Origin: a virus
Reading direction: 5' to 3' (one strand)
IMG/VR virus record: IMGVR_UViG_2806310403_000001
Coordinates: 1,848 to 65,847 of that record
Length of the DNA: 64,000 nt
The position numbers and the translations under genes are program-made. The notes under the pieces are model-generated. The model had not been told where the DNA came from and made no database searches. It was given only the letters and a program-made list of their open reading frames with translations. Position 1 is the first letter of the stretch. Every line of letters begins with the position of its first letter. Positions 1 to 64,000 of the stretch are shown piece by piece.

Positions 1-1530
1 AGCCTCACGAAGCACAGCATCAACCTTCGCGCGCCACACTTCAGCATCCGCTTGGTATTCCGCCAGTAGCACGCGCGCCCCCTCCATCTGCAACTGCTTG
101 CCTTTGATCTTGATGTCAGCCTTGTTGGCGATGGCTTGCACAGTCGTGGCGTACGCCCTCGACTGCGCCTCAAACATGTTGGCCTTCGCTGCTTCCGCAC
201 GCACCTGCGAATCGAAGGCATCGAATCGGACCTTCTCCGCGTTGACCCTTTCCGCATAGGCTTGCACGTCCGCGCGGTAGCCTTGGAATTGTGCTTCGAC
301 CACATCGGCCTTGACTTTTGCCCCTTCCATGAGCGCCCGGAAGGTGGAGACCGACTGCTCGACTGCGATGAACTTCGCTTTGAAGACCTCCACTTCGTTG
401 GCGTTGTGCGACTGCACAGCCTGCGCTCTGGTGCGCCACACCTCCAGCGTCGCCAGCGCCCGATCCAGTCGCAGACGGAACGCCTCTCGCATGGCGTCAA
501 AGCCCTGAATCCGGGCATTGAAGAGCGCGACTTGTGAATTGAACACTTGGATCTGCGCCTCCGCGCCAAAGCGCGCGACCTCAAAGAGGCGCTTGGTCGT
601 GTTCTCGTGCAGGTTCTGCAGCAGCTGTTCGGTGGCAATTCCGCGTTCAACTGCAAAGCGGATGTTCTCGATCTCCCACTTCGCCGCCTCAATCAGGATG
701 TCGCGGTTCAACTCTGCTGCCTGCGCTCGCCCCTGCTCCTTGGCAACATTGATCTGCTTGACTAGCATTCCCGGCGGCATTGAGAAGCCGCGCGCGGCAA
801 ATGCCGAAACCGACTCATGCACAGCGCGGCGGGTTTCTGCGCTGATGCGATCGCGGCTGCGGCTAAAAAGCGCATCTTCAACATGGGCCGGCAGACCGGT
901 GCCGCCCTGCATGTAGCGCTTGACCCATGCCACCAGATCATCCAACAGTTCACTCTCGTACTGCGGCTCCCGCCAGTCGATAAAGACATTCGGCACAGCG
1001 AAATCCACACTTGGCGGATTGCCGTTGAAATCATCCAGCAACGGGAAATCGAAGTCGGGGATGTCTCGCAACTGGCCGATTGTCGGCAGATCGATCACGG
1101 GCGCCGCAGGAATTGACACATCCGTATCGACCGCCGGCCTCGACGGTGCCGCGGGAAGATTCATCGCCGGTGCATTTGGCACCTGCAAGGTTGGCTGAAC
1201 CGGGGCATCAGGGAGAGGGTCCATAGCCACCTGATCCAGGTCGGATAGCAAATGATCGATCATCGGGCGTGCAGGATCGGCCGGCAGCGCAACCGACGCC
1301 GCCGAGAACTTAGGCTGCGGGTCGAGTTTCACTGCTGCATCGGGAATAGTAGGCGCAGCCGGGCGGGTTGGAGCAGCCACCGTGCCAACGCGGATGCCCG
1401 ATAGATCCTCCAACACCTTCCGCAGTTCAGAAGACCAGTCCTGCAGGTCACTATTCATCCGCGATCGTTGATCCTGCACCACTTCCATGGCCAGGCCCAT
1501 TGCAGCCAACTCCGGGTATTGAGATGCCAT
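1..1530 (-). CDS. Virion structural protein (Pro-rich N-half, coiled-coil C-half), 3' end outside window
   Basis: Manually translated open frame from ATG 1530 (MASQYPELAAMGLAMEVVQ...) to position 1; ATG overlaps the stop of the upstream gene (ATGA). Confidence 0.75.
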   Translation of the reverse strand, partial: MASQYPELAAMGLAMEVVQDQRSRMNSDLQDWSSELRKVLEDLSGIRVGTVAAPTRPAAPTIPDAAVKLDPQPKFSAASVALPADPARPMIDHLLSDLDQVAMDPLPDAPVQPTLQVPNAPAMNLPAAPSRPAVDTDVSIPAAPVIDLPTIGQLRDIPDFDFPLLDDFNGNPPSVDFAVPNVFIDWREPQYESELLDDLVAWVKRYMQGGTGLPAHVEDALFSRSRDRISAETRRAVHESVSAFAARGFSMPPGMLVKQINVAKEQGRAQAAELNRDILIEAAKWEIENIRFAVERGIATEQLLQNLHENTTKRLFEVARFGAEAQIQVFNSQVALFNARIQGFDAMREAFRLRLDRALATLEVWRTRAQAVQSHNANEVEVFKAKFIAVEQSVSTFRALMEGAKVKADVVEAQFQGYRADVQAYAERVNAEKVRFDAFDSQVRAEAAKANMFEAQSRAYATTVQAIANKADIKIKGKQLQMEGARVLLAEYQADAEVWRAKVDAVLREA

Positions 1531-2684
1531 CAGATTCTCCGCTTCGTCGCGTCTGCGACGACGTACAAGTCGTTGATATGTGCGCGCTCGCCGACGAGTT
1601 CCAGCGCGAACGTGAAGTGACGGCCACGCAGGCCGCGACCAAACTTAAAGCGGCCATTTGTCAGTGCAGCGGCCGGCTCACCATCGAGCGGATAGGTCCA
1701 GGACTGCGCGACAGATCCGCCTTGCGTCTGTGTGACCGTCATTACCGCCGAGCCATCGAGTTCGTATTCCAGATAGGCGTACATCGGGTGGGTCAGACCA
1801 CCTTGACCAACGTCCATCTTCCCGGTTGTCAATTTCGCACGAATGATCTCGTCCCCACCGCGCAGCGCCCAAACGCCGTCTGAGCCGGTCGCGAAAGCCA
1901 CCCCATCGACCACGGCGATCGAGTCGAACGGATACTGGTCATACTGAGACATCGCCCATCCGTCAGCTGCGGCTGTCCACGCCGTTCCGGCGCCGGCGCG
2001 CGCGGGGATGAAGTCCTGCACATACACGCTGTCCAGAACGTGCGAGGTGGCGCTGTAGCCAGCCCTGGTCACATCCCTCGCAAGCGCCCTCTCTGTGACT
2101 CGGCCGGCCACAGCAGCTCGAGCGGCAGAGATCTCACGAACCGCGACAGACTCAACCGTCCTCGCAGTTGCCGCCAATCGTCCGCGCGCGTGGTCTGACA
2201 CCAACGCATCGTCAGCAACACGATAGGTGACAGCCGATAACGTGCGATCGTGCACCAAGGTCCTGTCCGTCCTTCGCACGCCAACGCCAACCTGCACGAC
2301 CGCATCACGCACCCGAAGCGCATCAACGGAGCGGCCAGTCCAACCGGCGCGTGATGCGTCGGCAACGGCAACCACCTCGGCGAGCCGGACACCAATGGCC
2401 GAACGCAACGGCGCATCGACAACCCGCACCCGATCCGCCAAACGCGTTGAGCGATCAGCACCGCCTGCAAAGCGGTCCAGCACCCGCACGACATCGCCCA
2501 GGCGACAGCTCGCGGAAGCTCGCCAAACCTCACTCACGCCAACGCTATCCGCAATCCGCTCACCTTTGGTCGGCCGCAAAACATCACGCACCCTTACCGT
2601 GTCCGACAGGCGATTGGCACGACCGGTGCGCCACAACTCGCTCACCGTAATGATGTCGATGTACCTCTCCTGCGCGTCACTCAT
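1530..2684 (-). CDS. Putative tail/virion protein with repetitive 'D.V.V.D' beta-strand region
   Basis: 384-aa ORF coupled to neighbours in the structural operon. Confidence 0.7.
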   Translation of the reverse strand: MSDAQERYIDIITVSELWRTGRANRLSDTVRVRDVLRPTKGERIADSVGVSEVWRASASCRLGDVVRVLDRFAGGADRSTRLADRVRVVDAPLRSAIGVRLAEVVAVADASRAGWTGRSVDALRVRDAVVQVGVGVRRTDRTLVHDRTLSAVTYRVADDALVSDHARGRLAATARTVESVAVREISAARAAVAGRVTERALARDVTRAGYSATSHVLDSVYVQDFIPARAGAGTAWTAAADGWAMSQYDQYPFDSIAVVDGVAFATGSDGVWALRGGDEIIRAKLTTGKMDVGQGGLTHPMYAYLEYELDGSAVMTVTQTQGGSVAQSWTYPLDGEPAAALTNGRFKFGRGLRGRHFTFALELVGERAHINDLYVVADATKRRI

Positions 2685-5262
2685 GGATCACCCCGATAAA
2701 AAAGGGCATGCTGCGAATGCCATGAAACCTCGTGTGCCCACGGCGCGCACCGCCTTCACTGGTGACCTCGTATGTGATGTCGCCCAAACAGTTGCGCGTG
2801 GCATCTTCTCGAAAGCTGGCACCTGGTATACCGGGCGTCGGGGATTGTTCGCGGTACTTTTGGATGCTGACTTTCTGGCGAACAGTCATCACACCACGCT
2901 GCTCCCACTCCACGTCCCCAATGTTTGGTTCATCTGGCGGCGTGGTAGTGCTCGTGCTGTGCGTCCTGATCTTGGGATCTGACCCGCCTCCGTAGGGGCC
3001 CGTCTCCGTCCCCAATGACCATCCATACCTTGCCGTTGGACCATTCAGAATGGATTGCGCCCATGACGTAACTTCTCCTAAGCCAGGGCCCCAACTGCCG
3101 CTGTCTGCGAAATCCGAGCAAGACGACGCACCGAATCGCTCGTCAACAATTCGGTACTCTGTAGGCTTGTTGCTGTACCAATTGCCTCGGATCGCATAGG
3201 AATTAGGATCGGAAATCCAGCTCCACTTCAGTTCATCACTGACAACCGTTCTGCCGTTATTCCACTTCGCGTGCGCGAACAGCAACGCATTACGGCTTAA
3301 AAATGGCACGCAAGCACCGAGCCCGATCGATTGCCCGTCATATACGGTCTTTATCGTCGTCCTTGTGCTGTAGTAGCGGTAGCGGAATACGCCGCCTGTG
3401 GAAAGGCCTGACCAAACCGGATAGGGGAATAAAATTCTTGGGATACTGTCATATCCAAGGTCCATGCCAACAACATCGGTGACCGTCACATTGCTGTTGG
3501 GCAACGTCTCACGGTAGTCAAAGTCGCTGGAGTACAAACCTCCCTTGGCACTGGATGAAGCGATAGCGCTGGTCTTGCTCCAACTGCCAACGATCATGCA
3601 GTCCTCGTAATTGGACTGTTCCGCCGTGCTGTATGTCCGGTTGTCGTCTGAAAATTGCTTTACCACCTTCAGGCTGTCACCGCTGTAGTAGCCGAAAAAG
3701 ATCGTGTCCCATCGGTCTGGATAGCCAGCCAGCTTGCCCCGCTCGATTGGCGCAACGATGTCAACACACCCTCCGCTGCTCGGCTCTGGCACTTTGAAGC
3801 TGATGCCTGGAATGTAGGGTCCAGATGCCACCCGCGCAACCCCGCCGGCCACGTCGGCTATTGGCGAAAGCTCACGGTTTCGCCAGTAATTGACCTCACT
3901 TTCCACCAGGGTCGTCTGGTAGATGCGCAGGGACAACTCCTCTGCTGGCGTACGGTAGATCTTGTAGAGGATCGCATCACGCTCCGCAGCAGCATCCCCT
4001 AGGCCATTGACGATTGTGTTCGTGTAGCTGGCCAATTGCCCGGATGTCTGCGTGTTCAGATCCATCAGCGCCTGCGGCATCTTGCCGTCGAATCGTGTCG
4101 CTCCAATCCGCAGGCTCAACTTGTAGCCATTGGCGTAGACCATCCCCTCGCCACTCACCTCATCTGAAAACCTCGCCTCAAGGCAGGTGTTGTAGCCCTC
4201 TCGTCCATGGTCTGCAAACGACCATCCGCAGGCACCGTAGAGCGCATAGTGCGAGTAGAAGTCGCCGACATCGGCGATCTTCACAATGCCGCCTGCCCGC
4301 ACCCATGCCGCGAACACCGAGCTCGACTGCGGGAAATCTTCGCCGCTTGGCATGCCGCCAAACATATCCAGCAGCGTCACGATCTCAGCGTCGCCAACCG
4401 CCTCGACATAGGCCCGGAATGCCGTCGTCGTCGTCAGCGGCACCATCGGCAGCGGCATCGCATAGACGCCGGCCGCGTTAACCCTGATGAGCCAGGGCTT
4501 GCCGTCGTCGCCGAATGTCAGTCCGTGCGATCGTGAATGGTGGAAGTCGTACTGGATTTGCCCATCGGCAGATGGCTGCCCGAAAAATCCAGGTAGCACC
4601 ACTCCATTAATGGCCTTTTGCGCATCCCTCAGATACTCGCGAGGCACATCCATCACCGCGGTCTCATACCTGGCATAAGGATCACTGGTCGCCACACTGA
4701 CATCCTGGCGACCATACCCAGCCACACATTGCACGAGCGCCTGCATGGCGCCCGAATACCAACTCGGATGCTGTGCGTGGTACTGCGTGTAGACAAATCC
4801 TTCACCCGAACCGAGGGGCTTGAGGGACTGGAAAGCCGGGCCGTACTCAATGGTGAAGCGCTCCAGCGCCAGCAAGCCAGGCGCCGCACTGTTCGCCTCG
4901 TACTGGTGCAACCGACGCCTGCAGGCGCTGGTCAGCGCCAGTTGGAGTTTTTCGCCTTGCCGGACGATGGGGGTGGTCGGCACACCACTGAACAACATCG
5001 GCACATACCCACCATTGCGGACCACCGATCTCGCTGATGATGGACAGGATCCCTCGCGCACCACCACCTTGAAAACGCCGCCCATGTCATGCAAGACGGC
5101 CACGCGACCACTTGGCAGCACCCTGCGCCACCGCAGCGCCTCCAGATCGGAGACGTGCTTGAAATTGGTGAGGCGCCTCGTAAGATAGGCTACAGCTGCG
5201 GCATCGTCGGCAGACAGGTCCGAATCTTCTACGAAGCGCCCATACGGGCGCAGCGCGTGCAT
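2677..5262 (-). CDS. Putative virion/tail protein (861 aa)
   Basis: Long ORF translationally coupled within the structural operon. Confidence 0.7.
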   Translation of the reverse strand: MHALRPYGRFVEDSDLSADDAAAVAYLTRRLTNFKHVSDLEALRWRRVLPSGRVAVLHDMGGVFKVVVREGSCPSSARSVVRNGGYVPMLFSGVPTTPIVRQGEKLQLALTSACRRRLHQYEANSAAPGLLALERFTIEYGPAFQSLKPLGSGEGFVYTQYHAQHPSWYSGAMQALVQCVAGYGRQDVSVATSDPYARYETAVMDVPREYLRDAQKAINGVVLPGFFGQPSADGQIQYDFHHSRSHGLTFGDDGKPWLIRVNAAGVYAMPLPMVPLTTTTAFRAYVEAVGDAEIVTLLDMFGGMPSGEDFPQSSSVFAAWVRAGGIVKIADVGDFYSHYALYGACGWSFADHGREGYNTCLEARFSDEVSGEGMVYANGYKLSLRIGATRFDGKMPQALMDLNTQTSGQLASYTNTIVNGLGDAAAERDAILYKIYRTPAEELSLRIYQTTLVESEVNYWRNRELSPIADVAGGVARVASGPYIPGISFKVPEPSSGGCVDIVAPIERGKLAGYPDRWDTIFFGYYSGDSLKVVKQFSDDNRTYSTAEQSNYEDCMIVGSWSKTSAIASSSAKGGLYSSDFDYRETLPNSNVTVTDVVGMDLGYDSIPRILFPYPVWSGLSTGGVFRYRYYSTRTTIKTVYDGQSIGLGACVPFLSRNALLFAHAKWNNGRTVVSDELKWSWISDPNSYAIRGNWYSNKPTEYRIVDERFGASSCSDFADSGSWGPGLGEVTSWAQSILNGPTARYGWSLGTETGPYGGGSDPKIRTHSTSTTTPPDEPNIGDVEWEQRGVMTVRQKVSIQKYREQSPTPGIPGASFREDATRNCLGDITYEVTSEGGARRGHTRFHGIRSMPFFIGVIHE

Positions 5263-5852
5263 CAGACGGTCATTTCAAGGCGATAGCCAACCCGGAACGT
5301 GTTGCCATTCTGGAAGGTATAGGGGGCGTCGTAGAGCGTTGCCGACACCAGGACGCCAGTAGTAGCCCCCTTCGCCGAAGCCGTCAGCAACGCCGAGCCG
5401 GTCACGTTCACCGTCGCCGATGTGGCGAATGTCACTTCGACCTCGCTCGCGTAATTGTCGATGTGCGTGTCTGCGGAGGCATTCGTGGATGTCCACGGAA
5501 TGCGCGTGGCCAAGGTGTAGCCCTCGCTCGAGCTGACGATCTCGCCGGCAACCGATGCGAAGTTGGAGGCTGCCCAGTTCGATGCCGGCGCGGTAGAGCC
5601 GGAAAACAGCGCCACGAAATAGCCGGCCGGCTTCGGCGTGGAGCCAAGAGCCACGTTCAGCAGATGCAGCAGCCCCTCCTTGGTTACCAGGTTGCGCGAT
5701 GACTGAACAATGCCATCCACCGTCGGCGTGTAGAGCCCCGCCACCTTCACGGACTCGCGCGGGAACACAAGACCAGAATCGGTTATATCAAACCGGTCTG
5801 CCAGCGTAGAGGCAAGCAGATCGCGGGCGAGGTTTTTCTGAATGTTGAGCAT
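5262..5852 (-). CDS. Virion structural protein (tail-fibre/collar-like small beta protein)
   Basis: GGAG RBS before ATG 5852; 'NLVTKEGLLHLLN...YFVALF' pattern typical of phage tail structural proteins. Confidence 0.65.
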   Translation of the reverse strand: MLNIQKNLARDLLASTLADRFDITDSGLVFPRESVKVAGLYTPTVDGIVQSSRNLVTKEGLLHLLNVALGSTPKPAGYFVALFSGSTAPASNWAASNFASVAGEIVSSSEGYTLATRIPWTSTNASADTHIDNYASEVEVTFATSATVNVTGSALLTASAKGATTGVLVSATLYDAPYTFQNGNTFRVGYRLEMTV

Positions 5853-5920
5853 GATCGCTCCAAGGCGAACCCGTCGCCAGCGGGACGCACTCCTGCGCAT
5901 CCGTAAATGGTGGTGAAATG

Positions 5921-7108
5921 CTATCCCAGCACCGTCAATATCCTTTCACCCCATACAGTGGACGCGCCGGCCGAGGCGCGAATACCGGCGATGCTCTTGC
6001 GATGAATCTCGACAACCTGCCCGTCAGCCGTGCCAATCACATAACCGTTCTCCGCAAGCCATAGCGCCGCCTGCGACCCTCCAGCCACCTCCCCCAGCAG
6101 TTCGGCATCAAGCAATATGGCGCTCCCATACACCGGAGCCTTGGCGCCTCGTCGAAGCACCTGCAGATCGTCAGGCTGCGATCCTGAGAGAAAGAGCACA
6201 TGATCGACTTGGCCAACCCACAAGCCGCCCTCGACTGCCACCACAAAGGTGATCCGTTGCGGGAACTGCACGAAGTCATGCCGCCGATCATGGAGGTGCC
6301 ATGCCATCGGATGAGAGAACGACAGCACCCGATTCGTTGCCGTCACGAGCCTGCCCTTCCAATGTCCAAGGAATCGCCCTGCCGGCATGGCGTCCAGGTG
6401 CTGGAACTCTGGTGCCCCGCCAAGCAGTGGCATCGCCACAATGTCCACCGAGTCACCATTCACGGCGTGATCCCCGGCATGCAGCAGCACACGGCTTCCC
6501 GGTTTGGTCATGTAGAGCCTCGCCATCGTGATCGACGGATCAATGGAATATGGCATGCCGACGGTCAGCCCGCCGCCGTCTTGCAACGCGGCATAAGCGA
6601 CCTCGGACACCGAGGATTCGAGTGAGCCGCGCAGCCAAGATATGGCCACGCCATAGTCCCCTGACTCCAGCGCTCCGCCCGTCCGGACCAGCGCCGGCAT
6701 GCCTGGCGTCTCTATAGGCAGTCTTGTGGCGGCCTGACCATCGAATGTGAAAATGCCATCCACTCCAGCAACCGCCACGCGCCCATTGAGTACGCAATGG
6801 CTTGCCCAACCGCCCCCCAAGTCCGCCAGTTCGACGCAGCTCCAATCGTCGGGGTCGATTTTCACCCAAGCGGTCCCAAGCATCCCGAATAGGTCGCCGT
6901 GCAGATGGCTATACCACAGGTGCTTGTATGGCGTGCTCGTGACCATCTTGACTTGCCCGCGCATGTGCAGGCGTCCTGTATCCGTGATGTCAAAGTTGAG
7001 GGCCTCACGCACGAAAACAGTCGGATCATCCCCGCCGCGCACCAGTGCCGCGTCATCCTCTGATCGGTTGTTGATGCCGGCCAGCGGCATCAGCCTGGTA
7101 TTTGCCAT
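5921..7108 (-). CDS. Putative tail tubular/nozzle-like protein
   Basis: 395-aa beta-rich ORF with GGAG RBS in the structural operon. Confidence 0.6.
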   Translation of the reverse strand: MANTRLMPLAGINNRSEDDAALVRGGDDPTVFVREALNFDITDTGRLHMRGQVKMVTSTPYKHLWYSHLHGDLFGMLGTAWVKIDPDDWSCVELADLGGGWASHCVLNGRVAVAGVDGIFTFDGQAATRLPIETPGMPALVRTGGALESGDYGVAISWLRGSLESSVSEVAYAALQDGGGLTVGMPYSIDPSITMARLYMTKPGSRVLLHAGDHAVNGDSVDIVAMPLLGGAPEFQHLDAMPAGRFLGHWKGRLVTATNRVLSFSHPMAWHLHDRRHDFVQFPQRITFVVAVEGGLWVGQVDHVLFLSGSQPDDLQVLRRGAKAPVYGSAILLDAELLGEVAGGSQAALWLAENGYVIGTADGQVVEIHRKSIAGIRASAGASTVWGERILTVLG

Positions 7109-9960
7109 ACGAATGGACTCCTTGACATATCCCCATTGCCATCGGGATTGATGAACTGCGCCCGGTTTTGCACATCGGGAAAGCCCAATTCTTGGGTATC
7201 GAACCCATCAGCCCACAACCCCATAGAGGGCACCGGAGGCTGCGAAGTGCCTTCAACGCGCATCCGATCGGCAAACCGCGTCAGGTCATACTCCATCAAG
7301 AGGTTGTCGTTTCCACCCAATCGATACTCACGCACCCGGTACGATATCCATGGCTCCCCAATGGCTGAGTTATCCCACCCATTAAATGTTGGGTTGTCCG
7401 GCGCCCCAACCCACAGGCGCTGTCGCATGAACCGGGGGCCGCTGCCCGACACCCCCATGCCCATAGAGTCCCACCCCTGGAGACTGCGAGCGCGGTGGTA
7501 GTTGTCGCACTCAGTGTCTGTGCCAACCATAAGAGAATCCCAACCCTTTGGCGTCGCCTTGGTCACCAGGTCAGCCGGGAAGGCAACCGTCGGCCTGCCG
7601 AACAGCAGGACATCCGGGCTATCCCACTGCTCAATCACCTTGTCACCACCGAGCACCTCAAGCACACCCATCCTGCGATGCGTAAATCCATCCGGATACA
7701 GGTAGTTCGTGGCATTGAAGATAGCGGCATTGCCAAGCCGGCTCGACGCAAACCCTGTTAGATGCATCGGTGGTGGCGGGAAATGGCTCAACCGCGGATT
7801 GCCAAAAACCTCGCCCGGCTTTCGATCTCCCCCATCGCTGTTGACGTAGTGCAGATACCGAGGCTCGTGGTTTGCTATCGCCTGCGAAGGCGCCTCCATC
7901 ACCGCGTAGACGGTATGCGGATTCACCCTCATTTTGGGTGGCTCAAAGACCTCTCCGATTGGAAACGGCCCTGCATAGATCGTTCGAACCTTGTTCTCGA
8001 TGAAGGGTGCACCGAAGTTTCCAGGCCCTGCAATGGAATCGGGCAGGATGGCGTTGTCAAAGAACTCCGACTGGCCAATTGCCATCGAGTCCCAACCCTT
8101 GATGTCGAAGCTCCGCACATTGAAGGCAGGATCTGGCACGTCCTCGTGGAACCAGCCCGATGGCCGAATCCACTTCGTCGGATCTGGTGGCGGCACGTAG
8201 TCGTTGTAGATGCGCGCCTTGTCGCCAACCACCATCGAATGGATGCCCAACGTCCTGAAACTCTTGGTGCGGTCTGCGATGTGCGATCGGCCGAACAACT
8301 GCATGTCGGCGCCATCGACGCCGATGATTCGCCATTGCGTGCGAACAAACGCATTTCCAAACTCGTTTGATTCCCTCCCTCTGGTGCGCAGCTCAGGTGT
8401 CAGGTTCTTGACGAATGGATCGCCAAACCAATCGCCCTGTTTTGTCCAGCGCGGCGCTATGACGTTGAACCGCTCATAGACATAGTGGCGATTACCGGCT
8501 GGCGGCTCCACACCAAACGGCTCCAGGTAACGGGTGTTGAGTTTGACCAGCGGGAGATCGACCTGGGGCGGCTCAATAGAATTACGCCGCTCAACCTCCA
8601 ATGTGCGCACCCTGTCAGCCAGAAACGCCGCCCCAAACTCCTGCGAGTCCCAATTGCCAAGCCAGCGGAAATAGCGCCGATTGCTCTCAACATGGGCCCA
8701 GCCAAACGCCTGGCTATCCCGCCCGAGAGACTCCACCAGCCGGGCATTGTTGTAGATGCGGCTCCACCGCGTCAGGATCTGGCTGTCCCAACCATCAAAG
8801 TGCAACTCCTGCACGGCGCCGGCAACGAATGCGCGACCGAAGGACTGTGAATCCCAGGAAGACCGCTCCAACAGACGCGCATTGTTATAGAGCAGGGTGT
8901 ACCCGTAGCGGGCAGCGTCGAATCCATAGATGCCCAGGTCTCGGTTGCGATTGGTGACCAGTGTCCACTCGGCCGCCGGGAAGTCACCAGCCATCCCACC
9001 CAGTCCATCATCGCGCTGCGTGATGACTTGGGTTTGGTTGAACACCTCCTGGCGCCCGAAGCGGTATGCTTCCTCGCCGTGCGAAAGCCATCCAGGAGGC
9101 CGCACGTAGGAGATGTAGTTCGAGACATTGCCAAGCCCGAATGTATCGCTGCGCCAGCCATCCACAATCTGCACCTGGCTTGGCGGCTTGATCGTCGTAC
9201 CGAACGTCTGTGAATCCCACCCCTGCGCAAACAAGTAGCGCGTGGGCGCCACTACCAAATTGCCAACCACTAGCGAATGGATACCACTTGGCGTGAGGTA
9301 GCGTGGTGAATGGCTCAACCAGGCCGCAGAACCGTAGCGTGCCGAATTGATCCCGGCCGGAGCGAGTGCACGCACCCCATGCGACAGTGTGACCGCACCA
9401 TAACGCGCTGAATTGATGCCTGGCGGCGACGGGTAGAACTCCCGGTGCGAAACCGCTGGTCTGCCGTACAGGTTTCTCGGGTTGATGTTCCCGGCATAGA
9501 GGAACTGGTTGTAGTTGTAGATCGTTGGCGCGCCAAACGCCTGCCAGTCTCGTCCCTGCCATAACAGGGATCTCTCCCAGTTGGAGATTTCAGGCAAACC
9601 CACAACACCACTTGCCCAACCAGATGGCCAGATGTCCTGTGGCTTCGTGAGCGCAGCGGAACCCACCGCGCCATTCGACCACCCAAGCGGGTGCAGCAAA
9701 CGAGCGTTGTTGGTGATCGCGTGACCGCCGGTCGCCAGACTCCCCCAGCCGACCGCCAGAAGGTAGCGGGTGAACAACTGAAGGTCATGGTTCGCAATCG
9801 AGGAAGACGCCCAGCCGCCCGGGAAGACATACTGATCCTCCCCAACAGGTCCATCGCCGGCACCAAAATTGAGTGCGATCCGGTCCCCGTGCGGCGGCGT
9901 GTATGGTCCGCTGAAATTCAGCGCAACATAGTCCCCATCCGGTGGCGTGTAGTCGGCCAT
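7090..9960 (-). CDS. Large repetitive tail protein (GWDSx(2)FG-like repeats)
   Basis: 956-aa ORF with many imperfect 'GWDS/GINS...FG/YG' repeats. Confidence 0.7.
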   Translation of the reverse strand: MADYTPPDGDYVALNFSGPYTPPHGDRIALNFGAGDGPVGEDQYVFPGGWASSSIANHDLQLFTRYLLAVGWGSLATGGHAITNNARLLHPLGWSNGAVGSAALTKPQDIWPSGWASGVVGLPEISNWERSLLWQGRDWQAFGAPTIYNYNQFLYAGNINPRNLYGRPAVSHREFYPSPPGINSARYGAVTLSHGVRALAPAGINSARYGSAAWLSHSPRYLTPSGIHSLVVGNLVVAPTRYLFAQGWDSQTFGTTIKPPSQVQIVDGWRSDTFGLGNVSNYISYVRPPGWLSHGEEAYRFGRQEVFNQTQVITQRDDGLGGMAGDFPAAEWTLVTNRNRDLGIYGFDAARYGYTLLYNNARLLERSSWDSQSFGRAFVAGAVQELHFDGWDSQILTRWSRIYNNARLVESLGRDSQAFGWAHVESNRRYFRWLGNWDSQEFGAAFLADRVRTLEVERRNSIEPPQVDLPLVKLNTRYLEPFGVEPPAGNRHYVYERFNVIAPRWTKQGDWFGDPFVKNLTPELRTRGRESNEFGNAFVRTQWRIIGVDGADMQLFGRSHIADRTKSFRTLGIHSMVVGDKARIYNDYVPPPDPTKWIRPSGWFHEDVPDPAFNVRSFDIKGWDSMAIGQSEFFDNAILPDSIAGPGNFGAPFIENKVRTIYAGPFPIGEVFEPPKMRVNPHTVYAVMEAPSQAIANHEPRYLHYVNSDGGDRKPGEVFGNPRLSHFPPPPMHLTGFASSRLGNAAIFNATNYLYPDGFTHRRMGVLEVLGGDKVIEQWDSPDVLLFGRPTVAFPADLVTKATPKGWDSLMVGTDTECDNYHRARSLQGWDSMGMGVSGSGPRFMRQRLWVGAPDNPTFNGWDNSAIGEPWISYRVREYRLGGNDNLLMEYDLTRFADRMRVEGTSQPPVPSMGLWADGFDTQELGFPDVQNRAQFINPDGNGDMSRSPFVWQIPG

Positions 9961-9961
9961 C

Positions 9962-10321
9962 TCATACCTTCGGCGCGACGTTCGATGCAATCACGTCATT
10001 GCGTTCGGCCTTGCGCGCCACCACGTCATAGCGCATATTGGCGCTCAGGCCGGTGACTTCCCAGACGCCCGAAGGGGCAGACACCGTTGAGCGCAAAAGC
10101 AGCCCATCTAGGGCCTGACTCTCTGACCGCACCAGCACACGCACCGTCGCAGACGTTGGCACCCCTTCGTCAGTGGTGATCCCATCAGGGAATGAACCCG
10201 CGAGGTAGCCGCTGCCGGTGGCCAGGATCAGTCGATCGCGGCGCGCCAACGAACGCAGATTGGCGCGCTCCAGGGCATAACGCACTGGCAGCCACAGGAC
10301 AGACTCGAAACTCACTGCCAT
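9962..10321 (-). CDS. Small tail-associated Ig-like/carboxypeptidase-regulatory-like domain protein
   Basis: 'ATVRVL...L.RSTVS...GVWEVTGL...YDVVAR...NDVIASNVAP' pattern. Confidence 0.55.
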   Translation of the reverse strand: MAVSFESVLWLPVRYALERANLRSLARRDRLILATGSGYLAGSFPDGITTDEGVPTSATVRVLVRSESQALDGLLLRSTVSAPSGVWEVTGLSANMRYDVVARKAERNDVIASNVAPKV

Positions 10322-22000: not shown

Positions 22001-23139
22001 CTGACCCATTGCGCCTTCTGCGCGACGCTTACAAGATCCGATGGCGGCTGCATCGGCTGGCCCGCGGCAAAAGCTGCAGCGCCCATACCTTGGGGTGTTG
22101 CGGGCTGCTCGGACTCGTCGCCAGATGTGCTGCGGCGCGGGTCTATCATCCCTCGGTATCCCGCCGCGCCCGCACCCATCGCACTGCCGGTTAAGGTGCC
22201 CATCACAATGGCCGCGTCAACGTCCTCATGCCATGGCTTGTCCAGCGCGATGTTCTGCAATATCTGCTCAGAGACGGACTGCGGCAATTCTTCAAGCAGA
22301 CCTTCAGTGATCGCACCTTCAATGACCTGCCTTGAAATGCTCTTGGCTTGTTGCTGCACCAACGGATTAGCTGCCACCGCAGCAGCCTCATCCGCAAACT
22401 GCTTACGCACACCAGGAGAACCCTGCGCCACCATCGTGTCTACATCGCCGATGCCGAGGCGATTAGCCAGTCGTCCAGATGCAGCTCCAATGACACCCGT
22501 CAAAGCGCCCGTTCCAAGCGCTGCGGATGACTGTACAGGCGTCAGCAGGCCGTCATCGGTTTCTTGCCTGATCTGCTCTGCCGCGGCACCCGCTCCTGCC
22601 ACGCCTTCTCCAGCCGCGCCAGCCAGCGCGGCTCCTTTTGCCCCCATCTGACCCAAGCGCGTAGCAGTCATCAGCCCTCGCGCCGCAACACCGCCTGCGC
22701 CCATCGCGCCAAGAGACTCCCCGACTCCTTCGAGAATGATGCTAGGGTTCTCGATTGCAGCCTTCGCTTTACCAACGAACCCTTCGGCTTCGTCGAACTT
22801 TCGATGCGCCTCGCGAGACTGGTCGGACTTGATGTTCTCGTTGACGAACTGTTTCGCTTCCTTGAAACGCAAGCCTGCCTTGTCTTCCAGGAACTTGCCG
22901 GCGCGCCCGCCGGTGGGAATGTCGGCCAGGCCCACGACCAGTTCGGGGACGCTGATTGCGGCATTGAGCGCCGTTCCAGCTACGTCGCGGGCAAAGCCGG
23001 TGATGCCGCGGCCATCTGTTTCGATCCCCATCTCTGAATCTGAGAAGTACCGTTTTTGCGGCGCGGTTGACGGCGTTGAAGCGCCAATTCCCATCTCTTC
23101 ATCGCTGAAGTACTTCTTCGGAGTGTTCTGTTCGCTCAT
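13075..23139 (-). CDS. Giant polyvalent internal-virion/ejection protein (ParB-like, DUF3560-like, N6-adenine DNA methyltransferase, zincin MPTase, MuF-C/PBECR-like, PLxRFG)
   Basis: 3354 aa; motifs LKPTQ...IIDGHH (ParB-like), FFPT..LEPSAG.G and IIMNPPF (MTase), HELLH..EEALAD (zincin), YAPLSRFGRY (PLxRFG). Confidence 0.9.
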   Translation of the reverse strand: MSEQNTPKKYFSDEEMGIGASTPSTAPQKRYFSDSEMGIETDGRGITGFARDVAGTALNAAISVPELVVGLADIPTGGRAGKFLEDKAGLRFKEAKQFVNENIKSDQSREAHRKFDEAEGFVGKAKAAIENPSIILEGVGESLGAMGAGGVAARGLMTATRLGQMGAKGAALAGAAGEGVAGAGAAAEQIRQETDDGLLTPVQSSAALGTGALTGVIGAASGRLANRLGIGDVDTMVAQGSPGVRKQFADEAAAVAANPLVQQQAKSISRQVIEGAITEGLLEELPQSVSEQILQNIALDKPWHEDVDAAIVMGTLTGSAMGAGAAGYRGMIDPRRSTSGDESEQPATPQGMGAAAFAAGQPMQPPSDLVSVAQKAQWVRGWQDAAANALQLEDGNSVQPEAPQGPQGLDVGREDMTAGMTSELGAQPTLDGVDMAPREWDTGALRIADDRPLALPPPDSYTVEGDGFTTQVSRKKSEQMGLSPADGSLSAAAATAVDTGASDQVQQQAALAQAVEAAEDARPKGKQEGRKAAPEGVDAATGEVVGDPALVGMSDEQLSAAFQGAQDRSVRLQLAQELSRRRTEREEAALQAELRDELDAPDAPAGLDSGFARVSEDASAVPANINVSHGTQQPQGVPNGPQADQAIQGDPQPAQARAAQAKPEQGLTDGAALTANPGAQAAAPSSASAQAQGEGSEQRAQRLEIAGAAWTRMPAAERQELAKRIDAKPIVQRNLHSATWERLNGAIQQKLADAISPAAKEQPTDMQQFSAESGTLGVPRSVMPQVPTQSHGGLVRHLNAQGIDHETTMVDAASLKPTQAEYSPSKVQEAKTAIGDRAVIVSNDGHIIDGHHQAVAAAEDGRPVKAIVLDAPVAQALQAVKDSPSAQQMTTPEEPTAPAKKKPRGVLAKMAEAKARLASAESQASQTGATTEEEQKLGAAKADTPESAAELREPRSVPERLRARRSRVAEQERATEQAWTEKNLSERERLMKQAGVAGIFALKHAQKRWANIPQAVREKVAPMLQDDATKAFDAARADALETEQEVETNKRRSPEPAEQISMPQSKTPLTDLHVAMMERVRKGEASVEDFKKSFSQVNSQAEAIKSELAAKTKTQLLESIGPYFRARYANEKKATIIDASYREMIGEYALGQSFSYGIARDSYQKAVQRLVDAVDETRLQQFAQERKQALEESKARMAAQVEAIKNPQTLADFRSLMRHYIERGDTRQEAFMRLEPEQRIRYDELDAESTKAAREKAKANARTLGVGTAGQATTGSIVETKHTRDGYDLFVVQLGERVSREDYDTLNASAKRLGGWYSKFRGNGAVPGFQFKARELAQAFSKLVAGDAADAQAVAQARQDAFADDRSQSAVQRLRTMAQALDERAQQALDAPRKANTDRRARMAASAEAAARADKALAGTMNNLAKAIEDGRVKFLDAVRQKVQVELLARELRNAKDAQIRAKYPSYADQLKHQGEPVDAQTVDFADFPSYAAMRSDLASMARQMLEVDGLKKLGARLEKVADDVTEAYTDWAKENLSGISRFGRGDQLAEYASREAAERAIRKSGLVGRAIVLPVKRGQNRIVLAPGEAMKLGIWQGDGDKRISLSAEFGAELVQALGRRAGNKVAVPWALEASHDKRKRLEGMGIMTASEYRSALREFASLQEAMATPDKIKEMERSMIGRRDDGLDFFPTSEAVVDTMLEAAGIEPGMAVLEPSAGMGHIADAIRDKAGIEPDVVELSGERRDLLEAKGYRVVGDDFTALHPREGFTYGDVFRDTDGTLGVMRGSGGLGSERVGFQPLAADGQPDARNARWVDRDDLVGVEKRGTDSGYDRIIMNPPFSKGRDVEHVRHAYDLLRSGGRVVAIIGEGSFFRRSKAADEFRAWLDERGAVVESLPENSFMDPALPVNTAVNARLVVIEKPAGVDGSDDTAFSQSSQAVSDRMRAAAAIARDRLSAQGKRRIELQRQIEQAVQRIGRHLSVPVEVVATVADAREKYGKPGIPANIRGIAVGGKDVTLIAENLHSLAEAEFVLWHELLHIGLSRKVPKYGAAYSNMMHKLAQRNANLAQVAKEWREAFGAEMVQDLTDRGFGRVQALQRMHQLSVEEALADLAGANPNVGWIKQFLAELQRFIRNMGFSNLADWMEGATNAQALQVIAATRGAVVRQGNVSLFPQFGPAFQPSALAYSRESGPDSSIADAGRRAVGRWKASLEAAGKNAQAPEPSMLTPAVLRSMGAKASKLVLPRTYLRAILSKHPDVPEHVFENLPLLLADPLFIIPHKDGGLRVFVEAKTARSEPIAVGVSIDPGGRIHTVTPIHDHPDSTGQHRMARDVVNAKGRIYAKNNEALGKAIASARASAVAAPATFALRRDSISAASVVTREQIVKGIEAGRYGGDVAYSRASLSEIKTKALDQIHLTLSHPGKVSIWDKTVGTMRNLAERTPAFKPVFETAQRFLDDVSMLANDAADFAPRLVPRVDSLRDLAKKPVSSTDNKAVAKPLFEGTLMWGRDEDGSPALVDDLQKKYANLSAQEKGQMMLRAGRIDAGVLRMWQGLPTDRYESLIDSRFQSQVLKAGIVWSDAELKSLFKLNDQQVSLYREARAAIDRSIDVTARADMLRVLGEEFEALRDVVLDAPTLQDAMDLLTSTLHDEAKAREGESDRLMELYHAVVDRATKARELMDAGYAPLSRFGRYTVDVVDGDGERQYFGMYESKREANLAVIQMRQAFPRATIEQGTMSQEAYKLFSGITPESLELFGNMLGLSEEGGDARDKVFQEYLKLTKNNHSALKRLVHRKGIAGYSEDVGRVLSSFIYSNARQAAGGLNAGGMDKAINDIPKEQGELKDVAMGLRNYIRDPQEEGQAVRGMLFAQYLGGSVASAFVNMTQPFAVTMPWLSQYGGMHKAGAQLARALREMAGKGSYETDLANALKRAEEDGVVSPQEIHQLMAQARGTGSLRSGDGTRMGNARAAAANAWERTKVAWGQPFALAEQFNRRSTFIAAYRIAKDQKMADPAEFARQAVLETQFLYSKANKMRWARGAVGGTLMTFKTYSVSYLELMHRMWTQGGPEGKRAVAWAMAMLLLMGGAGGLPFMEDAEDLIDGAGQLMGYNISTKQWRKKALENVLGKEFAEFVDTGFSGIPGAPIDVSGRLGMGNLLPGTGLLLTKQSRERDLMEVVGPAGDLAARFFGASRKMLTGDLGGAALEMSPTAVRNAAKGADMAVSGMYKDTNGYKVIDTTLTEAISKAAGFQPRSVAQVQEANSFMQRSKSFYTQTSSEIRAQWADALFRKDDAALRRVRARLDAWNSNNPEQPIVIRMPDIWKRVREMGKDRTQRIADTSPKALRQQMQEMAREVG

Positions 23140-23146
23140 GCCCGCC

Positions 23147-23188
23147 AGCATCGCTGGGCGGGGGAGGAACGACAAACCCTATGCAGGG
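23147..23188 (-). promoter_or_regulatory. Late-promoter motif copy 2 (CCCTGCATAGGGTT-N22-GATGCT-N7-ATG)
   Basis: Directly upstream of the giant gene start 23139. Confidence 0.75.
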
Positions 23189-23213
23189 TTGTTGTCAGCT
23201 ACGATCTACACTC

Positions 23214-23480
23214 ATGAACAGACGTGACATTTCCCACAGAGCGGCTTTCGAGACGAATAGCTTGGCGCACAACAAGCTGCTCGCTGAGCGCACCGATCAG
23301 GTGGGTCGGGAAGCCCGTGCATACCTATACGAGATGGAGGTCAATAGGCAAGAGTCGGATGCAAAGCAACGAGATGCGCGCGAGATGGAAACACTGAAGT
23401 TGGCTCGGCGTGCCAATATGATCGCCATCATCTCAGTGGTCGTCGCTGTGCTCGCCTCCATCGTTGCCGCCTTCAAGTAG
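23214..23480 (+). CDS. Small protein with C-terminal transmembrane helix (moron)
   Basis: 88 aa ending IAIISVVVAVLASIVAAFK; opposite to late operon. Confidence 0.6.
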   Translation: MNRRDISHRAAFETNSLAHNKLLAERTDQVGREARAYLYEMEVNRQESDAKQRDAREMETLKLARRANMIAIISVVVAVLASIVAAFK

Positions 23481-23636
23481 CTCCCTTTGGGCCGTTTTCG
23501 CTACCTGCACAGCCAACGCAGCAAAGAGGGCTGGGTACTTTTGGAAGTGTTCGCCGTTAGCCTGCGCCCAGGCCAGGGCAATCTGACTAGCCAGTATCCC
23601 CGGCTCATCCGTTTGAGTGGTGTTCTGTTCGCTCAT
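23433..23636 (-). CDS. Small hypothetical protein starting MSEQNT (shared with the giant protein)
   Basis: Own copy of the late-promoter motif 35 nt upstream. Confidence 0.5.
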   Translation of the reverse strand: MSEQNTTQTDEPGILASQIALAWAQANGEHFQKYPALFAALAVQVAKTAQRELLEGGNDGGEHSDDH

Positions 23637-23642
23637 GCGGGC

Positions 23643-23684
23643 AGTGTCTTGCCTGCCCGATCAAGTGCCTAACCCTATGCGGGG
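23643..23684 (-). promoter_or_regulatory. Late-promoter motif copy 3 (CCCCGCATAGGGTT-N22-GACACT-N6-ATG)
   Basis: Same motif and spacing. Confidence 0.7.
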
Positions 23685-23702
23685 CTGGCTGGGCCACGAT
23701 GT

Positions 23703-24200
23703 TCATCTCATTAACTTTTTGAAACAGGATGATCTATGGCCACCCCAGCCCTCCAATTCAGTCAGTCGTTGACGCCATGCTTGCTGAGATGACGGGTCCA
23801 CTGGTACACCGGCTTGACCGGAAATACTGACCGCCATCATCGCTTTAGCAGCCATCTCGGAAGCATCGTCGGCGCCGCCTCGGCTCTGCAGTTCAGCCCG
23901 CGCAGTCTTCGCCACCTGGTCGCGTGCCTGCAACTCAGATTGAATCGATCGCTCAAACGATTGCAGAGCTGCAGCCCTTGTTACTTCATCAGGCCAACAA
24001 GCCCTAGTTGCCAAGGCGGCCGCCGCATCCAGCTTCTCGGAGTAAGCCTGCTCGCATAACCGCTTCGATTCAGCGGCCTCCGCAGGCGTGCGACTGCACA
24101 GCCAGTTTCGCAGCCAAACGCGCGGGTTCCACTTGTCAGGGATCGACCAACAAGCCTTCGCTGCGCCGGTGGTGGTGCTTGGAGTGTTCTGTTCAGTCAT
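23703..24200 (-). CDS. Hypothetical protein starting MTEQNTP
   Basis: 165-aa ORF with own promoter-motif copy. Confidence 0.5.
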   Translation of the reverse strand: MTEQNTPSTTTGAAKACWSIPDKWNPRVWLRNWLCSRTPAEAAESKRLCEQAYSEKLDAAAALATRACWPDEVTRAAALQSFERSIQSELQARDQVAKTARAELQSRGGADDASEMAAKAMMAVSISGQAGVPVDPSSQQAWRQRLTELEGWGGHRSSCFKKLMR

Positions 24201-24207
24201 ACCCCCA

Positions 24208-24249
24208 ATGCTGCCGAGATGTGGCGAAATGTCGCAGCCCTATGCAGGG
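24208..24249 (-). promoter_or_regulatory. Late-promoter motif copy 4 (CCCTGCATAGGGCT-N22-CAGCAT-N7-ATG)
   Basis: Same motif and spacing. Confidence 0.65.
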
Positions 24250-24266
24250 CAACTTCAAATGGGCGC

Positions 24267-24290
24267 AAAAAAGCCCGCTCTGGGCGGGCT
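24267..24290 (-). terminator. Rho-independent terminator after the YafO-like gene
   Basis: AGCCCGC-CCAGA-GCGGGCT followed by a T-run on the minus strand. Confidence 0.8.
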
Positions 24291-24738
24291 AACAAGAGCC
24301 AAAAATAAAATCTTCAGCAAGCTTTGCATAGCAGTTCATCCTATTCCTGTCCTCCTTATTTGTCATCATCAACATGTGATGCGCGCCTGGATCATCTGCT
24401 ATATCAATCAAAAGAAACCGATTATCTCCGTCTTGCACGTAGTGCAAGTAACGATCGCTTGTCCTCTTGGACGATGCCTTTTTTTCTTGGTATCGCCTAA
24501 ATTGCAGTTCCCACGCCAACCTTTTATGAGAATCGGTCGGGATAAGATGGCAGTGGCGCAGAACGTTCGGCTGGCCATTTACAGGCGGCTTAACAGTTCC
24601 TGAATCTTTACCAAATACCAGGGACTCGCACTCTCTTGATGGATCTGACTTCCACCAAGTGAACTGCCTGACAAGTTGCGCAACAGCGTCCTTAGACAGC
24701 TTTCCTTTAAGGTCGCTTGAGACCTCCACGAAGAGCAT
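24289..24738 (-). CDS. YafO-family toxin (mRNA interferase)
   Basis: FGKD...LRHCHL...RTSDRYLHYV...FLLIDI..DPGAH matches the YafO family pattern. Confidence 0.75.
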   Translation of the reverse strand: MLFVEVSSDLKGKLSKDAVAQLVRQFTWWKSDPSRECESLVFGKDSGTVKPPVNGQPNVLRHCHLIPTDSHKRLAWELQFRRYQEKKASSKRTSDRYLHYVQDGDNRFLLIDIADDPGAHHMLMMTNKEDRNRMNCYAKLAEDFIFGSC

Positions 24739-24749
24739 AAAATCAGCCT

Positions 24750-25358
24750 TCAGGCGCGACGAACCATGAAGGAGGAAGATGCCCCCTCCATCTCATCCAT
24801 CATGCGCTCCACGCCTAACGCCGCATCTTGCCCTTGTATTTCGCTGATTTGCTCGTGCAAATAGTTAGATGGCACAGTTTCAATAACATTTAAAACTGAT
24901 GCAAATGCATATTTCAACAACTCGATATTTTTTTTAATTATCAAGAGCCCAGGTATTTTTGATTCTAACGACCTGCGAACATCACGACTAGATGAGGAAT
25001 AACGCTGAACAGCACTATCAAATTCATCTTCCAGTTCAAGCAATCTGTCGAATATAGACTCAACGGCTGGCGCAATTGTTTTTCTAGAGGGTTGATCTAG
25101 ATTTATCAGAATAACTTCCAGCTTTCTTGTTTCCCTAACCGCTTCGATCCCTTGTTCCTCAAACCTGCGTTGCACCAATGTTCCTGCCGCCCTCTCGTTG
25201 ACTCCAGATAGGAGCCCCTGCACGTATGCAGACACGGCGGTGGTGACCTCCAGCGCCTGCTCAACAGGCGAAGCCGGTCCATGATCAATCACTGCGCTCA
25301 TTTCTTTGGTCAACTTTGGTAGAGGTTCATGCTCTCTTGGATCGAGCACTAGGTTCAT
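24750..25358 (-). CDS. Alpha-helical protein, probable cognate antitoxin/partner of the YafO-like toxin (start uncertain: 25421/25358/25301)
   Basis: AT-rich ORF ending 11 nt before the toxin start; not YafN/Phd-like in size. Confidence 0.55.
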   Translation of the reverse strand: MNLVLDPREHEPLPKLTKEMSAVIDHGPASPVEQALEVTTAVSAYVQGLLSGVNERAAGTLVQRRFEEQGIEAVRETRKLEVILINLDQPSRKTIAPAVESIFDRLLELEDEFDSAVQRYSSSSRDVRRSLESKIPGLLIIKKNIELLKYAFASVLNVIETVPSNYLHEQISEIQGQDAALGVERMMDEMEGASSSFMVRRA

Positions 25359-25506
25359 GGTAGCAGGCTTGCCAAATCTACGGAACAGAGCTGGTTCATA
25401 TCCGTCAGAATCATGCAACAATTAGTCACATGCAGATATCCCTGTCACCCTTCGACCCCCTTCGCTTCGGCATCCACCTGCCCTGACGCAGGAAAGGCGG
25501 CTGCGA

Positions 25507-25708
25507 TTTCTAAGCTGCCTGTGCGGCAGTGAACCTGCGATCTCGGTTCTGGAGCACGACATCAGTTTTCTGAGCTGCCTACGCGGCAGTGAACGCCCAA
25601 ATGCGCCACGTCGTGGCAGGCTCGCTTTTCTGAGCTGCCTACGCGGCAGTGAACGTGATCTACTTGACCTCATCGAGTCCTTGATGTTTCTGAGCTGCCT
25701 GTGCGGCA
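25507..25708 (-). CRISPR. Orphan type I-F mini-CRISPR array: 3 full 28-nt repeats, 1 5'-truncated repeat, 3 spacers of 32 nt
   Basis: Repeats at 25507-25534, 25567-25594, 25627-25654, 25687-25708 read GTTCACTGCCGC(G/A)(T/C)AGGCAGCT(C/T)AGAAA on minus (Csy4/Cas6f-type); period exactly 60 nt. Confidence 0.95.
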
Positions 25709-25732
25709 ACGGGTTGCGCGTGATAGGCTCTA

Positions 25733-25760
25733 GTTCACTGCCGCACAGGCAGCTCAGAAA
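25733..25760 (+). repeat. Solitary inverted type I-F CRISPR repeat (anti-repeat)
   Basis: GTTCACTGCCGCACAGGCAGCTCAGAAA on plus strand, opposite to the array; abuts the HEPN stop codon. Confidence 0.9.
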
Positions 25761-26150
25761 TCACTGAGACCTCACAATTGCCAAGAGTCTCGCAACATCC
25801 GCCACTGCCTGACGCGCGGCGACATCATCAACGCCGCTCATCTGCAGCAGGTAATCTGCATCAACACGTCTATTCTTAAGCCCTGCCAAGACAAAGCCAA
25901 TCTTACGAGAAGCCCTCTTTTGCTCTGCAGAGCACGCTTGATCAGGGCTCTTCAATCGATCGATCAACCGCTTGTGCGTGCCTCCTGATCCGCCCTCTCT
26001 ACCAACGGCCGGCAATGACGACTCATACTGAATGGAGGCGTGGTAACCACTGTAGTAGGCACGGCTAACACTTGATCGATGCGCTGTCTCTGATGGCTGT
26101 TTCGATAGCTCGATCGCCAAATCCAAGATCGTCTCAGGCGTTGTAGACAT
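25761..26150 (-). CDS. HEPN-domain protein
   Basis: RSSVSRAYYSGYH ... THKRLI ... LKNRRVDADY is the small-HEPN signature. Confidence 0.75.
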   Translation of the reverse strand: MSTTPETILDLAIELSKQPSETAHRSSVSRAYYSGYHASIQYESSLPAVGREGGSGGTHKRLIDRLKSPDQACSAEQKRASRKIGFVLAGLKNRRVDADYLLQMSGVDDVAARQAVADVARLLAIVRSQ

Positions 26151-26909
26151 TCAGTTGATCCCTGCAAAACCGACAGTGAGCCCATCCACATCCAGGCAGC
26201 GCTCGACGATCCTGTCAGCCAACTCCCACGTCATGCTCGACGCTTCATCAACGGATGCAGTCACACGGTACTCGATGTGCAACGCTCCTTGCTGCGTGTC
26301 GTCTTCAGTGCCTGGGGGGATGATGAATTGCATCATCCCGCGCGTGCGGTGATGCCCATGCTTTTCCAGCACAACCCCTGCTTCGTCAATGAGGCGGATG
26401 ATCTGTTCGTCAGATATCTGCAGCCGGTCCAGGATGGAAACGACTTTCATAGCGACTGGAATCATGGTTGCCCCCTTGATGGCGATGTTCTCAGCCTTCG
26501 CCTGTTCTACAAATCTCAACACCGCACGATGAGCACCAACCAGCATGAGCTGTTCAACAGAACGATGCAGTGGCCTAGTTGGGTGTGGAAATACATACCT
26601 TAGCATTTCGTGTGCCTTACTTGCTTGCAAGACCCTGGCGCTGAAGAAAAATTTGCCGTAGCCTGCTTCCTGTGCATGTCCGTTGGCCTCAATGTTGCCA
26701 ATCGTCCGAATGACAGCTTCGCGGTTGCCAAGAAGGCTTTCCAGGTCACAAGTAATCAGATCCGCCGACAAGGTGTCCGTTTTCCTCAATTTCTCGATTC
26801 CCTTGCGGATCAAACGCTCCTCAAACCTACTGACCTCATCCCGTTCCTGCAATGCGGTCAGCCGCTCGGCAAGACGGTCGGTTTCGTTTTGTGGAACAGG
26901 TGAGGACAT
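26151..26909 (-). CDS. Hypothetical protein, partner of the HEPN gene (helical N-half, alpha/beta C-terminus)
   Basis: 252-aa ORF whose stop abuts the HEPN start. Confidence 0.65.
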   Translation of the reverse strand: MSSPVPQNETDRLAERLTALQERDEVSRFEERLIRKGIEKLRKTDTLSADLITCDLESLLGNREAVIRTIGNIEANGHAQEAGYGKFFFSARVLQASKAHEMLRYVFPHPTRPLHRSVEQLMLVGAHRAVLRFVEQAKAENIAIKGATMIPVAMKVVSILDRLQISDEQIIRLIDEAGVVLEKHGHHRTRGMMQFIIPPGTEDDTQQGALHIEYRVTASVDEASSMTWELADRIVERCLDVDGLTVGFAGIN

Positions 26910-26967
26910 TTGAGTTGGGGGCTGAAGGAATGTTCTATCATAAATCATGCCATACACAATTTGTTGC

Positions 26968-27825
26968 ATGAAACGCCTTCTCCTCATAGCTGCTTTTGTC
27001 GCTCCTCTTTCCGGCTTCGCTGGGTCAGGGGCCAACTACGCAGAATGCCTGCTGGAGACGATGCCGGGCACCACCAACGCGCAAGGATTCGGTGCGGGCT
27101 TGCGGCTGTGCCAGCAAGCACACCCGGATGGCTACTTTGTCATCGAGCGTGGATCAGGGAAGGGCCTGTTCGGGCCAAAGTCAGGCGATGCCTGCACGGT
27201 GGCGAAGAGCCGCGGCACAACTTGGGCGCCTGCGGCGGCCGCAATCAATCAGGCTTGTCAGTGCCTGTATAGCGATGGTCGAAGTGCGGAACTGTGCGAC
27301 AACAGCGTACGCACGGCAGCACAACTGGTTGACCCGCTTGAGCACATCAAACGCCACGGCTATGACAATGTCCGCCGCGGCTCCGGCAATGAAACCGGCA
27401 CCATGTACAGCATCAACGAGAAGGCCGAACCGCGCCGCGTCTCAGAGCTGACGCACACAATTTCCCGGCTTGACCAAGCCAAAGGGGCAGCGGAGATTTG
27501 TACCTATTTCGGCAACCAGGGCATGGCCGCGTCGGGTGCAACGTCCTTGCGTTTGGCGGCATCAGGCTACCGTGGCGATGTGATCGCATGCTCATTGCAG
27601 TACACGGCAAAATCGGGAGAAAAAAGTCCTCAGATCATCTTCTATCGTGAAAATGGGAGTGAGATGTACATGTACACCGTCACTCCCATCCGCTACCTCA
27701 CAGATGAAGAGGCAGGTTTCTCCGGTAGCGCTCAATCTGAGCAAGGGAATAGGAGGGCGAATCCGGGCAGTCAGAAGCGGTACTACACAGATGAGGAGAT
27801 GGGGATACCGCCGACGCCGCCTTAA
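26968..27825 (+). CDS. Exported Cys-rich protein (VF_A0006-like four-cysteine domain), moron
   Basis: Signal peptide MKRLLLIAAFVAPLSGFA; ANYAECLL..MPG...C...C...C.CLY. Confidence 0.7.
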   Translation: MKRLLLIAAFVAPLSGFAGSGANYAECLLETMPGTTNAQGFGAGLRLCQQAHPDGYFVIERGSGKGLFGPKSGDACTVAKSRGTTWAPAAAAINQACQCLYSDGRSAELCDNSVRTAAQLVDPLEHIKRHGYDNVRRGSGNETGTMYSINEKAEPRRVSELTHTISRLDQAKGAAEICTYFGNQGMAASGATSLRLAASGYRGDVIACSLQYTAKSGEKSPQIIFYRENGSEMYMYTVTPIRYLTDEEAGFSGSAQSEQGNRRANPGSQKRYYTDEEMGIPPTPP

Positions 27826-30032
27826 GTCAGCTCCCACCCATCACTTGTCCACCGTGCGGCCTGGCCATTTGGCATTGCGTAAATCGTCCCTATCTGTCTC
27901 TCTCCGACTCTGGCAGGCAGCTGCGCAACCGCCTGCTGCCCTCCCCCGCCCTCAACACGCTCCACCTGTCCGGTCCGCTGGTTGTAGCGGATCACACTAC
28001 CCTCGGTTGTTGATCCGTCCTGGTTCTTTGTCTGCGGCGTGACTTGCACGCGCCAATCGCTACCGTCCGCCCGGCCGAACACGTCGGGATACTGCTGCAC
28101 GAGCGACTGCCGTTCCTCTGGCGCGGCAGAGTCGTAGCGAGCGAGGATGCTGGCCCGTCGCTGAGCTTGACCGATTTCAAGATCACGCAAGCGCCCTGCA
28201 TCCGTCGCCTCCCCCTCTTTCAATGCCAATTCCCGGCTGTTGATAGCACTACGCCCACTCTCACGCATGTTCTCCGCGGAGATTTCGGCGGCTGACTGCT
28301 GAGACCGCGCCAGTCGATCGGCGTCTGCTGTGCGAGCCTCGGCACCCAGCCGCTCTGTTTGACTCTCCGCTCCAACCTGGGTGCGATAGACCTCTGCAAG
28401 CGCGGCTCGCTGCGAACGGGTCAAGCTGCTGTCATTCGAAAGTGAGTCGAGAACCCTTTTCCTCGCCGCCTGTGCGTTGCGATTCTCAGGGTCAAAGCCG
28501 AAGGCGGCCGGGGTTCTCCGACCACCCGAAGCCATAGCTGTTTGCGGCACCCCGCCGGATACCGCGCCAACTCTCTGAAGCGCGTCAATATCGCCGCGGG
28601 CCGCAGCCGCATCCTGCGCAGCCTTGACCTGCTGATATGCCGATGGTAAGCCCCGAGCGGATCCCATTGCAGAAGCGGCAACGGTGTCCACTCGACCGAA
28701 TCCGCTGCCACGGATGCCAGCACCAGGTAGAGCCTGCCCGTCTGCGCCGGTGTACGAAACCGGCCCACTCACATCCGTGCCGCTGAATGCCATACTGCCA
28801 TCAGGCTTACGCACCATCTGCACGCGACCCTGCGGGTTGTCAGCCGCGACCTGAGCGTTGGTTTTACCGGTTCGGCTGTCGGCCTCGTAGGCTACGGGAG
28901 AATTGCCCTGTGACTGCCGTGGCGCGGGGGGGGTCGGCTGCGCAAGCTCCGGCGACGCGACAGTATTCAGCGATGGATTCGCATAACGACCGGCGGTTGA
29001 GAGGCCGGAGACGCCCAAGAGCCCCTGAGACTCCGTGTTGACTCTTCCCGCGAGGCCCGTCTGTTGCGCCGCCGCTGTGCGCGTCGGCCCTGCTCCCGTC
29101 GCGTTATATGCAGGCGGAGGGGTGCTGGTCACACGCGGATTGGTCTGAGCCTCAACCTCTGGACGAAACGGCCGCACGCTTGCATTGCGCTGTCTCGGCA
29201 GCATAGCCGCACGAGCTTCTGCCGCACTCTGTGCGCCATTGGCGGAATAGTCTGCGCCCCACGCTGCCCGGCTCTGGGCGGTTTCAGCCTGCTGCTGCCG
29301 CGCCAGACCTTGCCGGTAATCGCGCTGGGTAGTTGGAGTCGTCAGACCTTGGTTGCTGCGTTCATTCTCATCAACCACGCCTCCACTGGCCAATTGCTGG
29401 CGCGGTTCATCCGGAATCCATCGGCCAGGAAAGCCACCAACGCGGCCACCATGCGCGAAGAACTGCTGCGGCTCTTTCTTTTGCTGCACGAATCGCTCAA
29501 ACCTCTCCGCATTAAAGCCAAGGCGCGGCTCTTCGGCAGGCTTTGGCGGCTTGCCAAGCCCTCGCGGCACATGCGTCTGGTCCTTCATCTGCTCAAGTGC
29601 CTTCACGCCCACGCCATGCACCTGCTCAGGCGAGAGAACATGCTCACCGTTGCTCAGTGCCACCGGCACATTCTTGCGCGGAAACAGGCCGCGCGGGCGC
29701 AAATGCTCCGGCAATTCGGGAGCTGGCGCGCGCGGCTTAGGGAACAGGCCGCGCGGCATGGCCACGCCGGGAATCTCAACAGGCGGCGGTGGCGGGCGAT
29801 TCTCAGGCGGCAATCCACGGGGCGGCTCGACGCCCATCGCGACCAGATTCTCATGACCCATCTTGTCGGTAGAGTCGGCGGGCATCACAAACGAGCCCTC
29901 GGGAAGATCGGTGCGCACGCTGTCCGAGGTACTGGTGCCGGGTCCGACAACGGGTCCGCGCTTTGGGAACAGCCCGCGCGGCTGGTGCATCTGCTCCCAC
30001 TGCTCTTGGTCTTTGATGTTAAATCCGTGCAT
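27822..30032 (-). CDS. Internal virion/ejection-type protein
   Basis: 736 aa; GPGTSTSDSV and LSNGEHVL motifs, repeated PRGLFP, low-complexity Ala/Gln. Confidence 0.65.
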   Translation of the reverse strand: MHGFNIKDQEQWEQMHQPRGLFPKRGPVVGPGTSTSDSVRTDLPEGSFVMPADSTDKMGHENLVAMGVEPPRGLPPENRPPPPPVEIPGVAMPRGLFPKPRAPAPELPEHLRPRGLFPRKNVPVALSNGEHVLSPEQVHGVGVKALEQMKDQTHVPRGLGKPPKPAEEPRLGFNAERFERFVQQKKEPQQFFAHGGRVGGFPGRWIPDEPRQQLASGGVVDENERSNQGLTTPTTQRDYRQGLARQQQAETAQSRAAWGADYSANGAQSAAEARAAMLPRQRNASVRPFRPEVEAQTNPRVTSTPPPAYNATGAGPTRTAAAQQTGLAGRVNTESQGLLGVSGLSTAGRYANPSLNTVASPELAQPTPPAPRQSQGNSPVAYEADSRTGKTNAQVAADNPQGRVQMVRKPDGSMAFSGTDVSGPVSYTGADGQALPGAGIRGSGFGRVDTVAASAMGSARGLPSAYQQVKAAQDAAAARGDIDALQRVGAVSGGVPQTAMASGGRRTPAAFGFDPENRNAQAARKRVLDSLSNDSSLTRSQRAALAEVYRTQVGAESQTERLGAEARTADADRLARSQQSAAEISAENMRESGRSAINSRELALKEGEATDAGRLRDLEIGQAQRRASILARYDSAAPEERQSLVQQYPDVFGRADGSDWRVQVTPQTKNQDGSTTEGSVIRYNQRTGQVERVEGGGGQQAVAQLPARVGERQIGTIYAMPNGQAARWTSDGWELT

Positions 30033-30059
30033 ATGGCAAAAGTCCCTTTGTCGCGTGAC

Positions 30060-30737
30060 TCACGCGAGGATTGAAACGTTCTGGTGCACCACGTCCTCTC
30101 GGGTGATGCGGCGCATGTCGCTGTCTGGCAGCGGGCCGAAGTAGCGCGTGAAAGCAGCCTCGGCATTGATCGATCGCTGGGGGTCGAACACCTCAGTGTC
30201 AGGAATGCTGAACGCCTGGTGCAGGACCCACTGGATCAAATGCACATGACTGGCCTGGTGAATCTCTGGCTCGTCGCTGGGCTGATCCAGCCTGCGCAAT
30301 GGCAGTCGGTACGCTTCGATCTCCAGCACCTCGCCATCCACCAACTTGCCTACCAGCGTCAGCGTGGTTTCGTCCTGCAGCGCCCAGATGGCCGGGCAGT
30401 CCATTGCACGCCAATCCCGCGCGTGCTGGTCCAGCCACTCAGGCGCCTTGATCGCCACACGTCGCACATCGCGGCGCGGGTGGTCAGGCGCCGGCTGAAT
30501 CTGCAGCGAGATGATTTCATAGAGGGCCGGATGCAGAGGGTACGCCTGCTGCCCGGCCAGCAGATCAATTCTGCAGACAGCAGGAGTTGTGGTATCGCGC
30601 AGCAAGCGGCCACGAACGGACGCCTGATCCTGCGCATCGTTGAACCAATCCGTCAGCTCCGCATCGCTCCAGAAATACGGCTCGACCTTGTCGTTTGCCA
30701 GCGTACGAAACCGGCGAATCAGTTCAGAAAGGGTCAT
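30060..30737 (-). CDS. Head-tail adaptor-like protein
   Basis: MTLSELIRRFR..ANDKVEPYFWSDAELTDWFNDAQ pattern; position after capsid genes. Confidence 0.65.
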   Translation of the reverse strand: MTLSELIRRFRTLANDKVEPYFWSDAELTDWFNDAQDQASVRGRLLRDTTTPAVCRIDLLAGQQAYPLHPALYEIISLQIQPAPDHPRRDVRRVAIKAPEWLDQHARDWRAMDCPAIWALQDETTLTLVGKLVDGEVLEIEAYRLPLRRLDQPSDEPEIHQASHVHLIQWVLHQAFSIPDTEVFDPQRSINAEAAFTRYFGPLPDSDMRRITREDVVHQNVSILA

Positions 30738-31147
30738 CAGATCACCCCATGCGCTTCCACGAGGTTCTGCACCTCGATGCGCAGCGTGCCGACGGCCTTG
30801 CGCTTGTCCAACTCGACCTCATAGCGCTTGGCGTAGGCCTCAAGAGCGGCTTTATCCATGCTCTCGATCTCGGCCAGCACACCAGCGAGCAGATCGGCCT
30901 GTTGCTTGGCCTCGGCCTCTGCCGCTTCTTGCGCCGCCTTGGCCTGTTGGACTTCGGCGTCCTCTTGCTTGGCTGCAGGGTCGGCCTGTTGCTTGGCCTC
31001 GGCAGGCTGGAACTCCGCAAAGCGCAGTAGCATCTTCGCGTCAAGCTCCGGCACCAGCTTGGCATCGCCTGGCGCCCAGACATTGCGCAGCTTCGTCGCG
31101 TCGCGGTAGGGCTTGCGCCCGGTGTATTGGATCTTGATGAAATTCAT
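30737..31147 (-). CDS. Head-associated hypothetical protein
   Basis: 136 aa, GGAGG RBS. Confidence 0.65.
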   Translation of the reverse strand: MNFIKIQYTGRKPYRDATKLRNVWAPGDAKLVPELDAKMLLRFAEFQPAEAKQQADPAAKQEDAEVQQAKAAQEAAEAEAKQQADLLAGVLAEIESMDKAALEAYAKRYEVELDKRKAVGTLRIEVQNLVEAHGVI

Positions 31148-31189
31148 GAATGCCTCCTGCGGCCAGCCGGTCGCCCGGCCAGCCTGTTC

Positions 31190-31669
31190 TTAGTTGACGC
31201 CTTCGGCAATACCGAAGATGACAACCTCGACCTCGGACGCCTTGGCGTTGTCTGCGCCGGCCAATGTCAACGTCAGGTAGGCATCCTTCTTCAGGACCAC
31301 CGTGCCGTTGGCCGTCGCATTGCGCAGGCGCGCAGCGGCGGACAGCACCAGCCCGGTGCCAAAGTAGTCATCGTCTTGTGGTGCAGCGGTGTCGTCCTTG
31401 CCGTCCACATAGGCGAAGCCCAGCTTTCCTGTGACGCTGGCCGTCAGGCCAACCTTGACCAGCACCTGGCTGTCCACGAAACGGAAACCCGCTGGCAGGA
31501 TGCCGATGCGGATCACATCGCCTTGGGCCGCCGCAGCCGTGGAGTCGGAGTTGAGAACCGCGCCAGCGGCATTGGTAGCCAGCAGATAGCGCAGCGCGGA
31601 CAGGTTGCCCCAGGGAGTAGAGCCCAGCGACACACCTGCGTCCTTGATCGTCTTGGTAATGGTTGCCAT
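31190..31669 (-). CDS. Capsid decoration/cement-like protein
   Basis: 159 aa directly after the capsid gene; GGAGG RBS. Confidence 0.65.
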   Translation of the reverse strand: MATITKTIKDAGVSLGSTPWGNLSALRYLLATNAAGAVLNSDSTAAAAQGDVIRIGILPAGFRFVDSQVLVKVGLTASVTGKLGFAYVDGKDDTAAPQDDDYFGTGLVLSAAARLRNATANGTVVLKKDAYLTLTLAGADNAKASEVEVVIFGIAEGVN

Positions 31670-31708
31670 GTCGGCCTCCGTAGAAATGCGTTGAAATGAA
31701 TTGAGTGG

Positions 31709-31732
31709 AAAACAGCAGGGCCGAAGCCCTGC
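31709..31732 (-). terminator. Terminator-like hairpin after the major capsid gene
   Basis: GCAGGGC-TTCG-GCCCTGC then TGTTTT. Confidence 0.65.
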
Positions 31733-31741
31733 GTGTGCCGC

Positions 31742-33043
31742 TTAGGCGGTGCGCTCGCCAGGGATGATCTTCACCGCCGTGTCGATCGCGATTGCGCCGT
31801 GGTCGGTGATGTGCTTGACGCCGTTGCCTTGATCCACCGCCCAGCGCACTTTGCTCGAGCCCTGGATGGCGCCGATCAGCAGTTCGCGCTTGTCGTCGTG
31901 GTCAAACGTCTTCTCTTTCCAGAAGAACGGCATGCCACCGTGGCCGCTGGCCGCGAAGGCTTGCGCAACCGCCTGGCCGCCCAGCAGGATGGCGCGATCC
32001 ACTGCGTGCGTGGTGCCAAACGAAGCTGGGACAGTCGCCACGCTTTCAGTCTCGCTGGTGAACGACGCCGCATAGCGGATTTCGTCGCCGGCGTAGAAGC
32101 GGATCGGCTTGGGCATCTTGCAGATCAGCACACCGTTCCACAGCCCCACCTCGCCCAGGAACAGCGGATGCTGCTTGGCCTTGGCTGCGCGATTCATCGC
32201 CGCGACCTGGAGCTGGCGGAATTGCGGATCAGCGGCGAACGCGTGGTACTGCGCAGGCGATACCAGCAGGCAGCGCAGCGGCGAGTCCTCGGCCACGATG
32301 TCACCGGGGATCTTCACCGCGGGCGGTGGCAGCTGGATGGATTCGATGGTGGTACGGATGCCATCCACCACGTCCATGCTCAGCACATCGGTCGTCTGCA
32401 GGCCAATCTCACCGCCGGCGACGCTGACAGGCGCCACGCCGTGCGTGCCATCGGCCAGGTAGTGGCGGTTCTTGGTCGGCGCCAGCACCGGGTTGACCAG
32501 GAATTCCGCAAACTGCGGATGGTCAGCGGTAGGTACACGCCACTCGATGCCAGTCTGGAAGCCGCGCGCGCCAGCCATGTGCACCAGTAGCGATTGATCC
32601 AGGAACGCATCCATCACGCTTTGAGCCACCGGGCGGCCCAGCTTGCGGAAATCCACCACCGAGCGCAGACCAGTCATGGTGTCGCCCAGATCCACCGGAA
32701 GACGTGCTTGGTTCACGCGGACACGCGCCTGATCGTATGTCAAACCAGTGCCCTTGCCCTCGGCCATGCGGCTGCCCATGATCGGGTATGCGCCGAACGG
32801 CTGCAAGAACTGGAACTCAACCTCGTCGCCTTTGCCGCGCGACAGGTCAACCGTTTTGACGATTGGCATGTCTGCCGTGGTCTGCTTGCGGATGGTCTCG
32901 GAGGCACCTCCTTCACCCTTGGGCAAGGTGCCAGACAGGCGACCCAACGTCGAATTGCGCTGCATGGACTGCGCGAACAGCCCTGCAGCCTGAACATACA
33001 TGGCCTTCTCGGAAGCGGCGGCCACGACGGTTTTATTGGTCAT
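31742..33043 (-). CDS. Major capsid protein, N4-gp56/DUF4043 family
   Basis: DLSRGKGDEVEFQF...G.RMAEGKG, LF.GEVGLWNGVL, RAILLGGQA, DHGAIAIDTAV. Confidence 0.85.
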   Translation of the reverse strand: MTNKTVVAAASEKAMYVQAAGLFAQSMQRNSTLGRLSGTLPKGEGGASETIRKQTTADMPIVKTVDLSRGKGDEVEFQFLQPFGAYPIMGSRMAEGKGTGLTYDQARVRVNQARLPVDLGDTMTGLRSVVDFRKLGRPVAQSVMDAFLDQSLLVHMAGARGFQTGIEWRVPTADHPQFAEFLVNPVLAPTKNRHYLADGTHGVAPVSVAGGEIGLQTTDVLSMDVVDGIRTTIESIQLPPPAVKIPGDIVAEDSPLRCLLVSPAQYHAFAADPQFRQLQVAAMNRAAKAKQHPLFLGEVGLWNGVLICKMPKPIRFYAGDEIRYAASFTSETESVATVPASFGTTHAVDRAILLGGQAVAQAFAASGHGGMPFFWKEKTFDHDDKRELLIGAIQGSSKVRWAVDQGNGVKHITDHGAIAIDTAVKIIPGERTA

Positions 33044-33104
33044 GATGACCTCCTTCAATTGGATTGCGTGGGCGACTCATCAAAAAGTGGCCCGGTTGAT
33101 TTGG

Positions 33105-34100
33105 TTAGACCGCGTTCATCACGCGTTCGAGTTGCTCCGGCGTCATGCCCGCCATGCGATCCAGCAGTGATGCGGGGTTCTCTGCTGATTCCAGCGTCTG
33201 CTGCACCACGTCCGTGTGCGGCGCCCCGGCAACGTCAGAGAGAGAATTGGGGACATACTTTGGCACCTCCGGCGCCTTGGGCTTGTCCTGCGTTACGGGC
33301 TTGTGCTGGGCCTTGAATGTGTCCAGTACCTCCACGATTTCCGCAGCCGATCCATTGCCCACCGTACTCTCCACGCTTGAGCGCATGAACGACGGCAGCG
33401 ATTTCAGCCATGCGGCGTACTCTGCGGACTGAACAATCTCGTGCGCATCTGCGTGTTTGCTCAGGATGGCCTGCTGATGCGCTTGCTCTGCGGTTTGATG
33501 CTGCTGATTCGCATAGGGCGTCAACGCCTGCTCCTGCTCGGACTTGAGCCGCTGGAACAGCCGCTCTTCCGCCTGGGCGGCAAGCATTCGCATCCCGTTG
33601 GCCATAGCCTCTGCAGAGAAATCGCCGAACAGCGAAACATCCGCGCCACTTTCGATAGCCCCCTGAACAGACTCCAGCGTCTTGTCTGCACTGGTCTGTG
33701 CTTGGCCGGCATCCGCTCTGGCCTGCGCTTGGTCTTGCGCCTGGGCGATATTGGCCTGCTGCTTCGCGCTCAGCTCGGCAAGTTGCTGCTCGAGCGCCTG
33801 AGCGCGGGCTTCGGCCTGCTGGGCACGATCACGAGCCTCAACCAGCTTTTCGTAGGGGATCGTGTACGTACCAGACTTGCTGGCGATGGGCGCGCCTTCG
33901 GGCGCGTCATCCGACTCGCCGCCATTGCCCGTGCCATTGCCTTCGTCCTGCTTTCGCTCGGACTGCTGGCCTTGCTGGGCACCGCCTTGCTGCTGCTCTG
34001 GCTCTTTGGCGTCTCCAGCGCCCTGCTCACCATCCAGCGACAGTTCACCGTTTTCTGCCTGCGCCAACAGCGCTGCAGCTTCCTGAGGGGTCAAACTCAT
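33105..34100 (-). CDS. Scaffolding-like protein
   Basis: Acidic/Gln-rich coiled coil between portal and capsid. Confidence 0.7.
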   Translation of the reverse strand: MSLTPQEAAALLAQAENGELSLDGEQGAGDAKEPEQQQGGAQQGQQSERKQDEGNGTGNGGESDDAPEGAPIASKSGTYTIPYEKLVEARDRAQQAEARAQALEQQLAELSAKQQANIAQAQDQAQARADAGQAQTSADKTLESVQGAIESGADVSLFGDFSAEAMANGMRMLAAQAEERLFQRLKSEQEQALTPYANQQHQTAEQAHQQAILSKHADAHEIVQSAEYAAWLKSLPSFMRSSVESTVGNGSAAEIVEVLDTFKAQHKPVTQDKPKAPEVPKYVPNSLSDVAGAPHTDVVQQTLESAENPASLLDRMAGMTPEQLERVMNAV

Positions 34101-34259
34101 GCTCACTCCGCACCGGACATCCATCCGGTCAAGCGCAAGCGATCGAGCGGAAGGCCGGCACCGAAGCCGCCACCCGTCACACTCTCCTGCCGCGGGAAAT
34201 GCCATCTCGCATTACGAGATGGTCAACTTCTCCAAACGTTGTGCGTATGGATTGGCAGC

Positions 34260-34301
34260 AGTGTTTAGCGGTCGGCTTGAAACTCAAAACCCTATACGGG
34301 G
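34260..34301 (-). promoter_or_regulatory. Late-promoter motif copy 5 (CCCCGTATAGGGTT-N22-AACACT), with a ~150-nt leader
   Basis: Same motif and spacing, upstream of scaffold/capsid. Confidence 0.75.
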
Positions 34302-36547
34302 TCGGCCGCGATGTTGTCCTCAATCCGCTGCGTTTCGATCCCATCCATGCCCCGCCCTGGCTCTTGCGGCACCGGCGGGAATGCTGGGCTGGTGTTCTGC
34401 GGAACATCTGCGGCCGCGCCGCCAAGTCCAGACTGCGGTTCCAGCGGCGCGGCCGCAGGCACCGGGAAATCCGGGTCATCTCCATCCGGCGTCGGTCTCT
34501 GGTAGCCACTGGACTGCATGATGACGTCAGCGATAGGCGCGATCATCGGCATCTGCGCGATCTGTGCGCCGGCCTGCATGGCGCTGTAGCTGGCCTGCAC
34601 ACCGGTCTGCACCTGTTGGGCGGCCATCAACTTCTCGCGCGCGGCAATCTCACGCTCTCGCAGAGCCAGTTCACGCTCCTTCAAGTCGTGCATCAGTTCC
34701 TGCTTGACCTGCTCCCTGATCTGCTCAGGGTCAGCTTGCGCTGTCGCCTGCTGGATCGCCTGCACAACCTGCTCTTTGCGCGGCAGGTCCATCAAATCGA
34801 CCATGAACGGCATCATCACCTGTTGCACGGTAGGCGGCAACGCCTTGACCGCCTCGCTCAGCGCGTTCAGTTGCTGCGCTCGGAACCCGCTCGATGACGG
34901 AACATCCTCCAGCGCAACCATCAGCTTCGTGCGATTGATGTCGTTGCTCAGGTACTCAATGCCTGTCTGCGGATCCACCTCGGGATGGTTAATGACCACG
35001 GTGCGTGGCGGGTCGAGCACGTCGCCTTCGATCACAATGACCTGCTCTTGCTTGCCCATGTCTTCGATGATCAGCGCCATCAGCAACTCGCCCACCAGCG
35101 TACGGCTGTCCTTGAACCCATCCATCAGGTCGGCCAGCGAGATTTCCGACTGCTCAAGCTGTGTCTGCTCCTGCAAACCGCTCGTCGCAGTGCCCTTCTG
35201 CCCCTGGAACGACGCCGTGATGCCCGAGACGCGCTGCACCGCCTCGCGACTGTCCGTCATCAACTGGAACTGCTGGGCGTTGAGCTGGAAGTCTCGGTGC
35301 ACCTCGAACCGCGCGCCCTGCTTGGCCATGTGCTGTTCATCCAACACGATGTCCGCACTGGCGCGGGCAATCTGCTGGCGGAACTGCGCATCACTCATCG
35401 CCACCGCACCCTTGGTTCGCTCCGTACGCACCGATGCCATACCCCAGCGCAGCTTGGCAGTCGTCGCATTCAGGTTGTCCTGCGGAAAAATCATGTCCCG
35501 CACCAACCCATACGGGATGCCGGTCATGTCCTCGCGGTAACCCCAAACCGGCACGTAGGGGAAATGCTGGTGCGAGTACGGGGTCGGGCCGTCATGCAGG
35601 CAGTGCGGCCCAATCCAGAACGCCCGGCGCATGCGCGCAACGATCTGCTCCTGCAACCTGCCGCGCCCAATCGCCAGCGCAGCTTGGTGCAACTCATTGG
35701 CTTCGTCAAACTCGACCGCCCGGCCATCGCGCATCACCAACATCACAACCGGAACCCAGCGGCGATACCAAACCTCGGTTATTGCGACTGTCTGATTTTC
35801 CTCGTTGTACCAGTTGTCCTCGTGAACCGTCCAGGCGCGCTCAGCCTCTGCGGCTGCCAGCAGGCCAGTGGACTGGCCGCCCTCCAGCATCTCGCCCACG
35901 TTATCCGCAATCCACTTATCCATCGACCGCATGATCACGTCGCGATGCCCAGGGAACAACTGCGCCGCTTTTGTACGATCCACCCAACGGCGGCGGTAGA
36001 GCCAGCGCGCATCGGCAAGGTCTGGCTCCTGGCACTTCATGTCCCACCAGATTTCGTTGCGGTGGATATAGCGGCAACGAAAAGGAAACTCCAGCGAATT
36101 AGGAGGGCGCGCCACTTCAACCCAGCCCAACCCCACTGTCACTGCAGCGCGAAACGCCTGCGACAGCGCTCGATCTGCTTTCGAGTGGCGCTCGGCTTGA
36201 TTGAGGCGGAAATTGATCGCGTCCGCCACATCCTGGCCACCCGGCTCGCCATCAGGTGTCACGCGCCAATCCGTGCGCGTTTTCGCCTCATAGCCGCACA
36301 CCGCGGCGATTGCAGGTGTGATGATGTTCTCCTTGGCTGGCGGGATGCCCAGCTCGGCCTGCTTTCTCAGCAGGTCGGTCGATAGCTGGTTGCCGTCGGC
36401 GTAGTCCGCTTCCTTGTCCGCATTCACGCGCCAGGGTGGCTGGTTGATCGCCTCGCGCACGATGGCGGCGAACTCGTTGAGCGTTAATGGCGTGTCTGCG
36501 CCATCCTGTACCTCATGTTCATCAAGGATGTTGGTTGTCATGTCCAT
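34292..36547 (-). CDS. Portal protein
   Basis: ~750 aa after TerL; DYADGNQ, HFPYVPVWGYR...PYGLVRDM.PQD.LN. Confidence 0.85.
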   Translation of the reverse strand: MDMTTNILDEHEVQDGADTPLTLNEFAAIVREAINQPPWRVNADKEADYADGNQLSTDLLRKQAELGIPPAKENIITPAIAAVCGYEAKTRTDWRVTPDGEPGGQDVADAINFRLNQAERHSKADRALSQAFRAAVTVGLGWVEVARPPNSLEFPFRCRYIHRNEIWWDMKCQEPDLADARWLYRRRWVDRTKAAQLFPGHRDVIMRSMDKWIADNVGEMLEGGQSTGLLAAAEAERAWTVHEDNWYNEENQTVAITEVWYRRWVPVVMLVMRDGRAVEFDEANELHQAALAIGRGRLQEQIVARMRRAFWIGPHCLHDGPTPYSHQHFPYVPVWGYREDMTGIPYGLVRDMIFPQDNLNATTAKLRWGMASVRTERTKGAVAMSDAQFRQQIARASADIVLDEQHMAKQGARFEVHRDFQLNAQQFQLMTDSREAVQRVSGITASFQGQKGTATSGLQEQTQLEQSEISLADLMDGFKDSRTLVGELLMALIIEDMGKQEQVIVIEGDVLDPPRTVVINHPEVDPQTGIEYLSNDINRTKLMVALEDVPSSSGFRAQQLNALSEAVKALPPTVQQVMMPFMVDLMDLPRKEQVVQAIQQATAQADPEQIREQVKQELMHDLKERELALREREIAAREKLMAAQQVQTGVQASYSAMQAGAQIAQMPMIAPIADVIMQSSGYQRPTPDGDDPDFPVPAAAPLEPQSGLGGAAADVPQNTSPAFPPVPQEPGRGMDGIETQRIEDNIAADPV

Positions 36548-36554
36548 GGTTGCC

Positions 36555-37865
36555 TCACATGCGCCAGTCGTCAGGCGGCGGTGGTTCGTAGGTATGCGTT
36601 GTCGGGGCCTCATGCGCCACAGCCATCAGCCCAAAAGCATCTGCCCCGTGTGACGCCCAGTCGTGGTTCGGGCCAAGGCCAATACCTCGGTTCTGATCCC
36701 GCTTCTCGTGATACCAACCCAGCGCTGCGCGACCAGGTTCGGTGGCAACCTCGTCGAACCACATACTTGGGAACAGCCTGCGCGCCGCCTCGATGCGCTG
36801 TTTTGCTGCGCCAGCGCCTTGGTTTGGCACCGTCGTCACCGTGTAACCTGCAGCCTGAAAAGCGCCTTCAAACGTCATTGGTTGAATGCGGTCATGCGTC
36901 AATCCATCATGGGGCAACCAGATTTGCAGCCTGTCTGGCGTGTAGCCTCGCTCGCGCATCCACTCAAGGTGCGTAGCCAGGGGCTGGCCAACTGCCTCGT
37001 AGTAATCGAGCACGCGGATTTGCAAGCCCACAAACTGCGCAATCCAGACAGCAAACGCATCTGCCCGCGCCCCAGTTCCGCCCAGGTCGATGAAGCCTCG
37101 CAACGCCATCAACGGGTCGGCGGTGACAGCACCAATGCGCCCTTGCTCCTTTGCCTTGGCAAGATACTTGGCGTAGTAGGCCCCCTCAAGCACCGTGGCG
37201 TACTCGCCATCCCAAACATGCGGATACTGCTCCGGCCGCTCTTCCATATCGCGCTGGCGCGCGCGCTCAAGGATCGCAGGAAAGCGCGGGTTGTCGCGCC
37301 AGTTCAGCTCCACTACCTTTGTTCTCGGATCTTTGGTTGCGCGAAAACGCTTTTCTACTGGTGCAGTACGCCGTAGTGGGTTCCATGTAACCCACAGCTC
37401 TGCACTCCAATCGTCACCTTCTTCTCGCAGCGTTGGAATCAACGTTGACCACGCTAAATCGGTGACGGGCTCTGCCTCATCAACCCAGCACAGAAGGATG
37501 CGGCCTTTCGATTTGATGCTGGCAATGTTTCGATCCAGGCCAGCAAACGCAAAGCTGATCCGCCCATCGCGGCTTTTGATGTACTTGTCTCCGATCTCGT
37601 AGTACGCCGCCAGGAACGGTTCATCCTCGATCGCACGCTTGCACTCCTCTAAAGATGAATCCTCCAGGGAGTTCATAAATTGTCGCGCACACACCAGAAT
37701 TCCCTTGATTCCGCGCTGGCCGAACCGATACCCAGCGACAGCCACCATCTTTGCGAAACTTCGCGTCTTAGCGCTTCCGCGACCGCCATAGGCGCCACGG
37801 AAGTCTGCCTCACCCTCGAAAACAGGGATCAGCTTTGCTGGCAGCGTGATCTTCACCTTGCTCAT
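36555..37865 (-). CDS. terL: Terminase large subunit (PBSX/Terminase_3-type)
   Basis: YGGRGSAKT Walker A, CWVDEAE Walker B, DLG and HDWASHGADAF nuclease motifs. Confidence 0.92.
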   Translation of the reverse strand: MSKVKITLPAKLIPVFEGEADFRGAYGGRGSAKTRSFAKMVAVAGYRFGQRGIKGILVCARQFMNSLEDSSLEECKRAIEDEPFLAAYYEIGDKYIKSRDGRISFAFAGLDRNIASIKSKGRILLCWVDEAEPVTDLAWSTLIPTLREEGDDWSAELWVTWNPLRRTAPVEKRFRATKDPRTKVVELNWRDNPRFPAILERARQRDMEERPEQYPHVWDGEYATVLEGAYYAKYLAKAKEQGRIGAVTADPLMALRGFIDLGGTGARADAFAVWIAQFVGLQIRVLDYYEAVGQPLATHLEWMRERGYTPDRLQIWLPHDGLTHDRIQPMTFEGAFQAAGYTVTTVPNQGAGAAKQRIEAARRLFPSMWFDEVATEPGRAALGWYHEKRDQNRGIGLGPNHDWASHGADAFGLMAVAHEAPTTHTYEPPPPDDWRM

Positions 37866-38419
37866 TTCATCGCCACCAGTTCAATAATGCGTGGTGCTTC
37901 TGGCGCCGGCGGCTCATTGAGCTTCGTTACCGCTTCCTTATTCGCAGCCAGCAGGTTGAGTGCGATGCTGCTGGACTCGTTGGCAAGCTTCGTGAGCGCT
38001 GCAACGCCCTTCATCGCCTCCAGGCTCTCACGGTTTAGCGGGTCTGCGTCATCGACCTTTGAAACTTCTGCATGCGCCAGGGCGCTCAACCGGTGCGCAG
38101 TAGCCGACCCGTACTCAGCAGCGCTGGCCAGATGCTGGCTAATTCTTGTCAGGCTGCTTGTGAGCGTCTGGAACTGTGCCTGCATAACTGGCGGCATAGC
38201 TTCGACGATCCTAGTGATTTCCTTGCTCTTAGCGTCAGCCGCAACCTTTTGCTCTGCCAATTTCCGAATCTCGGACTTTTTCGGACTTATTTTTCTCCGG
38301 ATCGCCGCTTCATCAATTCCGAACTCACGCGCGAGAGCGCTTACCGACTCTCCATCTACAAAGTGCCGGCGTTCAACCTCATCCCATTGCTCTGGTGTCA
38401 GGCGAGATTTTCGGCCCAT
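37862..38419 (-). CDS. terS: Terminase small subunit-like protein (N-terminal HTH)
   Basis: MGRKSRLTPEQW..VERR...GESVSALAREFGI; overlaps TerL start; AGGAG RBS. Confidence 0.7.
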   Translation of the reverse strand: MGRKSRLTPEQWDEVERRHFVDGESVSALAREFGIDEAAIRRKISPKKSEIRKLAEQKVAADAKSKEITRIVEAMPPVMQAQFQTLTSSLTRISQHLASAAEYGSATAHRLSALAHAEVSKVDDADPLNRESLEAMKGVAALTKLANESSSIALNLLAANKEAVTKLNEPPAPEAPRIIELVAMK

Positions 38420-38586
38420 GACTCGAACTCCTTTCTGACCTGAGAGATCGTGGCGAATGGTGCGTATTGGATGACCTGCACACCAGCGGCAGCGCAGGCC
38501 ACATCGTTTCTGGATTGCAGGAAGTTGCACGCAACCTGAAAAAGTTGCTGTGCATCTGTCAGTTTCGATTTGCGTCCCATCCCATG

Positions 38587-38628
38587 AGTGTCTGGATGGC
38601 GCGATCAGACTCAAAACCCTATGCTGTT
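38587..38628 (-). promoter_or_regulatory. Late-promoter motif copy 6 (half-degenerate: ..GCATAGGGTT-N22-GACACT-N6-ATG)
   Basis: Same spacing, at the head of the terminase operon. Confidence 0.65.
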
Positions 38629-39154
38629 ATTTCTCCAGTAAGTCTGGTTGAGTGCGTATGTGCTTCCGCAGCGCTTTGATCTCGCGCGCCTGGGCTTCAA
38701 CCGATGCAGCCAGCTCTGTCGCAACGAGCAGATGGGCCTTCGTACTCTCGATTACGCGCACATCCTCCACAAACCCGCCCAACGCTCGCGCCAATCTGCG
38801 CGCTTCGCTTGGAGTCATGGTTAGCAGTTCATCGCCGAGTTCCACCTTGATCCAGCCGTCCGATTGGATCGTGCATGAGAGAGCGCGCGGCTCTGGAAAT
38901 ACCTCGACCAGCTCATAGACGCCACGGATCAAACGCTTGAGCCGGCCATCATCGACCAGGCTACGCAGGCGGTCGTCAACGATTGATAGCTTCAGGCTCG
39001 ATGCCTCCGCAACCGTTTCCCGTGTGGCGATCTGGTCGGCCTCGCGTAGATCTCGCACAGCGTCATAAACTCGCTGCGTGCTACTGATTCGGTTGCGCAT
39101 CGAACCTGTGTCGTGCGAGTGGGCGGTCTGTGCTTCCAGCGTGCTGTTATTCAT
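38627..39154 (-). CDS. Winged-HTH protein, candidate late transcription activator
   Basis: ATRETVAE..SLKLSIVDDRLRSLVDDGRLKR..RGVY wHTH pattern; occupies the Q position. Confidence 0.55.
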   Translation of the reverse strand: MNNSTLEAQTAHSHDTGSMRNRISSTQRVYDAVRDLREADQIATRETVAEASSLKLSIVDDRLRSLVDDGRLKRLIRGVYELVEVFPEPRALSCTIQSDGWIKVELGDELLTMTPSEARRLARALGGFVEDVRVIESTKAHLLVATELAASVEAQAREIKALRKHIRTQPDLLEK

Positions 39155-39718
39155 TCATTGCTCCATCAGTCGTTTCAGTGCACGCACCTTTGCGCGGTAT
39201 ATGTCTCGAATCTCGATCAGTTCGTCGCGAGTCCATTTCTTGACCCTGTTATCGGCTTCCAGAGCCTCGACGGCAGCAAGGCCAATCCTGGCTATCAGGC
39301 CGATGCGGTAATCGACGGCATTTCCGGCCAGCCACTGGTTATCCTTTTTCGATTGGGCGTGACAGTTTCTTTCGTTAAATCGGAGATGCGGCGCGGCACC
39401 GACGCTTCTGTAGTGCCCGGCGTCTACCCCATTGCCGGACCAATCGAGCGGCCGACCACTGGATATGCACGCATATCCCGCGAGCCTGTCCCGAAGACGG
39501 ATGAATGCGTTGAACTCCCGCTGGGCCTCGGCTTTGAGGACCGGAAGGGTCTTGATGGCCTCCTTGCGCGTCCTGATCTTTGCGCGCTCCAGGGCCTTTT
39601 CCTGCTTGACCTGCTTTGCCGCGCATCGAGGACTGCATACCTTCTGGCCCATGCGAGCGGGAGCGAACAACTTCGAGCAGATGGGGCATGGCCGGGCCTT
39701 GGGCTGTGATGGCTTCAC
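39155..39718 (-). CDS. ninG: NinG/Rap-family recombination endonuclease
   Basis: CPIC, QKVCSPRC, FNAFIRLRD, DAGHYRSVGAAPHLRFNERNCHAQ. Confidence 0.88.
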   Translation of the reverse strand: MKPSQPKARPCPICSKLFAPARMGQKVCSPRCAAKQVKQEKALERAKIRTRKEAIKTLPVLKAEAQREFNAFIRLRDRLAGYACISSGRPLDWSGNGVDAGHYRSVGAAPHLRFNERNCHAQSKKDNQWLAGNAVDYRIGLIARIGLAAVEALEADNRVKKWTRDELIEIRDIYRAKVRALKRLMEQ

Positions 39719-40155
39719 GCTTCCCACCCTTCTGGCGCCGGATCGGTGAACACCACTCCGTTTTTCACTCCCCATGAGTAGATGTAGTCCAGCAGGTCAG
39801 CGCATTCCGCCTTGGTCAAGGTGCTGGTGCGCTGGTACAGCACGTCAAACCCCTGACCGTCGATAGCTGGCACCATCTCCACCCCTTGCGCCTTTGCGCG
39901 GCACCATGCAGCGGCGAGCAGACGTTTCCACTCCTCGACCGTCCAGCGCTTACCGCCCCACTCTTTCTGCCGAGCGATGTCTGCAATGGATGCGTGCAGA
40001 CGGGCGTTCTGCTCCAGAGAGCGCGTCAGCGGCCTGACCTCGACGAGCATCGGCCGGCCGGCCATCACGTTTGCCTTTGCAAACTGCCAGGCTCGCTGCA
40101 TCACCGGGTAGCCTTGCACCGCGTCGCGGACGGTGAATGTCTGTCGGTCGCTCAT
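39715..40155 (-). CDS. ninB: NinB/Orf-family recombination protein
   Basis: TRSLEQNARLHA.I.DIARQ.EW.G..W..EEWK; TS.LTK.EC.DL. Confidence 0.88.
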   Translation of the reverse strand: MSDRQTFTVRDAVQGYPVMQRAWQFAKANVMAGRPMLVEVRPLTRSLEQNARLHASIADIARQKEWGGKRWTVEEWKRLLAAAWCRAKAQGVEMVPAIDGQGFDVLYQRTSTLTKAECADLLDYIYSWGVKNGVVFTDPAPEGWEA

Positions 40156-40871
40156 GCAGCCTTCCTCCCATCGATCAGCCCTTGAAACGGACTCGCCGTG
40201 TAGGTCTTCCAGGTTCGACCGCTGCGCACCTGCGAGATCGTGGACTGCGGAATGCCACCCAACTCTTTGGACAACTCGCGCAGGCTCTTATCGCTTGCAC
40301 GGATGTGGGCAACCATCGACTCGTCCAACATGGATCCGCGGCGCTTCGCCATCGCCGTCTTCCAACGCTGCGACATCGGCTTTGCGTGCCCCTTGAGCTT
40401 CGCCGAGCGCGTGACCTGGACCAGGTGATCCGGCTCCAGGCACTTCGGATTGCCGCACGTCGTCTCGATGAAATGCGAGCCCGGAAGAGGCGTGCCGGCT
40501 GAAACCTCGTGGATCAGCTTGCGAAGCGAAACAGACCTGCCGAGATACCGACCAATGGGATAACCATCATCCGAGACGTTCTTGCCGGACCACAACATGC
40601 AGCCGTCCACTGTCGGCACGCAGTCCTCGAGCGTGCGCCGCACGAACTGCTCGACGGGCTCCTGCCATCCGGCCAGCGCGAACCGTCGGGATACGCCAAT
40701 CGAAACGACAGAAACCGCGCCCTCACGCATCAACTCATCAACCACAGCACGGGCTCGCGCCACGGTCGGCGGCGACTTGCTGCCAGCAATGTCAGTGATC
40801 CGCTTCGGGCCGTCAGCCAGCATCGCCAAGACTGAAGCCCTGCTGTAGTGCAGTTTGCGTTTTCCGCTCAT
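40152..40871 (-). CDS. HTH plus HNH-like hypothetical protein
   Basis: GCMLWSG, TCGNPKCLEPDHL (HNH_3-like), C-terminal HTH. Confidence 0.6.
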   Translation of the reverse strand: MSGKRKLHYSRASVLAMLADGPKRITDIAGSKSPPTVARARAVVDELMREGAVSVVSIGVSRRFALAGWQEPVEQFVRRTLEDCVPTVDGCMLWSGKNVSDDGYPIGRYLGRSVSLRKLIHEVSAGTPLPGSHFIETTCGNPKCLEPDHLVQVTRSAKLKGHAKPMSQRWKTAMAKRRGSMLDESMVAHIRASDKSLRELSKELGGIPQSTISQVRSGRTWKTYTASPFQGLIDGRKAA

Positions 40872-40980
40872 CGACCACCCCACAGACCAGCCACGACAGA
40901 CCACACGCCAACCGCAAGCAGGCCGACAAATGCCAGCGCATTCACCGCGATCAGCCACCACCCAATGATTTCCGCAAAGC

Positions 40981-41757
40981 TCATGCAGCGGTCCTCCGGT
41001 GGCTCTCCCATGTGAACGGGACAACTGCACCGCCATCCTCACGAATACGGTCCATGACCCGCTCCCCGACGAAATCTCGCACTTCATCGAGTGACAGGTT
41101 CGACAGCATGATCGTCGGCTTGCGCAGCTCGTAGCGCTCGTTCAGGATGTCGAACAGGATGTTCTTCTCAAACTCCGATCCGAACTGAACTCCGACTTCA
41201 TCAAGGATCAGAAGGTCCGGAAACACCATAGACTCGATCACCTGAGACTCCGATGGACCGCCGTTACGCCCCCATGAGTCCTTGACCAGACGCACAGCCC
41301 TGAGCACCGTCGTGAACAGCACCTTTGCGCCATGACTCCGCATGGCATGCAGACCGATGGCCGTGGCCAGGTGGGTTTTCCCTGTCCCTGGCTTACCCAG
41401 AAAGAGCGCACAGCGCCCCGTAGCAGTCACGCCCTCGAAGCTCTCGGCGTACTCGCGGGCAAACGCCACTGCGGCCTTCTGCTCCGGGGTGCGGGCCACA
41501 TAGCCATCGATGGTGCGATCGTGGAACCTCGGCGGGATGCCCGCTCGATCGAGCTTGGCTTGCCATCTTTGAGCCGCCATCTTCTCGTTGTGCGCACGCT
41601 GCGTCGCTTCGTCTTGCGCCTTCCTCTCGGATTCGCACGTCGGGCACCCAAGCCACGCATTGCGCAGATAGCACCGGCTCATGTACTCGCCGTGCACATC
41701 GCAATGCGCCGTTTTTTCCTTCGGCGGGTTGTGCACTAAGCCGTCCAGATAGCTCAT
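40981..41757 (-). CDS. DnaC/IstB-like AAA+ helicase loader
   Basis: GIPPRF, GKPGTGKT Walker A, LLILDEVG Walker B, RVMDR. Confidence 0.9.
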   Translation of the reverse strand: MSYLDGLVHNPPKEKTAHCDVHGEYMSRCYLRNAWLGCPTCESERKAQDEATQRAHNEKMAAQRWQAKLDRAGIPPRFHDRTIDGYVARTPEQKAAVAFAREYAESFEGVTATGRCALFLGKPGTGKTHLATAIGLHAMRSHGAKVLFTTVLRAVRLVKDSWGRNGGPSESQVIESMVFPDLLILDEVGVQFGSEFEKNILFDILNERYELRKPTIMLSNLSLDEVRDFVGERVMDRIREDGGAVVPFTWESHRRTAA

Positions 41758-42662
41758 ACCAGCATCACTCCTTCGCCATAATTTTTGGATTCGAAGTCAT
41801 CACGCTTCGGGACCTTTCGCTTTGCCGCACCTCCGGGCGGCGGCATGGCGGCGGCGAGCCACTCAAGCGGCTGCAGAGGTTTCTCGCGGAAGCATTCGCG
41901 GAGCTTGTTGATGAGGGCCTCGTCTCCGTAGGCCTTGCGCAGTCCTCCGAGGAAAGATCTGGCCTGACGGTCTGGCGTGCCGGCATTGGTCAGCAGTGGG
42001 ACCCCATAGCCGAAAATGATTTCGTTCGGGTCCGTCAACTTTGGCGGCTCGCCGCCCGTACCGATAGGTACGGAATATGGAGACGGAGACGGAGACGGAG
42101 ACGGAGACGGAGACGGAGACGGAGACGGAGACGGAGACGGAGACGGGGCAGTGCCAGAATCTGCTACTAGCGTGCCACTGGCACTTTCGGGCACTGCCAC
42201 ATGAGTGCCAGTGGCACTTTCTGGCACTTTGCTGGCTTCCTCAACTGGTGCCGCGCCGATGCGTTCGGCATATTCGGGCATGCGCCTGGCAGCCTCGTTG
42301 CGTCCGTACTGTTTGCACAACGCGGCCCAACGGGACTTTTCCGATCTGGCTTCAGATCCTGCTGCCCATGGGTTGTGGTCCTCCCAGTCGTGGATGGATC
42401 TGCACATCTCTTGTCCGTCGAGAAATCCAACCTCAACCATGGCACAAACGAACGCGCCGTCCTCGCCGTCCCAATCGACGGCGAGCTCAATATCCTCGTC
42501 TGACAAGCCGGATAGATCGCCGTCAGGCCGATTGGCTGACGCCCACAGGAACAGGTAGATGCATGCGAGTACGCCGTCAGCCTTGAGTCGGCGTTTCAGC
42601 TTCTTGGTTTTTGGGTGCGATGGAAGTGCCACCGAGATTCGTGCGTCGGTAGCCATGCTCAT
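41754..42662 (-). CDS. Phage replication initiator
   Basis: HPKTKKL N-terminal domain, (PS)n linker, upstream of DnaC-like gene. Confidence 0.75.
   Translation of the reverse strand: MSMATDARISVALPSHPKTKKLKRRLKADGVLACIYLFLWASANRPDGDLSGLSDEDIELAVDWDGEDGAFVCAMVEVGFLDGQEMCRSIHDWEDHNPWAAGSEARSEKSRWAALCKQYGRNEAARRMPEYAERIGAAPVEEASKVPESATGTHVAVPESASGTLVADSGTAPSPSPSPSPSPSPSPSPSPSPSPYSVPIGTGGEPPKLTDPNEIIFGYGVPLLTNAGTPDRQARSFLGGLRKAYGDEALINKLRECFREKPLQPLEWLAAAMPPPGGAAKRKVPKRDDFESKNYGEGVMLV
42079..42144. repeat. Hexanucleotide microsatellite (GGAGAC)x11 encoding the (PS)n linker
   Basis: Direct reading. Confidence 0.95.
42151..42236. promoter_or_regulatory. Putative origin iterons within the initiator gene
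   Basis: GTGCCA(C/G)TGGCACTTTC(G/T)GGCACT at 42172 and 42205, plus further GTGCC/GGCAC half-sites. Confidence 0.6.
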
Positions 42663-43402
42663 GCCACCTCAGAAAAAAAATCGCACAGTTCAATGCCAAA
42701 CACAGCAGCCCACGCGCCGGCCGGCCATGCTTTCACAGTTCCGTACCGCGGGTCCTGGACTTCGGCGGGCTTGATTCCGTACTGCTTGCACCATCGGCGC
42801 AATTCGACATAGGCGTTCTTTGCGAACCTGCTGTTCGTGGCCCGCTCCACTGCGATGATCGTGGCATGCCGAGTGTTGTGGCCAAGCTCATGCTGCAGTC
42901 GCGTCGCTTCACGCTTTGCCGCAGCGGCAGTTGCCATGGCAGTTGCTTCTCGCCGACTTCCAATTAGCGCCTTGGTCCGAATGGCTTCATCGCGCTCAAG
43001 TGCCAGCGCCTCATTACGATCAGCCATGTCTGCAGCAAGGCGCAAAGCTTCTGACAATGTCTGCGGGATCTTTGGCGCCAGCGCAGCCTCGAGCGCAGAC
43101 ATACGATCGAAAACCTTAGCCTGCAGCTCGTAGCTGTAGCTCATTGCCATCAAGCACGCTTCGCGCTTTGGAAAGCTATAGATCGAGCGCGAGCGCACCG
43201 CGTTGTTCACTGTGTAGGAAGCGGTTCCAAGGAATTTTGGGGCGGCTTCGCCCAACACCTTTGGAACCTTGCCCATGAAACTGTCATGACGTAGCTCGGC
43301 TTCATCCTCGCCGCGCTGGCTGTTGATGAACTCGACCAGCTCCAGGCTAGTCATGGTTACGGCTGCAGCACCGCCGCCAGCAATACTGATGATGCTGGTC
43401 AT
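42659..43402 (-). CDS. Rha-family regulatory/antirepressor-like protein
   Basis: TMTSLELVE..., KREACLMAMSYSYELQAKV, PQTLSEALRLAAD. Confidence 0.75.
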   Translation of the reverse strand: MTSIISIAGGGAAAVTMTSLELVEFINSQRGEDEAELRHDSFMGKVPKVLGEAAPKFLGTASYTVNNAVRSRSIYSFPKREACLMAMSYSYELQAKVFDRMSALEAALAPKIPQTLSEALRLAADMADRNEALALERDEAIRTKALIGSRREATAMATAAAAKREATRLQHELGHNTRHATIIAVERATNSRFAKNAYVELRRWCKQYGIKPAEVQDPRYGTVKAWPAGAWAAVFGIELCDFFSEVA

Positions 43403-43701
43403 ACCCCAACTCCTTCAGGCTCCTCAGCCTTTTTTTGTCCAGAACTGAACCAGTTCCTGGCCAGCGGTGAGGCTTTCTTTTTGAGCACCGCGGCCTGATG
43501 ATTGGCTTTCACCTCACTCATCGTGACGCCCTCGAAATACAGCAGCAAGATGTCTCGGATGACCTCAGATTCGCCAGTCCCAAGCTCTCGAGCCAGGTCT
43601 TCAACCCGGTCTTTCAGCAAGTCCGGAACGCTGGTCTTGAGCGTGTGACTGTTTTTGCCAAGTGGACTCGACATAGGCCGTGAGAACAAAAAATCAGTCA
43701 T
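43399..43701 (-). CDS. Ribbon-helix-helix-like regulator (CII position)
   Basis: LKTSVPDLLKDRVEDLARELGTGESEVIRDIL. Confidence 0.55.
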   Translation of the reverse strand: MTDFLFSRPMSSPLGKNSHTLKTSVPDLLKDRVEDLARELGTGESEVIRDILLLYFEGVTMSEVKANHQAAVLKKKASPLARNWFSSGQKKAEEPEGVGV

Positions 43702-43991
43702 AAGCGACAACCCCAGAAAGAAATCAAAATGGACAAAGACTTGGAGCTTGTGCGTGCCTGGTGCGCGTACTGGATTGCCGGAGCAAGCCACGACAGCGCC
43801 TACTGGGCGCTGACCGACCTGCTTGGGCCTCAAACCAGCGAGCGGCTGGCACGACAAGGACTGCTGTGATCGTGGCCGAAAAGGACGCGAAAAATAAGGC
43901 CAGCAGCTGCTGGCCCCAGCCAGACTTGGCGGCGAAGGGGGCCTTCCTACAATGACGATTCCACTCAATCACCATAGGAAGGGCCTTTGCC

Positions 43992-44279
43992 ATGAAAAAA
44001 ATCCTGTTCACATACGACCTGAACAAGGACTCGCCGTCAGACAAATGGGGGCGGGTTCGAGAAGCCATCATTCGAAAATTCCCCACTCATTGGTGCAGGT
44101 TGACCACGACATGGATCGTGGAAACGCAGCTATCGGCAGTACAGATGCGGGACTGGCTGGCCACGCTTCTGGACTCCAACGACGAACTGTTTGTCGTGGA
44201 CATCACCGGCTCCGATGCTGCCTGGCTCGGGATCGACGCCAAAGGCGCGACATGGTTGCGCGAAGTGCTCAACCGCTGA
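43992..44279 (+). CDS. Small Cas2/VapD-like ferredoxin-fold protein (stand-alone)
   Basis: ILFTYDL...W..V...I...TTWIVET...DELFVVDI. Confidence 0.55.
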   Translation: MKKILFTYDLNKDSPSDKWGRVREAIIRKFPTHWCRLTTTWIVETQLSAVQMRDWLATLLDSNDELFVVDITGSDAAWLGIDAKGATWLREVLNR

Positions 44280-44727
44280 TCCACGTCTGGCAGGCCCAGC
44301 GCGGCTCTTATCAGCCATGCATCGCGCTCGCCGCAAACGATGACCGCGTCGCCCCGCAACAAGCTCCCAATGTTTTCGGAGCTCAATGGCGTGCCTGCTG
44401 GCAATGTGATTTGCGTGAGCATCTCTCCGCCCTCCTTTCCTGTGCCTGGTTGCCAAGTGCGCAAAGCAGCCTTGGCGGAATCGATAGCCGCAAGAACACC
44501 GCGCACATCCATCTGCCACGATGTTTCAGGCGACAGTTGCAAGTCCGGCCTGTCGGTCAACGTGCAGCCGCCGATGAACGCGAAGTCGCGCTCGCAAAGG
44601 CCAAGCGCGTGCAGTGCGAGCTGCACTGGAGTCATTGGTGGCAGCTCATGCATCTACGCACTCCTTTTGCTGGGAGAGCTCGGGCCAGATCTGCAACCGG
44701 TAGATATCAAGAAAATTGAAAGTGCAC

Positions 44728-45006
44728 ATGAGCAATTCACAGCAAAAAATCAACGAGGCGGTCATTGCGACCCTCCAGAGGCATGAGGCAGAGTTGCAGG
44801 CGATGAAGGCGCTTGCCGCCGCACTGGTGGCGACGCATCCGGATCATCCAAAACTCCTGGACAGCTATCTGGAGCAAATGGATGCAATAGCCGACGCTCT
44901 AGATTCCGACGCAATCCCTCGGTATCGAGCAGCCATCCATTTTTTTCAAGCACTGATGCTCGCGCCCGCGCCGGGCGACCAACTGCGTCCAGCAGAGCCA
45001 GACTAG
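44728..45006 (+). CDS. Hypothetical protein
   Basis: 92-aa helical ORF antisense to the PR operon. Confidence 0.45.
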   Translation: MSNSQQKINEAVIATLQRHEAELQAMKALAAALVATHPDHPKLLDSYLEQMDAIADALDSDAIPRYRAAIHFFQALMLAPAPGDQLRPAEPD

Positions 45007-45065
45007 CCGCCGCCGCAGAACGCTCCAAAGCCTGCAGCGCCACAATGGCCTGTTCGTTGGTCATA

Positions 45066-45308
45066 TCACACCCCCTCTACTGCTTGTTTGGCGGGCTCGG
45101 GCAGGGGTTGCAGCCCGTAGAGCTGGTCTAGGGACAAATCCAACCCAAGTGGACGGAGCGATGCAACCAGCCTCTTCGCGGTCTCGATGGATGGTGACGC
45201 TTCACCCCTCTCGAATTGCCCTATCGCACCTTGAGTGCATCCAGCAAGGCGAGCCAGATCTACTTGGGTCAAACCAAGGGTCGAACGAATAGATTTGATG
45301 GTGCTCAT
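45066..45308 (-). CDS. cro: Cro-like HTH repressor
   Basis: IRSTLGLTQVDLARLAGCTQGAIGQFERG; divergent from cI. Confidence 0.85.
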   Translation of the reverse strand: MSTIKSIRSTLGLTQVDLARLAGCTQGAIGQFERGEASPSIETAKRLVASLRPLGLDLSLDQLYGLQPLPEPAKQAVEGV

Positions 45309-45314
45309 GCCTTG

Positions 45315-45385
45315 ATAGTAGCATTGCTGCTTCTATTTTGCAACAGCACTGCTATTTTGATTTTCTAAGTAGTTGCACTACTGTT
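45315..45385. promoter_or_regulatory. PR promoter and three OR operators
   Basis: Minus strand TTGCAA(45343-38)-17-TACTAT(45320-15); 15-bp palindromic sites AGTAGCATTGCTGCT (45317), AACAGCACTGCTATT (45342), AGTTGCACTACTGTT (45371). Confidence 0.8.
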
Positions 45386-45390
45386 GCACC

Positions 45391-46140
45391 ATGTCAAAAC
45401 GCAAGGTCACACCCGAGACTCTGGAAGAGTCGGCAAAGCTCAGGACTCTTTGGGATCAGCGCAAGCTAAAGCTGGGTCTAAAGCAAGACACCTTCGGTGA
45501 GACGTACAAGGTTGGAAACCAAAGCGCTGTTGGTCAGTTTTTGCGGGGCGTCACACCTATTAGCCTGAAGGCCGCCATTGGATTTGCAAAAGGCCTTCAA
45601 TGCGAAATTTCCGACTTCAGTCCTCGCCTAGCTGCGCAAGCAAGCGAAATTGCGTCTGCCGTCGATGCATCGATGATCGACGTAGGGCCTCAAGGTGATC
45701 CACCTGAATCTTCTGAAGAGCGTCCAAAGCTTCGTCGCTATAGAGTGAAGTTCTCCAACGGAGTAGGCGTCGGAATCGAAGAGGACAGCGAGATGCCACT
45801 GGTCGAGTTCGATGCATCTGTACTACGAGATTTCGATGTAACACCGAGAACAGGCGTGGTGGTTGGATACACAGGAGACAGCAATTCGCCAACCATTCCA
45901 GACGGCGGCGGTCTTGCCGTTGTTCTCCTAGAGGCAGAAGCACGTATCCGCACCGGCAGATTTCACGCCTTCCGGCTCGGGAATGATTTGCTTTTCAAGC
46001 GCCTGATGAGGCTTCCAGACGGATCTCTGCTGGCTACATCAGACAATCCAAAGTACCCGCCGATCGTGATCGACAAGAAGCGCAAGTCTGAGTTCGACCT
46101 CATCGGATACCTACGTGGAATTTGCATCAAGATTGACTGA
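45391..46140 (+). CDS. cI: CI-like repressor (HTH plus S24 peptidase)
   Basis: NQSAVGQFLRG HTH; GDSNSPTI, LFKRL, SDNPKYPP. Confidence 0.88.
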   Translation: MSKRKVTPETLEESAKLRTLWDQRKLKLGLKQDTFGETYKVGNQSAVGQFLRGVTPISLKAAIGFAKGLQCEISDFSPRLAAQASEIASAVDASMIDVGPQGDPPESSEERPKLRRYRVKFSNGVGVGIEEDSEMPLVEFDASVLRDFDVTPRTGVVVGYTGDSNSPTIPDGGGLAVVLLEAEARIRTGRFHAFRLGNDLLFKRLMRLPDGSLLATSDNPKYPPIVIDKKRKSEFDLIGYLRGICIKID

Positions 46141-46580
46141 TGCCCCTCCCCCTCCTACTCTGCCTAGTTGTCGGCATAGCCGACGGCGACACGCTGACGG
46201 CCCGCTGCGGAGAGCCAGGTGCTTATGAGCAGGTGCGCGTGAGGATCAGTGCGATCGATGCTCCAGAGAGCAAACAGCCGTTTGGCACCGTGTCTCGACA
46301 ATCGCTGGCAGGGCTCTGCCACCAGCAGGAAGCCAAGATCACCGACCGCGGGCGCGACCGCTACAAGCGCATGATCGCCGACGTTGAGTGCCAGGGCCAG
46401 GACGTGGCGTTGTACCAGGTGCGGCTGGGCATGGCCTGGGTGTACGACCAGTATGCCAAGGGCTATGCGTGGCTCTACCCGCATCAAGAGGATGCAAAGG
46501 CCAACAGGCGTGGCCTTTGGGTTGATCTTGACGGCGGCACGCCTCCAGTAGCGCCTTGGGAGTGGAGGAGGAAGAAATGA
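46140..46580 (+). CDS. Thermonuclease (SNase-like) family protein
   Basis: DGDT, IDAPESKQPFG, DRYKR, G.AWVY, RRGLW. Confidence 0.88.
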   Translation: MPLPLLLCLVVGIADGDTLTARCGEPGAYEQVRVRISAIDAPESKQPFGTVSRQSLAGLCHQQEAKITDRGRDRYKRMIADVECQGQDVALYQVRLGMAWVYDQYAKGYAWLYPHQEDAKANRRGLWVDLDGGTPPVAPWEWRRKK

Positions 46581-46746
46581 TCCACCCTTCACATCGCTAA
46601 GAGCGCGCTCGCACACTGCCAAGACTCCGTGGCGCGCATTCAGGCATTGAAAAGTAGTCGAAAAATTAACATCCAAAAACCAACGGTGCTTTTTTGATAT
46701 CGGAAATTGGTGGCAACTAGTGGGAATTGGTGTGACAATCGCGCGC

Positions 46747-47325
46747 ATGACGAACCCATCACTGTTCAACGAGAAGCGCACAGCTCAAGCTGCAGCCTTC
46801 CTGCTGCACCGTGCTGGCGGTCGCCTGCCTCTATTGAAGCTCATGAAGCTGATGTATCTGGCAGAACGCGAGTCACTGAAGGAATATGGTGAACCCATCA
46901 CCGGTGACAAACTCGTCGCGATGCCGCACGGCCCAGTGCTGTCAATCACGTACAACTTGATGAACGGCGCCCTTGATAGCCAACAAGGCGGTTGGGAGTC
47001 TTGGATGGAAGATCGAGCCGGCCACGATGTTGCTTTGCGTGACGAAAGCAGAATCCGCTCGCCTGAACAGGATCTGCTTGAGCTCAGCCAAAGTGACTTG
47101 GATGTGCTGCAGGGCGTTTGGGAGAAGTTCGGGCACATGAGCAAGTGGGACATTCGGGACTACACCCATCATGGCGGTTGTCCAGAATGGGAAGACCCCA
47201 ACGGCTCAAGCCGTCCTATCCCTATGACAACGCTTTTCAAGGCGCTGGGGTATTCTGAAGAAGGTGTCCGCTCGGCCATCGAGCACTTGCGCGAGCGCGA
47301 GAATCTTGGGCATGCCTTCGGCTGA
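46747..47325 (+). CDS. Panacea/SocA-like DUF4065 antitoxin
   Basis: LKLMKLMYLAERESL..YGEPITGD..AMPHGPV; H..CPEW. Confidence 0.82.
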   Translation: MTNPSLFNEKRTAQAAAFLLHRAGGRLPLLKLMKLMYLAERESLKEYGEPITGDKLVAMPHGPVLSITYNLMNGALDSQQGGWESWMEDRAGHDVALRDESRIRSPEQDLLELSQSDLDVLQGVWEKFGHMSKWDIRDYTHHGGCPEWEDPNGSSRPIPMTTLFKALGYSEEGVRSAIEHLRERENLGHAFG

Positions 47326-47719
47326 AGTACCGTGGACATGCCAGCAGGGGTCTTGCTTGCTGGTTCCATCCGGTCCGGACAACAGGAGCCACCTCTTCAC
47401 GATTGCGCTCGGACCTATGAAGATCGAGGGCTACGGCCCCCACGATCAAGTTCTGATGGTCAGCGTCACCAGCGTAAAACCTGGCTTAAAGTACGACGAT
47501 GCTTGTCTATTGAAGGCTGGTGATCACCCCTTTATCCGGCACGATAGCTATGTCTACTATCGTGATCCCCGGATAGAGTTGGCCAGCAAAGTCACAGAAA
47601 ATGTACAGATAGGGCAGTGGGTCGCCAGAGAACCCTGCAATGCGCAGGTAATGGCTCGCGTCTTGGATGGCTTCCAACGCTCAAGGCTGCTGCCAAGGTA
47701 CGTGAAGAATTTGCTTTGA
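47312..47719 (+). CDS. Putative toxin (PemK/MazF-like fold) paired with DUF4065
   Basis: HLF.I...VLMVSVTS...DDACLL..GDHPFIRHDSYV.Y; overlaps the antitoxin stop. Confidence 0.6.
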   Translation: MPSAEVPWTCQQGSCLLVPSGPDNRSHLFTIALGPMKIEGYGPHDQVLMVSVTSVKPGLKYDDACLLKAGDHPFIRHDSYVYYRDPRIELASKVTENVQIGQWVAREPCNAQVMARVLDGFQRSRLLPRYVKNLL

Positions 47720-47742
47720 CCAGATAAGAACACCATCTCAAC

Positions 47743-47767
47743 CAGCCCGCCCCGAGCGGGCTTTTTC
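47743..47767 (+). terminator. Rho-independent terminator
   Basis: AGCCCGC-CCCGA-GCGGGCT-TTTT. Confidence 0.75.
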
Positions 47768-48197
47768 ATGCCTGGCCGGAATTGCTTGCCCAGGACCTCG
47801 TGAATCTGCATGGGAACGTCAGTCCTTAGCCTCCGGGTTCTGGATCAGCCAGGCCTTGCGCCGCAGCTGTCGCCCAACCTCTGACATCCGCGTTGCCACG
47901 CGCTCAAGACGTGCGGCCTGCTGCAACATCTCTACCAGGTCGGATGTTGCCTCGTCGGCCTGCAGCGCCCTCTCGTACTCCAGCAGCTCATTTGCCCATG
48001 CGACAAGTGCCGATCGCATGCGACGGTCCACCTCTGTCGATGACGGCCGCGTTGGCTCTGGCGGCGTAGGCGGTGTGTTGATATGACCGAATGACATCTA
48101 CCAATGATGCCACCCGCTTAGCTCAAATACCGTAGGAGCCCGCCCTGCCTTGGGCTACGATGGATGTTCCCCAACACCATCGCCAAGGAGGGCGAGT

Positions 48198-48512
48198 ATG
48201 AACGTCTGGTACAAACTTGATCTTGGCAATGGCATGGATGCCTTGCCCAAAACGCACGAAGTGGAGCGCGAGTTCACGTCACTGTTCCTACTCAACAGTT
48301 CGCGACCAACAGGGGCAATGTTGTTCTCCCGGTATGACCTGGAGCGCGACAACGTAGAACTATTCTTCAATCCACAAGCCGCAGACATTGCCGTCCGGCA
48401 CAACGCGAAACCCTGCGATAAACCAACCCCGAACGCGTACCGTATCAGCTTACTGTGCGCCGATAGTGATGGCGGCCTGCTTGCGAATTTCCCCAGCCAG
48501 AGCGCACCATAG
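48198..48512 (+). CDS. Hypothetical protein
   Basis: AGGAGG RBS, 104-aa ORF. Confidence 0.55.
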   Translation: MNVWYKLDLGNGMDALPKTHEVEREFTSLFLLNSSRPTGAMLFSRYDLERDNVELFFNPQAADIAVRHNAKPCDKPTPNAYRISLLCADSDGGLLANFPSQSAP

Positions 48513-48837
48513 AGGAAACGCCCTGTTCTCCACAACCGTTCCCAAAGGGAAGCCTTCAACAACACCGTTGAGGTAGAGCTTCCACACTTCGCCGCTTTGG
48601 GACCGCAGCTCGAACAGCAATTCGTTATCTAACATCACATCCTCCACACCCGCACCTGCGGGCTTTTTTGCGCCATTCTCCTCATCTGCTGAGTGGAGCT
48701 CTCCAATGAACTGCGCTGACGCCATCGCCAACGCACGCTTCTTTGCTTCCTCAGCGGAGGATGCAACAATATGAAACACGAAGCTAGAGCCTTCGTACTT
48801 GTACTCAAACCCGTAAGTTTTCAGAGAGGAATCATTC

Positions 48838-49029
48838 ATGGCAACAGTCACCTATCCGTGCTACATCGAAAGAAAAGACAATCAGGGCCAGTGGTACTGG
48901 ATCTACTACGCAAGCAACGGCAAGGCCATTGCCCGCAGCAGCGAGAGCTACCACAATCACTCGGACTGCACTCACTCCATAACCCTGATCAAAGGCTCGT
49001 CCAGTCACCCGACCTTCTACTACGACTGA
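48838..49029 (+). CDS. YegP/DUF1508-family protein
   Basis: KDNQGQWYW...ASNGKAIARSSESY...DC..SI..IK. Confidence 0.8.
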   Translation: MATVTYPCYIERKDNQGQWYWIYYASNGKAIARSSESYHNHSDCTHSITLIKGSSSHPTFYYD

Positions 49030-49053
49030 CCGGGAGCCATCCCACCAGCCACC

Positions 49054-49078
49054 AAGCCGCCCACGGGCGGCTTTTTTG
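49054..49078 (+). terminator. Rho-independent terminator
   Basis: AGCCGCCC-AC-GGGCGGCT-TTTTT. Confidence 0.75.
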
Positions 49079-49115
49079 CGCCCTGTTGGGCGATGAGGGG
49101 GATTATCGCGCAAAA

Positions 49116-49157
49116 AGTAGCGTTGCTGTTGACAAAACAAAGAAGCATTGCTACTAT
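49116..49157 (+). promoter_or_regulatory. PL promoter with two OL operators
   Basis: TTGACA(49129)-17-TACTAT(49152); operators AGTAGCGTTGCTGTT (49116) and AGAAGCATTGCTACT (49141) match the OR sites. Confidence 0.85.
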
Positions 49158-49218
49158 CCACCCATTGACACACGAACCCCAGCAGACGGATGTGGAAGCT
49201 GGAGCAAAGGACGATGGC

Positions 49219-49707
49219 ATGGGCAACAACACGACGATCAGCAGAGCACAGCTTCTTGAGGTGCTGCACTACGACCAAGAGACGGGCATCTTTTCTTGGG
49301 CAAAAAGCATTGCAACCAAAGTCAAGACAGGCTCCATTGCCGGCCACATCTCTGCCGATCAGTACCAGAGGATCGTCATCTTCGGACGGAAATATCTCGC
49401 CCACCGCCTTGCGTGGCTCTATGTGCACGGCGAATGGCCAGATGGACAGATTGACCACATCAACCGACAGAAGAACGACAACCGGTTGGCCAATTTGCGG
49501 TGCGTGAGTTGTCTGAAGAACCAGCACAACAAGGGCGCATACGCCAACAACAAGAGCGGCACTCCGGGTGTGCATTGGCACACGAGAGATCAACGCTGGC
49601 GCGCCGTGATCGGGGTCAACGGACGGCGAGTACGACTCGGATCGTACATAGATCGTTCTGCAGCAGAAGCGGCTTACCAGCAGGCAAAGGCTGTCTATCA
49701 CGCTTGA
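49219..49707 (+). CDS. HNH-AP2 homing endonuclease
   Basis: YLAHRLAWLY, IDHINR.K.DNRLANLR, NNKSG.PGV.W, RLGSY...AAEAAY. Confidence 0.88.
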   Translation: MGNNTTISRAQLLEVLHYDQETGIFSWAKSIATKVKTGSIAGHISADQYQRIVIFGRKYLAHRLAWLYVHGEWPDGQIDHINRQKNDNRLANLRCVSCLKNQHNKGAYANNKSGTPGVHWHTRDQRWRAVIGVNGRRVRLGSYIDRSAAEAAYQQAKAVYHA

Positions 49708-50252
49708 CTGGATTCTTCCCGACAGCCCTTAGTGAGGGCTGTCGAGAGGAATTCCTCTGCCAACACACCGGCCTCGACGGATTGCTGAAAGGGCCTTGAT
49801 AGCGAAGGGCATCGCAGGTGTGGCCAGTACCCGGAATGTTTCCGAAGGGCTGGCACGGTGTCATGGGTGGATGTGCATCGCCAGGTCTACCGCCAGGGTC
49901 TTTAACAACCAATCCCCGCGGATCAGTCGTCAAGCATTTCTTGACAACTGGCAGCGACCGGCCACTCGGCCGGCACGTAGTGGGGCGCATGCCGGTAGCG
50001 CAGTCGTAGCTGACATACCCGGATGAGGCTGACCAGGGCCAACAACAGCAACCGGTCAACGGCGGGTATCACGGCGGTCGTGCTCTATCCCGTTGCTCCC
50101 TTGTGAGGGCTGCATGCCGGCAACACAGCCGGAAGAAATGCAAGAACACACGCATCGCAGCCCTGAGTCGTAGATGGGCCGCCAACCCGGAGCGCATCCG
50201 GGGTAATTCCAAAGCCTCGCGGGTCGGGGTTTCGCAATTACAGGAGGTTGAG

Positions 50253-50504
50253 ATGACCAGAGAAGACATCCGTGAAATCAACGCATCGGCGCGCCGCGCA
50301 TTCGGCGCTGACATCAGCATCATGGTTGCGCGTTGCAAGGCCTGGGGCAACGACGACAACTGCATCCTGGTGCAAGGAGAACGCCACCACGATGCAACTG
50401 CGGGTTTTGCCAGGACGGCGCGCGGCGCAAAGATCACGGCCGACCAGTCGCCGGGGTTCATGGGCTCGCCCGCTCGGACATACAGCAAGGTCGTGTGGGC
50501 ATGA
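50253..50504 (+). CDS. Hypothetical early protein
   Basis: AGGAGG RBS. Confidence 0.55.
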   Translation: MTREDIREINASARRAFGADISIMVARCKAWGNDDNCILVQGERHHDATAGFARTARGAKITADQSPGFMGSPARTYSKVVWA

Positions 50505-50803
50505 CTCGTCAATACGGACGGCCTGATGTGAGCTACGAAACGTGGTACTCGGACTGGATGAAGATGCTGGCCAAGCAGCATACAAGAGAGGAGCTGGAGC
50601 GATTGCTATATGGCGCCAGGCACGACGTGCAGAAAGCGGCGCAGCAACACATTCGAGCCGTGCAGAAATCGCACTCAATGGGCGGCAACTCGATGGCAAG
50701 GGCACATGGGCGAAACAGAGTAGAGGCAAGTGGCGAGACCGCAATTGCGATCACGGGCGCCATCGAAATACACGAGCTTTTCCCCGAGCATGCAAAACAG
50801 TAA
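50501..50803 (+). CDS. Hypothetical early protein
   Basis: ATGA overlap with the previous gene. Confidence 0.55.
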   Translation: MTRQYGRPDVSYETWYSDWMKMLAKQHTREELERLLYGARHDVQKAAQQHIRAVQKSHSMGGNSMARAHGRNRVEASGETAIAITGAIEIHELFPEHAKQ

Positions 50804-50983
50804 AGCGCCGCGAAACGCTGTCTAAACACGACTGCGGCTGACTCCGGGGTACAGGCTTGGCGTTGTGGCCCGCAAATGTCAAGGTGCGCTGACCTGCCAG
50901 CGAGGGCATCAAACCAGGGCGCATTCGGGGTCAAACCAGAGCATCGGGAGCCGGTGCTGCGGTTTGATCAACAGGAGGACAGC

Positions 50984-51313
50984 ATGAACAACGCACAAGA
51001 AATCTACCGTCACAACCACAGAGGAATCCGCGCGCTTGCTCGCCACGAAGCGCTCCCTGAGAAGCGGAGCAAATGCATCCAAGAGGCGTGCGCTTCCCGA
51101 TTGTTCTGGGACGGCGACAAATACAGCCGGCCTGCCCATCCTGCTGCACGCGCTGCACGGCAAGCGCTCATAGATCGGACCTGCCGCATCGATTGGGTAC
51201 AGAGAGTGCTGGATGTGTTCGGTGCAAAAACTGACCCGGCCGTACTCAAGGCCGCGTGCGTACTGCGGCGCGCGTCGTACGGAGCCTACAGAAACGGCCG
51301 GCTTCCTGCCTGA
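50984..51313 (+). CDS. Hypothetical early protein
   Basis: AGGAGG RBS. Confidence 0.6.
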   Translation: MNNAQEIYRHNHRGIRALARHEALPEKRSKCIQEACASRLFWDGDKYSRPAHPAARAARQALIDRTCRIDWVQRVLDVFGAKTDPAVLKAACVLRRASYGAYRNGRLPA

Positions 51314-51457
51314 CTCCAACCTGAGCACACCAGGCAACCAAGACCCGACCTGCGCGGGTGTGCGCAGCAGGGCCATCAAGAGTGCGGATTGGTTGAAAAC
51401 CGTGAGGCAAAAAGGCTACGGCCCGATTGAAGCCGCAGTAATCCAGTCCGCACCCTT

Positions 51458-51557
51458 GATGGTATAGCTCAGTGGACAGAGCGCCCTATATGTGGGAGAC
51501 GGGAGAAAGGCCCGTGCGGCTGCAGCCGTGGCGCCGGTTCGAGTCCGGCCACCATCA
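51458..51557 (+). ncRNA. tRNA-like structured RNA (non-canonical; C4/CI-like or pseudo-tRNA)
   Basis: Acceptor GATGGTA/CACCATC, D-arm TAGCTCAGTGGACAGAGC, T-arm GCCGG-TTCGAGT-CCGGC; aberrant anticodon arm plus two extra hairpins. Confidence 0.65.
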
Positions 51558-51849
51558 ACCCAAACCAAGGGCGCACGCCCGGAAGTCACGTCCAGCAGGA
51601 GCCTGGAGCTGGAGAGCGTCACCGGCAAGAATTAGACGGCCAGACAGGAGAAATCCTGCGTCTGCAAGCGGTTGCTGGTAAGCCGATCTTGCCCCCTACC
51701 ATGCGGAGTTATCAGACGCGAACCACCGAGCGCAGGACATGGGATGAACACACCGGGCGCCCGGTGCTGTGGTGACAGGCCGGAGAGACGGCCACCTAAC
51801 ACCGAAGCGAGAGCGCCCCCGCAAGGGGAATACACTGGAGGAATTGACT

Positions 51850-52209
51850 ATGCAAACCACCATCGATGCCATTCGTGATGCGCACGCCGCCACGATGCGC
51901 GCCATCCATCAGGCTAATCGCGACTTCGGCAACAGCGGGGGAATCGCTGTAATGCTGCACCGACTACAAGAGGCAGGCTTGGAGCTAAAAGCGGCGGAGA
52001 ACCAAGCCGTCCGAGCGAAGTCCCGGCGCGACCTACTCGCTTCTCATCCAACACAGACCCCCGAATATTGGGAGCGTCTGGCCTTAGATGAGCGAGCATT
52101 CGCGGAAAGTGACCGTCTCATGCGAACTGGATCGGTTGAATCGATCGAACTGCACATTAAAAACGCAGAGCAATACGAAGCGAAAGCAAAGGATTTGCGC
52201 GCTGCCTGA
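51850..52209 (+). CDS. Hypothetical early protein
   Basis: GGAGG RBS. Confidence 0.6.
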   Translation: MQTTIDAIRDAHAATMRAIHQANRDFGNSGGIAVMLHRLQEAGLELKAAENQAVRAKSRRDLLASHPTQTPEYWERLALDERAFAESDRLMRTGSVESIELHIKNAEQYEAKAKDLRAA

Positions 52210-52617
52210 CATGCCGGCTCTGGTGGGGGGAGAGTGAATGACGCCGGGCGGCAACCGGCACGAGCAGCGGCAATACACGATACGCCAGCATGAGCCGAGG
52301 GTTCAGTCCACAGGCAAGCAACAGTGCATTCTCATTCGTGTGACATCTCGGAGAGACGGGCTTTTTCGAGTGTGATTTGTTGGGCGGAATGCCGTAGCCG
52401 GTGAGGCGTGGAAACAATCGGGCGGATACATCCTAGGCGGGGATTAGGTTCGCCGCTGCTATGAAAACATGGGCCAGCCCAGTGCTGGTGTAGCGCCCAG
52501 CACGCCCACCAAATCGCATTCAAGTATCTATTCACGCTGACCAGTTCCACATAGGGACGAGAGCGCGAAGTATCTATTCATCAAGCCCCACATGGGGCTT
52601 TTTTCATGGGGAAAGAA

Positions 52618-52824
52618 ATGCAATTCACAGACTTCTTGCGTGACAGTGCCCGATCTTTCCACTGGAAAGTGGGTTGCATCGATGGCTATGCCGGGCTGGT
52701 CTTTGTCCCGCAATGGCCCATCGGATCAGCAGAGTGCGACGCACAGCGAGCAGGACACCAGCACGGCGCCGAGATGCTGCGCCGCGAGGTTGATGCTGGC
52801 ATCGATCAGTTGGTGGCTGCATGA
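52618..52824 (+). CDS. Hypothetical protein
   Basis: Short ORF coupled (ATGA) to the next gene. Confidence 0.5.
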   Translation: MQFTDFLRDSARSFHWKVGCIDGYAGLVFVPQWPIGSAECDAQRAGHQHGAEMLRREVDAGIDQLVAA

Positions 52825-53150
52825 ATACATACCCCGACTGGATGACCGGCGACGACCTCGCCGTCGAGGCAGAGCGGCGCGAGACGGCCGCTGCAGACCG
52901 TGATACTGCACTCGACCGCCGCGCCGAAACCCTGCTGGGGATCGACTGGTCACGCCCGATCTACCGCGACGGCCCGAGCATCGAAGAGCTGACAACTTGC
53001 ATGCCGGACGACTACTACGCGGCATGCAACCGCATCAACGCGGCAGTGCTCAACGACGAGTCGCCAGACCCAACAGACAAACACGCCGCCCGGCAGATGC
53101 TGCTGGACGAGATCAAAAACCAACTGACCGCCCAAGAGGCGGTTTTTTAA
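52821..53150 (+). CDS. Hypothetical protein
   Basis: 109-aa acidic ORF. Confidence 0.55.
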   Translation: MNTYPDWMTGDDLAVEAERRETAAADRDTALDRRAETLLGIDWSRPIYRDGPSIEELTTCMPDDYYAACNRINAAVLNDESPDPTDKHAARQMLLDEIKNQLTAQEAVF

Positions 53151-53469
53151 TGGGAGAGCGACATGGATAAGACCATCGACCGCATGCGCACCTACGGCGG
53201 GTCGTTTGCCAAGGCCATCGCAGAGGCCTGGATTCGCGCTGACGCGATCAACAAAGAGCGGCTGCAGGATGCGTTCCCGGAGCTGTTCGAGAGCTATGCC
53301 ATGGAGGGCGCATGACAGCGATCAAAACCCTGGCGCTGGTCATTGCCGGCGCTCTTGTGCTCATCGCTGCTGCGTGTACGGCGCAGGGCGATGCTGCTGC
53401 TCAGGATGTTGTCGCGGCTCTTGTTGTCGAGGCGGAGAGCGGAAAGTGGGAAGAAGGAAGGGACACCAA

Positions 53470-54927
53470 ATGACCAACAAACAAGCACCAGCAGCACCCA
53501 AAGTGCCGAGTGGCTGGCCGACCGACGATGATGTCCGAGACGCTTACAAAGACGCGTTCGACCTCACGCCGGCCGGTAGCATTTGGGCGAACCTAGGCGT
53601 ACTGGCAGAAGCACTGCGCCAACGTTTTCCAATCGCAGTAGCAGAGGCGGCGCCGCAGCCTGCGGGAGAGTCGGCCAATGTCGTCTACCGCTGGCGTGCG
53701 ATGGACAACTCGGGATTCTGCTACGGCGGCAATCCGCCTGACGATCTGCCGCAGAGCGCATGCCTGACCGCCTACTACCGACAACCCGACCAATTTCGCG
53801 CGGCCCTGTTCGAGATCAGCGCCACTGGCAACATGACGGCCACGCCGAAGCAATTCGCCCGGCATCTGCAAAAGATCGCGCGGGATGCACTGGCCGGCGC
53901 TGCTGTAGAGCGGCCTGCGGGAGAGTATCCGCCGCTGCCCGACCTGAGCGCAGACAGCGAAATAATGCTGGAGATCGTGCACTTGCACGAAGTGCCCAAC
54001 AGCAACGTCGCACGAATCCACTTCGCCGCAGAACGAGGAATCAGCCATTTGCTGCGCGCCTACGTCGATGCAGACCGCGCAGCGCGTGGGCAGGCTCACC
54101 CCCCGAGCGGCGGCGCGCTCCCCACTTGGGAAGAGGTGCGCCACTGGCTTGCGCTGTTTGTTGCGGGAGCAACCAGTAAGGCTCCAAAAGACTGGTACAA
54201 CGCGCTGGACCAAATTTTCTGCGACGACGCGCCGCTGGGCGCATGGCGCAGGGCGATGGATGCTGGGCAAGCTCAACCTGTGGGCGGGGATGATGGGTTG
54301 CCAATCGAGCTGCGGGGCATCCAAGAGACGGTGGCCGAGGGTCGCGGCGTCTGGCGCTCTTGCTCAGGTTGCCACGAACTGGACGAAGGCCACGATACCG
54401 GCCCTCGTAGCAAAGTGTTCGGCTGCGCCCTCGGCGTTGGCTGCTCTGAATGCGGCGGCATCGGTGCAGTCTGGGATACGACCGACTACGGCGCGATGGG
54501 CGATGCGCTGGCCGACAGCATGGCCAAGCCCCAACCATCCGGTAGCGGCGCTGATGGTCTGGATGCAGCGGTGGACAAAGCGTGGTCGCGGTTCCAGTCG
54601 GCTATTGCGCCGACCGACGATGAACTGGAGGAGTTCGCAGCGCGCTACGCGGATGAGCAGGGCTGCATCCATGGTGACTCGCATGCGGACATGGCCAGGG
54701 CGCTACTCGACGAGTTTGCAAAACGGCATCTGTTTGCATCCCCCGACGACACTCAGCCCCAGCCAGCCGGGAATGCCGGAGAGTTGTTGAGCGATGCGGC
54801 CATTGAAACGCTGGCAAAGCAGTACGACTGCCACAGCGCGCCAGGGTTTAAGGGGTTTGCACAGGAAGTAGCTCGTCGTGCCGCTCTCGCTGCAAAGCCA
54901 GCCGCTCACCAGGTGGAACAGAAATGA
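53470..54927 (+). CDS. Mosaic Ea22-like early protein
   Basis: Modules separated by QPAG/QPVG/QPSG linkers; includes a CxxC...CxxC module. Confidence 0.6.
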   Translation: MTNKQAPAAPKVPSGWPTDDDVRDAYKDAFDLTPAGSIWANLGVLAEALRQRFPIAVAEAAPQPAGESANVVYRWRAMDNSGFCYGGNPPDDLPQSACLTAYYRQPDQFRAALFEISATGNMTATPKQFARHLQKIARDALAGAAVERPAGEYPPLPDLSADSEIMLEIVHLHEVPNSNVARIHFAAERGISHLLRAYVDADRAARGQAHPPSGGALPTWEEVRHWLALFVAGATSKAPKDWYNALDQIFCDDAPLGAWRRAMDAGQAQPVGGDDGLPIELRGIQETVAEGRGVWRSCSGCHELDEGHDTGPRSKVFGCALGVGCSECGGIGAVWDTTDYGAMGDALADSMAKPQPSGSGADGLDAAVDKAWSRFQSAIAPTDDELEEFAARYADEQGCIHGDSHADMARALLDEFAKRHLFASPDDTQPQPAGNAGELLSDAAIETLAKQYDCHSAPGFKGFAQEVARRAALAAKPAAHQVEQK

Positions 54928-55679
54928 TCAGGGCCGTCGTTCCGGTAAGTGGCGGCAAAGATAGCCAAGCCGCACTCAAACTGGCTGTTGGTCAATTCGG
55001 CGTTGAGAACATCGTTGGTTTGTTCTGCGACACGCAGAACGAACACCCGATCACATATGCACACATCGAGCGCCTACGCACTCTCTACGGGGCCCTGCGG
55101 ATCGACACAGTATGCGCAGGGTCCGTTGAAGAAAAGTGCATCAAGTACGGACGCTTCCCCGGCGGCGGTGCACGGTTCTGCACCGACGAACTCAAGATCG
55201 TGCCGACGAAGAAGTATTGCAAGGCTCTTGCCGAGTCTCTGGGGCACGGCTTTGAAGTCTGGTACGGCATGCGCTCGAAAGAAAGCCCGGAGCGCCAGCG
55301 CCGATATGCGGGCAAGGTCTGCGACGAGTTGTATGCGCCGCATGAAGTCCTGCCGAGCAAGTACCCAAAGTACCTCGCCGCGCTGGGCGTGATGTTCCGG
55401 CTCGCAGTGCTGGACTGGACCGACGCGGACGTAATGGCATTCCTCGAGGGCCAGCACAACCCGCTCTACGACGCTGGATTTCCCCGTGTCGGCTGCTTCC
55501 CCTGTGGCGCGTCGGGGGACCGATGGAAGGAGAAAGCCTTCCAGCACGACGATTTTGGCAAGCAGCAATACATCAGGGTCCAAGACATCGGCCGCCGCAT
55601 TGGCAAGTCGATCTGGACATCTAAGGGCGGTCAGGCTCGGAATCAAGAATTCGAAGGATGCAATCTATGCGAGATTTGA
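54924..55679 (+). CDS. Phosphoadenosine phosphosulfate reductase-family protein
   Basis: PP-loop VSGGKDS, FCTDELKIVP, G.RS.ES..R, NPLY..GF.RVGCFPC. Confidence 0.85.
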   Translation: MIRAVVPVSGGKDSQAALKLAVGQFGVENIVGLFCDTQNEHPITYAHIERLRTLYGALRIDTVCAGSVEEKCIKYGRFPGGGARFCTDELKIVPTKKYCKALAESLGHGFEVWYGMRSKESPERQRRYAGKVCDELYAPHEVLPSKYPKYLAALGVMFRLAVLDWTDADVMAFLEGQHNPLYDAGFPRVGCFPCGASGDRWKEKAFQHDDFGKQQYIRVQDIGRRIGKSIWTSKGGQARNQEFEGCNLCEI

Positions 55680-56620
55680 AAAACGACACTCCACAGGTGG
55701 AAGGAGGGGCAGAGCCGATCAAGATCATGCGCTGGAACCCGCTTCCAGGCCTCGGCGGCATGAACCCAGCAGCGAACGGGCTGTACGTGCGCTACGAGGA
55801 TCACGCCGCCGCTCTCGCCGCCCAGGGCCAGGAGGTCCAGATCAATCAAGCTGTCGACAAGGCATGGGATCACTTCGAGGCCGTGATGGACAAGGGCACG
55901 TACTTGCCGCCACCTGGCATCCATGCCGCAGTCCACTACGCAGGATTCCTGCGCCGCTTGGCACACAAGCAAACAGAGCCGACGAAGGCCGGAGCTATCG
56001 CCAATGCGGCCAGCATGATCGATGTGCTGCTGCAGGAGACGCGCCGGCTGCATCGGGAGCTGATCGACGCCCAGGGCCGGGAGGCAGAGCCGAGACCCTT
56101 CGACTTCGCGGCCCACCTAGCCCGCCAAGCCGAATTCAGTGCCCGCACCTTCGGCCCTGGTCAGCGCACGCAAGGCGTGTGCGACCACATCCGCAAAGAG
56201 TTGCGCGAAATTGAAGCCGCCCCCGATGACTTGTCCGAGTGGATCGACGTTGCCATCCTCGCCCTCGACGGCGCGTGGCGCATCGGGGCTACGCCCACCG
56301 AAATCATCGCGGCGATGGTCGCCAAGCAGACCAAGAACGAAGGCCGCCGTTGGCCCGATTGGCACACGGCTGACCCCAGCAAGGCCATCGAGCACGACCG
56401 GGGCGACGAACACTTGCCCAGCGCCCAGGCTGATGCGGACAAGCGGGATGCGCAGCGGTATCGCTGGCTGCGCGACGGAACCATCGATGAGGATGGAAAC
56501 ATCAACGACGAAATCCACGTCGCGGTTGATAGCCCGGAATGGCCCAATCAGTGGGCGCTTGTTGCTCAAGACCTTGACGCCGCTATCGACGCCGCCCTCA
56601 AGAAAGGCGGTGCAGCATGA
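55667..56620 (+). CDS. dATP/dGTP pyrophosphohydrolase (DUF550, MazG-like) domain protein
   Basis: FSARTFGPG..GV.DHI.KEL.E...P.DLSEW.DV.ILALDG..R; R.WPDW. Confidence 0.82.
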   Translation: MRDLKNDTPQVEGGAEPIKIMRWNPLPGLGGMNPAANGLYVRYEDHAAALAAQGQEVQINQAVDKAWDHFEAVMDKGTYLPPPGIHAAVHYAGFLRRLAHKQTEPTKAGAIANAASMIDVLLQETRRLHRELIDAQGREAEPRPFDFAAHLARQAEFSARTFGPGQRTQGVCDHIRKELREIEAAPDDLSEWIDVAILALDGAWRIGATPTEIIAAMVAKQTKNEGRRWPDWHTADPSKAIEHDRGDEHLPSAQADADKRDAQRYRWLRDGTIDEDGNINDEIHVAVDSPEWPNQWALVAQDLDAAIDAALKKGGAA

Positions 56621-57039
56621 GCCGCTACCTGATCGCTCACATCGGCCACACGACCCGATCACACGAACACATCCACTGGTGGCGGCCCGACAGCCGTGGA
56701 TACACGTTCAGCATCGAGCATGCTGGCCTCTATAGTGAGTTCGAGGCGCGCGCGATCTGCCGTCACGGCACTTGCATTGCGGTGCTCAAAGAGCACGTCG
56801 AAAAGCTGGCGCGCAGCACCCCTTACTACCGGCGCAGCGACGGCAATCTCGAGCCGCTCTACGACCTCGCAAGACCGGGCGTTGTCCCGAACGGCAAGGT
56901 CGAATGGGTGGCCATTATGGCTGCACGCATGGACTGCGGCAGAGTCGATAAGCCGACGCCGCGCACGGCGAGTAAGGCCCGCGCGATCTACCTGCCGGGC
57001 TTGCCGGCCCGCAATGAAAAGGAAGGCAGTACCGCATGA
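56617..57039 (+). CDS. Hypothetical protein
   Basis: WWRPDSRGYT...AGLYS pattern common in phage early genes. Confidence 0.6.
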   Translation: MSRYLIAHIGHTTRSHEHIHWWRPDSRGYTFSIEHAGLYSEFEARAICRHGTCIAVLKEHVEKLARSTPYYRRSDGNLEPLYDLARPGVVPNGKVEWVAIMAARMDCGRVDKPTPRTASKARAIYLPGLPARNEKEGSTA

Positions 57040-57208
57040 AACCCATCCGAAGCACAGCCCCGCCCTACTCCCTGCAGAGCCCGGCTTTCCGCTACACCCC
57101 GGCAGACCGGACGGACATCAGGGAAACATTCAGACGAATCCGGCAGACAAGCATGCCGATGTTCAAACAGGCCCGCCAGTGAGCGGGCTTTTTGTTGGAG
57201 AAATAGCA

Positions 57209-58180
57209 GTGAACGGAATCATAAGAGATGAGCTGCAGACCATTGAACAAGGCCATGACCGATCGAAGTTTCTCGGTGGCAGCGACATTGCGGCGGTCCT
57301 TGGCCTGAGCCCATGGAAAACGCCTGTGGATCTGTGGCGGGACAAGACGACGCCGCGATCCGAGGGTCAGAGGAAGCGAGTCTTCGCCCGCGGCATTCGC
57401 TGGGAGTCCGTCGTTGCAGAAATGCTGGTCGAGCGCCTGAAGGCCGACGGTCACACGGTTGAAATCGTAGGAACAAACAACCGCTATCGTGACCAAGAGC
57501 ACACCTTCATGGCGGCCGAGATCGACTTCGAGATCAAGCTCGATGGAGAGGAAGAGATCACCAATGTCGAACTGAAAACCGTGCATCCTTTCAAGATGCG
57601 CGAGTGGGGCGACTCGGACAGCGACGACATACCGGTGCACTACACAGCGCAGGTCATGCACGGACTGGGCGTCACTGGACGCCGCAAGGCCATCCTCGCA
57701 GCTCTGTTTGGTGCTGACGAGCTACGCGCCTATCCAGTCGATCGAGACGATGAGACCGTCCAGGCCTTACGACAACGCGGAGCCACTTTCTGGCGCGATC
57801 ACGTTCTGACCGGAATACCGCCAGAGCCGATCAACATCACTGACACCGAGAAGCTGTTCGGGGACGACGGCGCAGAGAGCATGCCCGCTGATCCGATGCT
57901 GACGGAATGGCTCATGCGCATGCGCGCAATTCGTGCAGAAATCAAAGCCCGCGAGGCTGAGTACGAAGCTCTGGAATTCCAGACTCGACGCGCCATGGGA
58001 TCCACAACACACGTCCTCATGCCGAACGGCAAGACGGCGGCCGAATGGAAAAAACGCAGTGGATCCTTCCTGGATCAGGCCGCACTCAAGGAAGCTCACC
58101 CAAAGCTGGTGAAGGAATTCACTCGCAAATGGGACAAGCGCGTGTTCACGCTCAAATCGTTTGACACCGAAGGAATCTAA
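57209..58180 (+). CDS. YqaJ-family viral recombinase exonuclease
   Basis: R..LGGSDIAAVLGLSPWKTP..LW, AEID, VELKT, P.HY.AQV. Confidence 0.9.
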   Translation: MNGIIRDELQTIEQGHDRSKFLGGSDIAAVLGLSPWKTPVDLWRDKTTPRSEGQRKRVFARGIRWESVVAEMLVERLKADGHTVEIVGTNNRYRDQEHTFMAAEIDFEIKLDGEEEITNVELKTVHPFKMREWGDSDSDDIPVHYTAQVMHGLGVTGRRKAILAALFGADELRAYPVDRDDETVQALRQRGATFWRDHVLTGIPPEPINITDTEKLFGDDGAESMPADPMLTEWLMRMRAIRAEIKAREAEYEALEFQTRRAMGSTTHVLMPNGKTAAEWKKRSGSFLDQAALKEAHPKLVKEFTRKWDKRVFTLKSFDTEGI

Positions 58181-58182
58181 CC

Positions 58183-59049
58183 ATGTCCACACAAGCACTC
58201 AAAGCCGCGGCGACCGGCGCCGTAGCAACCGCGAAGCCGCAGACGCTGGCGACGCTCATTACTGCCGACAGCATGAAAAAGCAGTTTGCAGCAGCACTGC
58301 CAAAGCACATGACGCCCGATCGCTTCACCCGCGTCGCGCTGACCGAGCTTCGGAAGGTTCCAAAGTTGATGCAGGCCGACCCGCAGTCATTCATGGGCGC
58401 CATCATGCAGTGCGCACAGTTGGGTATCGAGCCTGGCGGCGCGCTGGGGCACGCCTACCTGCTACCGTTCGAAAACCGACGCACTGGCAAAACCGAGGTG
58501 CAGTTCATCCTCGGATACAAGGGGATGATCGACCTGGCACGACGCAGTGGGAAGATCGTCAGCATCGAGGCACGCGCCGTCTACGAGCGCGATGAATTCA
58601 GCGTCACCTTCGGACTCAACCCAGACCTGCAGCACAACCCTGCATGGGAAGACGCAGAGCGCGGCGATCTGCGCGCGGTCTACGCAGTTGCGAAACTCCA
58701 AGGAGGGGGCGTGCAATTCGAGGTCATGGGCCGAGCAGAAGTCGAGCGGATCATGCGCGAATCTCAGGGATGGAAAGCGGCAGAAGCCACTGCCCGCAAG
58801 TACAACCGGGAGCCCAATTCTCCATGGCATACGCACTTCGATGAGATGGCCAAGAAGACCGTGCTGCGCCGGCTGTTCAAGTACCTCCCTGTGAGCGTCG
58901 AGTACGTTGAGGCTCAGGAGCGCGAAGACCGCGACAGCATGATGGCCGACATTGAGTTGCCGGCAGATGCCGTCTATGAAGTGCCGAGCGAACAGCAAGA
59001 GGCCATCGAAGCGCAACCAACCGTCGAATCACAGGAAGAGCCGGCATGA
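58183..59049 (+). CDS. recT: RecT single-strand annealing protein
   Basis: ALPKHMTPDRF.R, QCAQLGIEP, GHAYLLPF, GYKGMIDLARRSG, MAKKTV.RRL.K.LP. Confidence 0.93.
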   Translation: MSTQALKAAATGAVATAKPQTLATLITADSMKKQFAAALPKHMTPDRFTRVALTELRKVPKLMQADPQSFMGAIMQCAQLGIEPGGALGHAYLLPFENRRTGKTEVQFILGYKGMIDLARRSGKIVSIEARAVYERDEFSVTFGLNPDLQHNPAWEDAERGDLRAVYAVAKLQGGGVQFEVMGRAEVERIMRESQGWKAAEATARKYNREPNSPWHTHFDEMAKKTVLRRLFKYLPVSVEYVEAQEREDRDSMMADIELPADAVYEVPSEQQEAIEAQPTVESQEEPA

Positions 59050-59129
59050 TCGCCACTGATGGCGGAAGCCATCTTGTAGCAGCACACAGCCCGCAATCGC
59101 GGGCTTTTCTTTTGTCTCCAGAGGAAACC

Positions 59130-60023
59130 ATGTTCCAAAACCTGCTGATCTACCGCCTGCCCGAGAACTGGCAGGCCGACCTGACGGACGCCGAAGGCGC
59201 CCTCGCGAAGAGCCCCTTCGTGCCCTGCTCGGCCACGCAGGAGAAATCCTCCGGCTGGGTGCCGCCGCGCGGTGATGCCCATGGCCCGCTGGTCGAGTCC
59301 ATCGACGGACAATGGATTCTGCGCTTCGCCACCGAGACCAAGATCCTGCCGGCCTCGGTGGTCGAGAGCAAGGTCGACGAGAAGGTCCAGCGCATCGAGG
59401 CCGAGAGCGGCCGCAAGTCCGGCAAGAAGGAGCGCCGCGACCTCAAGGACGAGGCTCGCCTGGAGTTGCTGCCCATGGCCTTCACCAAGCGCCAGGGCAC
59501 CTGGGTGTGGATCGACCAGGCCGGCCACTGGCTGGTCATCGATGCCGGCAGCCAGGGCCGCGCCGACGAGATCATCACGGCACTGGTCGAGCAATTGCCG
59601 GGCTTCGCCCCGCGCCTGCTGCAGACCGAGCAGACACCGGCGGCCGCCATGGCCGACTGGCTGAGCGAACAGGCGGCGCCCGGCAGATTCTCGCTGGACA
59701 ACGAATGCGAGTTGAAAAGCACCGACGAGACGCGCGCCGCCGTGCGCTATGCGCGCCATGCACTGGAGATCGAGGAGATCCGCCAGCACATCCAGGCCGG
59801 CAAGCGCCCAACCCGTCTTGGCATGGGCTGGAGCGATCGTGCCAGCTTCGTGCTGACCGAGGCGCTGCAGGTCAAGAAACTGGCGTTCTCGGATGCCGTG
59901 TTTGAGGGCAAGAGCGATGGCGACGACCACTTCGACGCCGACGTGGCGCTCACCACCGGCGAGTTGCGCCTGCTGTTGCCGCAGCTGATCGAGGCGCTGG
60001 GTGGCGAGATGCCGCTGCAATAA
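59130..60023 (+). CDS. rdgC: Recombination-associated protein RdgC
   Basis: MFQNLLIYRL, GWVPP, KILPASVV, ELLP.AF, FDADVAL. Confidence 0.92.
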   Translation: MFQNLLIYRLPENWQADLTDAEGALAKSPFVPCSATQEKSSGWVPPRGDAHGPLVESIDGQWILRFATETKILPASVVESKVDEKVQRIEAESGRKSGKKERRDLKDEARLELLPMAFTKRQGTWVWIDQAGHWLVIDAGSQGRADEIITALVEQLPGFAPRLLQTEQTPAAAMADWLSEQAAPGRFSLDNECELKSTDETRAAVRYARHALEIEEIRQHIQAGKRPTRLGMGWSDRASFVLTEALQVKKLAFSDAVFEGKSDGDDHFDADVALTTGELRLLLPQLIEALGGEMPLQ

Positions 60024-60080
60024 GCACGCCACTGATACCAACACCCAGCGCCCATGAGGCGCTATTTTTGTGAGAACAAC

Positions 60081-61085
60081 ATGTCCAAGAAATACGAATT
60101 CGTACCAGGCGACGAAATCACTATCGCGCCCGGTCGCACTGTAAAGCGGATCCGCGCGCTGGTTGCGATCGCGACACTCGGCATAGTGCCTGGCGATCTT
60201 GGCGGATACGTTGAGTCGGAGGCCAATTTGGCGCAGGTGTCCGGCAATGCGTGGGTGTCCGGCGATGCGCAGGTGTCCGGCGATGCGTGGGTGTCCGGCA
60301 ATGCGCAGGTGTACGGCGATGCGTGGGTGTCCGGCAATGCGCAGGTGTACGGCGATGCGCGGGTGTCCGGCAATGCGCAGGTGTCCGGCAATGCGTGGGT
60401 GTCCGGCAATGCGCAGGTGTACGGCGATGCGCGGGTGTCCGGCAATGCGCAGGTGTCCGGCAATGCGCAGGTGTACGGCGATGCGCGGGTGTCCGGCAAT
60501 GCGTGGGTGTCCGGCAATGCGTGGGTGTCCGGCAATGCGCAGGTGTCCGGCAATGCGCAGGTGTCCGGCAATGCGCAGGTGTCCGGCAATGCGCAGGTGT
60601 CCGGCAATGCGCAGGTGTACGGCGATGCGCGGGTGTCCGGCAATGCGCAGGTGTACGGCAATGCGTGGGTGTCCGGCAATGCGTGGGTGTCCGGCAATGC
60701 GTGGGTGTCCGGCGATGCGCAGGTGTCCGGCGATGCGCGGGTGTCCGGCAATGCGCAGGTGTCCGGCAATGCGCAGGTGTCCGGCAATGCGTGGGTGTCC
60801 GGCGATGCGCAGGTGTCCGGCAGAGGCCTCATCTTTTGGGCCTCGATTGTCGGCACCGAAAACGGCACGCTGACGGTCTACAACGCCAAGGACGACACGC
60901 TGCTCGTCACGCGGGGATGCTTTTCCGGCACGGTAGATGAGTTCCTGGCGAAATCAGCCAAGGTGCACGATGATCGGATCAAGCGCGAGTATCAGTTGCT
61001 GATCGAGGTTGCAGCATCGCGGATCGAAGCGGCGCTCGCCGAAACGGCAAAGCCGGAGGACGCGGATACAGCAAAGTCGCGTTGA
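60081..61085 (+). CDS. Hexapeptide-repeat (left-handed beta-helix) protein
   Basis: ~33 x (A[QWR]V[SY]G[ND]) between RIRAL..GDLGGYVESEANL and TRGCFSGT. Confidence 0.85.
   Translation: MSKKYEFVPGDEITIAPGRTVKRIRALVAIATLGIVPGDLGGYVESEANLAQVSGNAWVSGDAQVSGDAWVSGNAQVYGDAWVSGNAQVYGDARVSGNAQVSGNAWVSGNAQVYGDARVSGNAQVSGNAQVYGDARVSGNAWVSGNAWVSGNAQVSGNAQVSGNAQVSGNAQVSGNAQVYGDARVSGNAQVYGNAWVSGNAWVSGNAWVSGDAQVSGDARVSGNAQVSGNAQVSGNAWVSGDAQVSGRGLIFWASIVGTENGTLTVYNAKDDTLLVTRGCFSGTVDEFLAKSAKVHDDRIKREYQLLIEVAASRIEAALAETAKPEDADTAKSR
60231..60821. repeat. 18-bp tandem repeat array (GCG[CAG/TGG/CGG]GTGT[C/A]CGGC[A/G]AT)
   Basis: Direct reading; about 33 units. Confidence 0.95.
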
Positions 61086-61150
61086 AAACGAATTGGAAAT
61101 TGCCATCAGCCAATAGCGCCCTTGAGGCGCTTTTTTTCATGGAGCAACAT

Positions 61151-61505
61151 ATGACCAAGATCAGCAAATCCAAGCAGTTGCAACTCGATCGTCAGCAGCG
61201 CCGCGAGGCCCGCGACAAGAAGCGAGCAGAGGATGCGGCGCAACTCGATCGCCTGAAGAATCGAGTCGCAGAAATGTCAAAGCGCCCCCCCCCCAGAGCT
61301 TGCGGCATGGGGGTCTGTGCGAACGCAGGCGTTTGTAAAGGCCCTCACGCTCGCGCAGCACAAAGCATCGCTAAAGACGATCAAGCCTGGCCGTCTCGCG
61401 GAGTTTGTCGCCACGGTCGATCAAATCGGATCGCTACCGCTGTCGCGCTGCCACGAGATCGCTCGGCTCAGCGACACGGCGGCCCATCTGCATGCACCGG
61501 AGTGA
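61151..61505 (+). pseudogene. Hypothetical gene apparently frameshifted at a C10 tract (61285-61294)
   Basis: Removing one C joins MTKISKSK...KRPPP to ELAAWGSVRTQAFVK...HAPE*, ending just before the MTase start. Confidence 0.45.
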
Positions 61506-61509
61506 TGCC

Positions 61510-62049
61510 ATGGTTGCAAGCGTGCTAGATCCATGCTGCGGAGGACGGATGATGTGGTTTGACCCCTCTGACCAGCGCTGCCTTTTTGGCGATGTGCGTG
61601 ACGAGACAGTCAGCGTCACTGACCGTTCGCACCAGGAAGATGGCAAGCGCGTCATCGAGGTTCATCCTGATGTGCGGTTCGACTTCCGGGGAATGCCGTT
61701 CGACGACGAAACCTTCCATCTCGTTGTGTTCGATCCGCCGCATCTTGTCCGGGCGGGCAGGCGCAGTTGGATGGCAGCCAAGTACGGAAAACTCGGCGCG
61801 GACTGGCGCGACGACATGCGTCAGGGATTCGCCGAATGCTTCCGCGTGCTCAGGCCGCACGGCGTGCTGATCTTCAAGTGGAACGAAACGCAGGTGCCAG
61901 TTGCGCAGGTTCTTTCCTGTACGAGTGAGAAGCCCCTTTTCGGTCACCGCTCAGGGAAGCGCAGCGGAACGCACTGGATGACATTCATAAAAGGGTCCGC
62001 TATCAAGCGCACTCCACCAGCACCACAACCAACAACCAGCCCGGCATGA
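61510..62049 (+). CDS. Class I SAM-dependent (probable DNA amino-) methyltransferase
   Basis: LDPCCGGRMMWFD, VVFDPPHL, ECFRVL.P.G.LIFKW.E. Confidence 0.85.
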   Translation: MVASVLDPCCGGRMMWFDPSDQRCLFGDVRDETVSVTDRSHQEDGKRVIEVHPDVRFDFRGMPFDDETFHLVVFDPPHLVRAGRRSWMAAKYGKLGADWRDDMRQGFAECFRVLRPHGVLIFKWNETQVPVAQVLSCTSEKPLFGHRSGKRSGTHWMTFIKGSAIKRTPPAPQPTTSPA

Positions 62050-62077
62050 CCGGGCCTTTTCATATGCGGAGGACTGC

Positions 62078-63004
62078 ATGACCCAAACACCAAAAGGCCA
62101 GATCGCACGCGAGGGCCGTGTCTGCTTCCAAGATGCCAGCGTCTCAGTGTGGGAGGAAGGCTTAGCCGAAGCGAGAAATTCTGGCGGAATCAAAGGCGCT
62201 GACGCTTGGGAACTGGCTTTCAAACGCCAGGTGTTCGCACGCATCATCCAAACGCTCAACAAGATCGGCTGGACCGTGGCGCCTTGGGAGGATGCGCCAA
62301 AGTACCGCGCCATCGCTCTCTCATATCGCTCATGCCACAAGGGCGACCTGAAAGGCGAACTGTCGATCAGTGGACGCCACATCGAATTCAAGATGTGGCA
62401 GGACGTGACCCCTTCTGAGAACCGCAACGGGGGCCGCTACGACTTCCACAAGGAAGCGCGCATGCCCTACCTATTGAGGCTGGAGATGGAGCGCACGCGC
62501 CGGCGGATTCGCGACTACCTGTGCAACGTGTTCTCGGGCTACCACTTCGATCCGCCGCGCGACCCGCCGATGGGACTGATGGGTCTCACGGCCGATGAAA
62601 CGGCTCGCCATAACCGGATGACCTGTGGTCACTACAGGCCCGCGCTGGACCGCGCCGAAATCAGCATGGCTTCCAACGCCATCGCCGCCGACGGGGGGAC
62701 CATCGAGCATGGTTCACAGGTTTGGGCGCTGGACCCCAAGGGCCGCGTGATCACCGGGACGGCGTACCACTACCTCAACAGCACATGGCAAATCGTCACC
62801 GGCCGCTATGGCCTGACGCATTGCTTCACGCATGAGATTTTCACCGGCCGGCCCGAAGGCCTGCGCGTGAAGCGCAACGAGCGCGCGCGCCGCAAGCGCC
62901 TGGAGGGCGAGCTGGCCAAGGCCATCAAGGCCATGAACTACGAACGCGCCGCCGTGCTGCGCGACATCCTTTATCCCGACGGCCAGCACCTGAAAGCCGC
63001 ATGA
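62078..63004 (+). CDS. Hypothetical protein with C-terminal UVR-like motif
   Basis: GGAGG RBS; AIKAMNYERAAVLRD. Confidence 0.65.
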   Translation: MTQTPKGQIAREGRVCFQDASVSVWEEGLAEARNSGGIKGADAWELAFKRQVFARIIQTLNKIGWTVAPWEDAPKYRAIALSYRSCHKGDLKGELSISGRHIEFKMWQDVTPSENRNGGRYDFHKEARMPYLLRLEMERTRRRIRDYLCNVFSGYHFDPPRDPPMGLMGLTADETARHNRMTCGHYRPALDRAEISMASNAIAADGGTIEHGSQVWALDPKGRVITGTAYHYLNSTWQIVTGRYGLTHCFTHEIFTGRPEGLRVKRNERARRKRLEGELAKAIKAMNYERAAVLRDILYPDGQHLKAA

Positions 63005-63328
63005 ATGGACCCCGTCATGACCGACACACAACAACCCGAGGCGCTGAGCTGCGCTGAAACGCTTGATCTGCTTGCGAAATGTGATGACATCGCGATCCTG
63101 CAGGAGAGGATTGATGCAGCCAGACATCAGCGCTGGCTGCCTATTGGTACTGCCCCAAAAACCAAAGACATAGTGATTGCAACAGACGGCACCAAGGTCT
63201 ATCAATCACGGCGAGATGTACATGCCAATAGCAGCCGGAACAGGTACAAGAGTGCAGGCGGGGCATACATCATTGCAACCCACTGGATGCCTCTACCAGA
63301 CCCGCCATCGGCAAACGATCCTGCATAA
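63005..63328 (+). CDS. DUF551-like protein
   Basis: W.PI.TAPK ... THWMPLPDPP. Confidence 0.65.
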   Translation: MDPVMTDTQQPEALSCAETLDLLAKCDDIAILQERIDAARHQRWLPIGTAPKTKDIVIATDGTKVYQSRRDVHANSSRNRYKSAGGAYIIATHWMPLPDPPSANDPA

Positions 63329-63393
63329 ATCCAACCAGATTAAGCACCATATTCGAGACATTGTGGTGCTTTTCTATAAACAACGTACTGAAT

Positions 63394-63633
63394 ATGAGTC
63401 TTTACTACAAATCAAAGGCATCCATCGCGGTGACTCACTTGCCGACCGGCATCAGTGAGCACGCTGACGGGTATCGGAGCCAGCACGCAAACCGTGATGC
63501 CTGCCTGGTCAGGATCAAGAGCAAATTGGCATTGAGCGCCACGCATCCTCTGCCCATGCGGGCATCGTACGAACTGCCCAGCAACGAGCAATGTCCGGAC
63601 GATCTCACACAGCACAGAAGGTACGCAAAATGA
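63394..63633 (+). CDS. Release-factor domain-3-like protein lacking GGQ
   Basis: SIAVTHLPTGISEHADGYRSQHANRDACLVRIKSKL resembles RF1/RF2 'VR.THLPTG......RSQH.N...A...L..KL'. Confidence 0.6.
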   Translation: MSLYYKSKASIAVTHLPTGISEHADGYRSQHANRDACLVRIKSKLALSATHPLPMRASYELPSNEQCPDDLTQHRRYAK

Positions 63634-63854
63634 CGGTCATGACACACGAGCAGCAGATCCGGCTGATAGCCGCGGAAACCATGGGAGTGCCGGTCTCTGA
63701 GGTCAGCGACGATACGCAGATCACCGACTGGCGCCACATGACCATCATCAACGACGAGACGTGCATCGCGCTGCAGATCAACATCAGCGCGTCAGATGCT
63801 GCGCAATGCCGCACCGTCGGTGACTACATCGCGCTGGTGCGCGGTAAGCGCTGA
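63630..63854 (+). CDS. Acyl-carrier-protein-like protein lacking the DSL serine motif
   Basis: EQQIRLIAAETMGV..SEV..DT and I.IS..DA..CRTVGD.I..V match ACP helices I and III-IV. Confidence 0.6.
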   Translation: MTVMTHEQQIRLIAAETMGVPVSEVSDDTQITDWRHMTIINDETCIALQINISASDAAQCRTVGDYIALVRGKR

Positions 63855-63872
63855 GCATATCAGGATCAATCA

Positions 63873-63898
63873 GGCCGCCCACATGGGGCGGCTTTTTC
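63873..63898 (+). terminator. Rho-independent terminator
   Basis: GCCGCCCC-ACAT-GGGGCGGC-TTTTT. Confidence 0.75.
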
Positions 63899-63913
63899 AT
63901 GGAGGGATTGGAG

Positions 63914-64000
63914 ATGGCAGCATTTCTGACTGCAGATGAAGTCGCCACACTCACCGGGCGAAAATCAAAAAGTAAGCAGATTGAATGGCTGCGCCAGCAA
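63914..64000 (+). CDS. DUF4224-family excisionase-like protein (partial)
   Basis: MAAFLTADEVATLTGRKSKSKQIEWLRQQ; usually precedes a phage integrase. Confidence 0.75.
   Translation, partial: MAAFLTADEVATLTGRKSKSKQIEWLRQQ

Follow-up and report, generated by a model that had tools for sequence, protein, structure and literature searches.

A prophage segment in which a CRISPR array lies in line between two toxin-type gene pairs raises the question of whether these parts work together or were merely stacked. The segment belongs to a 64,000-nt stretch of viral DNA, analysed as a whole and called here the window. On the minus strand a 252-aa ORF, a 129-aa ORF, the array, a 223-aa ORF, a 149-aa ORF and a terminator-like hairpin follow each other. 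The original prediction had given this co-oriented order correctly, as the ORF listing and the hairpin with its T-run confirm, and had read it as a possible prophage defence cassette, in which host Cas6f might supply crRNAs and at once control two toxins, for instance as a tripwire. The features are the following.

26151-26909, minus strand: HEPN partner gene (252 aa), encoding a helical-repeat (TPR/PPR-like) domain and a small alpha/beta domain
25761-26150, minus strand: HEPN-like gene (129 aa), presumed toxin/effector of the upstream pair
25733-25760, plus strand: inverted complete I-F repeat (solitary repeat unit), abutting the HEPN stop codon at 25761-25763
25715-25732, no strand: 18-nt linker from the degenerate first repeat to the inverted repeat
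25507-25714, minus strand: type I-F mini-CRISPR array, made up of 3 complete repeats (28 nt), one degenerate repeat at its head and 3 spacers (32 nt)
25687-25714, minus strand: degenerate first repeat of the array, 22 nt kept
25655-25686, 25595-25626 and 25535-25566, minus strand: spacers of the prophage array, 32 nt each
25627-25654, 25567-25594 and 25507-25534, minus strand: full repeats of the mini-array, 28 nt each
24750-25421, minus strand: all-helical ORFan located upstream of YafO as its partner (223 aa with a TTG start)
24289-24738, minus strand: YafO-family toxin gene (149 aa), Pfam PF13957
24272-24290, minus strand: terminator-like hairpin, a 7-pair stem with 6 G-C pairs, then the T-run TTTTTGCGCC

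Repeat search and Rfam both returned the predicted I-F array, whose three 32-nt spacers lie precisely at the predicted positions. Four direct repeat copies are found at 60-nt spacing (25506-25535, 25566-25595, 25626-25655 and 25686-25715), and a further copy, at 25733-25762, pairs with them in inverted orientation; over 22 nt the pairing is perfect between 25687-25708 and 25739-25760. The period is 60, 60 and 60 nt, and the three spacers are mutually unrelated. With up to 3 mismatches allowed, the window contains 4 copies of the 28-nt repeat, versus 0 in 100 shuffles. All four full copies are assigned to CRISPR-DR4 at 43-50 bits (gathering score 35), and fit the I-F class for the stem CTGCC-N5-GGCAG and the handle ending in AGAAA. 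The first repeat departs from the regular array that had been described, being degenerate. Its 5' end is truncated; the 5' handle is preserved, and so is the greater part of the stem-loop, which is closed by a U-G pair. The sequence originally noted as an inverted repeat is present, but is actually a complete canonical I-F repeat on the other strand, with 0 mismatches to GTTCACTGCCGCACAGGCAGCTCAGAAA and 47.5 bits on CRISPR-DR4; the HEPN stop does abut it. The leader is missing, as had been noted: the motif TTCTTTAAAAATCAA, seen in 4 of 9 printed first-repeat upstream stretches and, in a loose version, at the mini-array of a related prophage (genome G118), is absent near 25715-25800. A consensus scan gave no promoter-like site for the array. 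Because there is no leader, the presumed transcription of the array would probably be by read-through, coming either from the HEPN pair or from the late operon of the phage.

The array had been called an orphan. The window is indeed devoid of cas genes, but contig C3 of the same genome hosts a complete I-F operon (cas1, cas2-3, csy1-3 and cas6f) and a 17-repeat array. Cas6f is encoded on C3 only, at C3:262663-263214 (E 1.2e-60); Cas1, Cas2-3 and Csy1-3 were identified by Pfam. The host array is a run of 17 copies of GTGACCTGCCGCACAGGCAGCTCAGAAA, the last two being variants. Host and prophage repeats differ solely at positions 3, 4 and 6 (25/28 identical), and have in common the stem CTGCC/GGCAG and the 8-nt handle CTCAGAAA. 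The check that had been proposed, for a host csy/cas6f locus with a matching repeat, was thereby positive, and the idea that the mini-array borrows host Cascade fits a complete host system sharing stem and handle. The host I-F locus includes also a CreA/CreT-like module, located between cas2-3 and csy1.

The explanation preferred here, to which we assign a probability of roughly 0.55, is that of a phage-borne, cas-less mini-array that borrows host Cas6f and Csy proteins, and is stacked by chance with two toxin-antitoxin-type morons. Host Cas6f would cut each stem, yielding three 60-nt crRNAs, each with the host handle CUCAGAAA. The three guide units would be loaded on the host Csy complex, and would steer interference against elements not yet sequenced, most likely competing mobile elements. 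The degenerate first repeat would retain just what the first crRNA requires. Viral mini-arrays use host Cas proteins against related viruses, and most of their spacers match related viruses, according to PMC11656645. The prophage array resembles those described there for being a cas-less, few-spacer array in a (pro)virus, with repeats fitting the host type and a cas operon in the host. Unlike them, it has no leader, a degenerate first repeat and an inverted copy 18 nt upstream; its repeats are 25/28 identical to those of the host, not fully; and its spacers have no related-virus match among the searches made.

The targets that had been expected in IMG/VR, phages and host were not found. No protospacer for the three spacers was detected in the own genome, in 50,697 phage records (INPHARED), where two chance-level matches were obtained (E 0.9 and 3), or in all the fetched loci. 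IMG/VR, searched with 23-nt motifs, contained no match to the three spacers, and metagenome contigs, searched with spacers A and C, none to these two. No protospacer was found in 400 family genomes, where matches could hide among repeat matches in array-bearing genomes. Family genomes with one, two or few (G118) matches were rechecked in 15 of 16 cases (all but G395), and featured solitary repeats or chance matches only. The best family-genome match, 24/27 nt in spacer B (E 0.011 per genome), is discounted because it is expected among 400 genomes. All these searches demanded near-identity, and are consequently a weak test for related-virus matches. A 15/16 seed match of spacer C with a CC PAM, in a BLUF-domain gene (C1:1112489), was considered as a target and taken as chance; about 0.02 such matches are expected by our own estimate. 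The lack of a protospacer for any spacer, of a leader and of a promoter-like site all speak against the borrowing of host Cas proteins. So does the antisense repeat just upstream, which would sequester the first repeat in read-through RNA.

The missing targets would suit also a relic, that is an array frozen and possibly silent, under no selection as a CRISPR element, and we regard this as unlikely. The first repeat is 5'-truncated and the leader is gone, and the array therefore cannot acquire new spacers. The repeats are moreover a mosaic of two variants, both of which are chromosomal repeats in other genera. The two middle ones are identical to the chromosomal repeat of loci L012 and L013, from two other genera; at seven loci of relatives the chromosomal repeat is identical to the middle and inverted repeats, and the last repeat is 1 base off. 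The last 11 nt of the plus-strand linker (GATAGGCTCTA), preceding the inverted repeat, look like the point where leader and repeat meet in the G118 mini-array, and now face the wrong way. As part of the same reading, and similarly unlikely, the inverted repeat would mark a repeat-homology recombination that brought the HEPN pair alongside. The G118 mini-array lies in a genome with no Cas6f, indicating that such mini-arrays are not always usable where they sit, a point that counts also against the preferred reading. A decayed array, however, is at odds with the intact stem, the host-type 5' handle and the exact 32-nt spacers of all three units. Nothing is missing from the degenerate repeat but what a first repeat can do without, the host has a matching complete I-F system, and a related prophage has a second mini-array at this hotspot, which suggests retention of such arrays. 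The palindrome might also be thought to derive from a simple inversion with its ends in the first and in the solitary repeat, but this origin is rejected, as the observed order does not result from it.

The solitary repeat calls attention to anti-CRISPR uses of CRISPR parts. Array and/or inverted repeat might act against the host I-F system, as decoy crRNAs competing for Cas, as a plus-strand Racr-type RNA, or as Cracr-type guides silencing cas/creT promoters, all possible modes of an explanation that we deem conceivable, yet rather doubtful. Racrs are RNA anti-CRISPRs derived from solitary repeat units, such as RacrIF1; solitary I-F prophage repeats inhibit I-F, and a non-targeting crRNA also lowered interference (PMC10651486). 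By definition, a Racr is a repeat standing alone in a mobile element, preceded by a promoter at no more than 250 bp and expressed as a small RNA. The repeat at 25733-25760 resembles Racrs for being a single perfect plus-strand I-F prophage repeat with no second repeat after it. It differs from them for lying 18 nt from an opposite-strand mini-array, antisense to a gene 3' end, with no clear promoter or terminator. In favour of a Racr-type RNA, a -10-like TAGGCT with TG (TGATAGGCT) was read by eye 3 nt ahead of the plus-strand repeat; against it, the consensus scan, which missed this site, gave no promoter, and no terminator follows the repeat. The same 28-nt repeat is found in the G118 prophage 20 nt behind an HTH gene, which may be of the Aca type, as in anti-CRISPR loci, and this association also favours an anti-CRISPR role. 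Identical solitary repeats, however, are found in ordinary chromosomal gaps of genomes without Cas6f, which means that a lone repeat can be a relic.

Cracr arrays, known for I-F systems (bioRxiv 10.1101/2024.10.29.618823), and prophage regulatory mini-arrays mimic CreA/CreR (bioRxiv 10.1101/2024.10.29.618823; 10.1101/2023.03.03.530964). The likeness to Cracr is in a multi-spacer I-F prophage array and a host I-F locus with a CreA/CreT-like module, a module that the phage might need silenced. In contrast to what is described there for Cracr and regulatory mini-arrays, the prophage spacers are full-length, canonical 32-nt units, not shortened, only the first repeat is degenerate, and no PAM-proximal match to cas/creT promoters was found in 31 I-F loci. 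In the host cas locus no spacer has at least 9 PAM-proximal matches above chance, and none a match with a CC PAM; across the host locus and 30 relatives' csy1 loci, 0-1 matches per spacer were counted versus shuffled means of 0.6-1.8. The spacers show no CreA-like complementarity either to the window or to the host cas locus, nor are they similar to the pseudo-spacers of 9 modules of this kind. The prophage, in turn, is not matched by the host's 16 spacers, and 387 spacers from the arrays of the host and its relatives gave only 14-19-nt chance matches; I-F pressure on the prophage is hence not evident. These spacer data argue against an anti-CRISPR function.

The gene pairs flanking the array were analysed in turn. 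The stop codon of the 252-aa partner adjoins the HEPN start. The partner was modelled at pLDDT 87 and pTM 0.84, and a fold search gave no PDB match at E <= 0.001, the best rows being designed PPR proteins (E 0.05). Of the two toxin assignments in the original prediction, YafO passes the Pfam threshold, but the 129-aa protein has no Pfam match of its own, and is HEPN-like only by its match to phrog_5176 (E 6.8e-20) and by profile-profile comparison (PF05168-type, hhalign 97.5%, E 7e-12). One relative scores 23.1 bits on the HEPN Pfam profile (cut-off 22), and distant relatives located beside MNT genes match the HEPN profile at E 5e-20 to 2.5e-9. Residues R25, S29, R30, Y32, Y33, H59, L88, R95 and Y100 are invariant in 8 relatives. 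The HEPN RNase motif is Rx4-6H. It is not found in the 129-aa protein, which has a conserved C-terminal R-x4-Y (RVDADY) and the invariant H59 elsewhere, and for this reason RNase activity is not implied; PF05168-type relatives in A2 share the same R...DY.

The YafO protein matches PF13957 (E 9.4e-9, 35.7 bits versus a cut-off of 25) and phrog_1651 (E 2.7e-10), and is a distant family member, as the NCBIfam YafO equivalog score is 17 versus a cut-off of 153. Among 401 genomes of the class only 2 have the gene, one of them being the own genome. A YafN-type antitoxin is expected upstream of YafO. The gene found there has no family match in Pfam, PADLOC, NCBIfam or PHROGs, and its product (p223; 202 aa from the ATG at 25358 in the public protein set) retrieved only itself among 5.8 billion proteins. 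The p223 model is all-helical (pLDDT 65), with no usable look-alike in the ESM Atlas, and an antitoxin role is presumed from position. None of the four cassette proteins was matched by PADLOC. Both pairs, presumed toxin-antitoxin units, recall HEPN-MNT and YafN-YafO type II/VII systems for having two translationally close genes, the second belonging to a toxin family (PF05168, PF13957); they differ because the partners are neither MNT nor YafN, but a helical-repeat plus alpha/beta protein and a helical ORFan.

Could the pairs and the array be a single unit? HEPN pair, array and YafO pair would be transcribed together, in this order, Cas6f cutting or crRNA-guided Csy binding would set toxin levels, and loss or inhibition of Cas would fire the toxins. 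We consider this very unlikely, in spite of several features that invite it. The parts are co-oriented, and no minus-strand terminator-like site is found between 26909 and 24290; the hairpin at 24290-24272, the only such site between 23600 and 28000, closes the gene string. The array has neither leader nor promoter-like site of its own, the HEPN stop abuts the repeat, and in a read-through RNA the gene pairs would be separated by four Cas6f sites and a 25-bp hairpin. The CreA/CreT-like module of the host is moreover itself a CRISPR-repressed toxin of the CreTA type. CreTA (PMC10097628; bioRxiv 10.64898/2026.06.02.729485) is a CRISPR-repressed toxin-antitoxin of I-F loci; its toxin CreT, a small RNA, is encoded within the cas locus and kept off by complementarity between spacer and promoter. 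The tripwire shares with CreTA the idea of a toxin held down by Cas with a repeat-derived RNA; it departs from it in that the prophage toxins are proteins with their own partners, and no spacer complementarity was found in the window, where seed matches with a CC PAM are not beyond chance.

Comparison with other genomes argues against such a unit. A failure of homologous HEPN and YafO pairs to co-occur with repeats had been named beforehand as a refuting outcome, and for HEPN this is the outcome obtained: of 17 and 80 HEPN-homologue loci, 0 and 0 (0/97 in total) have I-F repeats, YafO or a homologue of p223. A co-oriented upstream partner ORF is instead kept in 77 of 80 loci, and is therefore part, with HEPN, of a self-contained module; 45 of these 77 ORFs match the partner profile. 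The HEPN gene and its TPR-like partner are thus a widespread two-gene module, independent of CRISPR repeats elsewhere. Single-protein context searches for HEPN and p223 in IMG/VR gave no hits. Each toxin already has its own adjoining partner gene, and the three modules are unlike in G+C (0.53, 0.57 and 0.47; 0.464 for the YafO gene and 0.467 for the p223 gene). With 0/97 loci, unlike G+C and no spacer complementarity, the integrated tripwire originally proposed is unsupported.

Stacking of independent cargo agrees with the surroundings. Terminase, portal, major head and other structural genes identified by PHROGs, all on the minus strand, surround the array, and the element sits in a low-GC cargo hotspot of this region: G+C is 0.46-0.57 in the cassette versus 0.62-0.64 in the flanking phage genes, and GC3 0.44-0.58 versus 0.65-0.79. 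A giant-protein gene is present in 6/380 family genomes. In G280 the gap corresponding to the hotspot is filled by 8.5 kb of other cargo (helicase, transposase, UmuDC and an HTH_66+PIN_10 pair), in G265 it measures about 1 kb, and in G118 the hotspot holds the mini-array with its own leader, and quite different neighbours. Related prophages hence host here a mini-array or toxin-type pairs next to other neighbours, a further point against an integrated cassette, and the hotspot being variable, the HEPN and YafO pairs are likely to have no more than a neighbour's relation to the array, as cargo of the toxin-antitoxin type.

The inverted repeat at 25733-25760 would be present in a minus-strand RNA as an antisense copy, for which pairing with the first repeat is predicted (-49.2 kcal/mol, z -8.6), and the long hairpin formed by an inverted full repeat and a first repeat is without precedent in the material examined. 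The antisense repeat behind the HEPN stop might be a cis 'anti-repeat', which in a read-through transcript would form a 25-33 bp duplex with the first repeat, or else with the last, so that the entire array is enclosed. The same RNA would then be contested by host Cas6f and a double-strand RNase, tying the fate of the toxin-operon mRNA and the phage crRNA output to free Cas6f. We hold this to be extremely improbable; if true, the anti-repeat would be a prophage sensor of the host CRISPR state.

For a prophage CRISPR array set between toxin genes, the simplest reading is independent cargo stacked at a hotspot, a matter that a comparison of homologous loci settles quickly. If the array borrows the host proteins, as we favour, the prophage exemplifies a trick already known from phages, rather than a new system. 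Few type I-F phage mini-arrays are documented in a lysogen that has both a matching cas operon and a CreA/CreT-like safeguard, and the strain would be a convenient natural system for the loading of a prophage array on host Csy, and for the use made of it.

The prophage carries a type I-F mini-array, of a kind already known, that fits the complete I-F system of the host; stacked with it in a cargo hotspot are two toxin-antitoxin-type pairs, likely independent of the array. Three 32-nt spacers (A, B and C) separate minus-strand repeats in the 25507-25714 interval, with a period of exactly 60 nt. A complete repeat in opposite orientation lies nearby:

25507-25534, 25567-25594, 25627-25654, minus strand: full 28-nt repeats
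25687-25714, minus strand: degenerate repeat copy, of which only the final 22 nt are kept, TGCCGCACAGGCAGCTCAGAAA
25733-25760, plus strand: complete inverted repeat, 18 nt from the degenerate repeat

The inverted repeat abuts the TGA of the ORF encoding a 129-aa HEPN-like protein (25761-26150). Allowing up to 3 mismatches, 4 repeat copies were found in the window, and none in 100 dinucleotide-preserving shuffles; the four full copies are recognized as CRISPR-DR4 in Rfam (43-50 bits, gathering score 35). The degenerate first repeat has a stem closed by a U-G pair; what it has lost lies entirely upstream of this stem and is dispensable for the first crRNA. Coordinates and gene order in the original prediction were correct on recheck, as were the absence of a leader and the presence of a terminator, located at 24290-24272.

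The same prediction regarded the array as orphan, which it is not. The window corresponds to G000:C1:966828-1030827, and contig C3 of the same genome encodes Cas6f (PF09618, E 1.2e-60), Cas1, a Cas2-3 fusion, Csy1, Csy2 and Csy3, and carries a run of 17 repeat copies, GTGACCTGCCGCACAGGCAGCTCAGAAA, the final two being variants. The host I-F locus with a matching repeat that the original prediction proposed to look for is present, stem and handle being common to both. Prophage and host repeats differ at positions 3, 4 and 6, and the loop is also altered in two prophage copies (GCGTA versus GCACA in the host). The 5-bp stem is identical, and the 8-nt handle CTCAGAAA is that of the host in every prophage repeat able to give a 5' handle. 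Cas6f/Csy4 binds the repeat stem-loop and cleaves at its 3' base, and host Cas6f should hence cleave the prophage repeats. The mini-array would be transcribed, its transcript processed by Cas6f, and the guides loaded on Csy, presumably in an anti-competitor role.

The host I-F locus features, in the gap between cas2-3 and csy1 (L010 6677-7110, contig C3), a CreA/CreR-like mini-array:

L010 6702-6781, minus strand: CreA/CreR-like unit, two degenerate repeats with a 26-nt pseudo-spacer between them

A tiny ORF (MRRKRKRRR, L010 7002-7031), preceded by a Shine-Dalgarno-like GGAGG, is found about 220 nt from the unit. The module looks like a CRISPR-repressed toxin or a cas regulator. A strict pattern detected a similar single repeat in 9 of 30 csy1 loci of relatives; several have compensatory stem changes, and a second degenerate repeat lies behind 8 of the 9. 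The last spacer of the host array matches G000:C3:173425-173456 with 4 mismatches over 32 nt, possibly a case of partial self-targeting of another element.

PHROGs matches place the mini-array within a prophage, the structural genes of which, as listed here, are all on the minus strand:

36555-37865, minus strand: terminase
34292-36613, minus strand: portal
31742-33058, minus strand: major head protein
13075-23175, minus strand: giant ORF of 3366 aa, in the structural region
5921-7108, minus strand: head closure protein

Relatives of the giant protein have open frames of 874 to 4604 aa. The cassette lies in the gap that separates a 736-aa gene (27822-30032) from the giant gene, and fills it partly. 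Its G+C content is 0.46-0.57 versus 0.62-0.64 in the flanking phage genes, its GC3 0.44-0.58 versus 0.65-0.79, and single modules vary (YafO pair 0.46-0.47, array 0.57, HEPN pair 0.53-0.54). Between cassette and 736-aa gene, the opposite strand carries an ORF of 292 aa (26947-27825, plus). The N-terminus of its product (MKRLLLIAAFVAPLSGFAGSG...) is lipoprotein-like, and the ORF has no family match.

The original prediction suggested that array, HEPN pair and YafO pair may form one cassette controlled by host Cas6f, for example as a tripwire. The 129-aa protein has no Pfam match, matches phrog_5176 (E 6.8e-20), and aligned with seven relatives fits three PF05168 HEPN proteins, which adjoin nucleotidyltransferase genes, at 97.5% probability. 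The signature of HEPN RNases is Rx4-6H. Since the motif conserved in this protein and its relatives is R-x4-Y, RNase activity should not be assumed. Its 252-aa partner is modelled (pLDDT 87) with a helical-repeat domain and, behind it, a small alpha/beta domain; no similar solved structure was found at E <= 0.001. Within the class, 12 of 400 genomes, the own one among them, have homologues of phrog_5176. No I-F repeat was found within 1.5 kb of the 17 HEPN loci in the other 11 genomes, the one chance-like match lacking the handle. A four-sequence HEPN alignment, searched against 185,579 species genomes, identified 118 relatives; 80 loci were retained for comparison. Up to 4 kb away from these loci there are no YafO or p223 homologues (p223 being the partner encoded upstream of YafO), and no I-F-like or CRISPR-like periodic repeats, except a 3-mismatch string without stem and a 49-bp tandem at a contig end. 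In 77 of the 80 loci a co-oriented ORF ends no more than 60 nt from the start of the HEPN gene, and 45 of the 77 match the partner profile. The HEPN pair is thus a widespread, self-contained module, and the predicted co-occurrence of HEPN, repeats and YafO is contradicted on the HEPN side, to which the comparison applies, YafO relatives being too few. The 149-aa YafO protein scores above the Pfam threshold and has three relatives besides itself in a large protein set; in the class, phrog_1651 (YafO) was found in 2 of 401 genomes, one being the own genome. p223 (223 aa, 202 in the public set) has neither relative nor family in the searches made, and is predicted, with modest model confidence, to be all-helical.

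Guide-based regulation was sought first in the window, where spacer matches had to have a CC PAM and no more than a single mismatch in the seed. These matches did not exceed the chance level seen in the rest of the genome; in the host cas locus, and in 30 csy1 loci of I-F-bearing relatives (Csy1 is present in 35 of 37 genomes searched), the spacers scored at or below shuffled controls. A CreA-like or Cracr-like role of the spacers is consequently without support. The integrated tripwire, too, is without support. Cracr RNAs are described as shorter than ordinary crRNAs (bioRxiv 10.1101/2024.10.29.618823), whereas the prophage spacers are full length.

Protospacers, which the original prediction proposed to seek in IMG/VR, prophages and host, were not found by near-identity searches of the own genome, family genomes (15 of the 16 with few matches were rechecked), phage records, the loci fetched, IMG/VR and, for spacers A and C, metagenome contigs. 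This is the chief weakness of the best explanation, an anti-competitor array. Spacers of viral mini-arrays mostly match related viruses, according to the review PMC11656645. Over its 16 leading nucleotides, spacer C agrees at 15 with a site that has a CC PAM and lies inside a host BLUF-domain gene (G000:C1:1112489-1112520), probably by chance (an estimated 0.02 such matches are expected).

The inverted repeat may be a recombination scar, a Racr-type RNA or a cis anti-repeat, none being preferred. Folding of the minus-strand RNA predicts a duplex between its antisense copy and the degenerate first repeat (-49.2 kcal/mol, z -8.6); when a longer stretch is folded, the last repeat becomes the pairing partner, so that the array is enclosed (-137.9 kcal/mol, z -6.7). 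None of 11 array loci fetched from relatives has an opposite-strand repeat. On the plus strand, the 11 nt upstream of the inverted repeat are similar to the junction of leader and repeat in the mini-array of a relative, G118. Solitary I-F repeats, one near-perfect and one perfect, reside in chromosomal gaps of G118 (L050 7172-7199) and of a further relative, G069 (L051 4587-4614), one near lysyl-tRNA synthetase and LysE genes, the other near LytB, Fic and chemotaxis genes. Since these gaps are ordinary and Cas6f was found in neither genome, lone repeats can plausibly be relics.

A search with the first 400 residues of the giant protein identified related prophages in 6 of 380 other family genomes. 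The comparison drew on five stretches, taken from four of the six genomes, and on the G118 region. In G280, of the same genus, the homologous gap (L134 1200-9700) hosts 8.5 kb of different cargo (DEAD/ResIII helicase, rve transposase, UmuD/UmuC, HTH_66+PIN_10 pair), and no I-F repeat was found there. In G265 the gap spans about 1 kb. In G118 (L049) a mini-array with three repeats, plus a terminal copy that is degenerate, lies about 8 kb past the giant gene, and has its own leader with a loose copy of a motif common to 4 of the 9 upstream stretches of first repeats printed. A solitary perfect repeat, identical to the inverted copy in the window, is found 2017 nt away on the other strand, 20 nt behind an HTH_3 gene preceded by a 340-aa gene without family (L049 10758-12417). 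This block, divergent from the mini-array, is similar in layout to anti-CRISPR loci with Racr. Mini-arrays thus recur at this prophage hotspot, each with other neighbours.

Follow-up and report, generated by a model that had tools for sequence, protein, structure and literature searches.

Probable template-switch scar at the head of a prophage type I-F CRISPR array

Prophage setting of the repeat region

The repeat region analyzed here lies within a prophage. The window, by which we mean the whole 64,000-nt stretch of DNA that was analyzed (G000:C1:966828-1030827), codes for a P22-like portal, a capsid protein (PF13252), an SU10 adaptor, terminase, NinG, RecT, YqaJ and RdgC. The repeats occupy an accessory slot of lower GC content (51.5% at 24-26 kb vs ~60%), with genes for 736 and 3366 aa on either side. 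Read on the minus strand, this slot starts with an unknown gene of ~250 aa (26151..26909, start uncertain), whose family was not recognized. Directly downstream of it is a HEPN-like gene (25761..26150, 129 aa), followed by the repeat region, an unknown gene of ~200-220 aa (24750..25421), a YafO-family toxin gene (24289-24738; PF13957, E 9e-9) and a predicted intrinsic terminator (24290-24272), the two together spanning 24272..24738.

The HEPN-like protein is full length, as its typical relatives have 124-133 residues. A profile search matched it to HEPN proteins in the PDB (E 9e-5 and 8e-4), but also to UBR5 (E 2e-4); it was assigned to PHROG 5176 and had no Pfam match. The pair formed by the ~250-aa gene and the HEPN-like gene was detected in six of the 63 loci coding for HEPN homologs, and single-sequence queries with the HEPN-like and adaptor genes revealed no direct relatives in viral contigs. 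No Cas families were found among the 71 window proteins scanned.

The host has a type I-F system of its own on contig C3, including cas1 and cas6f. Host repeats start with GTGACC and the repeats of the prophage array with GTTCAC; the 22-nt core is identical in both. The host cas2/3-csy1 gap (L003, G000:C3:258700-259030), outside the window, contains a CreTA-like module made up of a minus-strand truncated repeat, a 26-nt guide and a degenerate second repeat. The guide matches C3:258845-258870 at 21 of 26 positions (mismatches 6, 9, 12, 18 and 26) with a CC PAM; a TTGACT-17-TAAAAT promoter and a 9-codon mini-ORF with a strong SD follow shortly downstream. Six codons of this mini-ORF specify arginine, three of them being CGA/CGG/AGG, and judging by its sequence it is a candidate arginine-codon CreT, in contrast to the proline codons of P. 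aeruginosa CreT. Far from the cas locus, a degenerate I-F repeat pair 58 nt apart (L004, G000:C3:701064-701143) is a possible orphan regulatory mini-array. Host spacer 16 matches the host chromosome at G000:C3:173425 with four mismatches.

Several other features of the window were recorded. Genes for a Panacea/SocA antitoxin, a PAPS-reductase-domain protein and a dATP/dGTP pyrophosphohydrolase are found at 46720-47325 and 54924-56620. A gene-start module is present in three copies (23120-23191, 23617-23687 and 24181-24252); its ORFs begin with MSEQNT or MTEQNT, their upstream DNA is common with the start of the 3366-aa gene, and the copies may be recombination joints for accessory genes. Positions 23024-23058 and 27772-27806 form an inverted 35-nt match (80%) encoding the common peptide Y(F/Y)(S/T)D(E/S)EMGI, which belongs to the N-terminus of the giant protein and to the C-terminus of a 285-aa plus-strand ORF. 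A 16-nt inverted pair (25411-25426/26956-26971) is at the chance level.

The three-spacer array and the inverted repeat pair

The array is of type I-F, reads on the minus strand with a 60-nt period and includes three unique 32-nt spacers. Its first repeat, psiR1 (25687..25708), is truncated, keeping the last 22 nt and missing GTTCAC. It is followed by spacer S1 (25655..25686), repeat R2 (25627..25654), spacer S2 (25595..25626), repeat R3 (25567..25594), spacer S3 (25535..25566) and the terminal repeat R4 (25507..25534). On the other side of psiR1, 24 nt away, is a full I-F repeat in the orientation opposite to the array (R+, the 'anti-repeat'; 25733..25760, plus strand; Rfam CRISPR-DR4, 47.5 bits), abutted by the TGA stop codon of the HEPN-like gene. 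With up to three mismatches allowed, the 22-mer core has five copies in the window vs 0.00 expected.

An earlier note on this DNA had described psiR1 and R+ as the arms of a perfect 22-bp hairpin, and on re-check all its coordinates for both arms and their separations were correct. The arms are complementary at 22 of 22 positions and extend by 0 nt both outward and inward, ending exactly at the 3′ end of the repeat and just past GGCA; the arm-to-arm distance is 30 nt. RNA folding agreed with the hairpin, giving z-scores of -8.6 (minus strand) and -7.0 (plus strand), with none of 200 shuffles as good. The length of the hairpin is ordinary (this genome has 27 perfect inverted repeats of 18-23 bp with loops of up to 60 nt); its CRISPR-repeat composition is the unusual part.

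We consider it extremely unlikely that the pair was produced by an assembly or amplification fold-back. A 44-kb Logan contig (depth 594), assembled separately by a second assembler, spans positions 24500-27000 in one piece, without joints or other letters, which argues against a fold-back, and the only other Logan piece placed on the region is the host C3 repeat. A fold-back would also have duplicated S1 after R+, where no S1 copy is present, and both flanking genes are unique and intact. On the other hand, this Logan run may itself have provided the DNA analyzed here, rare variants are dropped from such contigs, so that a minority orientation could still exist, and the only look-alike that we found (contig L083, see below) is itself a fold-back.

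The truncated repeat psiR1 keeps the stem and the 8-nt handle, with U.G in place of the basal C-G pair; a literature search gave no report on whether Cas6f tolerates U.G at this position of the stem. Truncation at the identical base is also seen in the creA-like repeat of the host, and the 22-nt core of psiR1 is that of the host repeat. A changed repeat head (at least two changes in the first six bases) was present in 9 of 25 short viral arrays vs 4 of 36 long ones, both counts including duplicates, and in CreA of P. aeruginosa first repeats that are degenerate do undergo processing (10.64898/2026.06.02.729485). Since the stem and the handle are kept, and since truncated first repeats are common in working elements, psiR1 may be cuttable or functional.

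We also looked for targets of the spacers. There were none in the prophage's own genome at up to seven mismatches, and a partial-match scan gave chance-level seeds only. BLAST searches against phages and plasmids returned either repeat matches or short chance matches, and IMG/VR contained no match to degenerate patterns made for S1 and S3. Among the matches listed, there was no spacer match for 30 related phage records or genomes and no S1-S3 match for the host cas locus; in the fetched loci the best had 9-10 mismatches. As a positive control, the partial-match scan did pick up the creA target of the host (21/26, CC PAM).

The linker as an inverted leader end

What is new here is the recognition, through a leader profile, that the 24-nt linker between psiR1 and R+ (25709..25732, plus strand) is the leader-proximal end of a type I-F leader and points in the direction opposite to the array. 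In plus-strand orientation, 18 of its 24 positions are identical to those at the end of the leader in L072, an unrelated viral I-F array. The profile, built from 20 dereplicated leader ends with the L072 locus left out, scores the linker at 13.5 bits in the forward direction and at -22.3 when reversed. Under this profile the linker is the top of the 127,952 24-mers of the window and outscores 475 of 475 spacer ends. Moreover, 11 of the 20 leaders have CA immediately 5′ of their final 24 nt, and the left arm also ends with CA at the junction. By these sequence features, R+ plus the linker is a leader-first-repeat junction directed away from the array, with R+ as a presumed inverted copy of the ancestral first repeat. 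The 30-bp loop between the two 22-bp arms (25709..25738, plus strand) corresponds to the inverted segment, that is, the leader end together with GTTCAC.

Three bases before R+ the linker contains a predicted extended -10-like element, TG-n-TAGGCT (25721..25729, plus strand). At the linker's offset, TAnnnT occurs in 6 of 23 leaders vs 3 of 506 spacer ends. The sigma-70 scan did not flag the element, and no mapped start site at an I-F leader-proximal -10 was found in the literature; from its motif and position, we predict a weak plus-strand promoter facing away from the array. An extended -10-like motif, TG-n-TACGCT, precedes the first repeat by 2-3 nt in five viral I-F arrays (L021, L050, L062, L072 and L066), three of which (L021, L050 and L062) have a repeat head that is degenerate over its first six bases. 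In many I-F arrays the transcript may begin within the first repeat.

Adaptation-competent I-F arrays have IHF sites and inverted-repeat motifs over ~150 bp of leader and a first repeat starting with 5′-GT (10.1101/2023.05.26.542337). Here the leader remnant is just 24 nt long and inverted, and psiR1 lacks GTTCAC. Upstream of psiR1 there is neither an IHF-like nor a leader-proximal ATCAA motif, both of which are present in the host leader, and upstream of R+ the ATCAA motif is absent as well. Because the IHF and inverted-repeat leader motifs are lost, the array is predicted to be frozen, without spacer acquisition.

Occurrence of the inverted geometry elsewhere

A search of related prophages for the same inverted geometry, proposed in the earlier note, did not reveal it as a conserved feature. 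We scanned sequence collections with exact inverted patterns (arm gaps of ~8-40 nt) that recover the window itself. There were 0 matches in IMG/VR, 0 in a genome collection of 185,579 species and one in metagenomes. The latter, contig L083, was rejected as a second case, because its bases 53-79 recur in reverse complement as the opening 27 nt, which makes it a fold-back where the contig begins. A looser pattern run over 400 genomes of the order gave 0 true matches, the two extra matches being either same-orientation repeats or a spacer that matched via the repeat's internal palindrome. Repeats in both orientations within ~1.5 kb were seen in none of the 62 viral I-F array loci, an I-F repeat in none of the 63 HEPN-homolog loci and a DNA-level ortholog of the cassette in none of the 60 relatives searched.

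Related prophages have an I-F array beside a relative of the 736-aa gene in 3 of 29 loci (some of them duplicates). These three loci, L115 and L120 (the same array) and L119, come from Simplicispira and have full leaders and no anti-repeat. The arrays at L119:3560-5100 and L120:8280-8850 are cas-less, contain 26 and 10 repeats, respectively, and have a near-identical full leader. This likeness of the leaders, combined with 0 spacers in common between the 9- and 25-spacer arrays, suggests that prophage arrays gain spacers through host Cas1. L120/L115 also have an additional lone repeat ~4.9 kb from the array.

Origin of the inverted pair

We favor, as the probable though by no means certain origin of the inverted pair, a single replication template switch that flipped the leader-repeat junction of a prophage I-F array, leaving the present layout as its scar. 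The inversion probably crippled the array. Read along the array, the HEPN-like stop is followed by a reversed 22-nt core, by reversed GTTCAC and by a reversed leader end, after which come the 22-nt core in array orientation and S1 onward. This is the layout of a '1-3-4-2' template-switch product, and one such switch on an ordinary leader-repeat junction reproduces it exactly. The ancestor would have been leader-R1-S1-R2-S2-R3-S3-R4. Copying would have left the template at the HEPN-like stop (point 1) and continued for 52 nt on the other strand, beginning where R1 ends and running into the leader (points 2 to 3). A 2-nt CA/TG microhomology would then have brought it back to the original template at base 7 of R1 (point 4). 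The remaining (distal) leader would have been lost in the same switch, and no selected function is part of this scheme.

The template switch is supported by the plus orientation of the leader-end linker, the CA placement in leaders (11/20) and the arms (22/22) that end at repeat-defined points. It is further supported by the lack, ahead of psiR1, of the IHF-like and ATCAA motifs that the host leader has, by the singleton pattern across the collections and by the related Simplicispira arrays without an anti-repeat. Against it, the first switch would have had only weak microhomology to rely on, and plain switching does not explain why it should land exactly on a stop codon and a repeat end at once. 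That psiR1 may well function, as truncated first repeats do in other working elements, also counts against it. Neither an ancestral allele nor a sister strain was found; the event is reconstructed rather than observed.

The clean boundary between the repeat and TCA would be accounted for by a head-to-head fusion, an origin that we regard as possible but unlikely. A CA(A)-microhomology deletion would have joined the first repeat of a minus-strand array or creA-type element to a plus-strand leader end; the plus-strand array would then have been stripped of all that followed the first repeat, perhaps because its first spacer recombined with the HEPN-like gene or because Cas1 joined a DNA end to the repeat boundary. 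Cas1 joins DNA ends at repeat boundaries, and therefore a Cas1-assisted or spacer-recombination origin stays a rival. The host locus has the same polarity, in that the main leader and a minus-strand truncated repeat of the same 22-nt core diverge from each other and both have CAA at the corresponding position, and the related-prophage arrays run opposite to the late genes, as R+ does. However, the fusion requires at least two events. The prophage unit, unlike creA, has 32-nt spacers and full repeats, these repeats start with GTTCAC and those of the host with GTGACC, and a search beyond R+ for a degenerate second repeat was negative.

If the 30-bp loop at 25709-25738 were flipped, the native leader-repeat junction would be restored. 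This raises the idea of a reversible micro-switch, in which template switching, without a recombinase, would invert the loop that lies between the two perfect 22-bp arms. In the state assembled here the promoter faces away and R1 is truncated; in the other state the leader end, the -10 element and a complete first repeat would stand before S1, and the array would be on. Inversion of the spacer between inverted repeats is a known outcome of template switching (PMC5453318), and the -10-like element does sit at a conserved offset. Nevertheless, we find such a switch quite improbable: the Logan contigs show one orientation and no joints (though, as noted, contigs drop rare variants), no invertase families were detected among the 71 window proteins scanned, and the geometry was not met elsewhere. 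It is also improbable that flipping would work as an ON/OFF device, with a silent array and antisense RNA into the HEPN-like gene in one state, the native promoter and repeat in the other, and the anti-repeat picking the masked guide.

Predicted transcripts and pairing

Expression of the array is predicted to depend on read-through from the upstream two-gene operon, with the ~250-aa gene upstream of the HEPN-like gene as the likely source; no terminator is predicted between this operon and the array. The host Cas6f/Csy proteins, given the identical repeat core, could process the read-through RNA, and at best some of the three guides would survive for use against competing phages.

Folding predicted the claimed duplex on either strand. 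Pairing of the anti-repeat with other repeats, likewise put forward earlier, is borne out by the predicted duplex energies, -55.5 kcal/mol for R4 (the best partner), -52.4 for R2/R3 and -46.1 for psiR1. Masking of the first Cas6f site was upheld in part. While only psiR1 has been transcribed, the anti-repeat is predicted to pair with it at P=1.00, whereas on the full-length RNA the predicted equilibrium partner is R4 (P=1.00), leaving the psiR1 stem free (P=0.97). According to these models, one repeat is likely masked per read-through transcript, the first during synthesis and the last at equilibrium; which one is masked in cells would depend on kinetics and Cas6f binding.

The strength of the predicted duplex is one reason to think of a cis anti-repeat maintained by selection, which would mask a Cas6f site, give the HEPN-like mRNA a stable hairpin cap or provide an RNase III site, and in this way rank or limit the guides. 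In addition, the three positions that differ from R2-R4 all allow G.U pairing on the minus strand (chance ~1 in 8), the unpaired GUGAAC could be a toehold onto full repeats, and type II-A leader-repeat hairpins behave in such a manner (PMC12080349). Yet the anti-repeat is unconserved in every collection searched, with no covariation demonstrable, and its origin is accounted for without selection. Masking of R4, moreover, would remove the 3′ cut of a real spacer and not that of an extraneous guide. We therefore view selection for such a function as very unlikely. The proposal of a dedicated tracr-like or regulatory anti-repeat was not sustained, as the linker is an inverted leader end, the geometry was not found again as a conserved feature in the collections searched and the predicted equilibrium partner is R4. 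Because of the identity of the linker, the anti-repeat appears instead to be the array's own flipped leader-repeat junction.

The predicted -10-like element shortly before R+ and the host I-F system with the same repeat core speak for the other alternative raised in the earlier note. In that case plus-strand transcription would yield a solitary repeat unit, acting as a Racr-like decoy, or a Cas6f-processed RNA antisense to the HEPN-like gene. We hold this role to be very improbable indeed. Inhibition by RacrIF1 resides in the RNA upstream of the cut, and the handle-only product is non-inhibitory (PMC10651486). Here the Racr-like reading fits poorly, since the RNA upstream of the cut is either very short, at a few nucleotides, or held within the hairpin. 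Once released, the 5′ handle would by prediction base-pair with the sequence that follows it, and the plus strand has neither a second repeat nor a terminator. An antisense transcript into the HEPN-like gene might still be made because of the weak plus-strand -10-like element, albeit one that the sigma-70 scan passed over.

Significance of the locus

If the inverted pair is a scar, it would be a clean natural example of a CRISPR anti-repeat that arose in a single event, when a leader-repeat junction was copied in inverted form, and would show how prophage arrays lose their leader and freeze. The locus also offers a natural test case for whether processing by Cas6f is blocked by an anti-repeat in cis, and at which repeat. 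Flipping of the loop in vivo, if true, would raise its importance greatly, because no phase-variable or anti-repeat-gated type I-F array was found in the literature.

Comparison with known systems

We found no report of an inverted leader or an anti-repeat in I-F arrays in the literature. A tracrRNA has a class 2 effector nearby and is a recurrent, separately structured RNA with 3′ hairpins or a terminator. A tracrRNA-like identity was rejected here: no class 2 effector was detected among the 71 window proteins scanned, the Rfam match corresponds to the repeat alone, no terminator is predicted and the geometry was not found again in the collections scanned.

The four-point model and its type 1-3-4-2 short template switch were described by Loytynoja and Goldman (PMC5453318), whose event statistics refer to human-chimp DNA. 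Unlike their cases, in which the ancestor is known, the present one concerns a CRISPR leader-repeat junction without an ancestral allele.

As in CreA/CreR and viral Cracr, the first repeat is 5′-degenerate with the stem and the 8-nt handle kept. Guides of CreA/CreR/Cracr are 17-27 nt long and match cas or creT promoters in part, next to a CC PAM (PMC10097628; 10.64898/2026.06.02.729485; 10.1101/2024.10.29.618823), viral Cracr guides being mostly 17-21 nt (10.1101/2024.10.29.618823). We rejected such an identity for the prophage array, as its spacers are 32 nt long and no match to a host cas promoter was present among the matches listed.

The lone I-F repeat on one prophage strand downstream of a predicted promoter resembles RacrIF1, the inhibitory part of which lies upstream of the Cas6f cut (PMC10651486). 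Unlike RacrIF1, R+ has no appreciable upstream RNA and stands head-to-head with an array. A Racr unit has its promoter at a sufficient distance from the repeat to yield an RNA that binds Cas7f ahead of the cut. R+ would make a poor Racr, since the predicted -10 is 3 nt from the repeat and longer plus-strand transcripts are predicted to fold into the 22-bp hairpin.

Virus-borne CRISPR mini-arrays serve in inter-virus competition (PMC11656645; bioRxiv 10.1101/2023.03.03.530964). The present array is similarly short, cas-less and prophage-borne, with repeats compatible with the host I-F system and full-length spacers. It differs from them in the inverted leader end and first repeat, in the lack of a proximal promoter facing the array and in that none of its three spacers has a target found.

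In type II-A systems, with variants in II-C, a leader-repeat hairpin blocks extraneous crRNA (PMC12080349). As there, upstream RNA would pair in cis with a repeat. According to the same source, the II-A hairpin is recurrent, imperfect and directed at a spacer-less repeat, whereas here the copy is perfect, known from a single case, belongs to a Cas6f system and would mask a repeat needed for a real spacer. On balance, by analogy, the inverted-head array appears to behave most like a viral mini-array combined with an accidental version of the II-A leader-repeat hairpin.
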